From positions 1-35,026 of the forward strand of contig JAOPZY010000189.1 in assembly GCA_025963875.1 (NCBI GenBank): 35,026 nt of DNA, read 5' to 3'. The notes beneath the pieces are model-generated. The model made no database searches, was not told where the DNA came from, and saw only the letters and a list, made by a program, of their open reading frames with translations. The position numbers were made by a program, and so were the translations under genes. This document shows positions 1-35,026 of the stretch, in pieces (positions within the stretch are counted from its first letter, which is position 1; every line of letters starts with the position of its first letter). Source of the DNA: Actinomycetota bacterium. GTDB taxonomy: Bacteria > Actinomycetota > CADDZG01 > JAHWKV01 > JAOPZY01.

Positions 1-150
1 CGGCTGCTCGAGCAACAGATCGACGCAGCGAAGATCGGTCCGGTTCAGGCCAAGCCGGTCCGCAAGGGCCTGGTCCAGAGCGTCGGTCTCCCGCTGGTAG
101 CGACGGATGGCGGCCGTCAACTCCATCACCTTTGGTGCAGTTTGGTTCAT
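1..150 (-). CDS. MarR-family transcriptional regulator, N-terminal part (runs off window start)
   Basis: Not in the ORF track; manual translation from ATG at 150 gives MNQTAPKVMELTAAIRRYQRETDALDQALADRLGLNRTDLRCVDLLLEQP, and 'LGLNRTDLRCVDLL' is typical of actinobacterial MarR proteins. Confidence 0.8.
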   Translation of the reverse strand, partial: MNQTAPKVMELTAAIRRYQRETDALDQALADRLGLNRTDLRCVDLLLEQP

Positions 151-184
151 GCTTCGATTCTCGGATGCTTCGAGAGTCTAAGCA
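149..184. promoter_or_regulatory. Possible MarR autoregulatory operator
   Basis: ATGCTTCGA repeated at 149-157 and 165-173; imperfect palindrome TGCTTCGA-GAG-TCTAAGCA at 166-184, directly upstream of the MarR start. Confidence 0.4.
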
Positions 185-1482
185 ACTCCCCTGCGCCGGA
201 GCCACCACCCTCCCGCCAGGATCACCGCCCCGGCGGCGACCAGCAATGCCGACACGAACCCGCCCTGCCCCCGGTGCCCAACGGGCGCGGCGGCGGTCCC
301 GCTCCGTGGTGCAGACGAACCGGAGGAAGGGGAGGCGGAAGGAGACACCTGCGGCGGCGTCTCGACGGCAGGGGCGGCATTGCCGAGATAGCCGGCATCG
401 CCGGACTCCAGCAGGATCAGCTGGCCGGCGTCGCCGGCGCTGAACGGCCATGCCCGGCCCGCGGCGAGTGCCCCCGCCCGGATGCTGCCGGCCGCCGCCT
501 GGCTCTCGGCCGTCGAGCCCGTCTGCAGGAGCGCCCAACCGGCCACCGCCCAGTACCCGGTGGCTTTGGACCCCGCTCGGTAGCGGGCCAGGGCGGCCGG
601 CTTGGACCAGTCCGGTTGCTCGTGGAGGAAGTGGTCCATGATCCGGGTGCCACGGTCGCCACCGGCCAGGCCGAACGCGACGGCCCAGACCTGCTGCAGG
701 GCGTCGGGGTCCAGGACCGACCAGTTGGCCGCCTCCCGCTTCCCGCTCGCGTGGACGGCCCAGACGTACGACCCGGCGACGGGATCCCAGAGGCCCTCGA
801 CGCCCTGGCGCAACCGGGCTGCGTCCTTCCCGGCGCGATCCACGATCACGGCGTTCCCGAGCGCGCGGCCGAGCTCCCCGGCCGCGACGAGGCCGGCATA
901 GGTCTCCGCCTGGTCCATCAGGTACTTCACGGGGTACCCGGGTTTTGCCCACGTGAGACCGTCGGCGTCCTGCGTGGCCCCGATCGCCTCGAGGGCCCTG
1001 GTGATTCCCGTCGAGAAGCGGGGCAGCTCCGGCGTCCCGCCCGCCGGTTGCGGGAAGCTGCGCTGAGCCGCCAGCAGCGCCAGCAGAAACAGCCCGGCCG
1101 GCGCGTCGGTGGAGTCTCGAATGCCGGCGTCACGCAGGCGGCATCCGCTGTTCGTCCAGTCATCGATAAATCCACTTGCATCCATGTGGCTTTGGTACCA
1201 GGTCAACCATTTCCACGCTGCGGTGGCGTACCGCAGCTCGCCGGTCACCTCGGCAGCCCGGACAAGACCGAGCGCGGCGAAGCTCCCCAGGTAGGGCTGG
1301 ACGGTGCCGAACGGGGGATGGTTGGCGATGGCCCCGTCGGGACATTGGCCGGCGAGGACCCATTCGGCATCGGCCCTCACGGTCGAGATATCGGTAGCGG
1401 CAGCCAAGCGCGGCCCGGCGATCGCCAAGAGCGGGAGTACAAGGCCACCGGCGAAAAAACAGCGAAGTCTCCCTAGCAACAC
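178..1482 (-). CDS. Exported, C-terminally membrane-anchored protein, possibly (alpha/alpha) barrel glycosidase-like
   Basis: Signal-peptide-like N-terminus, Trp/Tyr/Asp-rich helical core (DSTDAPAGLFLLAL, YLMDQAETYAGL), Pro/Ser linker, hydrophobic tail followed by RRR; the fold assignment is inference. Confidence 0.55.
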   Translation of the reverse strand: MLLGRLRCFFAGGLVLPLLAIAGPRLAAATDISTVRADAEWVLAGQCPDGAIANHPPFGTVQPYLGSFAALGLVRAAEVTGELRYATAAWKWLTWYQSHMDASGFIDDWTNSGCRLRDAGIRDSTDAPAGLFLLALLAAQRSFPQPAGGTPELPRFSTGITRALEAIGATQDADGLTWAKPGYPVKYLMDQAETYAGLVAAGELGRALGNAVIVDRAGKDAARLRQGVEGLWDPVAGSYVWAVHASGKREAANWSVLDPDALQQVWAVAFGLAGGDRGTRIMDHFLHEQPDWSKPAALARYRAGSKATGYWAVAGWALLQTGSTAESQAAAGSIRAGALAAGRAWPFSAGDAGQLILLESGDAGYLGNAAPAVETPPQVSPSASPSSGSSAPRSGTAAAPVGHRGQGGFVSALLVAAGAVILAGGWWLRRRGVA

Positions 1483-1638
1483 GGCTCCGTGTCAGGTAGT
1501 CTTCTCAGCACCAAGACGACCTGCCGACTGGCCGATATGACGTCGAATCGACTTGGAGACTTTTTCTGAAGGAGTGGAGCTCGGGGAGCGCATCAAAATC
1601 GGGCGGCGGCCCCAGATTCTCCTCCAATTCCTTCCATT

Positions 1639-1694
1639 CCTTAACCTCAACTGAAGGTTTACTGCACCATGTCATCCTCTAGTTGAGGTTAAGG
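1639..1694. repeat. 14-bp perfect inverted repeat in an AT-richer intergenic region
   Basis: CCTTAACCTCAACT (1639-1652) and AGTTGAGGTTAAGG (1681-1694), 28-bp spacer. Confidence 0.8.
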
Positions 1695-1735
1695 GAAACC
1701 AGTGCCTTCCAGCAGGAAGGGGCGCTAAACCGGCT

Positions 1736-2239
1736 CTACGAGGAGCGATCGTGCCGGAGACGGCGTACGAGCGCCGACGATGATCCGTTCGATTCGAAAT
1801 CATCCAGGATTTCGGCAAGGGCTGCCCTGACGATCCTTCCTCTGTCGGAGGCGAGCCTGTGCTCCGCCCGGAGGGCCAGCCGGGCCCGCTCGATGCGGGT
1901 CAGGTCGGAGGGAGTGCAGTAGAAGGTGACCTTCTCCTCATGGCGTGGGCGGCGCCCGGCGTCGCTCTCCGCGGGAACGACGTCGTCGCTCACCGTGAGG
2001 GCTGCCGGCGCCGGAACGGCAACCGGGACCACCGGAGGCTGAGCCTGCGGCCGGGGGTCCGGCTCCTGCAAGGTCCGAACTTCCTCGACCCTGCTATCCC
2101 CAGGCCCAGGTCCTGACTCCTTAGCGACTTGTAGACTTACCGCCTCGGAGACTTGGGGCTCGTCCGGTCGTTCGTCCGCCCGTTCCTTCTGACTGCGGAA
2201 CAGCTCGTCGACACCGGGAAGGCTCGCACGACGGGTCAT
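1736..2239 (-). CDS. Conserved actinobacterial protein encoded downstream of orphan ParA; probable C-terminal ribbon-helix-helix-like domain
   Basis: ATG at 2239 overlaps the parA stop (ATGA); begins MTRRASLPGVDELF; C-terminus RHEEKVTFYC...SDRGRIVRAAL. Confidence 0.75.
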   Translation of the reverse strand: MTRRASLPGVDELFRSQKERADERPDEPQVSEAVSLQVAKESGPGPGDSRVEEVRTLQEPDPRPQAQPPVVPVAVPAPAALTVSDDVVPAESDAGRRPRHEEKVTFYCTPSDLTRIERARLALRAEHRLASDRGRIVRAALAEILDDFESNGSSSALVRRLRHDRSS

Positions 2240-3369
2240 CGGGACATCACCTCCTTCGCGAGTTCCCGATATTCCCGTGCCCCGCCCGATTTCGGCGCGT
2301 ACGTGACGATCGGTTCGCCGGCCACCGGGGCCTCGGCGAATTTGATGGTCTTGTGGATGATGGTCTTGAACAGCTTGTCGCCGAACGCGTCGGTCACCCG
2401 GCTGAGCACCTCCCGGCCGTGGATCGTCCGGGCGTCCAGCATGGTGGCCAGGATGCCCTCGATCTCGAGCTCGGGATTGATGCGCTCCTGGATCTTGGTG
2501 AGCGTGTCCATGAGGAGGGCCATCCCCCGAAGCGCGAAGTATTCGCACTCGAGGGGGATCAGCACTGCCTGGGCTGCCGTCAGGGCGTTGATCGTCAGCA
2601 GCCCGAGCGACGGAGGGCAGTCGATGAGGATGTAGTTGTACCGGTCCTTCGCCCGGGCGAGCGCCCGCTTGAGCGACTGCTCCCGGGCCACCTCCGAGAC
2701 GAGCATGATCTCGGCCCCCGCCAGGTCGATGTTGGAAGGGATCAGGTCGAGGCCGTCCATCTTGCAGTGCTGGACCACCTCGTCGAAGGTCACCGAGGCG
2801 TCGAGCAGCAGGTTGTAGACGGTCAGGTCCAACGAGTTGGGGTTCAGCCCGAGCCCGACCGAGAGGGCCCCCTGGGGGTCGAAGTCGACGAGAAGCACCT
2901 TCGCCCCCTCGGCGGCTAGGGCAGCCCCCAGGTTGATCGTCGACGTGGTCTTGCCGACACCTCCCTTCTGGTTGACGACGGCGACGACCTTGCCGACCGG
3001 GAGATCCACCGGAGGCACCGGCGGAGCCTCGACGAAAGAAGCCTCGAACGGATCCCCGACGAACGGAGCCTCGACCAGCGGCTCCAGCGGCTCCGGCAGC
3101 ACCTCGAACACCACTTCCTCCTCAGCCGGAGCTTCGGCAGGCGGCGTCGCGGGCATCGCGGCCGTCACCACGTTGGCCGCAGGGGGCGGCGCCGGGGCCC
3201 GCCGGCTCGAGGGTGGGACCGGTACGGGGGCAGCGGGCGGCGGGAACGTGTCGGGCAGGAACAGCTGCTGATCCTCGAGGGCACCCCCGTCGTACCCGGC
3301 GCCTTGAGGGGCGCCTCGGGCATTGCGACCCACCTCGTCGTCCCACCGCACGGAAGACTCCTCGTCCAC
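2236..3369 (-). CDS. parA: ParA/Soj-family ATPase (orphan, Rv1708-like position) with Pro-rich N-terminal extension; start uncertain
   Basis: Deviant Walker A NQKGGVGKTT, DFDPQG, IDCPPSLG, PLECEYFALRG. Confidence 0.92.
   Translation of the reverse strand: MDEESSVRWDDEVGRNARGAPQGAGYDGGALEDQQLFLPDTFPPPAAPVPVPPSSRRAPAPPPAANVVTAAMPATPPAEAPAEEEVVFEVLPEPLEPLVEAPFVGDPFEASFVEAPPVPPVDLPVGKVVAVVNQKGGVGKTTSTINLGAALAAEGAKVLLVDFDPQGALSVGLGLNPNSLDLTVYNLLLDASVTFDEVVQHCKMDGLDLIPSNIDLAGAEIMLVSEVAREQSLKRALARAKDRYNYILIDCPPSLGLLTINALTAAQAVLIPLECEYFALRGMALLMDTLTKIQERINPELEIEGILATMLDARTIHGREVLSRVTDAFGDKLFKTIIHKTIKFAEAPVAGEPIVTYAPKSGGAREYRELAKEVMSR
3296..3318 (-). repeat. 23-bp dispersed repeat, copy 1 (inside parA 5' extension)
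   Basis: Reverse complement of CGAGGCGCCCCTCAAGGCGCCGG. Confidence 0.9.
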
Positions 3370-3455
3370 AAGAATGTTTGTCTACAAATAGTCTTGGAGG
3401 CGCATCTTAAGACCGGGCAGCCTGCGAGCGCAAGAGGACGCCCGGAATGCAAGGC

Positions 3456-4682
3456 TCAGAGGAACGCCGTACCAACCGGCGGTAGCTCCAGCGAGAGCGA
3501 GAGCGAGAGGAGGCGGGCGATGGTCGCGGCCACGTCGGCGAAGGTCTGCCGCCGGCCGACATCGAGGCCCGAAGGGACCCGGTGCCCCACGGCAAGGATC
3601 GGGACCAGCTCCCGGGAATGGTCGGTGGAGGGCGTCGTCGGGTCGTTGCCGTGGTCGGCGGTGACGAACAGCACGTCCCCCGGCCGCAGCGCCTCCAGCA
3701 GCCGCCCGAGCGCGGCGTCGAACTCCCGCAGTGCCCCGGCATAGCCGGCCGGGTCGTTGCGGTGGCCGAAGAGCGTGTCGAAGTCGACGAGGTTGGCGAA
3801 CACGAGGCTGCCCGCGGGATCCGGCTCCTCGAGGATGAGGGACGCCAGCGCCGCGAGGCATGCCTCGTTGCCTTTGGCGGGAAGGTTGCGCCCGATCCCC
3901 CGCCCCGAGAACAGGTCGCCGACCTTCCCGACCGCGGTGGTCGGCAGCCCGGCGGCCCGGGCGGCGTCCAGCACCGTCGGGGCCGGCGGAAGGACCGCAA
4001 AGTCCCTGCGGTCCGGTGTGCGGAAGAAGGCGCCGGCGGACCCGGCGAACGGGCGGGCGATGACCCGCCCCACCTCGACGTCGCCGGTGAGCATCGCCCG
4101 AGCCTTGGCGCACCAGTCGTGGAGCTGGACGACGGGCACCGACTCGACATGGGCGGCGACTTGAAAGACGCTGTCGGCCGACGTGTAGACAATCGGCCGG
4201 CCGGAGGTGCGGGACTCCTCGCCGAGGGACTCGATGATCTCGGTGCCCGAGCCGGCGACGTTGCCGAGGCTTCCCCTCCCGATCCGGCGCTCGAACCCGG
4301 CGATGACCTCGTGCGGGAAGCCGTACGGGAACGTGGGGAACGGACGGGCCAGGATCACGCCGGCCAGCTCCCAATGGCCCGTGACAGAGTCCTTGCCCGC
4401 TGAGGCCTCCGCCATCGTGCCGAAGGCGCCCAGCGGCGTCGCGGCGGGCGGCGTGCCGGCAAGGTCGACGACGTTGCCGATGCCAAGGCGGCCGAGATGC
4501 TCGAGCACCAGGCCCCCGACCGCCTCGTCGATGTGGCCCATCGTGTTGGAACCCTCGTCGCCGTAGTCGGCGGCATCCGGCGCGGCTCCCACCCCGACCG
4601 AGTCGAGGACCAGGAGGAAGACCCGAGAACTGATGGGAGAAGGGTTGGTCGAACGAAGCGTCAGCGCTTCTTCTGCGCGCAC
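3456..4682 (-). CDS. deoB: Phosphopentomutase (start uncertain: GTG 4682 or CTG 4662)
   Basis: LVLDSVGVG, GKDSVTGHWE, YTSADSVFQVAAH, GRVIARPF, NLVDFDTLFGHRND, TADHGNDPT, DHSRE motifs. Confidence 0.93.
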   Translation of the reverse strand: MRAEEALTLRSTNPSPISSRVFLLVLDSVGVGAAPDAADYGDEGSNTMGHIDEAVGGLVLEHLGRLGIGNVVDLAGTPPAATPLGAFGTMAEASAGKDSVTGHWELAGVILARPFPTFPYGFPHEVIAGFERRIGRGSLGNVAGSGTEIIESLGEESRTSGRPIVYTSADSVFQVAAHVESVPVVQLHDWCAKARAMLTGDVEVGRVIARPFAGSAGAFFRTPDRRDFAVLPPAPTVLDAARAAGLPTTAVGKVGDLFSGRGIGRNLPAKGNEACLAALASLILEEPDPAGSLVFANLVDFDTLFGHRNDPAGYAGALREFDAALGRLLEALRPGDVLFVTADHGNDPTTPSTDHSRELVPILAVGHRVPSGLDVGRRQTFADVAATIARLLSLSLSLELPPVGTAFL

Positions 4683-5011
4683 GAGATGCAGAGTCGGGCG
4701 GTCGGGACGGCTTCGAGGCGCTCCGGCCCGATCTCCTTGCCGCAGCGCTCGCACCGGCCGTACGAGCCGCGGTCCACACGGCCGAGCGCCGACTGGACGT
4801 CGTGCAGGTGCTTGATCAGGCCCTCCACGAAGGAGAGCACCTTGGCCCGCTCGGAGGTGGCCTGCGCGGCGTCGGCGAATCCCTCGTCGAGGGAGACCTG
4901 GATGGAGCCGTCGGCCTCGGCACCCAGCTCGGCGAGCTCTTTCTCGATCTCGACGAGCTCGGACTCCAGACGTTGGCGGGACTGGGCCAGTACGTCGTCG
5001 CTGAACGGCAC
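4661..5011 (-). CDS. TraR/DksA C4-type zinc finger protein
   Basis: Coiled-coil N-terminus, YGRCERCG...ERLEAVPTARLCISC; GTG at 5011 preceded by AGGGAGG ribosome-binding site. Confidence 0.88.
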   Translation of the reverse strand: MPFSDDVLAQSRQRLESELVEIEKELAELGAEADGSIQVSLDEGFADAAQATSERAKVLSFVEGLIKHLHDVQSALGRVDRGSYGRCERCGKEIGPERLEAVPTARLCISCAQKKR

Positions 5012-5159
5012 CGGATCCTCCCTTTTCGCCAGGCGCTTCGCAGCGCACCAGGGTCGCGCTTCACCCCCCACCTGGCGAAGCCTTCAGCTGAATTGACAAT
5101 GGTACCAAATCGTTACGTCTGCGGTGCGCGTGCCTAATTGACAGGACGCGGCGTCTGCC

Positions 5160-6293
5160 CTACCGCAGGACGGTGGCCAGCGGGACGCTCGGCAGTCGGT
5201 GGGCCTCCGCCACCGGGGCGCTCACGACCTGGCCGCGGTACAGGTTGACGCCGGGCGCCAGGGCACGGTCCCGTGCGACCGCGGTCGCAAGGCCCTGTCC
5301 CGCCAACTCCATGACGTAGGGCAGCGTGGCGTTCGTCAGGGCGTAGGTCGAGGTGTTGGGGACCGCCCCCGGCATGTTGCCGACGCAGTAGTGCACGACG
5401 TCGTGCACGACGTACGTGGGGTCGGAATGCGTCGTCATGTGGGCGGTCTCGACACAGCCGCCCTGGTCGATCGAGATGTCGACCACCACCGAGCCGGGCT
5501 TCATCGCGGCCACCATCGCCTCGGGGACGAGGTGCGGGGCCAGCGCACCCGGCACGAGGACGGCGCCGATCACGAGGTCGGCGGATGTCACCGACTCCTC
5601 GACGGTCGTGCGGTTGGACATGAGCGTCAGGATGCGTCCCTTGTGGATCGAGTCGATGGAGCGGAGCCGGTCGATGTTGCGGTCGAGGATGATGACCTCG
5701 GCCTCCATGCCCTGGGCGATCCAGGCGGCATTCGCCCCCGCCATCCCGGCCCCGAGCACGACGACCCGGGCCGGCTGCACCCCGGAGACCCCGCCAATCA
5801 GCACGCCGCGGCCACCGTGGCCCTTCTCAAGGAGCCTCGCTCCGACCTGCGGCGCCATGCGCCCGGCCACCTCGCTCATGGGGGCGAGCAGCGGGAGCTT
5901 GCCGTCCGCGGTCTGCACGGTCTCGTAGGCGATGGCCGCCATGCCCGAGTCCAGCAGCGCCTGCGTGACCTCCCGGCTGGCCGCCAGATGCAGGTACGTG
6001 AAAAGCATCCTCGCCGGCGACCCGTCGGTGGGGCCACCGTTCAGCAGACCGAACTCGGAGGGGATCGGCTCCTTCACCTTGAGGATCAGCTCCGCCCCCG
6101 ACCACACGTCCTCGAGCGACACGATCTCGGCTCCCGCCCGTTTGTAGTCGGCATCGGAGATCGCGGACCCCTCGCCCGCGCCGGCCTGGATCAGCACCCG
6201 GTGCCCGGCGCTCACCAGCTCCCTGGCTCCCGGCGGCGTCAGCGCCACGCGGTACTCGTGGTCCTTGACCTCGGTGGGGACGCCGACGATCAC
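5160..6293 (-). CDS. ald: Alanine dehydrogenase
   Basis: VGVPTEVKDHEYRVALTP, KVKEP, FTYLHLAA, PMSEVAGR, DISIDQGGC, NMPGAVP; GTG overlaps the NUDIX stop. Confidence 0.96.
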   Translation of the reverse strand: MIVGVPTEVKDHEYRVALTPPGARELVSAGHRVLIQAGAGEGSAISDADYKRAGAEIVSLEDVWSGAELILKVKEPIPSEFGLLNGGPTDGSPARMLFTYLHLAASREVTQALLDSGMAAIAYETVQTADGKLPLLAPMSEVAGRMAPQVGARLLEKGHGGRGVLIGGVSGVQPARVVVLGAGMAGANAAWIAQGMEAEVIILDRNIDRLRSIDSIHKGRILTLMSNRTTVEESVTSADLVIGAVLVPGALAPHLVPEAMVAAMKPGSVVVDISIDQGGCVETAHMTTHSDPTYVVHDVVHYCVGNMPGAVPNTSTYALTNATLPYVMELAGQGLATAVARDRALAPGVNLYRGQVVSAPVAEAHRLPSVPLATVLR

Positions 6294-6832
6294 CGCTGAT
6301 CCTTGAGGCGCGTGAGGACCAGACCGAGGGCGGTCTTGGCGTCGACGATCCTGCCGCCGGTCACGGAGTCGACAGCCGCGTCGAGGCGGAGCCATTCTGC
6401 CGAGATGGGTTCGCCGCCGTCGTGCTCCGGCGCCGGGGCGACCTGTTCCAGGTCGGTGGCGAGGTACAGGTAGAGGCGCTCGTCCGTGAAGCCGGGTGAG
6501 CTGTAGAACACGCCGAGCGATTCGAACGTGCCGGCCACGTAACCCGTCTCCTCCTTGAGCTCGCGCCGCGCGCAGTCGAGGGGGTCCTCGCCCGGGACGT
6601 CGAGCTTGCCCGCGGGGATCTCGAGGAGGTCGGCGGCCACCGCGTGGCGGTTCTGGCGGACGAGCAGCACCGCGCCATCCTTGAGCGGCACGACCGCCGC
6701 AGCGCCCGGATGCCGGACGATCTCGCGGGTGGCTTCCCGTCCGTTCGGCAGCCGGATCCTGTCGACGTGGACCGAGAAGAAGCTGCCCTGGTAGGGCGAC
6801 TGGGACTCGATCACTTCATGGTTGGTTGACAC
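6290..6832 (-). CDS. NUDIX hydrolase (ADP-ribose pyrophosphatase-like)
   Basis: REIVRHPGAAAVV, Nudix box EIPAGKLD...ARRELKEETG, SSPGFTDE, DAKT. Confidence 0.92.
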   Translation of the reverse strand: MSTNHEVIESQSPYQGSFFSVHVDRIRLPNGREATREIVRHPGAAAVVPLKDGAVLLVRQNRHAVAADLLEIPAGKLDVPGEDPLDCARRELKEETGYVAGTFESLGVFYSSPGFTDERLYLYLATDLEQVAPAPEHDGGEPISAEWLRLDAAVDSVTGGRIVDAKTALGLVLTRLKDQR

Positions 6833-6852
6833 GTCTACGCAACGCCGAGCCG

Positions 6853-8541
<1,689 letters not shown>

Positions 8542-8654
8542 TCAGATTACCACGGTGTAAGCCGCTTCCCAGTCTTTCCGGCACGAATGTCCTTCCCTGT
8601 CGAAGAAGTTCGCGGTCCCGTAACGTAGAGGGACGTGGCGGACGCGGTCCCAGC

Positions 8655-9512
8655 CTACCCGCGCTCCGCGGTCCGCCCGATCCGGTCGAGCCATCGAAGG
8701 GGCGGCACCTTGTTGATGGCCCGGGAGAACGACCAGCGCTCGGAGGCGGCGGTGAGCACGACGAGCGCCCCGAGCACCACGAGGCGCCCCCGCACGGTCA
8801 GCGACAGGGCGACGCCCGCCCCGAGGACCGCCCCGAGCAGGTTGGCGCCGACGTCGCCGAGCATCCCGCGCTCGTTCAGGTCGGGCGCCAGCCAGAGAAG
8901 GGTGGCGGCGGCGACCGGCAGCGAGAGAACGACGTAGGCACTCCCCCACGAGACCGCGGCGAGCACGACCCAGGCGATGAGGAAGGCCTTGGCTGCCCTG
9001 CCGGGTCGCAGGTCCAGCAGGTTCACGATGTTGGCCGAGAGGGCGACGACGGCGGCGTCCAGCAGCGCCGGGCCGAGGCTGCCCTCCCAGAGGGCGCCGA
9101 CGATGAGCCCGATCGCCGCCCCCCCGAGGGCCTTGATGGCGCCGCCGGTCAGCTCGCCGCGAGCCATCGCCCGGACGTGCCCCCGGAACCCGCGGGCACG
9201 GCCCCCACCGGCCAGGTCGTCGAGGAGGCCGACGGCGAAGAACCCCAGCCCCGCCACGAGCAGGCCCCAGTGGTCCCTCGACGCGAACGTGGCCGCCACG
9301 CTGCCTCCGCTGCTCACGAGGTAGGTGACGGCGAGGGCGACCTCACCGCCGAGCAGCCCCGCCAGGATGACAAGACCCCCGACGACGGGGATCTCCCTGC
9401 CGCGGAAGTTGGTCCTCAGCAGTCCCTCCGGCGGCCTGGCGAGCAGGGAGGTGCCCACCACCGCGGCGACGGTGAACGCCAGCGCGGCCACGGCGATCGC
9501 CAGGAAGACCAT
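8655..9512 (-). CDS. Glycosyltransferase family 4 (MraY/WecA-like) membrane protein
   Basis: Multiple TM segments; GLLDDL, NIVNLLDLRPGRA, MLGDVGAN motifs. Confidence 0.8.
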   Translation of the reverse strand: MVFLAIAVAALAFTVAAVVGTSLLARPPEGLLRTNFRGREIPVVGGLVILAGLLGGEVALAVTYLVSSGGSVAATFASRDHWGLLVAGLGFFAVGLLDDLAGGGRARGFRGHVRAMARGELTGGAIKALGGAAIGLIVGALWEGSLGPALLDAAVVALSANIVNLLDLRPGRAAKAFLIAWVVLAAVSWGSAYVVLSLPVAAATLLWLAPDLNERGMLGDVGANLLGAVLGAGVALSLTVRGRLVVLGALVVLTAASERWSFSRAINKVPPLRWLDRIGRTAERG

Positions 9513-9594
9513 GGCCCAAGACGATAGCGGGGCAACGGTGGCAAGCCCCGGCTTTCGCGCCGTCTTGCCCGGAGCCCTGTGTTACAACAGACGC

Positions 9595-10359
9595 GTGGGG
9601 GAGGCGGATCCGGCGGAAGACAAGCGGCAACTCGTTGTCCTGGAGGGGGTCCGGAAGTCCTTCGGAGATCTCCAGGCCCTGCGGGACATCGACCTGACGG
9701 TTTCCGCGGGCGAGGTCGTCGTCCTCATCGGGCCCTCCGGCTCCGGCAAGTCCACCCTGTGCCGCTGCATCAACCGCCTCGAGACCATCGACGCCGGCAC
9801 CATCCTGATCGACGGCATGCCGCTGCCGCAGGAGGGGAAGGCCCTGGCCAGGCTGCGGGCCGACATCGGCATGGTCTTCCAGTCCTTCAACCTGTTCGCC
9901 CACAAGACGGTCCTCCAGAACGTCACCCTGGGCCCGATCAAGGTGCGGGACATCCCCAAGGCCGAGGCCGCCGAGCGGGGCATGGCCCTGCTGGAGCGGG
10001 TCGGCATCGCGGACAAGGCCGACCGGTATCCGGCAGAGCTGTCCGGGGGCCAGCAGCAGCGGGCCGCCATCGCACGGGCGCTGGCGATGGACCCGAAGCT
10101 CATGCTCTTCGACGAACCCACGTCCGCGCTCGACCCGGAGATGATCAAGGAGGTCCTCGATGTCATGATCGAACTGGCGAAGGAAGGCACCACCATGATC
10201 GTGGTCACCCACGAGATGGGGTTCGCCCGCTCCGCTGCGCGGCGGGTGGTGTTCATGGACGGGGGGAGGATCGTCGAGACCGCAGACCCCGACACCTTCT
10301 TCTCGTCGCCGTCCACCGAGCGCGCCCGGGACTTCCTTTCCAAGATCCTGGCCCACTAG
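9595..10359 (+). CDS. gluA: Polar amino-acid (glutamate) ABC transporter ATP-binding subunit
   Basis: GPSGSGKST, LSGGQQQR, LFDEPTSALDPE, VTHEMGFA; GTG at 9595. Confidence 0.9.
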   Translation: MGEADPAEDKRQLVVLEGVRKSFGDLQALRDIDLTVSAGEVVVLIGPSGSGKSTLCRCINRLETIDAGTILIDGMPLPQEGKALARLRADIGMVFQSFNLFAHKTVLQNVTLGPIKVRDIPKAEAAERGMALLERVGIADKADRYPAELSGGQQQRAAIARALAMDPKLMLFDEPTSALDPEMIKEVLDVMIELAKEGTTMIVVTHEMGFARSAARRVVFMDGGRIVETADPDTFFSSPSTERARDFLSKILAH

Positions 10360-10386
10360 CAAGCACCCCCGAGAAGGAGACACACG

Positions 10387-11352
10387 ATGCGTGCACCACG
10401 GATCCGTTTGCTGGCCGTCCCGCTGCTGGCCGTGGGGCTGGTGGCGGCAGCCGGCTGCTCCAAGAAGACGACCACCTCAGCGAGTCCGACGCCGGGCCCG
10501 ACCTTCGCCGCCGGAACGACGATGGCCCGCCTCCAGGCGGCCGGCAAGATGACGGTGGGCACCAAGTTCGACCAGCCCCTCTTCGGGCTGAAGAACCCGC
10601 TGACGGGCGCCATCGAGGGCTTCGACGTCGAGATCGCCAAGCTCGTCGCCCAGGGCATCTACGGCGGGACCGCCGATGAGGCAGCCAAGCACATCAACTT
10701 CGTCGAGACGCCCTCCAACGTGCGGGAGATCTCCATCCAGCAGGGCAAAGTCGACATGGTCGTGGCCACCTACACGATCAACAACACCCGCAAGCAGGTC
10801 GTGGACTTCGGCGGTCCGTACTACGTCGCCGGCCAGGACATCATGGTGAAGAAGGGCGACGACTCCATCAAGAGCGTGACCGACCTCAATGGCAAGAAGG
10901 TCTGCACGGTGCAGGGCTCGACCTCGCTGACCAACGTCAAGGCGAAGGCGCCGCAGGCGGACCTCTCCATCACCTTCGATCTCTACTCGAAATGTGCCGA
11001 CGCCCTGAGGGACGGCCGGGTCCAGGCGGAGACCACGGACAACGTCATCCTGCTCGGGCTGGTGAAGGACAACAAGGACGTCTTCAAGGTCGTCGGCAAC
11101 CCCTTCACCACCGAACCGTACGGCATCGGGATCAAGAAGGGCGACGACGCCTTCCGCAGCTTCATCAACGACCGGCTCGAGGCCAGCTACCAGGACGGGT
11201 CGTGGGCGGCCGCCTTCAACAAGACCGTCGGCACGGCCGGGGTCACCGCCCCGGCGCCCCCAGCGGTCGACCGCTACACCTCGGTGCCCGGCGCACCGAC
11301 CTCGACGGTGACGTCGACCGTGCCGTCCACGGTGACCCCGACCGCCAAGTAG
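10387..11352 (+). CDS. gluB: Glutamate ABC transporter substrate-binding lipoprotein
   Basis: Lipobox AAAGC; GTKFDQPLFG, GFDVEIA, VATYTIN, EPYGIG; AAGGAG upstream. Confidence 0.88.
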   Translation: MRAPRIRLLAVPLLAVGLVAAAGCSKKTTTSASPTPGPTFAAGTTMARLQAAGKMTVGTKFDQPLFGLKNPLTGAIEGFDVEIAKLVAQGIYGGTADEAAKHINFVETPSNVREISIQQGKVDMVVATYTINNTRKQVVDFGGPYYVAGQDIMVKKGDDSIKSVTDLNGKKVCTVQGSTSLTNVKAKAPQADLSITFDLYSKCADALRDGRVQAETTDNVILLGLVKDNKDVFKVVGNPFTTEPYGIGIKKGDDAFRSFINDRLEASYQDGSWAAAFNKTVGTAGVTAPAPPAVDRYTSVPGAPTSTVTSTVPSTVTPTAK

Positions 11353-11353
11353 G

Positions 11354-11998
11354 TTGAGCGTCCTCATCCACAACCTCGGCGCCTTCGGCGCCGGGTTCCG
11401 CACGACCCTGGCCCTCACCCTGGCGAGCTTCGCCGGGGCGCTGGCCATCGGCCTCGTCGTCGCCTCGATGCGCGTGAGCCCGGTGGCGCCCCTGCGCGCC
11501 GCCGGGACCGCGTACGTCGAGACCATCCGGAACATCCCGTTGCTGGTCCTGCTGTTCCTGTTCTTCTTCGGGTTCCCGAAGATGGGCATCCAGTACCCGC
11601 CGTTCCCGTCGGCGGTGATCGTCATGGCCGCCTATACCGGCTCCTTTGTGGCCGAGACCATCCGCTCCGGCGTCAACACCGTGGCGCGCGGCCAGGCAGA
11701 GGCGGCCAGGGCGATCGGCCTCACGTTCCCGCAGTCCCTCCGCCTCGTCGTGCTGCCGCAGGCCCTGCGGGCGGTGGTCGCACCGATCGGCAACCTGTTC
11801 ATCGCCCTCGTCAAGAACACGGCCCTCGCCTCCACCATCGCAGTGGTGGAACTGGGCTCCGTCTACACCCGGCTGATCACCGAGACCGCCCAGCCCGTGG
11901 CGATCCTGTTCGGTGCCACCGTGGGCTACCTGGCGCTTGCCCTCACGGGGGGATGGATCTTCGCCGAGATCGAGCACAAGGTGGCCATCAAGAGATGA
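11354..11998 (+). CDS. gluC: Amino-acid ABC transporter permease
   Basis: YVETIRNIPLL, EAA loop GQAEAARAIG, LVKNT. Confidence 0.85.
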   Translation: MSVLIHNLGAFGAGFRTTLALTLASFAGALAIGLVVASMRVSPVAPLRAAGTAYVETIRNIPLLVLLFLFFFGFPKMGIQYPPFPSAVIVMAAYTGSFVAETIRSGVNTVARGQAEAARAIGLTFPQSLRLVVLPQALRAVVAPIGNLFIALVKNTALASTIAVVELGSVYTRLITETAQPVAILFGATVGYLALALTGGWIFAEIEHKVAIKR

Positions 11999-12867
11999 GC
12001 GTGGTGCTCGGCGACGCCCTCGGCCCCCGCGGCAGGCGGAGGACGGCGATCGCGTCGGTCGTCTCGTCCGCGGTCCTCCTCGGGCTGCTGATCATCGCGC
12101 TCCGCAGGTTGTCGGCGACCGGCCAGCTCGATGCGGCCAAGTGGTCCTTCCTCGTGAAGCCGCTCGTCATCCGCTTCCTGCTGGGCGGCCTGGGCAACAC
12201 CCTCCGGGCGGCCGCCGTCGCCATCGTCCCCGCCGTGACCATCGGCACGGTGCTCGCCCTGGGCCGCCTGTCCCGGAAGGCCCCGGTGCGGCTCGCCGCC
12301 AACGCCTACGTCCAGTTCTTCCGGGCCCTGCCCCTGTTCATCCTCATCATCTTCATGTTCTACGGCGTTTCGAAGCTCGGCACCGACCTCTCCCCGTACT
12401 GGGCGCTCGTGGCGGGGCTCAGCATCTACAACGCCGCGGTCTTCGGCGAGATCTTCCGGGCCGGCATCCTGTCGCTCGACCGCGGGCAGTCCGAAGCCGC
12501 GCTCTCCCTGGGGATGCGCCGCCGGCAGGCGATGTGGCTCGTCGTCCTCCCCCAGGCCTACCGCCGGATGATCCCCACGATCCTGAGCCAGTCGGTCACC
12601 CTGCTGAAGGACACGTCGCTCGGCTTCACCGTCACCTACGAGGAGCTGCTGCGGCGGGGCGTGTTCGTGGGTGCTGCCGGCAAGGACCCCCTGCAGGCCT
12701 TTGTCGCCGTCGCCCTCATCTACCTCGCCGTCAACATGACGCTCAGCCGGGCGGCCCGCCGCCTGGAGATCCGGCAGCGCCGCCGGTACCGGGCGGGGAG
12801 CATCGATATCGCGGGGGCCGAGGACCTCCAGGCGGTGGCCGCCGGGGCGTCGATGGGCGGAACCTAA
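11995..12867 (+). CDS. gluD: Amino-acid ABC transporter permease
   Basis: ATG overlapping the gluC stop; FFRALPL, GQSEAALSLG, LLKDTSLG. Confidence 0.85.
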   Translation: MSVVLGDALGPRGRRRTAIASVVSSAVLLGLLIIALRRLSATGQLDAAKWSFLVKPLVIRFLLGGLGNTLRAAAVAIVPAVTIGTVLALGRLSRKAPVRLAANAYVQFFRALPLFILIIFMFYGVSKLGTDLSPYWALVAGLSIYNAAVFGEIFRAGILSLDRGQSEAALSLGMRRRQAMWLVVLPQAYRRMIPTILSQSVTLLKDTSLGFTVTYEELLRRGVFVGAAGKDPLQAFVAVALIYLAVNMTLSRAARRLEIRQRRRYRAGSIDIAGAEDLQAVAAGASMGGT

Positions 12868-12943
12868 AGGCAAGGCGGCGGGGCCGGTAGGCTTACCAAA
12901 CGTGAACCCCTCCCCGGGCCGGTGGTCAGTCGGTGACGGCCGA

Positions 12944-12988
12944 AGATTGTGCCAAAAAGTGCGCCCAGCACGCTTTTTGGCACAATCT
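12944..12988. repeat. 16-bp perfect inverted repeat (terminator, operator or element remnant)
   Basis: AGATTGTGCCAAAAAG (12944-12959) and CTTTTTGGCACAATCT (12973-12988), 13-nt spacer, between gluD and murJ. Confidence 0.8.
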
Positions 12989-13023
12989 AGATCTGAGACT
13001 GGGCCCCTCGTGGGCTTGTCTCC

Positions 13024-14700
13024 GTGAAACCGCCCCTTCTCCCACCCGGGCGGGCCGCCGTACGGGCCGGGGGGGCGCCCGCCCCGGACCGGCAGGATCC
13101 CCCACCCGAGCGCGGCGCAGCCGTCATCGCCGGGCTCACGGCCGCGAGCCGCGGCATGGGACTGGTCCGGACCCTCGTCGCCACCGGGGTCCTCGGCCTC
13201 ACCTACCTCGGGAACACGTACACCAGCACCAACCTCGTCTCGAACCTGCTGTTCGACGTCTTCGCCGGCGGGGCGCTCGCCGCCGTGCTGGTGCCGGCCC
13301 TCAGCGCCGCCCTCGTCAGCGACGATCCCGCCGAGGCACAGCGGTGCGCGAGCGCCTTCGCCAACACGGTGCTGCTCGTGCTCACGCCGGTGGTCCTCGC
13401 CGGCATCGCGCTGCGCGGCCCCATCATGGCGGCGCTGACCTCCGGGGTCGGGGACCGGGCGATCCGCAGCGCGGAGCGGGACCTCGGCGGGTTCTTCCTC
13501 CTGCTGTTCCTCCCCCAGGTGTGGCTCTACGGGATCGGGCTCGTCACCACCGGCGTGCTGCACGCCCACCACCGCTTCGCCGGTCCCGCGCTGGCGCCGC
13601 TGGTGTCGAGCGTCGTCGTCACGGCGTCGTACCTCGCCTACGCCGGCATCGAAGGTGTCAACGGCCAGAACATCCGTCAGGTGTCGGCGACCGGCCGCTG
13701 GATCCTCGGTCTCGGCACCACGGCCGGGGTCGCCGCCCTCTCGCTGTCGGTCCTGGTCCCCGCCTGGCGGCTCGGCCTGCGCTGGCGACCGGTGCTCCGC
13801 ATCCCCCTGGAGGCCAGGCGCCTCACCCGGCGGCTGCTCACCTCGGCCGTCGTTGCGGTAGGGATGGAGCAGGTGCTGCTCGGCGTCATGCTGCTGCTGG
13901 GCAACCGGGTCGAGGGCGGCGTGGTCGCCTACTGGCTGGCCTTCACCCTGCTCGAGCTGCCCTGGGCGGTCCTCGCCGTTCCCATCGCCATCGCCGCGTT
14001 CCCGGGCCTCGCCGGCTCGGCAGCCAGGGGCGAGGCCGGCGAGTTCGCCGAGCGCTGCGCGACCGCATCCCGGAACCTCGCCGTCCTGGTCTTCGGCGGC
14101 ACCGCGGGGATCCTCGTCCTGGCCGGGCCCGGGTCGCAGCTGCTGCTCGACGCCGGCGTCGGCGGCCAGGGCTCGGCGCACCTGCTGGCGCCGGCCGTCG
14201 CCGCCTTTGCTCCCGGCCTCGTCGGCTACGGCGCCTACGCCCTCCTCACCCGGGTGGCGTACGCCCTGGGGGACGGACGCTCCCCGGCGCTGGGCGCGGT
14301 GGCGGGGTTCGGCTCGGCGACGGTGCTCAGCTTCCTCGCGTATCCGTTCTTCCACGGGCGCTCGCTCATCGCGGCGCTCGCCGGCGCCTTCTCGGTGGGC
14401 ATGACGCTGGCGGCGGCGCTGATGCTGCGCCGGCTGTCGGCAACGGCCGGCCCCCGTGCGTTCGCGGGCGTCGCCACAACCTGCGGCCGGGCGCTGGGCG
14501 CTGCTGCTGCCGCCATCCTTGCGGGCCTCGGCGCCGGAGCGGTCCTGAACGGCCCCGACCTCGCCCACCACGTTGCCGCGGTGCTCGGGGCCGGTGCCGC
14601 AACCGCCTCGGTCTACCTCGGCGTCCTCCATGGCCTGGGCGACCGGCAGCTGAAGCGGGCCTTCACCGCCATGCGGGCAGCCGGGGTCACCGGCCGATGA
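13024..14700 (+). CDS. murJ: MurJ/MviN-family lipid II flippase-like protein (start approximate)
   Basis: TAASRGMGLVR, YTSTNLVSNLLFDVFAGGAL, many TM helices, LLTRVAYALGD. Confidence 0.85.
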   Translation: MKPPLLPPGRAAVRAGGAPAPDRQDPPPERGAAVIAGLTAASRGMGLVRTLVATGVLGLTYLGNTYTSTNLVSNLLFDVFAGGALAAVLVPALSAALVSDDPAEAQRCASAFANTVLLVLTPVVLAGIALRGPIMAALTSGVGDRAIRSAERDLGGFFLLLFLPQVWLYGIGLVTTGVLHAHHRFAGPALAPLVSSVVVTASYLAYAGIEGVNGQNIRQVSATGRWILGLGTTAGVAALSLSVLVPAWRLGLRWRPVLRIPLEARRLTRRLLTSAVVAVGMEQVLLGVMLLLGNRVEGGVVAYWLAFTLLELPWAVLAVPIAIAAFPGLAGSAARGEAGEFAERCATASRNLAVLVFGGTAGILVLAGPGSQLLLDAGVGGQGSAHLLAPAVAAFAPGLVGYGAYALLTRVAYALGDGRSPALGAVAGFGSATVLSFLAYPFFHGRSLIAALAGAFSVGMTLAAALMLRRLSATAGPRAFAGVATTCGRALGAAAAAILAGLGAGAVLNGPDLAHHVAAVLGAGAATASVYLGVLHGLGDRQLKRAFTAMRAAGVTGR

Positions 14701-15848
14701 TCGCCCGGACGGGGGCCGCCCGCATCGTCCTCGTCACCGCCCAGACCACGGGCGGCATCGGCCGTCACGTCTCCTCCCTGCTCCCCGAGTTGCTCGGCCG
14801 GGGGGCCAGGGTCGAGGTCGCCGCCCCGCGGGCGACGGGTGGCCTCGGCGCCGAGGCGGCCGGCACGCCGTTCTGGCCGGTCGAGATCCCGCGGCTGCCT
14901 TCGCCCGTGCCGGCCGTCTCCGCCCTGCGGGAGTTGAAGCGGGCGCTCGACGGGGCCGACCTCGTCCACGCCCACGGCGTCCGGGCGGGCCTGGCGGCCG
15001 GCGCCGCGGCACGCTCCGACGCCGTGCCGCACCTCATCGTGACCATCCACAACGCGGTCTTCGAAAGCGGTTCCACCCGCCGGGGGGCCGAGTCCGTCGC
15101 CCACCGGATGCTCGCCCTCCTGTCCGAGCAGCGCATCTGCGTGTCCGAGGACGTCGCCCGGGCGGCCCGCGCGGCTGCGCCCGCCAAAGCGGGTTCGGTC
15201 CTCGTGATGCCGGTCGGTGCCGATCCCACGCCGGTCGAGCCGGCGGAGGCCGCGGCCGCCCGGGAGAAGCTCGGGCTCGAGGCCGGGCGTCCCCTGGTGG
15301 TGAGCGTGGGCCGCCTCGACCCCCAGAAGGGCTTCGACGTCCTGGTCGAGGCGGCGGCCCGGATGAACGGGACCTCGCCGCCAATCGTCGTGATTTGCGG
15401 GGAGGGCCCCGCCCGACCGGAGCTCGAGGAGCGGATCCGTGCCCTCGGTCTCGGCGGCCGGGTCCGCCTCCTCGGCAACCGCAAGGACGCCAAGGCGCTC
15501 ATCGCCGCCGCCGATGCGTTCTGCATGCCCTCCCGCTGGGAGGGAAGCCCGCTGGCGCTGCACGAGGCGCTCGCCGCCGGGCGCCCGGTCGTCGCGGCTG
15601 CGGTGGGGGGTATCCCGGAGCTGCTGACCTTCGGGCAGGCGGGGCTCCTCGTGCCGCCGGAGGATCCCGGCGCCCTTGCCGCCGCGGTGGGCCGGGTCCT
15701 GGCGGACCGTTCGCTTGCCGAGCGCCTGGGGGCCCGTGCGCTCGAGGCCGCCGAGGCCTGGCCGGACGCCGCAACGACCGCCCGCAGGGTGGCCGACCTC
15801 TACGAGAAGATCCTGGGCCGCCCGCTCGGCGGGGGCCAACCGGAGTGA
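14697..15848 (+). CDS. GT-B glycosyltransferase (GT4 family)
   Basis: ATG overlapping the murJ stop; GGIGRHV, VHAHG, VGRLDPQKG, PSRWEGSPLALHEA. Confidence 0.9.
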   Translation: MIARTGAARIVLVTAQTTGGIGRHVSSLLPELLGRGARVEVAAPRATGGLGAEAAGTPFWPVEIPRLPSPVPAVSALRELKRALDGADLVHAHGVRAGLAAGAAARSDAVPHLIVTIHNAVFESGSTRRGAESVAHRMLALLSEQRICVSEDVARAARAAAPAKAGSVLVMPVGADPTPVEPAEAAAAREKLGLEAGRPLVVSVGRLDPQKGFDVLVEAAARMNGTSPPIVVICGEGPARPELEERIRALGLGGRVRLLGNRKDAKALIAAADAFCMPSRWEGSPLALHEALAAGRPVVAAAVGGIPELLTFGQAGLLVPPEDPGALAAAVGRVLADRSLAERLGARALEAAEAWPDAATTARRVADLYEKILGRPLGGGQPE

Positions 15849-17695
15849 GGCGCGGCCCTCGTGGCCTTCTCGTCGCAGGACTCGCAGCGCCGGCGGCCCT
15901 CCTGACCCTCCTGGCCCTGACGGCTCCCCCGGCAGCTGCCAATGCCCGGCCCCGGCATGTCGTCATCGCCGCGGTACCGGGCGTGACCTGGGAGGACGTT
16001 GCGGCGGGGAAGGCGCCGGTCCTTCGCTCCCTCGCCGACCGCTGGTCGATCGCCGCTCTGTCGATCCGTACCGCGGTGTCGCCGACCGACGCCGACTCGG
16101 CGATGACCACCATCGGTGCCGGCAACCGCGCCCGGGGCCGGACGGCTGCGGACAACCGGGGCCTGCACTTCGGGGCCGTGCCGGGCGCCCTGGGCGAAGC
16201 CCTCCACCAGCACGGCCTCCGGACGGCGGCGACCGACCCGACGGCCGCGCTTGCAATCGGCCGGGTCGATGCCGGCGTCGAGGCGGCGGATGTGGCGGTC
16301 GAGGCCGGCCTCAGCGATGCGGCCCTCGGCTCGGTCGCGGGGGGCCTCGACCTCACCCGGGACACCCTCGTCGTCGTGTCGCCCTACCGGGATCCGCCCG
16401 GCCCCGACCGCCTCATGGTGGCGGTGGTCGCCGGCGCCGGCGCCACGCCCGGCGGGTGGATCACCTCGGCCACGACGCATCGCAACGGCATCGTGACCCT
16501 TCCCGACATCGCCCCCGGCATCCTGGCGCTGTTCGGCGTCAAGCCTCCGCCCTCGATGACCGGGCAGGCGTTCCACACCGTCCCCGCGCACGGGGACCGC
16601 CTCGAAACGCTCACCGGCCTCGAGTCGGCGGCGGTGTCCTACAGCGAGCGCGTCGGGCCGTTCACCTTCGCCCTCGCCGTCCTCGCCGTGACGGTCTTCG
16701 CGGCGGGCTGGCGCACGCTCCAGACGGGCGCCGGGAGAGCGCCGGTCCTCGCAGCGGGTCTGCTCGTCGCCGCGGCCCCGCTTGCCTGCCTCGCCCAGGC
16801 GGCGGTGGGGGCCGAGCGCTGGGCGGCCCTGCCTGCGTTCGGGTTCCTGTTCGCCGCCGCGCTCGCCTTGACGGGGGTCGCCCTGGCCGGACCCTGGCGG
16901 CACCACCGGGCCGGTCCCGCCATCTTCATCGCCGCCGCCACGGTCCTCGCCATCGCCGTCGACCTGGTCACCGGCTCGCGGGGCCAACTCACCAGCCTCA
17001 TCGGCTACACACCTATCGAGGGGGGCCGGTTCTACGGGCTGTCGGCGGTGTCCTTCGCCATCCTGACCACCTACGTCCTGGCGCTGACCGGGATGCTGGC
17101 GGGGGCCCGGCCCCGGTGGTCGGTGGCGGCGATCACCGCGGTCGCGGCCGTCACCGTCGGGCTGGCCGGGGCTCCCATGTTCGGGGCCAAGTTCGGCAGC
17201 ATCCTCACCCTCGTCCCGGCATTCGGGCTGCTGGCGCTCCTCGTCTCCGGCCGCCCGATCTCGCTGCGGGCAGCTGCGGCAATCGCCGGTGCGGCCGCCG
17301 TCGTGGCCATCGCGGTCGGGGGGGCCGATGCCCTCCGGCCCGCGCAGTCCCAGACCCACCTCGGCCGCTTCGTGGGGGCGCTCCTCGGCGGCGGAGCGGG
17401 GTCCGGGTCGGTCTGGGAGGTGATCCAGCGCAAGCTCGACGCCAACCTGGGGATCTTCGTCCGGGCTCCCTACGCGCTCCTGGCGCCCGCAGCGCTGGTG
17501 TTCGCCGCCCTCGTCGTGATCCGCCCCGCCCGGGTGGTCGACGCGCCCCTGCGGGCGGTGCCGGGGCTGCGGGCGGGATTGCTGGCCGCCATGGCCGCAC
17601 TGGCAGTGGCGATGTTCCTCAACGACTCGGGCGTCGCCATCCCGGCGATGGGCCTGGCGATCGGCGCGCCCTGGGCGGTCGCAGCCCTGGTCTAA
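15845..17695 (+). CDS. Membrane protein with N-terminal alkaline-phosphatase-like extracellular domain
   Basis: GTG overlapping the GT stop; signal peptide, HVVIAAVPGVTWED, GIVTLPDIAP, then many TM segments with GGRFYG and LNDSG. Confidence 0.65.
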   Translation: MRRGPRGLLVAGLAAPAALLTLLALTAPPAAANARPRHVVIAAVPGVTWEDVAAGKAPVLRSLADRWSIAALSIRTAVSPTDADSAMTTIGAGNRARGRTAADNRGLHFGAVPGALGEALHQHGLRTAATDPTAALAIGRVDAGVEAADVAVEAGLSDAALGSVAGGLDLTRDTLVVVSPYRDPPGPDRLMVAVVAGAGATPGGWITSATTHRNGIVTLPDIAPGILALFGVKPPPSMTGQAFHTVPAHGDRLETLTGLESAAVSYSERVGPFTFALAVLAVTVFAAGWRTLQTGAGRAPVLAAGLLVAAAPLACLAQAAVGAERWAALPAFGFLFAAALALTGVALAGPWRHHRAGPAIFIAAATVLAIAVDLVTGSRGQLTSLIGYTPIEGGRFYGLSAVSFAILTTYVLALTGMLAGARPRWSVAAITAVAAVTVGLAGAPMFGAKFGSILTLVPAFGLLALLVSGRPISLRAAAAIAGAAAVVAIAVGGADALRPAQSQTHLGRFVGALLGGGAGSGSVWEVIQRKLDANLGIFVRAPYALLAPAALVFAALVVIRPARVVDAPLRAVPGLRAGLLAAMAALAVAMFLNDSGVAIPAMGLAIGAPWAVAALV

Positions 17696-17777
17696 CGGGC
17701 TCTCCGCTCTTCTTTGGGTGAACGGACGCCATAATGACCACTTATCACCCAAAGAAGATCCAGAAGGTGCTGGTGGG

Positions 17778-18755
17778 CTACTTGGGGGTGGGGCTCCCCG
17801 TGAGCGAGGACGCAGGCGTCAGCGCCACCGGCGGCTGCGGCGTGGGCAGCGGGGCGTTCGCCCCAGGCCCCGACCCGTAGGCGCCCCAGGCGTTCGTCAA
17901 AAGGGCCTCGGCGAGGCCGAGGACGACGGCCGCCTGGCCCATCGGCTGGTCCACGGTGTCGGCGGTCACGACCCGCAGGCTCGAGTCCTGGCGGATCGGC
18001 GCCAGCAGCGGGAGCGGGGACGACCCGTCCTCCCCCACCGCCACCAGCACCTGGGCCGCGGAGAGGCCCCGGACGATCGGCAGGATGATCGTCCTCACAA
18101 GGTCGGGGCCGGGCCTGGCCCCCGGTGCGGGCTGCGCGGGCGCCAGGATGATGACGGCAGTCCCGGGGGCGGCGAGGCTCGCCGGTGGCTGCTGGGCTTC
18201 CCCCGCCACGCCCGGCCCCCGGCTGGCGAGACCCGCATCGATGAGGCGTTGCACGATGCCCGGCGACTTGCCGGCGAGGGCGTCGCTCAACTGGCGGGCG
18301 AGCGCCGCTTGCAGGGCCTCGGCGCCCGAGATCCCCCCGCCCACCACGGTCGCTGCCTGCTGGCGGGTTGCATCGTCGGCCAGTGCCAGGTTCGAGGACA
18401 GTGCGACCGTTCCCTGGAGCCTGGCGCCGGCAGCGACGAGCGTCGAGGCCATCTGCGAGGTCTCGCTGCCCGGGGTCGTGTCGAACGAGACGAGAACGGC
18501 GGGCTTCCCCGCCAGCTTGCCCTGCACGAGCAGGTTCCGGCTGGACTCGGCGTAGCGGAGGAGATCCCGGTTGGTCTGCGCGAGCACGTCGTTCTGCGTC
18601 TGGAGGGCCTTGTTGCTGCTGTCGATCCTGCGCAGGGAGTTGTTGAGGGCCCGCACCGTCTCCGGGGAGACGAAGGTGCTCCCGGCGACAATGCCGAGGC
18701 CGAGCGCGAGGAACACCGCGATCAGGCTGGCGAGGTGGTACCGGAAGTTGATCAC
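17778..18755 (-). CDS. steB: SteB / MctB-like (DUF3186) protein
   Basis: MINFRYHLASLIAVFLALGLGIVAG N-terminus, coiled coil, follows steA. Confidence 0.85.
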   Translation of the reverse strand: MINFRYHLASLIAVFLALGLGIVAGSTFVSPETVRALNNSLRRIDSSNKALQTQNDVLAQTNRDLLRYAESSRNLLVQGKLAGKPAVLVSFDTTPGSETSQMASTLVAAGARLQGTVALSSNLALADDATRQQAATVVGGGISGAEALQAALARQLSDALAGKSPGIVQRLIDAGLASRGPGVAGEAQQPPASLAAPGTAVIILAPAQPAPGARPGPDLVRTIILPIVRGLSAAQVLVAVGEDGSSPLPLLAPIRQDSSLRVVTADTVDQPMGQAAVVLGLAEALLTNAWGAYGSGPGANAPLPTPQPPVALTPASSLTGSPTPK

Positions 18756-18783
18756 AGGGCTCCAGGCGTAGCGAGCGGGTACG

Positions 18784-19989
18784 TCAGCGGAACGCCTGGC
18801 GCATGGTGAACGTCAGGTGCCGCAGCCACAGCCTGACCGTTCCCGCCACCACCTGGGCGAGATTGGGGTGGCCGGAGGCCCCGACAATGATGAGCATCGT
18901 GAGGACCGCGGCGGCCACCAGCGCGGCGAGCTGGAGGCGGGTCGGCCCCGCCCGGTGCAGCATGCTCACCCCTTTGGCATCGACGAGCTTGGGACCCACG
19001 CGCAGGCGCACCAGGAAGGTTGAGGCCATGCCTTTGCGGCCCTTGTCCATCATCTCCGCGAGATTGGTGTGGCACCCGACCGCGACGATGAGCTCCGCCC
19101 CCTTCTCGTACGCGAGCAGCATGGCGGCGTCCTCGCTCGTACCCATGGCTTCGAAGGTCCGGTAGGGAAGGTCGAGGGCGTCCAGCCGCTCCGCTCCCGG
19201 CGCCCGGCCGTCGGCATAGGCATGGAGGATCAGCTCGGCGCCGCAGGTGAGGGCCTCGGTGGTCACCGAGTCCATGTCGCCGATGATGATGTCGGGCCGC
19301 AGGCCGATGTCGAGGAGGGCGTCCGCTCCGCCGTCGACGCCGACGAGCACGGGCCGGAAGTCGGAGATGTAGCCGCCACGCAGCGACCCGAGGTCGGCCT
19401 TGTAGCCGTGGCCCCGGACGACGACAAGGACGTGGCGGCCGCCGAGGTCGGTGTCGATTTCGGGCAGCCTGATGGCCTCGATGATGTACTCGCGCTCGTC
19501 GCGGAGGTACTCGATGGTGTTCTCGGCGAAGCTCTCGAGGGCTGCCCCGATCTGGCGCTTCGAGGCGTCCAGGCGCTCCTGGGCGAGCTCCATGCCGACG
19601 ACCTCGCCCTTGGCCACGACATCGCCGCCGGCGAGGATGCGGCCGTCCTCGATCTCCAGGGAGTCGCCGTCGCGGACGATGTCGAAGAGGTCCGGGACCA
19701 CGGCGTCGATGAGCGGGATACCGGCGGCAGCCAGCACCAGCGGGCCGAGGTTCGGGTAGGCACCGGTGGCGGACCGGGCCACGTTCAGCACCGCGCGGGC
19801 GCGCCGCTCCACCAGGCCCTCCGCCGCGACGCGGTCCAGGTCCTCGTGGTCGATCAGTGCGATCTCGCCGGGCTGCAGCCTGCCCACGAGCCGCTTGGTT
19901 CGGCGATCGGAGCGGACAACACCGCGGACGGCGCCAGGCACGGGGGCATGGGAGACGCCGCCTGCAGCCCGAGGGTGCCGGCGGAACAT
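18784..19989 (-). CDS. steA: SteA putative cytokinetic ring protein (thiamine pyrophosphokinase-like domain)
   Basis: DRRTKRLVGRLQPGEIALIDHEDLDRVAAE, YPNLGP, GVDGGADAL, MASTFLVRLRVG. Confidence 0.9.
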   Translation of the reverse strand: MFRRHPRAAGGVSHAPVPGAVRGVVRSDRRTKRLVGRLQPGEIALIDHEDLDRVAAEGLVERRARAVLNVARSATGAYPNLGPLVLAAAGIPLIDAVVPDLFDIVRDGDSLEIEDGRILAGGDVVAKGEVVGMELAQERLDASKRQIGAALESFAENTIEYLRDEREYIIEAIRLPEIDTDLGGRHVLVVVRGHGYKADLGSLRGGYISDFRPVLVGVDGGADALLDIGLRPDIIIGDMDSVTTEALTCGAELILHAYADGRAPGAERLDALDLPYRTFEAMGTSEDAAMLLAYEKGAELIVAVGCHTNLAEMMDKGRKGMASTFLVRLRVGPKLVDAKGVSMLHRAGPTRLQLAALVAAAVLTMLIIVGASGHPNLAQVVAGTVRLWLRHLTFTMRQAFR

Positions 19990-20014
19990 GCGGAGGATTC
20001 TAACCGGCTGCCGG

Positions 20015-20833
20015 TCAGACGGGATGGTAGGAACCCGGCCCGAAGCGGGATTGGAACCGCAGAAAAAAACCGCCGTCGCCGGCAAGACGGACCAATCGCA
20101 GCGGCTCCTTGTGGGGCTGGACGGTGACCGCGGCGGCCGGGGGGAGCTGCACGACGTGCCGACCGTCCGCCGACAGGGCGCCGCCGCCGTCAACCAGGCG
20201 CACCGTCACCGGGCGGGTCGGGGCCACCACGACGGAGCGCCAGCGGATGGAGTGCGGGCAGACCGGAGTGAGCACCATGACGTTGAGCTCGGGCTCGACC
20301 ACCGGCCCGCCGGCCGACAGGGAGTAGGCGGTGGAGCCGGTCGAGGTGGCGATGATGAAGCCGTCGGCGGTGTAGCGGGCCACCTCCTCGTCTCCGACGT
20401 AGACCTCGACATCGACGACCTTCGACGGTGTGGGCTTCTCGATGACGACCTCGTTCAGGGCGGTCGCGCTGGCAAGGGGCTCGCCCCCGATGGTCGCAGC
20501 TCCGTCGAGCATCATTCGCAGCTCGATCGTGTAGTCCCCGGACTGGAGGGCCTCGACCGCTGCCTTCAGGTTGCCGGCCTCGGCGGAGGCGAGAAAGCCC
20601 ATCCGGCCGAGGTTGACGCCGATCAGCGGGATGCCCCGCTTCACCGCCTCCCGGGCGGCCCGCAGCATCGTGCCGTCGCCGCCGAGCGAGACGATGAGGT
20701 CGGCCGAGGCACCGAGCGTGGCGTCCACCACGCGCAGCCCGACGGACGACGCCAACCCGATGATCTCCTCGTACGCGCGCTGGGCCGCGTCGGACGCCGG
20801 GTGGACGACCACCCCGATGGTCTGGATGTTCAC
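20015..20833 (-). CDS. nadK: NAD kinase
   Basis: LGGDGTML, GVNLGRMGFL, ALNE, ADGFIIATSTGSTAYSLSAGGP. Confidence 0.95.
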   Translation of the reverse strand: MNIQTIGVVVHPASDAAQRAYEEIIGLASSVGLRVVDATLGASADLIVSLGGDGTMLRAAREAVKRGIPLIGVNLGRMGFLASAEAGNLKAAVEALQSGDYTIELRMMLDGAATIGGEPLASATALNEVVIEKPTPSKVVDVEVYVGDEEVARYTADGFIIATSTGSTAYSLSAGGPVVEPELNVMVLTPVCPHSIRWRSVVVAPTRPVTVRLVDGGGALSADGRHVVQLPPAAAVTVQPHKEPLRLVRLAGDGGFFLRFQSRFGPGSYHPV

Positions 20834-21642
20834 CGCAGGCTTCCCCCGAGGCGCCCCTCAAGGCGCCGGGTAAAGGCCAGGAGGGCCCGGTCCGGCGGCG
20901 GCGCGTCGAAGCGGCCCCGGACGAAGAACTCCTGGTTCCCCTCGGCCCCGCGCAGGCGTGAGGCCACGACCCCGGCGGTGCCGACGCCCCGGTCCCACAG
21001 GGCATCGGCCACCTTCTGGACGGCCGCCGCCCACACCGCTGCGTCCTCGACGATGCCTCCGGCGCCGACGTCGTCTCTCGGGGCCTCGAACTGGGGCTTC
21101 ACCAAGAGGAGCAGGTCGCCGCCGGCGGCGGTCGCCGGAACGAGGCGGTCGAGGACCGCCACCAGCGAGATGAAGCTGAGGTCGGCGACGACCAGGTCGA
21201 ACGGCGGGCCGAGGACGGCAGGGTCCGCGGTCCGGAGGTTGAGCCGCTCCAGGAGGCGCACCCGCGGGTCGTTGCGCAGCGACCAGTCGAAGTCTCCGTA
21301 CCCGACGTCCACCGCCACGACCTCGGCGGCGCCGCGCTGCAGCAGGCAGTCGGTGAAGCCGCCGGCCCCGGCGCCGGCATCGAGGCAGCGCAGCCCCTGG
21401 GGGTCCATGCCGAAGTCGTCCAGCGCGCCGGCGAGCTTGACGCCGCCCCGGGTGACGAACGAGCGCGGCGGGTCGAGGACACGCACCCTGCTGGATCCTG
21501 CGACCATGCTCGAGGGCTGGAGAGCGGGGGCTCCGTCGACGAGGATGCGCTGCTCGGCGATGAGCCGCTGCGCCTCGTGCTCCCCCGACGCCAGACCCCG
21601 GTCCACAAGCTCGCGGTCGAGCCGGCGCCGGGGCTTCGGCAT
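20830..21642 (-). CDS. tlyA: TlyA rRNA 2'-O-methyltransferase
   Basis: S4 domain RRRLDRELV, FVTRGGVKL, LDAGAGAGGFTDCLL, DLSFISL, LVKPQFE, GAEGNQEF. Confidence 0.93.
   Translation of the reverse strand: MPKPRRRLDRELVDRGLASGEHEAQRLIAEQRILVDGAPALQPSSMVAGSSRVRVLDPPRSFVTRGGVKLAGALDDFGMDPQGLRCLDAGAGAGGFTDCLLQRGAAEVVAVDVGYGDFDWSLRNDPRVRLLERLNLRTADPAVLGPPFDLVVADLSFISLVAVLDRLVPATAAGGDLLLLVKPQFEAPRDDVGAGGIVEDAAVWAAAVQKVADALWDRGVGTAGVVASRLRGAEGNQEFFVRGRFDAPPPDRALLAFTRRLEGRLGGSLR
20847..20869 (+). repeat. 23-bp dispersed repeat, copy 2 (inside tlyA 3' end)
   Basis: CGAGGCGCCCCTCAAGGCGCCGG exact. Confidence 0.9.
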
Positions 21643-21821
21643 CAGTGGGCCGCCGGGCCGGTCCTCGTCGCCCTCTCGGTCGCCTCCGTCGCGTCGAGCT
21701 CAGCCTCGAGCCTGCGCACCGTCTCTGCGAGGACCCCTGCCCGTTCTTCCAGCGGAAGGGCGTTCAGCCGTTCCATCTCCGACCTGGCGTCGACGGCGGA
21801 TCCCTGGTCGTCCGTGGTCAT
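21642..21821 (-). CDS. Small helical hypothetical protein
   Basis: ATG 21821 overlaps the upstream stop and its stop overlaps the tlyA start; MTTDDQGSAVDARSEMERLNALPLEERAGVLAETVRRLEAELD. Confidence 0.6.
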   Translation of the reverse strand: MTTDDQGSAVDARSEMERLNALPLEERAGVLAETVRRLEAELDATEATERATRTGPAAH

Positions 21822-22315
21822 GACTCGTCGGGGGCCTTCGTCCCCGTCCCGGTGGGCTTGGCCCGGGCGCGGGTGGACCGGGGGGTGATCGCCTTGGACC
21901 GCGCCGTTGCGGCCTTGGGCCGGGGCCGGACCGGGTCGGTGCCGCCCTCCGGTGCGGGGGCGTCCCCGCCTACGTGCTGGGTTGATCCGGCGCCTTGAGG
22001 GGCGCCTCGCGCCGCAGACTCGAGCTCGGAGATCCGGCGCTTGAGCGCGTCCATCTCCTCCCTGGTCGCCAGGCCCATCTCCTTCAGGCGCTTGCGAACC
22101 TGGGCATCGAGCGCGCCCTTCGCCTTCTCGGCCTGCTGGCGGCCTTTCTGGATGAACTCCCATGCCAGGTGGGGGGCGTCCATCAGGTCGATGTTGGGCC
22201 GCTCGGCGATCTTGCGGACCGCTTCCTCGGTCCTGCGGAGGGGGGCGTCGACCACCTTCGAGGCCTTGCGCAGGGTGTCCCGGACCATGTCGTTCCTCGG
22301 TGCTCTGTCTCCCAT
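21818..22315 (-). CDS. Phasin-like/coiled-coil protein with basic low-complexity tail
   Basis: MGLATREEMDALKRRISELE motif; purine-rich RBS before ATG 22315; usual position upstream of tlyA. Confidence 0.6.
   Translation of the reverse strand: MGDRAPRNDMVRDTLRKASKVVDAPLRRTEEAVRKIAERPNIDLMDAPHLAWEFIQKGRQQAEKAKGALDAQVRKRLKEMGLATREEMDALKRRISELESAARGAPQGAGSTQHVGGDAPAPEGGTDPVRPRPKAATARSKAITPRSTRARAKPTGTGTKAPDES
21987..22009 (-). repeat. 23-bp dispersed repeat, copy 3 (inside phasin-like gene tail)
   Basis: Reverse complement, exact. Confidence 0.9.
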
Positions 22316-22369
22316 GTCATCCCCTGTCAGCGTGTTGGCGGGTCGGTGCCGGTCGCTATGCTCCCTTGG

Positions 22370-23185
22370 ATGATCCCCCCGACCTCCCTGATCCCAATCC
22401 ATGACGATAATCCCACAAGCGGCTTCCCGTCCGTCACCGTGGGGCTCATCGCCCTCAACGTCCTCGTCTTCCTCACCGAGCCGCACTTCGGAACGGGGGG
22501 CGGTCTCCAGGTTTCGGAGTACTTCTACCGCTGGGGCCTGGTGCCGTGGGAGATCACGCGTGGCCATCAGCTCAGCCTGACCGGCTGCCTCGCCGCCTGC
22601 TTCACCAACAAGAACGTCTACCTCGCATTCCTGACCTCGACGTTCATCCACGCCGGCCCCGTGCACCTTGCCGGCAACATGCTCTTCCTGTGGGTGTTCG
22701 GCAACAACATCGAGGACACGCTCGGGCGCGTGCGCTTCGTCGCCTTCTACCTGCTGTGCGGCCTGATTGCCGGCCTGGTCCACGTGGCCCTCAACGCCAA
22801 CTCGTTGTTTCCGACGGTCGGCGCCAGCGGGGCCATCGCCGGGGTGCTGGGCGCCTACCTGGTCCTGTTCCCGAGGGCCCGGGTCCTCACCCTCGCCTTC
22901 GTCGTCCTGGTGCCGCTGCCCGCGATGCTGGTGCTGAGCTTGTGGTTCCTGCTGCAGCTCTTCACCGGCGCCTCCCAGCAGATCGGGGGCGGCGGCGTCG
23001 CCTGGGGGGCGCACGTGGGGGGCTTCGTCGCAGGGGCGATCCTCGTGGTGCTGTTCGGGGGCAGGAGCCGGGCACGAGAGCGCCGGCTGCCGCCACCCCC
23101 GCCGCCGATCACGCCGCTACCGCCCGGCCCCGAGGCGCCCCTCAAGGCGCCGGACGAAGGCTTCTGGGGGCCGTTCGGCCCGTGA
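22370..23185 (+). CDS. Rhomboid-family intramembrane serine protease
   Basis: IPIHDDNP, FIHAGPVHLAGNMLFLWVFGNNIED, VGASGAIAGV, AHVGGF. Confidence 0.93.
   Translation: MIPPTSLIPIHDDNPTSGFPSVTVGLIALNVLVFLTEPHFGTGGGLQVSEYFYRWGLVPWEITRGHQLSLTGCLAACFTNKNVYLAFLTSTFIHAGPVHLAGNMLFLWVFGNNIEDTLGRVRFVAFYLLCGLIAGLVHVALNANSLFPTVGASGAIAGVLGAYLVLFPRARVLTLAFVVLVPLPAMLVLSLWFLLQLFTGASQQIGGGGVAWGAHVGGFVAGAILVVLFGGRSRARERRLPPPPPPITPLPPGPEAPLKAPDEGFWGPFGP
23131..23153 (+). repeat. 23-bp dispersed repeat, copy 4 (inside rhomboid 3' tail)
   Basis: CGAGGCGCCCCTCAAGGCGCCGG exact. Confidence 0.9.
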
Positions 23186-23247
23186 AGGCAGGCCCCGGCC
23201 CGGACAGGAGCGGGAGCAGGCGCCGGTTCGTGAGAATCCGCTCCATC

Positions 23248-23706
23248 ATGTCGAAGTCGGCCGGCTGGGGTGCCGGCGGCGTGCTCGCCGGCCTGGGGGT
23301 CGCGACCGTCTACGCCGGGCACCCGGCCCAGACGCTGGGGTCGTTCGCGGCGATCACCCTGGGCGAGGGACTCTGGATCGGTGCGATCGGCATCGGGGCG
23401 CGCGTCAAGGAGCTGCGGGCGGCATTGCCGGGCCCGCGCGAAGCCCGGTACCTGCGGGCGTCGTGGTTCGGCTCCCCCGTCGTCCCCCTCGTGCTGGCCG
23501 CCACGGCCCTGGCAGCGATTGCGGCCGTCCGGCACCAGGCGCTGCTTGCCGGCGCCTGCGCGGGAGTGAGCGGCGGGTTCGCGCTGACCTTTGCCCTGCT
23601 CGCCAGGCTCTACGACGTGGCTGAGCACCGGGACGCCCGGCGCTACTGGGCCCCGGGCCGGGGCCTCGGGGGACCCGTCTACTTCACGAACGTTCGCCGT
23701 TCCTGA
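23248..23706 (+). CDS. Hypothetical membrane protein
   Basis: About four hydrophobic segments; fills the gap between rhomboid and HAD genes. Confidence 0.55.
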   Translation: MSKSAGWGAGGVLAGLGVATVYAGHPAQTLGSFAAITLGEGLWIGAIGIGARVKELRAALPGPREARYLRASWFGSPVVPLVLAATALAAIAAVRHQALLAGACAGVSGGFALTFALLARLYDVAEHRDARRYWAPGRGLGGPVYFTNVRRS

Positions 23707-23745
23707 GGTCGGTCGTCTTTCGCGCGCATGTGCGCGATCTGCTCC

Positions 23746-24540
23746 TTACCTCGGCGCCCGGGGCGCAGTCAGGTCCGCCAGCGTCGTGAGGACGTAGTCG
23801 GGGGCCGGGTCGAGCGGGTCGCCCGGCCTGGTCACGCCGGTCAGGACCAGGGCTGCGTCCCAGCCGATCCTTCGCGCCCCGGCGACGTCGGAGTCGCAGC
23901 GGTCCCCGATCATCAGCACGCCGGTCGTGCCCAGGCGGTCGGCGGCTGCCTGCATCATCGGTAGCTCGGGTTTGCCGAGGGCGATGGCCCTGCGGCTGCC
24001 CGCCGCCTCGACCGCAGCCAGGATCGAACCCGTCCCCGGCTCGAACCCCCCGGGGATCGGCATGACGTTGTCGCGGTTCGACGCGGCGAACACGGCCCCG
24101 TCCCGGACGGCGTCGGAGGCGGCCGTCAGGCGGTCGTAGGTCAGGTCGACGTCCCGGGCGACGAGGACGACGCCCACCTTGGTCCCGCGCTCCACCGGCA
24201 CGACGTCCAGGAGGTCGGCGACGCCATCGACGACCGACTTCACCCCGAGCACGAACGCCCGCTTGCCCACCAGGCCCTCCCGCTGGATCCAGGACCTTGT
24301 GGCCGCCGCCGAGGTGAGCACCTCGTCCTCGGTGATCTTGATACCGCCCTCCGCCAGGCGGGACACGATCCACGCCGGGACGTACGAGGCGTTGTTGGTC
24401 AGGAAGAGGAGCGGCTTGCCGGCGTCCCGGACCGCCTGGATGGCCGCGGGGGCCTCAGGGATGATCTGGTGCGCGAGCCAGATGACGCCGTCGAGGTCGA
24501 AGGCGAAGGCGTCGTAGCGCTCGAGGAGCGATGGATCCAA
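23746..24540 (-). CDS. HAD-IIA family hydrolase (NagD-like)
   Basis: FDLDGV, LTNN, LGKP, MIGDRCDSDVAGA, VLTGV. Confidence 0.92.
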   Translation of the reverse strand: MDPSLLERYDAFAFDLDGVIWLAHQIIPEAPAAIQAVRDAGKPLLFLTNNASYVPAWIVSRLAEGGIKITEDEVLTSAAATRSWIQREGLVGKRAFVLGVKSVVDGVADLLDVVPVERGTKVGVVLVARDVDLTYDRLTAASDAVRDGAVFAASNRDNVMPIPGGFEPGTGSILAAVEAAGSRRAIALGKPELPMMQAAADRLGTTGVLMIGDRCDSDVAGARRIGWDAALVLTGVTRPGDPLDPAPDYVLTTLADLTAPRAPR

Positions 24541-24549
24541 GCGCCCGCG

Positions 24550-24909
24550 CTACCCGGCCAGGCGCGCGAGCGCGTGCTGGTAATCCTCCGAATCCGGTCG
24601 CATCGCCACGGCGATCTTCAGGTGGCCCAGCGCCCGCTTGCGGTTGCCCGCCGCGGCATGGCAGAGGCCGAGGCCGAAATGGGCGTAGTCGTTGGAGGGG
24701 TCCAGTTCGACCACCCGTGCGAACTCCTCGCCGGCCCGGGCCTTCTGCCCGCTCAGGTACAGGGCACGGGCGAGGTCCTCGCGGATCGATGTCTTCTCCG
24801 GCTCCAGCAGGCTGGCCCGCTCGAGGACCGTGGCGGCCTGGTGGTGGTGGCCCCGGCCGAGCAGGTCACGGCCCCGGAGCAGCATGGCGTAAACGTCGTG
24901 TTGGTCCAT
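24550..24909 (-). CDS. Tetratricopeptide repeat protein
   Basis: TPR pattern: LEPEKTSIREDLARALY, DPSNDYAHFGLGLC. Confidence 0.85.
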   Translation of the reverse strand: MDQHDVYAMLLRGRDLLGRGHHHQAATVLERASLLEPEKTSIREDLARALYLSGQKARAGEEFARVVELDPSNDYAHFGLGLCHAAAGNRKRALGHLKIAVAMRPDSEDYQHALARLAG

Positions 24910-24973
24910 CGTCCACCTCCAAGGCGCCCTGAGGGCGCCGAATCAATGGGCGCGTCGTGATATACAGCCGGGC

Positions 24974-26134
24974 GTGGCAACTCTCGAGCCCTTCCGGGCG
25001 CTTTTGTATGCCCCCAGCATAGACCCTGCCCTGGTCACCTCTCCCCCGTACGACGTGATTTCCGCGGCGGAGCGCAAGCGCCTGGAGGGCCTGCATCCGT
25101 ACAACATCATCTCGATTATCCTCGGCGCCGAACTGCCCGGCGACGAGCCCGGCGCCGACAAGTACGCCCGGTCGGCCGCCCACCTGCGGGACTGGATCGC
25201 CGCCGGGGTCCTCGAGCCGGACGACCGGCCGCACCTGTTCGCCTACCGGATGGACTACGAGATCGAAGGGGTGCCGGGGTCGTCGGGCGGCGTGATCGGG
25301 GCACTCGACCTCGAGCCGGTGGGGTCCGGCGGGATCCATCCCCACGAGCGCACCATGCCGAAGCCTCGCAGCGACCGGCTGGAGCTGATGCGGACGACCC
25401 AGGCGAACCTCGAACCCATCTGGCTCGTCGGGGGGCCGGGCGTGGTCGGGCCGGCGGTGGGGGCGGCCTCGCAGCTCGCCCCGCTCATCGACTTCGTGGA
25501 CCCGGCCGGGGTGCGCCACCGCCTGTGGCGGCTCGATGACGCCTCGGCGAAGTCGGTGACGGAGGGCCTCAACTCCCCCCTGGTCATCGCCGACGGGCAC
25601 CACCGCTACGCTGCCGCGGTCACCTACCGCGACGAGATGCGTGCGTCGCACGGCAGCGGTCCCTGGGACCGGACGATGGCCCTCATCTCCGATCCCGCCG
25701 AGGCACCGCCGGCGCTGCTGGCGATCCACCGCCTGACAGACCTCCCGGTCTCCGATTTCTCGGAGGGGGAGTCCCTCGAGCCGTATGCCGGGGACCTGGC
25801 CTCGCTCGTGCGCCACCTGGAGACCGTGGGGCCGGGCACGGTGGGGGTGGCCGACTCGTCGGGGCGCTGGACGATGCCGGCGCGGGGGCCGCTCGACACG
25901 GCCTGGCTTGCGGGTGTCCTGGATGCGGCCGGGGCGGCGGTGTCCTACGAGCACGACCTCGAGGAGGTGGCGGCCGGCGTGGCAGGGGGCAACGTGGCGT
26001 TCCTCCTGGCGCCGATCCCCATCCAGGAGGTCGTGGACTCGGCGCTGGCGGGCCGGGTCATGCCGCCGAAGAGCACCCTGTTCTGGCCCAAGCCACGGAC
26101 GGGCCTGCTGCTCCGGGACCAGCGGCTCGGCTAG
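24974..26134 (+). CDS. DUF1015 family protein
   Basis: PFRAL, SPPYDVI, HPHERT, IADGHHRY, MPPKSTLFWPKPRTGL. Confidence 0.88.
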   Translation: MATLEPFRALLYAPSIDPALVTSPPYDVISAAERKRLEGLHPYNIISIILGAELPGDEPGADKYARSAAHLRDWIAAGVLEPDDRPHLFAYRMDYEIEGVPGSSGGVIGALDLEPVGSGGIHPHERTMPKPRSDRLELMRTTQANLEPIWLVGGPGVVGPAVGAASQLAPLIDFVDPAGVRHRLWRLDDASAKSVTEGLNSPLVIADGHHRYAAAVTYRDEMRASHGSGPWDRTMALISDPAEAPPALLAIHRLTDLPVSDFSEGESLEPYAGDLASLVRHLETVGPGTVGVADSSGRWTMPARGPLDTAWLAGVLDAAGAAVSYEHDLEEVAAGVAGGNVAFLLAPIPIQEVVDSALAGRVMPPKSTLFWPKPRTGLLLRDQRLG

Positions 26135-26880
26135 GCGAACTCGTCCGCCGACGAGCCGACGATGAGGTCTTCGGTGAGGAGGGCGAGGCCCCAGGCGTCC
26201 GGCGGATTCTTTGTCTCGGCCCGGTTCGCCGGGGCTCGGTCCGCTCGGTCCAGGAGGTCGACCAGTGGCTCGATCTCGCCGCCCAGCTCCCAGGTTCCGT
26301 CGAGGTCCTCCCGGTCGTCCGCCGCCGCGACCGCCGCCGCCCAGGCGTCGATGCCGAGGACAGAGACGCAGACGCCCTCCGGGAGGTCGACGCCGTGGTG
26401 CCGCACGGCGGAGATGAGGGCGGGCAGCGGGCGCTCGTCGCCCCACAGGTAGCCCGTCCGCAGCCGGCACAGGGGATGGACGCCGGCGTCGAAGGCCTTT
26501 TCCACTTCGGCGAAGATCGCCGTGACCGGGTGGATGCCGGGCAGCACCGGGATCGGCAGGATGGTCTGGGCGATACCGGCCCCGGCGGCCGCCTCCGCAG
26601 AGGCCAGGCCCATGTCCCGGAGCTGGCCGATGTCCTCGGGGGTGCGGATGTCGAACGGGTCGGTGAGCACCGGCACGAAGGTGTGCACGTTGGTGAGGGC
26701 GGCTTCGAGGTTGTAGGCGTCGTCGAGGGCGCCGACGGCGATCTTGCAGCCGAGATGCCGAAGCTCGTGGTCGTCGGTGTCGAGGTAGCAACGGACCTCT
26801 CCGCCGTCGGAGCGCAGCAGGCGGGCGAGGGGCCGGACCAGGTCAAGGTCGGCGGATCGTGCGGCGATGAGGACGGGCAC
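26131..26880 (-). CDS. Divergent NAD(P)-binding Rossmann-like (atypical SDR/NmrA-like) protein
   Basis: Overall pattern VLI...EVRC...AVGALDD...LEAALTNVHT...GTWELGGE; glycine-rich motif degenerate. Confidence 0.5.
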   Translation of the reverse strand: MPVLIAARSADLDLVRPLARLLRSDGGEVRCYLDTDDHELRHLGCKIAVGALDDAYNLEAALTNVHTFVPVLTDPFDIRTPEDIGQLRDMGLASAEAAAGAGIAQTILPIPVLPGIHPVTAIFAEVEKAFDAGVHPLCRLRTGYLWGDERPLPALISAVRHHGVDLPEGVCVSVLGIDAWAAAVAAADDREDLDGTWELGGEIEPLVDLLDRADRAPANRAETKNPPDAWGLALLTEDLIVGSSADEFA

Positions 26881-26884
26881 CGGA

Positions 26885-27781
26885 CTACACCAGGACGCTC
26901 AGGGTATGGGGGGCGGGACGGACGTGAACCTTGCTGACGGGCTCCAGCGTCTCGCCGTCGACGTGGTAGGCGACCGGCTCGTCACCACTCACGGTGAACT
27001 CGTCGAGGTCGGCGAGGGAGACGGCGCCCGGGCCGAACCTGCCCGTGAGGGCACCGAAGGCGTAGCGGGGGAGGTGGACGAAGCTCAGCCGGCGCACCAT
27101 GAACAGGCCGAGCCCGCCGTCGGGTGGGCCATTGGGGGCAAGGCGGAGCGGGCGGCCGGCGAGGTAGGCGTAGGCGTTGCCGACCAGGCCCACGGCGAGC
27201 ACGACCTCTTCGGTGCCGAACTCCCCTTCGCAGGTCAGGAACGGCTTCTTGAGGGCATAGGAAGCCGCGAAGGTGGCGAGGGCCGCGGCATAGAAGTAGG
27301 GCTCCCCGTAGCGGCGCTTGGCCGAGCGATGGTCCTCGACCCGGGCGGCGGCCTCGGCGTCGAAGCCACACCCGCAGGCGAACGTGAAGTAGCGGTCGTT
27401 GGCCAGGCCGAGGCTCATCCTGCGAGGGTCGGTGTCGCCGGCGATCCTGAGGATGTGGTCGGCGGCCTCGGTGGGGTTGGTGGGGATGCCGAGGTTGCGG
27501 GCAAAGACGTTCATGGTGCCGCCGGGGATGATCGCCAGGGTGGCGTCGCTGCCGGCCATGCCGTTGACCACCTCGTTGACCAGGCCATCGCCGCCGAAGG
27601 CGATCAGCAGCTCGGCCCCGCTGTCGACGGCGCGCCGGGCGACCCCGACTCCGACGTCCCGGGCGTGGGTCTCGGTCACCCCGAGCTTGAAGCGGGCCTC
27701 GAGGGCCGTCGTCATCAGGTGCTGGAGCGCCGGGGTCACCCCGCGCGCCTCCGGATTCATGATCAGGTGGGCCCGGAGCAT
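26885..27781 (-). CDS. Diacylglycerol/lipid kinase family protein
   Basis: IMNPEA, FGGDGLVNEVVNG, IPGGTMNVFARNLG, GCGFDA, HVDGE. Confidence 0.9.
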   Translation of the reverse strand: MLRAHLIMNPEARGVTPALQHLMTTALEARFKLGVTETHARDVGVGVARRAVDSGAELLIAFGGDGLVNEVVNGMAGSDATLAIIPGGTMNVFARNLGIPTNPTEAADHILRIAGDTDPRRMSLGLANDRYFTFACGCGFDAEAAARVEDHRSAKRRYGEPYFYAAALATFAASYALKKPFLTCEGEFGTEEVVLAVGLVGNAYAYLAGRPLRLAPNGPPDGGLGLFMVRRLSFVHLPRYAFGALTGRFGPGAVSLADLDEFTVSGDEPVAYHVDGETLEPVSKVHVRPAPHTLSVLV

Positions 27782-27852
27782 TTCGGGGCCCAGGCTAGCA
27801 GTTGGCCCCGCGCTGGGGTCGCCTCAAGGTCGGGTCGCTATCATCGGCTTTC

Positions 27853-28767
27853 GTGAGCCAATCTGGGGATGTCGTCACCATCGACTCTGTCATGCACGGG
27901 GCCGAGGGCGTCACAGCCGTGTACTTCCTGCCGGGGCCGCGGCCGGCCATCATCGAGACCGCGCCGGCTACTTCACTCACGCGTGTGCTCGCCGGCCTGT
28001 CGGCGGCGGGCGTCAGCGACCTGGACTGGATCGTGCTGACCCACATCCACCTCGACCACGCCGGTGCGGCGGGGCACCTGGCGCAGCGCTTTCCCCGGGC
28101 CCGGGTGGTCGTCCGGGCGGAGGGAGCGCCGCATCTGGTCGACCCGTCCCGGCTGTGGGCGTCGGCCGCTCGGCTGTACCCGGACATGGACGGGCTGTGG
28201 GGCAGCATGCTCCCCGTGCCCCCGGACCGTATTGACGTGGTCTCCTCGGACGGCGTCGTCGCCGACCTCGGCGACGGCCGGCGGCTCGAGGCGGTCTACA
28301 CGCCCGGCCACGCCCGCCATCACATGGCGCTCTTCGAGCCCGGCTCGGGAGACCTCTTCACCGGCGACGCCGCGGGCGTGTTCCTCGAGGAGGTGGGGGC
28401 GGTCCACCCAGCGACACCGCCGCCGGAGTTCGACCTCGAGGCGAGCCTGGAGTCCCTGCGGCGGATGCAGGCGCTGGGGGCCAAGCGGGCGTTTCCCACC
28501 CACTTCGGCCTGTCCGCCCTGGAGCCGGACCAGCTCTTCGACGAGGCGGCCGCCTCGCTGCGCCGGGCGGTCGCACTCGCCGAGGAGGTCGTGGTCGCCG
28601 GTGGCGGGGTTCCGGAGATCGGCGGGAGGCTGCGGGAGGAAGAGCTGGCGGCACTCCCCCGGCTGTTGGAGGACACCGCGCTCGCCGATCGCCTCGGCCA
28701 GACGACGTCGTACGAGTTGAACGCGTCGGGGATCGCCCGTTACCTGAGCAAGCGGAAGGCCGGATAG
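27853..28767 (+). CDS. MBL-fold metallo-hydrolase
   Basis: THIHLDHAG, TPGHARHH, FTGDAAG, PTHFG; GTG 27853. Confidence 0.9.
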   Translation: MSQSGDVVTIDSVMHGAEGVTAVYFLPGPRPAIIETAPATSLTRVLAGLSAAGVSDLDWIVLTHIHLDHAGAAGHLAQRFPRARVVVRAEGAPHLVDPSRLWASAARLYPDMDGLWGSMLPVPPDRIDVVSSDGVVADLGDGRRLEAVYTPGHARHHMALFEPGSGDLFTGDAAGVFLEEVGAVHPATPPPEFDLEASLESLRRMQALGAKRAFPTHFGLSALEPDQLFDEAAASLRRAVALAEEVVVAGGGVPEIGGRLREEELAALPRLLEDTALADRLGQTTSYELNASGIARYLSKRKAG

Positions 28768-28788
28768 CTCTCTGGGTTCGTCGGACGC

Positions 28789-28822
28789 GACACGAGGCTG
28801 GCAGCGATGCCGGCCTCGTGTC
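28789..28822. terminator. Hairpin between the convergent MBL gene and 5S rRNA, probable terminator
   Basis: GACACGAGGCTGGCA-GCGA-TGCCGGCCTCGTGTC, 15-bp stem with one G.U; no clear U-tract. Confidence 0.6.
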
Positions 28823-28828
28823 CAAAGG

Positions 28829-28948
28829 TGCCCGGCGGCGACCTACTCTCCCACTCCGTCTCCAGAGCAGTACCATCGGCGGTAGAGGGCTTAACTTCCG
28901 GGTTCGGAATGGAACCGGGTGTTTCCCCTCTCCTATGGCCACCGGAAC
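28829..28948 (-). rRNA. rrf: 5S ribosomal RNA
   Basis: Reverse complement contains ACACCCGGTTCCATTCCGAACCCGGAAGTTAAGCC and GGGAGAGTAGGTCGCCGCCGG. Confidence 0.97.
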
Positions 28949-28991
28949 ATATTGAGTTTTCAAGCCCGCGGCCCCATGGGGGGCCGCCTGG

Positions 28992-29023
28992 CCTTGAGTA
29001 CTCCATAGCGAGCGCGAGCTATC
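28992..29023 (-). other. 3' arm of the 23S processing stalk (pairs with 34781-34811)
   Basis: CCTTGAGTACTCCATAGCGAGCGCGAGCTATC is a near-perfect inverted copy of GATGCTCGCGCTCGCTATGCAGTTCTCAAGG in the ITS. Confidence 0.8.
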
Positions 29024-29317
29024 GATCAAGCCCTCGGACGATTAGTACGGGTCGGCTGAACGCATTGCTGCGCTTACACCTCCCGCCTATCGACCCAGTC
29101 GTCTGCTGGGGTCCTTACCGGGTGTTACCCGTGGGAGCCCTCATCTTGGAGTGGGCTTCGCACTTAGATGCTTTCAGCGCTTATCCCTTCCGAACGTGGC
29201 CAATGAGCAGTGCCCTTGGCAGGACAACTCACACACCAGAGGTTCGTCCGTCCCGGTCCTCTCGTACTAGGGACAGCTCTCCTCAAGGCTCCTGCGCGCA
29301 TGGAGGATAGGGACCGA

Positions 29318-29592
29318 CACGATTGTTACCGCCCTCCGGCACCGTCGCCGACGGGGGGCCAGATCATTTCTGCCTGGCTCTGCATGTCGCCATGCAGGTC
29401 GGACCATATCTTCACCACCTTTGCGGGTGGTGTTCGGCATATGGTCTCTGAGGATTCCGGGCCCCGTAGAGCCCGGCCTTTCCTGCTGATTTTCCGCACC
29501 GCTCGGATTGTCACTGACCTAGTGGGGTCAGTACCTGCGGATACTCGGACGTTCCAGCATATAGCCGAATTTATAGACAGCGCGGTCAACTC
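29318..29592 (-). mobile_element. Group I intron L2604 (275 nt, ORF-less)
   Basis: Between GAGACAGU and UCGGUCCC; ends in G; IGS GACCG-C-GCUGUCU pairs with 5' exon AGACAGU (U.G at splice site) and 3' exon CGGUC; core UGCUGG/AAUCAGCAG, CAGAGACCA/GAUAUGGUC. Confidence 0.93.
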
Positions 29593-29603
29593 ACTGTCTC
29601 GCG

Positions 29604-29962
29604 CATGTAATTCCCCGCATTACTGCGGGCATAGACTATACCTCCACCCTATTTCTAGGGGCCGGCGTGTTATGGGATCCATAGTTTTGCCTTGCGGCGA
29701 TGATCCCATCCCTTCGTTGAGTTCCGAAGGAGTCGTTACGGGGGCCAGCAAACCCTTGCTACGCAGATGCTTCTCGACATCTGCGGCGAATATCCGCTTC
29801 GATTTCGAATAGTTTAGGGTCGAAAAGGCGCCAAATTGCAACGCCCTCTTGCTGGCCTTCCCTCGGTATTGCCCACCACCTTGCAGTTCGGCTTCAAGTG
29901 GGGGTTTCACCGATATGAGCCGGAGGACATCCAGGGATTACTCCCTGGAGACGCAGCGATCT
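29604..29962 (-). mobile_element. Group I intron L2593 (359 nt, IA-like core, no intact ORF)
   Basis: Between AGAACGU and CGCGAGAC; ends in G; IGS UCGCU-GCGU; core AUCGGUG/AAUACCGAG, GUAACGACU/GUAUAGUC. Confidence 0.92.
29740..29826 (-). pseudogene. Remnant of a single-motif LAGLIDADG (I-CreI-like) endonuclease C-terminus in P6 of L2593
   Basis: Reads FSTLNYSKSKRIFAADVEKHLRSKGLLAP then VTT, resembling the I-CreI C-terminus as I recall it (IAALNDSKTRKTTSETVRAVL); no LAGLIDADG motif left. Confidence 0.55.
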
Positions 29963-29981
29963 ACGTTCTAAACCCAGCTCG

Positions 29982-30019
<38 letters not shown>

Positions 30020-30055
30020 CCTGCTCCAGCCCCAGGATGCGACGAGCCGACATCG

Positions 30056-30365
30056 CACATGTCTCCACCGTTTCCGGTGGTGCAGACTATATCTTCACCC
30101 TCTCTGACCCAGAGTAGGGGTCGGCGTATTGTGGCGGCCATAGATTTGTCCCTTGCGGAACGAGACTCGCCACCTCGGCCTTGCGGCCTCAGTCGTTACG
30201 GGGTCACTTGCGGAAGCTGTGACATGGGTCTTTGCAGCGTGGTGCTGCGCTTCCGACAGACTTCCCACGGTATTGCCCACTGCCCTCCTGTGGGGTGACA
30301 GTTCAGGGGTTCACCGTTATAAGCCGATACCAATACGGCATCTCTGCCGCTACACCCCAATGTTG
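30056..30365 (-). mobile_element. Group I intron L2500 (310 nt, IA-like core, ORF-less)
   Basis: Between GGCACCU and CGAUGUC; ends in G; IGS ACAUU-G-GGGUG; core AACGGUG/AAUACCGUG, GUAACGACU/GAUAUAGUC. Confidence 0.93.
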
Positions 30366-30603
30366 AGGTGCCAAACCGGTCCGTCGATATGGACTCTTGG
30401 GACCGATCAGCCTGTTATCCCCGGGGTACCTTTTATCCGTTGAGCGACGGCCCATCCACATGGGACCGCCGGATCACTAGGCCCTGCTTTCGCATCTGCT
30501 CGACTTGTAGGTCTCGCAGTTAAGCTCCCTTGTGCCCTTGCACTCGACAGCTGATTGCCGACCAGCTTGAGGGAACCTTTGGGCGCCTCCGTTACAGTTT
30601 GGG

Positions 30604-31523
30604 CTCTCTGTTAGCACGGCAGCTTGTACTTCATCTCCTGGATCACATACGGATCCACGATACTCACGAAGCCATCGACTTCAGCGGATGGGATGTACAT
30701 CTGAAGCCCATCCACTTGCGCTCTCAAGTTCGTGCGAATCGAGAAGTCCCGCTCGAGGAACCACTGCAACATGGTTACCTCATCGGGCCGAAAGGCTTGC
30801 GTATTCAGATACAAGCCACGGCACGACCGAGACTTCCGGGAGCCGTCGTCCATGAACCACACCGCCAAGGCCAGCGGAGTCAAGGTGAGATCCGGGGGTA
30901 CAACCTTCCGCCCCTCATAGAAGCGGTTTCGGAACTCACCCAATTCGGGATGCGACACGGTGGCGAAGCCGACATTCATCGACTGCGTCCCAAGTCGATT
31001 CCCTTTGAGACGAGAGGCTGGCGGCGTCAGGACCCAGCTCGACCATTCCGAGTACTTCCAGGTGACGTACTCGATTTGGCGTACTGAGTGTTCTACCTTC
31101 AGTCGTGCCCAGCCCTGAGCATTCTGCTTTTCCAGATGCCCGTCTCCGAGAAGCAGCCCGACAAGGATCTCGCGCTGACGACTCGTAAGGAACAACTCCT
31201 GCTTCAGCCTTGCGATGGCCCTGGTGTTCATGGACCCCGTTGCCGTCTCGGGGTCATTTCTGCCCCGATCTGCACGTCGCCGTGCAGGTCAGACCATCCC
31301 ATCATCCGACCTCTCAGTCGGAGCCCTCGTTGTGGTCGTTGGGGTAGGCCAAGATCTGGCCCAACCTGCTGATTTTCCGCACCGCTCGGATTTTCACTGC
31401 CCACACCCCAAGTCTAATGACGAGGGGTGACAAAAAAGGGCTAGTACCGTCGGATTCTCGGGAGTTCCAGCATACGCCGAGGGTTTTATTTCACATGGTT
31501 ACCCATGATTCGCCCCCAAATTG
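30604..31523 (-). mobile_element. Group I intron L2262 (920 nt) carrying a homing endonuclease gene
   Basis: Between GGUCGCCU and CCCAAAC; ends in G; IGS UUUGG-GGGCGA; core UGCUGG/AAUCAGCAG, AACGACCA/GAUGGUC. Confidence 0.93.
30611..31231 (-). CDS. Double-motif LAGLIDADG homing endonuclease (LAGLIDADG_2 / I-SceI-like), 206 aa
   Basis: Motifs ILVGLLLGDG and LALAVWFMDDG, plus LYLNTQAF; uninterrupted ORF inside intron L2262. Confidence 0.93.
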   Translation of the reverse strand: MNTRAIARLKQELFLTSRQREILVGLLLGDGHLEKQNAQGWARLKVEHSVRQIEYVTWKYSEWSSWVLTPPASRLKGNRLGTQSMNVGFATVSHPELGEFRNRFYEGRKVVPPDLTLTPLALAVWFMDDGSRKSRSCRGLYLNTQAFRPDEVTMLQWFLERDFSIRTNLRAQVDGLQMYIPSAEVDGFVSIVDPYVIQEMKYKLPC

Positions 31524-31834
31524 AGGCGACCGCCCCAGTCAAACTACCCACCTGGCACTGTCCCTCACCCGGATCACGGGTGTGGGTTAGGGACCCAACA
31601 CATGCAGAGCGGTATTTCAAGGTTGGCTCCACCCGAACCGGAGTCCGGGCTTCACAGCCTCCCGCCTATCCTACGCAACACATGTCAAGTCCCAATACCA
31701 AGATGTAGTAAAGGTCCACGGGGTCTTTCCGTCCTTCCACGCGTAACGAGCATCTTTACTCGTAGTGCAATTTCGCCGAGTCCCCAGTTGAGACAGTGCC
31801 CAAGTCGTTACGCCATTCGTGCAGGTCGGAACTT

Positions 31835-32119
31835 CGTCTCAGTCCCCTGTTTCCAGGGGGACAGACTATGCCTTCATCTCGAACCACTTTGTTCGAGAGC
31901 CCGCGTATTGCTCTGTCCGTAGATTGACCGTGTTCCGGCCGGGACCAGAGCCTCACCCCGAAGGGATCAGTCGTTACGGGGCCATACTTCGCAATGAAGC
32001 AGAGGGCTTCCCACGGCATCACCCGCCGTCTATCGCCTCTCCTTGAAGGCAGCCGGTGTGGGCTCCGCCGTTATGAGCGGGTCTGCACACGGGATCGCTC
32101 CCGTGCAGGGCAATAATTC
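31835..32119 (-). mobile_element. Group I intron L1951 (285 nt, IA-like core, ORF-less)
   Basis: Between GUCGGGU and AAGUUCC; ends in G; GAAUU (P10) and GCCC (P1); core AACGGCG/AUGCCGUG, GUAACGACU/GCAUAGUC. Confidence 0.92.
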
Positions 32120-32139
32120 ACCCGACAAGGAATTTCGCT

Positions 32140-32439
32140 CGAAACGTCTGTTACGCGCCCTCATCTATCAGGCGGGGCTGGTCGTTTCCGCCAGCCTCCC
32201 TACGTCGCCGTAGGGTTCGGACCATCTCATCCTCTCTCCATCCATCTCGCAAGAGAGGGCCGGCGTATGGTCTCTGAGGGGTCACGAGGACTTCCCTGCT
32301 GATTGCCCGCACCGGACGGATTGTCACTTCCCAAAGGAAGTACCGCCGGATACTCGGGGTTTCCAGCAAACAGCCGGCTGCGCACCGCACCGTCACCGAT
32401 GCGGGGGGCAGCTCCCCTTGCCTGCCAAGGGGACCTTGT
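32140..32439 (-). mobile_element. Group I intron L1931 (300 nt, ORF-less)
   Basis: Between CUAAGGU and AGCGAAA; ends in G; short IGS GCU-GCC; core UGCUGG/AAUCAGCAG, CAGAGACCA/GAUGGUC. Confidence 0.92.
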
Positions 32440-32453
32440 ACCTTAGGACCGTT

Positions 32454-32691
32454 CGTCCAATTCCTTCATGTCGCCATGAGGCTGGACCATATCTTCACAG
32501 GCTCCTCTCGGAGTCTCGTGTCTGGCGTATGGCCTCTGAGGATTCCGGTCCCCTCACGAGGGCCGGCCTTTCCTGCTGATTGCCTGCACCGTCCGATTTT
32601 CACTGCCGGATAGGACCGGCGAGTACGGAGCGGATACCCAGGGTTCCCAGCATATAGCCAGATTTATTAACGTAACTACAACGGTCAACTT
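32454..32691 (-). mobile_element. Group I intron L1917 (238 nt, ORF-less)
   Basis: Between GUAACUAU and AACGGUC; ends in G; IGS GACCGUU-GUAGUUACG gives a 7-bp P10 and 9-bp P1; core UGCUGG/AAUCAGCAG, CAGAGGCCA/GAUAUGGUC. Confidence 0.94.
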
Positions 32692-33595
32692 ATAGTTACG
32701 GCCGCCGTTTACCGGCGCTTCAGTTCAGAGCTTCGCCCCGAAGGGCTGACCCCTCCCCTTAACGTTCCGGCACCGGGCAGGCGTCAGTGCATATACATGG
32801 TCTTACGACTTCGCATGCACCTGTGTTTTTAGTAAACAGTCGCTTGGGCCTTTTCTCTGCGACCCCCGGAAGCTCCGGCCGCAAAGGCCTTCACCTCCAA
32901 GGGCGCCCCTTCTCCCGAAGTTACGGGGCCAACTTGCCTAGTTCCTTAACCAGGGTTCTCTCGATCGCCTTAGTATTCTCTACTTACCCACCTGTGTCGG
33001 TTTGGGGTACGGGCAGCGCTCCAGCTCGCTAGAGGTTTTTCTTGGCAGCATGGGATCAGCCACTTCGCCTTAATCGGCTCGGCATCGCGCCTCAGAGTTG
33101 ATGGTCCCCTGGATTTGCCTGGGGGACCCCCCTACACGCTTACCCCGGCTCTACCATCGACCGGGTTGGCCTACCCTCCTGCGTCACCCCATTGCTGCCC
33201 TAATACCGGTCCGGTCGATTGGCCTCGTAAGGCCGCACTTAGGGACTGGATTCGGGCTGGGCGCGGGAGCACTGGTACGGGAATATCAACCCGTTGTCCA
33301 TCGACTACGTCTCTCGACCTCGCCTTAGGTCCCGACTTACCCTGGGCGGATTAGCCTTGCCCAGGAAACCTTGGGTTTTCGGCGGACGGGTTTCTCACCC
33401 GTCTCTCGCTACTCATGCCGGCATTCTCACTCGTGTGGCGTCCACGGCTCGCTTCCGCGGCCGCTTCACCCGCCACACGACGCTCCCCTACCCATCCCTC
33501 AATGAAGAGGAATGCCGCAGCTTCGGTATTACGCTTAGCCCCGCTACATTGTCGGCGCCGAACCACTTGACCAGTGAGCTATTACGCACTCTTTT

Positions 33596-33630
<35 letters not shown>

Positions 33631-34203
33631 CTTTGCGACTCGACATCCTTTCCCACTTAGCGTAATTTAGGGACCTTAGCTGGCGGTCTGGGCTGTTTCC
33701 CTCTCGACTACGGAGCTTAGCCCCCGCAGTCTCACTCCCGCGCTCTCAAGCATTGGCATTCGGAGTTTGGCTGAGTTCGGTAAGCTTGTAGGCCCCCTAG
33801 CCCATCCAGTGCTCTACCACCAATGCTAAACACGCGAGGCTGCACCTAAATGCATTTCGGGGAGAACCAGATATCACCGAGTTTGATTGGCCTTTCACCC
33901 CTATCCACAGGTCATCCGCCCGGTTTTCAACCCGAGTCGGTTCGGCCCTCCACGAGGTCTTACCCTCGCTTCAGCCTGCCCATGGGTAGATCACTCGGCT
34001 TCGGGTCTAGAACCTGTGACTGGACGCCCAGTTAGGACTCGCTTTCGCTACGGCTCCGGGATATCCCTTAACCTCGCCACAGATCGCTAACTCGCCGGCT
34101 CATTCTTCAAAAGGCACGCTGTCACGCCTTCCTGGTTACCCAGGAAGGTACGCTCCAACGGCTTGTAGGCAATCGGTTTCAGGTACTATTTCACTCCCCT
34201 CCC

Positions 34204-34237
<34 letters not shown>

Positions 34238-34774
34238 GCACTATCGGTCGCCAAGGAGTATTTAGCCTTACCGGGTGGTACCGGCAGATTCGCACGGGAT
34301 TTCCCTGGTCCCGCACTACTTGGGAGGAGCACCGGGAGGCTGTGAGGTTTCGGCTACAGGGCTGTTACCTGCTATGGCCCCTCTTTCCAGAGGGTTCGCC
34401 TACCTCAGAGCTTTGTAACTCCCTGACCCGACCGGTGTCGGGTCTGGTGCTTCCCGCAACCCCCACGTCGCAACGCCACCGGGCTATCACACGACATGGG
34501 TTTAGGCTGTTCCCGTTTCGCTCGCCACTACTCAGGGAATCACGGTTGTTTTCTCTTCCTCGCCCTACTGAGATGTGTCAGTTCAGGCGGTTCGCTTCCT
34601 GGCCCTATGTATTCAGACCAGGATGACGGCCCATGACGGCCGCCGGGTTCCCCCATTCGGAAATCCACGGATCAAAGCTTGTTTGGCAGCTCCCCGTGGC
34701 TTATCGCAGCCTGCAACGTCCTTCATCGCCTCTTGGCGCCAAGGCATCCACCGATTGCCCTTACTAACTTGACC

Positions 34775-35026
<252 letters not shown>

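Follow-up and report, generated by a model that had tools for sequence, protein, structure and literature searches.

The bacterial 23S rRNA gene carried by the window, the term used here for the whole 35,026-nt stretch of actinomycetotal DNA under analysis, is interrupted by seven group I introns. The seventh of them, an insertion of 275 nt at position 2604 (L2604) that has no reading frame, raises the question of where it came from. The initial annotation considered it a retargeted relative of the intron at position 1917 (L1917) of the same gene, one lineage having colonised a second and uncommon site, for example by reverse splicing guided by exon similarity, with subsequent adaptation of the guide sequence. 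Does the L2604 intron descend from an L1917 intron, or does it belong to a lineage of its own? The comparisons described below indicate that it is very probably a group I self-splicing intron without its former endonuclease gene, from an old lineage specific to 23S position 2604. The atypical partner of the two is the L1917 intron of the window and not the L2604 intron.

Insertion site and ribozyme fold

The rRNA operon lies at the right end of the window on the minus strand, in the order end of the 16S gene, 23S gene and 5S gene. Insertion sites were located by cutting out the seven inserts and aligning the intron-free 23S sequence with E. coli rrlH. In this alignment, the 5' exon of the L2604 intron ends at U2604 (...CGCGAGACAGU) and its 3' exon starts at U2605 (UCGGUCCC...), which places the insertion between these two E. 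coli positions, and the limits initially assigned to the intron were exact (Table 1). The six other introns follow E. coli positions 1917, 1931, 1951, 2262, 2500 and 2593, and in all seven cases the upstream exon ends in U and the insert in G. By the same numbering, checked against rrlH, position 2604 is two bases from A2602 of the peptidyl-transferase centre, and 2604 itself belongs to helix 93, adjoining that centre. Because of this proximity a 23S copy that keeps the intron would be expected not to function, and this would account for how strongly the intron fold is conserved.

Table 1. Coordinates of the L2604 intron, its structural elements and the other introns of the 23S rRNA gene in the window
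Feature	Position	Strand	Evidence or remark
L2604 group I intron, 275 nt, without endonuclease gene	29318..29592	-	rrlH alignment; RF00028 60.4 bits; same-junction orthologues in 25 other distinct sequences
L2604 intron ends	first base G = 29592; terminal guanosine (omega-G) = 29318	-	
Exon of 11 nt (E. coli 2594-2604) separating the L2593 and L2604 introns	29593..29603	-	
P1 5' strand AGACAGU, last 7 nt of the 11-nt exon	29599-29593	-	paired throughout, invariant in 12/12 L2604 introns
Internal guide GCUGUCU, P1 3' strand, intron nt 12-18	29575..29581	-	GCTGTCT within the first 60 nt of 26/26 L2604 introns
GACCG, proposed P10 strand, intron nt 6-10	29583..29587	-	complementary to 3'-exon CGGUC (29312-29316)
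Core: P3 (nt 24-29 with 155-160), P4, P5, P5a, P5b, P6, P7 5' strand	29433..29569	-	compensatory changes in P3, P5a, P6a; P4 invariant
P6 and P6a hairpin, nt 110-141, UACG loop	29452..29483	-	LAGLIDADG_1 gene or decayed remnants here in longer relatives
P7 (nt 145, 147-153 with 185-192, A146 bulged), P3 3' strand, P8 (nt 161-180), J8/7	29401..29448	-	guanosine-binding centre
P9 hairpin CUGCAUG-GCGA-CAUGCAG	29380..29397	-	100% of cells paired; both-side changes in 3/7 pairs
3' extension: P9.1 hairpin with GCAGAAAUGAU loop, another hairpin, then GUAACA...G	29318..29379	-	
L1917 group I intron, 238 nt; guide GUAGUUAC, P10 GACCGUU, without 3' extension	32454..32691	-	Rfam 58.4 bits
Other five introns and the exons between	29604..32439	-	
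L1931 intron	32140-32439	-	
L1951 intron	31835-32119	-	
L2262 intron	30604-31523	-	LAGLIDADG_2 ORF at 30614-31288
L2500 intron	30056-30365	-	
L2593 intron	29604-29962	-	

The Rfam covariance model RF00028 scores the L2604 intron at 60.4 bits, above the cut-off of 50 (E 4.2e-13), and also scores three other inserts of the window (58.4, 52.3 and 44.8 bits). Its match extends over 29380-29636 and misses the true intron limits because the P1 of the model is set on the last hairpin of the neighbouring intron. The fold was drawn on the window sequence itself (P1, P3 to P9.1 and P10) and its pairs were counted across 12 aligned L2604 introns of 275-517 nt, out of the 26 such introns recovered, the 14 long ones being left out. 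Standard pairs are formed in 93.9% of 909 cells, against 31-39% with the partners slid by one to three columns, a comparison that somewhat favours the drawn fold since it was derived from one of the aligned sequences. Changes on both sides occur in 26 of the 77 pairs, and the observed values were reached by none of 500 shuffles. The compensatory changes in P3, P5a, P6a, P8 and P9 are independent of the drawing bias. In the P7/P8 region, helix 11 of the drawing is paired in 99% of the cells and helix 12 carries compensatory changes in five of its seven pairs. A P3-P9 core including the P3/P7 pseudoknot is thus backed by covariation, which supports a working ribozyme; judged from the sequences, the L2604 intron looks functional.

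The elements that recognise the exons are conserved to different degrees. P1 (AGACAGU with GCUGUCU) forms seven of seven pairs in all 12 introns, with a U.G pair at the splice site, and the terminal G is found in all 26 L2604 introns. P10, as drawn, is paired in 74.6% of the cells of the 12 introns, its first pair forming in only 3 of 11. The 3' extension is common to the L1923, L1931, L2262, other L2604 and most metagenomic L1917 introns, while the L1917 intron of the window is devoid of it; accordingly, the 3' part of L2604 (GGCAGAAAUGA..., ending GUAACA...G) recurs in the L1931 and L2262 introns of the window and is absent from its L1917 intron.

Contigs from three metatranscriptome runs and one DNA run were compared with the window over positions 29000-30100. 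In none of these four runs does a contig with the window's own exon sequence span the L2604 intron in joined form. The only RNA contig to bridge the splice site ends at 29317 and continues into the exon CGUGAGACAGU, where the window has CGCGAGACAGU; this exon variant identifies it as the transcript of another organism and rules it out as spliced rRNA of the window organism. The summed depth was very high in the exon bins and very low or nil in the intron bins, a contrast that is uninformative on splicing here because the exons are common to many organisms.

Occurrence of L2604 introns and fate of their endonuclease genes

At least 26 distinct complete L2604 introns were recovered, ranging from 275 to 762 nt and all carrying the guide GCUGUCU. 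In a DNA search of 40 relatives, the genome G004 matched with 80% identity across the whole 299-nt query, including both exon junctions; in other relatives the two halves of the ribozyme lie up to about 480 extra bases apart, and the contig of one relative stops exactly at position 2604. The 23S introns of the relatives were mapped by spliced alignment; 10-base anchors with two mismatches gave mostly false introns. Within the class to which the window belongs, the query was matched in 26 of 113 genomes at E 1e-12 or better and the exon junction was reached in 19 of these (G000, the genome of the window, included), to which G100 and G106 add complete L2604 introns, giving at least 21 of the 113. 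An even sample of the phylum yielded matches in 43 of 401 genomes, with the junction reached in 19 of the 401, again including G000. As many of the draft genomes are without assembled rRNA genes, the class and phylum counts are lower bounds. The comparison set includes the unpublished genomes G007, G019, G035, G038, G065, G075, G082, G092 and G095.

Species genomes were scanned with a 14-base pattern of the 3' junction, which found at least 121 loci and indicates presence in taxa, not frequency. Among the matches listed, true 23S junctions occur at 23 of 121 loci, the other 98 being chance matches outside rRNA. The titles of the MAGs with 23S junctions, among the matches listed, name Acidimicrobiia, Thermoleophilia-type and other Actinomycetota, Gaiellaceae, Solirubrobacterales and Candidatus Solincola, and further titles among these matches name Candidatus Dormibacteria, Kofleriaceae (Myxococcota), Acidobacteria and Pseudomonadota.

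The 700-762-nt L2604 copies contain an open frame in the P6 loop, and that of G029 matches PF00961 (LAGLIDADG_1) with an E-value of 3.1e-17. Recognisable but broken remnants of the gene occupy the P6 place in the copies of 400-517 nt, and the 275-nt intron of the window has a short P6a hairpin instead of the endonuclease gene. Such lineages commonly lose this gene, and its decay follows the usual path of the homing cycle. The missing gene is thus compatible with membership of the L2604 ribozyme lineage and does not exclude it. Of the 74 open frames with 120 residues or more, 65 entered an endonuclease tree, the nine that had no motif being dropped. The 10 L2604 endonucleases form one clade (67/88), and the L2604, L1923 and L1931 endonucleases together with one from an L1911 intron are joined (100/99), apart from the 50 L1917 proteins.

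Site 2604 is also in print: in the part available of Tsurumaki et al. 2024 (PMC11270868) it is listed as one of the positions in CPR 23S genes at which most insertions code for LAGLIDADG_1 proteins. It is absent from the main text of Nawrocki et al. 2018 (PMC6125680) and from the available part of Haugen et al. 2007 (PMC1995217), and a literature search returned no paper on L2604 introns in non-CPR bacteria or on group I introns in the 23S rRNA of Actinomycetota. The L2604 intron of the window represents an ordinary case within a known site-specific lineage; for its host group, that search found no printed record. Given the CPR record and the class and phylum counts above, 2604 can no longer be called uncommon; outside the CPR the lineage is common, particularly among uncultured Actinomycetota. 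Introns of this kind cause breaks in rRNA assemblies and can distort surveys based on rRNA.

Kinship of the introns at sites 1917 and 2604

The initial observation of a likeness between the two introns was accurate. Among the 21 pairs of introns within the window, L1917 and L2604 form the best (170 of 221 aligned columns identical, score 179), followed by L1931 with L2604 (178/248) and L2262 with L2604 (193/256), and on this alignment the likeness is more than chance. Pairwise alignment splits the seven introns into two sets, 1917, 1931, 2262 and 2604 on one side and 1951, 2500 and 2593 on the other. The shared start (A/G)AGUUGACCG and the five sequence blocks listed in the initial annotation are present in both L1917 and L2604, and its reading of P1 and P10 is correct: the guides differ by site, GUAGUUAC of L1917 pairing with the exon GUAACUAU and GCUGUCU of L2604 with AGACAGU, both with a U.G pair, and CGGUCC, complementary to GACCG, stands in both 3' exons.

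Most of these blocks are core elements found also in L1911, L1917, L1923 and L1931 introns. Thus, GAAUCCUCAGAG occurs in 22 of 25 other L2604, 56 of 83 metagenomic L1917, four of nine L1931 and all three L1911 introns, and AAUCAGCAGGAAAG in 17 of 25, 67 of 83, two of nine and three of three, respectively. The leader AGUUGACCG is a minority state at both sites (2/26 L2604 and 10/81 L1917 introns), and GACCG is found in the leader of 4/26 and 30/81. The likeness to L1917 is mainly that of the conserved core of one family, which occupies positions 1911, 1917, 1923, 1931 and 2604; added to it is a P10 element imposed at both sites by the shared exon motif CGGUCC.

A wider comparison was made with a metagenomic L1917 set of at least 83 distinct complete introns from at least 120 loci (37 loci had no 5' junction in the available stretch). 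The 83 introns were aligned with 45 introns of the window and its relatives from sites 1911, 1917, 1923, 1931 and 2604 to give 128 rows; the L2262 intron was excluded on account of its ORF region, which misaligned. Core identity was taken over the ribozyme columns minus the guide region. By this measure the window's L2604 intron shares on average 76% with other L2604 introns and at best 84% (with those of G004, G007 and G062). Introns of other sites reach at most 74-75%, the value for the two L1917 introns of G000 and G007 (74% for that of the window), with a mean of 66% for the 83 metagenomic L1917 introns, 69% for L1923, 69% for L1911 and 67% for L1931. Same-site introns are therefore its nearest kin, and in core identity the L2604 introns are a distinct and widespread clade no closer to L1917 (66%) than to the introns of the other sites (67-69%). 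What holds of the claimed relationship is that the two are homologous ribozymes of one family and mutual closest kin within the window; the core identities and the endonuclease tree speak against L2604 as a retargeted derivative of L1917.

The ribozyme trees place the window's L2604 intron as sister to that of G004, with support of 99/87 in a 45-row and 100/75 in the 128-row maximum-likelihood tree. In the free trees the 26 L2604 rows do not form one clade, as the L1917 introns of G000 and G007 fall inside, and two L2604 copies from MAGs titled Acidobacteria and Pseudomonadota branch near L1923. A single clade of the 26 L2604 introns is nevertheless not rejected by the AU test (p-AU 0.367), nor is a single clade of all 85 L1917 introns (p 0.435).

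The trees hint that a site switch, if one happened, ran opposite to the direction initially proposed. The window's L1917 intron and its G007 counterpart would then be L2604-lineage ribozymes that acquired an L1917 guide, with L2604 as the source, a reading that we regard as possible but rather unlikely. The pair is unusual. Among the 113 class genomes only G000 and G007 match the L1917 query over its full length, and its cross-matches in 19 other genomes include, by coordinates, the L2604 introns of G004, G029, G038, G031, G035, G033 and G005 and, besides, that of G007. The pair lies inside the L2604 clade in the 45-row tree (97/93 and 95/89) and again among L2604 introns in the 128-row tree, where its neighbours are those of G000 and G004 and the support is weak (58/79; enclosing branches 62/0 to 91/85). 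Its cores score nearly equally on L2604 and L1917 profiles (differences -4.3 and -3.6 bits, against medians of -32 for metagenomic L1917 and +39 for L2604 introns, which are inflated by some bits because the reference rows are part of their own profiles), and GUGAAGAUAUGGUCC is present in 14 of 25 other L2604 introns and only one of 83 metagenomic L1917 introns. Against this, the AU tests reject neither site as a single clade, and forcing L2604 and the pair together lowers the log-likelihood by 25 units, though this arrangement is not rejected either (p 0.185). The branch of the pair is long (0.5-0.7; 0.5 in the 128-row tree), so that attraction may have acted on it; after G007, the intron that matches its core best is a metagenomic L1917 one (76%), and its P3-P5 segment is closest to L1917 introns. 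Only three columns separate the L2604 and L1917 consensus sequences, and L1931 and L1911 introns share the 'L2604' states, which is too little to place the pair. In addition, its second member comes from the unpublished genome G007.

A broader form of the same idea, in which 1917 and 2604 are exchangeable homes of one ribozyme family whose 3' exons, both beginning (N)(N)CGGUCC, accept the same P10, appears doubtful. It likewise takes the L1917 introns of the window and G007 as retargeted L2604 introns, and it would read as further independent switches the two metagenomic L1917 introns that the 128-row tree places among L2604 introns (loci L240 and L213).

Gene conversion, by which co-resident introns of one rRNA gene swapped segments and produced a mosaic without any switch of site, seems improbable. 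Both genomes with this type of L1917 intron carry an L2604 intron in the same gene, and the likeness varies by segment: P3-P5 of the L1917 intron matches L1917 introns best (up to 90%), its P5'-P6 and P6'-P7 segments an L2604 intron (91%). The best-matching L2604 intron for those segments is, however, that of G043, which is not co-resident, the whole-core match of G000's own L2604 intron only tying with that of G043 at 73%; moreover, the segments measure about 40 nt and the differences amount to a few bases.

Descent of L2604 from the L1917 lineage, through reverse splicing into 2604 helped by the shared CGGUCC and later adaptation of the P1 guide, is very improbable: in its favour are the rank of the pair within the window, the common leader and the midpoint-rooted 128-row tree, in which L2604, L1931, L1923 and L1911 introns arise within a grade of metagenomic L1917 introns and a deep L1917-like ancestor would be possible, but this grade may reflect sampling, as L1917 introns were drawn from all metagenomes, those of the other sites came from one class only, and the root is not inferred, one of the two L2604 introns with the leader belongs to G043, which has no L1917 intron in its mapped 23S region, and both the core identities and the endonucleases join L2604 elsewhere.

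Proposed history and comparison with known introns

The reading preferred here remains that of an old lineage specific to position 2604, with the endonuclease gene missing from the copy in the window. The position, the conservation of the fold, the orthology, the distribution and the loss of the gene are shown by the data, and splicing itself and earlier homing are the two parts that we infer. By the standard group I mechanism, the precursor 23S rRNA would fold the intron core from P3 to P9, and P1 would form between the guide GCUGUCU and AGACAGU at the end of the exon, a U.G wobble marking the splice site. A guanosine supplied from outside and held in P7 would then cut the 5' splice site after U2604. 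The 3' exon would be aligned with the help of P10 (GACCG with CGGUC), G275 would enter the same pocket, and ligation of the exons would yield a continuous rRNA. In this lineage the P6 loop probably once held the gene of a LAGLIDADG_1 homing endonuclease, and the enzyme would have spread the lineage at the DNA level into intron-less 23S genes. In the genome of the window the gene has been wholly deleted; the intron can now only be inherited or lost. The family is represented by numerous copies at five neighbouring rRNA positions, some with an endonuclease gene and some lacking it, and offers good material for studies of site switching.

For fungal nuclear rDNA, the available part of Bhattacharya et al. 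2005 (PMC1299323) describes how group I introns reach new sites through reverse splicing. The mechanism, in which short pairing between intron and exon directs movement from one rRNA site to another, is the one invoked by the initial annotation, but nothing in the present data shows such an event for L2604.

The closest published parallel by site is formed by the CPR insertions, as far as the available text of PMC11270868 describes them. The E. coli-numbered site is the same, LAGLIDADG_1 is the endonuclease family in the longer relatives of the window's intron, and the many-intron setting of the 23S genes is alike (sites 1917, 1931, about 1951, 2593 and 2604). In contrast, the host of the window is not a CPR bacterium, the record titles of near-identical or related introns name Actinomycetota, and the copy in the window is without the endonuclease gene; two features, the insertion site and the family of the endonuclease, connect it with the published CPR insertions.

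The L1931, L1923 and L1911 introns of the window's relatives belong to the same ribozyme family as the archaeal LSU/1931 and LSU/1923 introns, assigned to subgroup IB4 in the available text of Nawrocki, Jones and Eddy 2018 (PMC6125680), and as the bacterial L1931 introns of Thermotoga, Simkania and Synechococcus in the available part of Haugen et al. 2007 (PMC1995217). There, L1917 and L1931 introns are called similar to IC1, and subgroup labels vary between papers. With L2604 these introns of the relatives share the core blocks, the endonuclease gene in P6 and the 3' extension GUAACA...G, and their endonucleases are the closest to those of L2604; insertion site and guide differ. The bacterial L1917 introns of Synechococcus sp. 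C9 and Thermotoga subterranea, in the same available part of PMC1995217, and the 83 metagenomic L1917 introns have the family core in common with L2604, a P10 element complementary to the same exon motif CGGUC and, in the minority noted above, the leader (A)AGUUGACCG. They differ from L2604 in their site, their guide, their lower mean core identity and their separate endonuclease group.

Group I introns of the 23S gene

Seven group I introns occupy positions 29318-32691 of the minus strand in a single 23S gene of this non-CPR bacterium, the exons separating neighbouring introns being as short as 14, 20 and 11 nt. Two ribozyme groups are represented, one comprising the introns at sites 1917, 1931, 2262 and 2604 (numbered by the preceding E. 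coli 23S position) and the other those at 1951, 2500 and 2593.

Introns L1917 and L2262 with the associated reading frame
Feature	Length	Position	Strand	Match
L1917 intron, window genome (G000)	238 nt	32454-32691		
L1917 intron, unpublished genome G007	219 nt	locus L027		
L2262 intron	920 nt	30604-31523	minus	
L2262 intron ORF, LAGLIDADG_2 protein		30614-31288	minus	PF03161, E 7e-37

Insertion sites and L1917 variants in relatives

Introns of the same family were also identified in helix 69 of related genomes, following U1911 in three (L033/G029, L035/G033 and L036/G037) and U1923 in five (loci L036, L037, L038, L163 and L186), part of which carry endonuclease genes. Introns of 301-882 nt were placed by spliced alignment at about 2511 in L031/G031, L174/G085 and the unpublished L177/G065, whereas other relatives carry theirs at 2500; this may reflect either an ambiguity of the alignment or a separate site.

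The L1917 introns of G000 and G007 stop directly past P9 and lack both the extension comprising P9.1 and P9.2 and the GUAACA motif, which, among the matches listed, are present in the majority of the 83 metagenomic L1917 introns. In a tree of 128 introns, comprising these 83 and 45 from the window and its relatives (sites 1911, 1917, 1923, 1931 and 2604), two metagenomic L1917 introns (loci L240 and L213), both on long branches, were placed among the L2604 introns, apart from the remaining L1917 introns.

Probable assembly breaks and possible intron RNA

Several contigs from relatives end or start exactly at 2604/2605 or within the intron (L037 of G018, L029 of the unpublished G019, L165, L166 and L175), which suggests that L2604 introns disrupt short-read rRNA assemblies. 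Low-depth contigs from RNA libraries (depth 5-8; window positions 29292-29394, 29393-29555 and 29600-29781) fall within the L2604 and L2593 introns or span their 3' junctions, and could represent precursor RNA or the intron after excision, or else DNA contamination.

Endonuclease reading frames

In the ORF-bearing copies of the L2604 and L1917 introns, the endonuclease frames begin within the ribozyme core. The conserved P4'/P6 block GACAAUCAGCAGGAAAG encodes the peptide ...DNQQER..., found recurrently in the frames of these endonucleases, and the same bases are thus used for both RNA structure and protein. L2262 alone among the seven introns of the window retains an intact reading frame, which is sited 3' of the ribozyme core and not within P6; its product belongs to the LAGLIDADG_2 family, in contrast to the LAGLIDADG_1 endonucleases of the L2604 and L1917 relatives.

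Follow-up and report, generated by a model that had tools for sequence, protein, structure and literature searches.

Two Group I-like Introns Predicted to Flank an 11-nt Exon of Helix 93 in the 23S rRNA Gene of a Soil Actinobacterium

Introduction

Can a segment of 11 nt serve as the exon between two introns when nearly all of its bases are claimed by guide sequences and the same bases end up in the ribosome? This question is raised by a 23S rRNA gene of an uncultured soil actinobacterium, located in the window (the whole stretch of DNA that was analyzed, 35,026 nt). Insertions after positions 2593 and 2604 (Escherichia coli numbering) leave only a fragment of helix 93 between them. We take helix 93 to be part of the peptidyl transferase center, with A2602 presumably involved in peptide release and 2604 and 2605 presumably the pseudouridine sites of E. 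coli. Is so short an exon real, and could two introns be removed around it while the exon is kept?

Organization of the 23S rRNA Gene

By Rfam models, the 23S rRNA gene is on the minus strand of the window and is followed by a 5S gene; four group I intron matches fall within the 23S gene. All features described here are on the minus strand. Alignment by BLAST to E. coli rrlH, the numbering reference, resolves exon blocks equivalent to E. coli (Ec) 1–1919 (34774..32690), 1932–1968 (32139..32102), 1952–2263 (31834..31523), 2263–2501 (30603..30365), 2501–2593 (30055..29963, with the 3' end, a U, read at the junction), and 2605–2898 (29317..29028). The gap between the last two blocks is 645 nt and has an 11-mer inside it that is examined below. 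The assembly of this genome (G000) has one 23S copy, that of the window, and the gene should therefore be functional. Given that the MAG is only 94.6% complete, a second, intron-free rRNA operon may exist.

Group I introns follow an exon that ends in U and themselves end in G. From this rule and the alignment to E. coli, five insertions other than L2593 and L2604 are placed in the gene (34774..29028), with borders subject to an error of 1–2 nt: L1917 (32691..32454), L1931 (32439..32140), L1951 (32119..31835), L2262 (31523..30604), and L2500 (30365..30056). The gene thus has seven group I-like insertions, and further micro-exons of 14 nt (Ec 1918–1931; 32453..32440) between L1917 and L1931 and of 20 nt (Ec 1932–1951; 32139..32120) between L1931 and L1951. 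The L2262 intron includes an open reading frame (ORF) of 206 aa (30611..31231) that matches LAGLIDADG_2 (E 5e-37), the only intact homing endonuclease gene in this 23S gene. The L2604 and L1917 introns are 79% alike over 145 nt (29380–29516 vs. 32464–32605), and L2604 shares a 35-nt stretch of 97% identity with L2262 (29482–29516 vs. 31365–31399).

The Micro-exon and Its Borders

The 645-nt gap resolves into the L2593 intron (359 nt; 29962..29604), an 11-nt exon (29603..29593), and the L2604 intron (275 nt; 29592..29318). The exon, CGCGAGACAGU in the feature map and supported by alignment and junction reading, is CGCGAGACAGT on the minus strand of the window and the counterpart of Ec 2594–2604, which in rrlH reads CGTGAGACAGT; rrlH has A at 2602 and T at 2593, 2604, and 2605. 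Across the region the order is ...GAACGT / AGATCGCTGCGT...ACATG / CGCGAGACAGT / GAGTTGACCGCGCTGTCT...TCGTG / TCGGTCCC. Each insert follows a U of the exon before it and has G as its last base, at 29604 for L2593 and at 29318 for L2604.

On its own the 11-mer is no rarer than chance: allowing up to one mismatch, the 35-kb window has one match, versus 1.21 expected by chance. It is the context, judged from sequence, that makes the micro-exon real, namely its strand, its position in the 645-nt gap, the order of rRNA segments, and the borders seen in relatives. A search of 41 related genomes with the stretch 30060..29250 yielded 23 loci in which junctions were read, and intron borders are identical to the base in all 23. 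In a genome of the same genus (G001), the first insert is followed by the 11-mer and then directly by the 3' exon, with no second insert. In a member of the same family (G004), the 5' exon runs into the 11-mer, which is followed by the second insert, and the first is absent. Three others (G032, G014, and G010) have neither insert. Relatives with one intron or none therefore fix both borders to the base, and the proposal in a preliminary description of this DNA, that only 11 nt (2594–2604) separate L2593 from L2604, is borne out by the alignment together with these borders.

The micro-exon supplies helix 93 with its tip and its 3' strand, and with them the bulged A2602. In the Rfam LSU alignment, helix 93 has one A bulged out, at the position of A2602, in agreement with the earlier assignment of these bases to that helix and that residue. 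In the GNRA loop of helix 93, exon base 2596 occupies the free N position.

Structures and Guide Sequences of the Two Introns

The downstream intron, L2604, matches Rfam RF00028 with 60.4 bits (gathering score 50), with the core from P3 to P9 aligned. The match (29380–29636) overshoots the 5' border of the intron by 44 nt, running across the micro-exon and into the last hairpin of L2593, because the first hairpin of the model is fitted to that hairpin. Automatic annotation would consequently swallow the micro-exon. Across 18 short relatives, RNAalifold yields 83 pairs, of which 40 have compensatory changes. The internal guide GCUGUCU (29575..29581) can form a P1 of 7 bp with AGACAGU of the micro-exon (2598–2604), with a G-U pair at the splice site. 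The P1 is constant, and all 18 relatives have U-G at the splice site. Fifteen of the 18 were recovered with a search pattern in which this guide was obligatory; all 10 introns recovered solely by BLAST have it as well. A terminal G is seen in every one of these 10 introns and of the 18 aligned ones. A P10 guide, GACCG (29583..29587), can pair with CGGUC (2606–2610) of the 3' exon, a pairing available in some relatives only and lacking in many. We also looked for a recent donor of this copy of L2604. The best full-length match is ∼81% (G004, same family), with piecewise matches of 89–95%, and no recent transfer can be named.

The upstream intron, L2593, has no Rfam match at E values up to 10 in a search with 811 nt, and thus none to the group I model RF00028. 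Its fold was for this reason derived from relatives. RNAalifold on six relatives yields 82 pairs, 27 with compensatory changes, and helices in the order expected: P1, P2, P3, P4, P5, P6, two hairpins between P7 and P3', P8, and P9. The P3–P7 pseudoknot is beyond what RNAalifold can draw; P7 (GACU/AGUC), whose bases are constant, was assigned by eye. The covarying fold suggests that L2593 is group I-like. Its internal guide GCGU (29951..29954) can pair with ACGU (2590–2593) at the end of the 5' exon, with G-U at the splice site. In six of six relatives the 5' splice site has U-G and the P1 pairs are constant, whereas two additional pairs within the intron covary (AU/GC to CG/AU). The terminal G is present in nine of nine intron ends read.

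A second guide in L2593, UCGC (29956..29959), can form P10 with GCGA (2595–2598) of the micro-exon and covaries with exon base 2596. Among ten introns, the guide base is G in three of three cases in which 2596 is C, and A in five of seven in which it is U. The covariation thus fits eight of the ten, the exceptions being loci L013 and L015. Further contigs with both introns have UCAC as the L2593 guide and GUGA in the exon.

The guide for P1 of L2604 (GCTGTCT at 29581..29575 in DNA) and that for P10 of L2593 (at 29959..29956, with the comparative support just described) are where the preliminary description had predicted pairings with 2598–2604 and 2595–2598. Together the two guides cover 2595–2604, nearly the whole micro-exon. 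Since the two pairings meet at 2598, A2598 belongs to both, which was also part of that description. The calculated duplex energies are −8.3 kcal/mol for P1 and −7.5 kcal/mol for P10 of L2604, and −5.8 kcal/mol for P10 of L2593, falling to −3.2 kcal/mol without A2598. The guide region of L2593 also includes GAUCG (29956..29961; intron bases 2–6), which can pair with CGGUC at Ec 2606–2610, in the exon that follows L2604. This pairing, which would favor skipping, has an energy of −5.1 kcal/mol, about equal to that of the proper P10, and the sequence consequently leaves room for skipping. By our estimate, a 5-bp match over nine registers is not unlikely by chance.

Neither intron of this genome has a Pfam domain in its ORFs (87 and 96 aa in sense, 200 aa in antisense). 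Relatives of both introns that are ∼700–760 nt long have ORFs of the single-motif LAGLIDADG_1 type. For L2593, ORFs of relatives L013 and L103 match LAGLIDADG_1, and the one tested further (L013) is like I-CreI (E about 7e-25), I-MsoI, and I-CvuI (range about 1e-25 to 1e-15). The family of I-CreI is typical of L2593 group I introns, and this genome's own copy is without such an ORF. The L2604-type ORF tested is like halves of I-OnuI- and I-SmaMI-type enzymes. The 22-bp target of I-CreI presumably corresponds to about 2586–2607, which would place the whole micro-exon inside it and extend it three bases past the 2604 site.

Could the gap instead be misread, either as biology or as assembly? If the 645 nt were a single or nested composite element, the 11-mer would be a chance resemblance or a relic and 2594–2604 would be absent from the mature rRNA. 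The chance expectation of 1.21 such 11-mers in the window and an Rfam group I match that crosses the 11-mer both speak for this reading. However, each half occurs alone in relatives with the same borders and with the 11-mer continuous with the adjoining exon, and each has a complete, covarying fold and a terminal G to itself. Upstream of the 11-mer, the Rfam match consists of the terminal hairpin of L2593, which stands in for the first hairpin of the model. We therefore regard a composite element as extremely improbable. To an assembly artefact, in which reads from two strains, one carrying L2593 alone and the other L2604 alone, were fused at their common 11 bases, we give equally little credence. 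Both single-intron alleles do exist in related organisms, and one of them is in run X3, where a contig joins 29317 straight to 29593 and represents a near-identical allele with L2593 and without L2604. But independent Logan contigs bridge the micro-exon: a 606-nt DNA contig from run X1 spans 29387–29992 with no differences, and a 351-nt contig from X3, which is from another study, spans 29288–29638 with one difference. The same layout is present in 17 metagenome contigs and in the 1.05-Mb contig of a second genome (G085), and an overlap of 11 bases is shorter than the word sizes that assemblers use.

Distribution of Double Occupancy

Exact patterns were applied to the 113 genomes of the class to which this genome belongs; 69 of these matched none, with the region either unassembled or different in sequence. 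L2593 was matched in 13 genomes, by a pattern that misses introns not ending in CAYG, L2604 in 19, and the uninterrupted site in 15. Among the 44 scorable genomes, two have both introns (G000 and G085), 11 have L2593 only, 17 have L2604 only, and 14 have neither. Two doubles compare with about 5.6 expected under independence (one-sided Fisher p 0.017 for the 44 genomes, a value that overstates the deficit because related genomes are not independent), which is only a hint that in this class doubles are fewer than independent occurrence would give. In one relative of the class (G090), L2593-occupied and uninterrupted copies are both present (contigs C73 and C77), reflecting heterogeneity among rRNA operons or a mixed bin.

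In a scan of one genome per species, the 5' end of L2604 was found in 74 loci (L026–L099), mostly of Actinomycetota but also of Dormibacteria, Patescibacteria, Acidobacteriota, and Gammaproteobacteria. The junction between 2593 and 2594 is intact in 73 of these, and one, on the contig of G085, also has L2593. About half of the 74 copies are 690–760 nt long and likely include an endonuclease gene.

Among the metagenome contigs scanned, 17 match the double pattern, and these carry 13 different sequences. One of these (L113) is 96% like the window around the micro-exon and 89% in the L2593 intron. The introns of G000 and G085 are not each other's nearest relatives, so the double state must have arisen more than once, and its recurrence in 13 different metagenome sequences indicates that it is tolerated and persists through divergence. 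The double state is uncommon but recurrent.

Nine of the genomes are unpublished (G028, G007, G019, G030, G038, G035, G065, G082, and G103). In the class counts, they contribute G028 and G030 to L2593 only, G007, G035, G038, and G065 to L2604 only, and G082 and G103 to the uninterrupted site. In the fold alignments they contribute L005 (G028) for L2593 and L017 (G038) for L2604, and in the P10 comparison L005 (G028) and L013 (G030). The main conclusions stand without them, as G001, G004, G085, the 74 named records, and the metagenome contigs suffice.

Predicted Splicing of the Two Introns

We think it quite probable that helix 93 of this gene is host to two unrelated, autonomous group I introns, 11 bases apart, each with its own guide, free of endonuclease genes, and splicing independently. 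L2593 would come from a lineage that elsewhere carries I-CreI-type homing endonucleases and L2604 from one with a different, single-motif LAGLIDADG endonuclease; in this genome, the endonuclease gene would be lost from both copies or would never have been part of them. In L2593, the 4-bp P1, extended by two pairs within the intron, is predicted to hold the 5' exon while a 4-bp P10 aligns the micro-exon. In L2604, the 7-bp P1 would hold the micro-exon and the 5-bp P10 would align the next exon. Both ligations together would restore helix 93 with A2602. The two introns are predicted to self-splice independently of each other: as seven exon bases suffice for L2604 and four for L2593, either could in principle splice with the other present or gone, and the occurrence of each alone in relatives implies that neither needs the other. 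The scarcity of doubles would then arise mainly from how introns spread rather than from a conflict in splicing, since each insertion alters the edge of the roughly 22-bp target of the other endonuclease.

Among RNA runs, one has words from the stretch: X5, a soil metatranscriptome produced in the study that also yielded the best DNA holder. No joint in X5 can be assigned to this organism, and among the joints listed there is none from 29963 to 29603, from 29593 to 29317, or, as expected of skipping, from 29963 to 29317. Summed word depth in X5 is 1e5–1e6 in exon bins, where many organisms are summed, and 0–14 in intron bins, with uncovered parts carrying no evidence. Contigs of X5 at 29600–29781 (depth 5.9) and 29292–29394 (depth 8.4) hold intron sequence, which may derive from precursor RNA or from DNA carry-over.

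The strongest competitor to independent splicing, which we nonetheless regard as somewhat unlikely, is that the two ribozymes interfere on the 11-nt exon. Interference would force an order, most likely L2593 first because it is transcribed first, or lead to occasional skipping with dead ribosomes and a cost in fitness; ordered splicing and skipping were both raised in the preliminary description. Consistent with this, P10 of L2593 lies directly against P1 of L2604, with A2598 in both, while each has to dock in its own core, the P10 weakens from −5.8 to −3.2 kcal/mol when A2598 is withheld, the L2593 guide can reach 2606–2610 at −5.1 kcal/mol, and doubles are scarcer than independence predicts in the class and make up 1 of 74 among species genomes with L2604. 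However, the double state occurs in 13 metagenome sequences besides G000 and G085, and the divergence of L113, greater in L2593 than in the core, points to persistence. The alternative pairing of 5 bp over nine registers has the chance explanation estimated above, P10 is often dispensable in group I introns, and the deficit, which rests on related genomes, is also explicable by overlap of homing sites. A stronger form of this reading, which we hold to be rather unlikely, is that the exon is too short for both ribozymes to engage it at once, such that order is fixed, the deficit of doubles reflects selection against ribosomes that lack A2602, and the guides retained are tuned against skipping. 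If true, two catalytic RNAs would here compete in nature for a single segment of substrate in the heart of the ribosome.

It could also be that this is a decaying or unspliced copy, its introns retained or cut without ligation and its function supplied from elsewhere. The incompleteness of the MAG (94.6%) and the frequent failure of rRNA operons to assemble leave room for another copy, and the two RNA contigs do contain intron sequence. Yet the assembly has a single 23S copy. With the bacterial LSU model, the exons of this copy reach 1733 bits, relatives have exactly the same exon bases around helix 93, and both introns retain complete folds and guides. Decay is for these reasons very unlikely, and two introns that splice independently remain the reading that we prefer.

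Comparison With Known Systems

The locus has what characterizes tandem introns that flank a micro-exon: two complete introns, each found alone elsewhere, and a genuine short rRNA exon between them. A precedent is the 23S rRNA gene of Coxiella, in which two group I introns are reported around a 34-bp exon and splicing was shown. The two cases agree in being bacterial 23S genes in which a pair of group I introns encloses a very short exon. They differ in the length of that exon (34 in Coxiella, 11 nt here) and in that the one studied here belongs to helix 93, in domain V, and is nearly all claimed by guides, with one base common to both; splicing was demonstrated in Coxiella, whereas here it is predicted from sequence. 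Other literature that we found on very short exons between introns concerns organelles only.

The 23S gene of Synechococcus sp. C9 is described with introns at L1917, L1931, and L2593, and cyanobacterial L2593 introns are described as having a short P2 and P7.1/P7.2 extensions (PMC1995217). The fold derived here for L2593 agrees with that description in its short P2 and its P7.1/P7.2, and both genes combine multiple LAGLIDADG-associated group I introns, one of them at L2593 (PMC1995217). By our arithmetic, L1917 and L1931 of Synechococcus sp. C9 (PMC1995217) leave a 14-nt exon, and the same pair is present in the window. Unlike the gene studied here, that of Synechococcus sp. C9 is described with neither an L2604 intron nor a helix 93 micro-exon, and its introns carry endonuclease genes, of which the L2593 and L2604 of this genome have none (PMC1995217). 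The enzymes that ORFs of the longer L2593 relatives match at the E values given above, I-CreI, I-MsoI, and I-CvuI (PDB 1g9y, 1m5x, and 5a72, among others), are from introns of green-algal chloroplast LSU rDNA; in contrast to introns of the I-CreI type, the L2593 of this genome has no endonuclease gene.

Sites 2593 and 2604 are listed among the LAGLIDADG_1-rich insertion sites of 23S genes in CPR bacteria, and introns at several of the numbered CPR sites are stated to be previously unreported in bacteria (PMC11270868). From the order of that listing, we take 2604 to be among the previously unreported sites (PMC11270868). The main text of that study makes no mention of joint occupancy of 2593 and 2604, and we found no printed description of the double, which its supplements may list (PMC11270868). 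Unlike in that study (PMC11270868), the host here is an actinobacterium, and the L2604 intron is present in 74 species genomes of several phyla. An intron position so far described in CPR bacteria is thus spread over Actinomycetota and other phyla.

For most readers, the locus will be one more example of tandem rRNA introns. Its wider use may be as a compact natural test case, of ∼650 nt, for two self-splicing RNAs that share a substrate, as the 3'-exon helix of one intron and the 5'-exon helix of the other abut on 11 bases that become the A2602 bulge. It also has a practical side, in that standard Rfam annotation swallows the micro-exon, misses L2593 entirely, and would mis-draw the locus. 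Both insertion sites are already published and tandem introns around exons of 14 and 34 bases are in print, and the layout extends this known kind of tandem intron. What is new is the pair of sites, the shortest such exon that we found, the near-complete claim of that exon by two guides, and the actinobacterial host.
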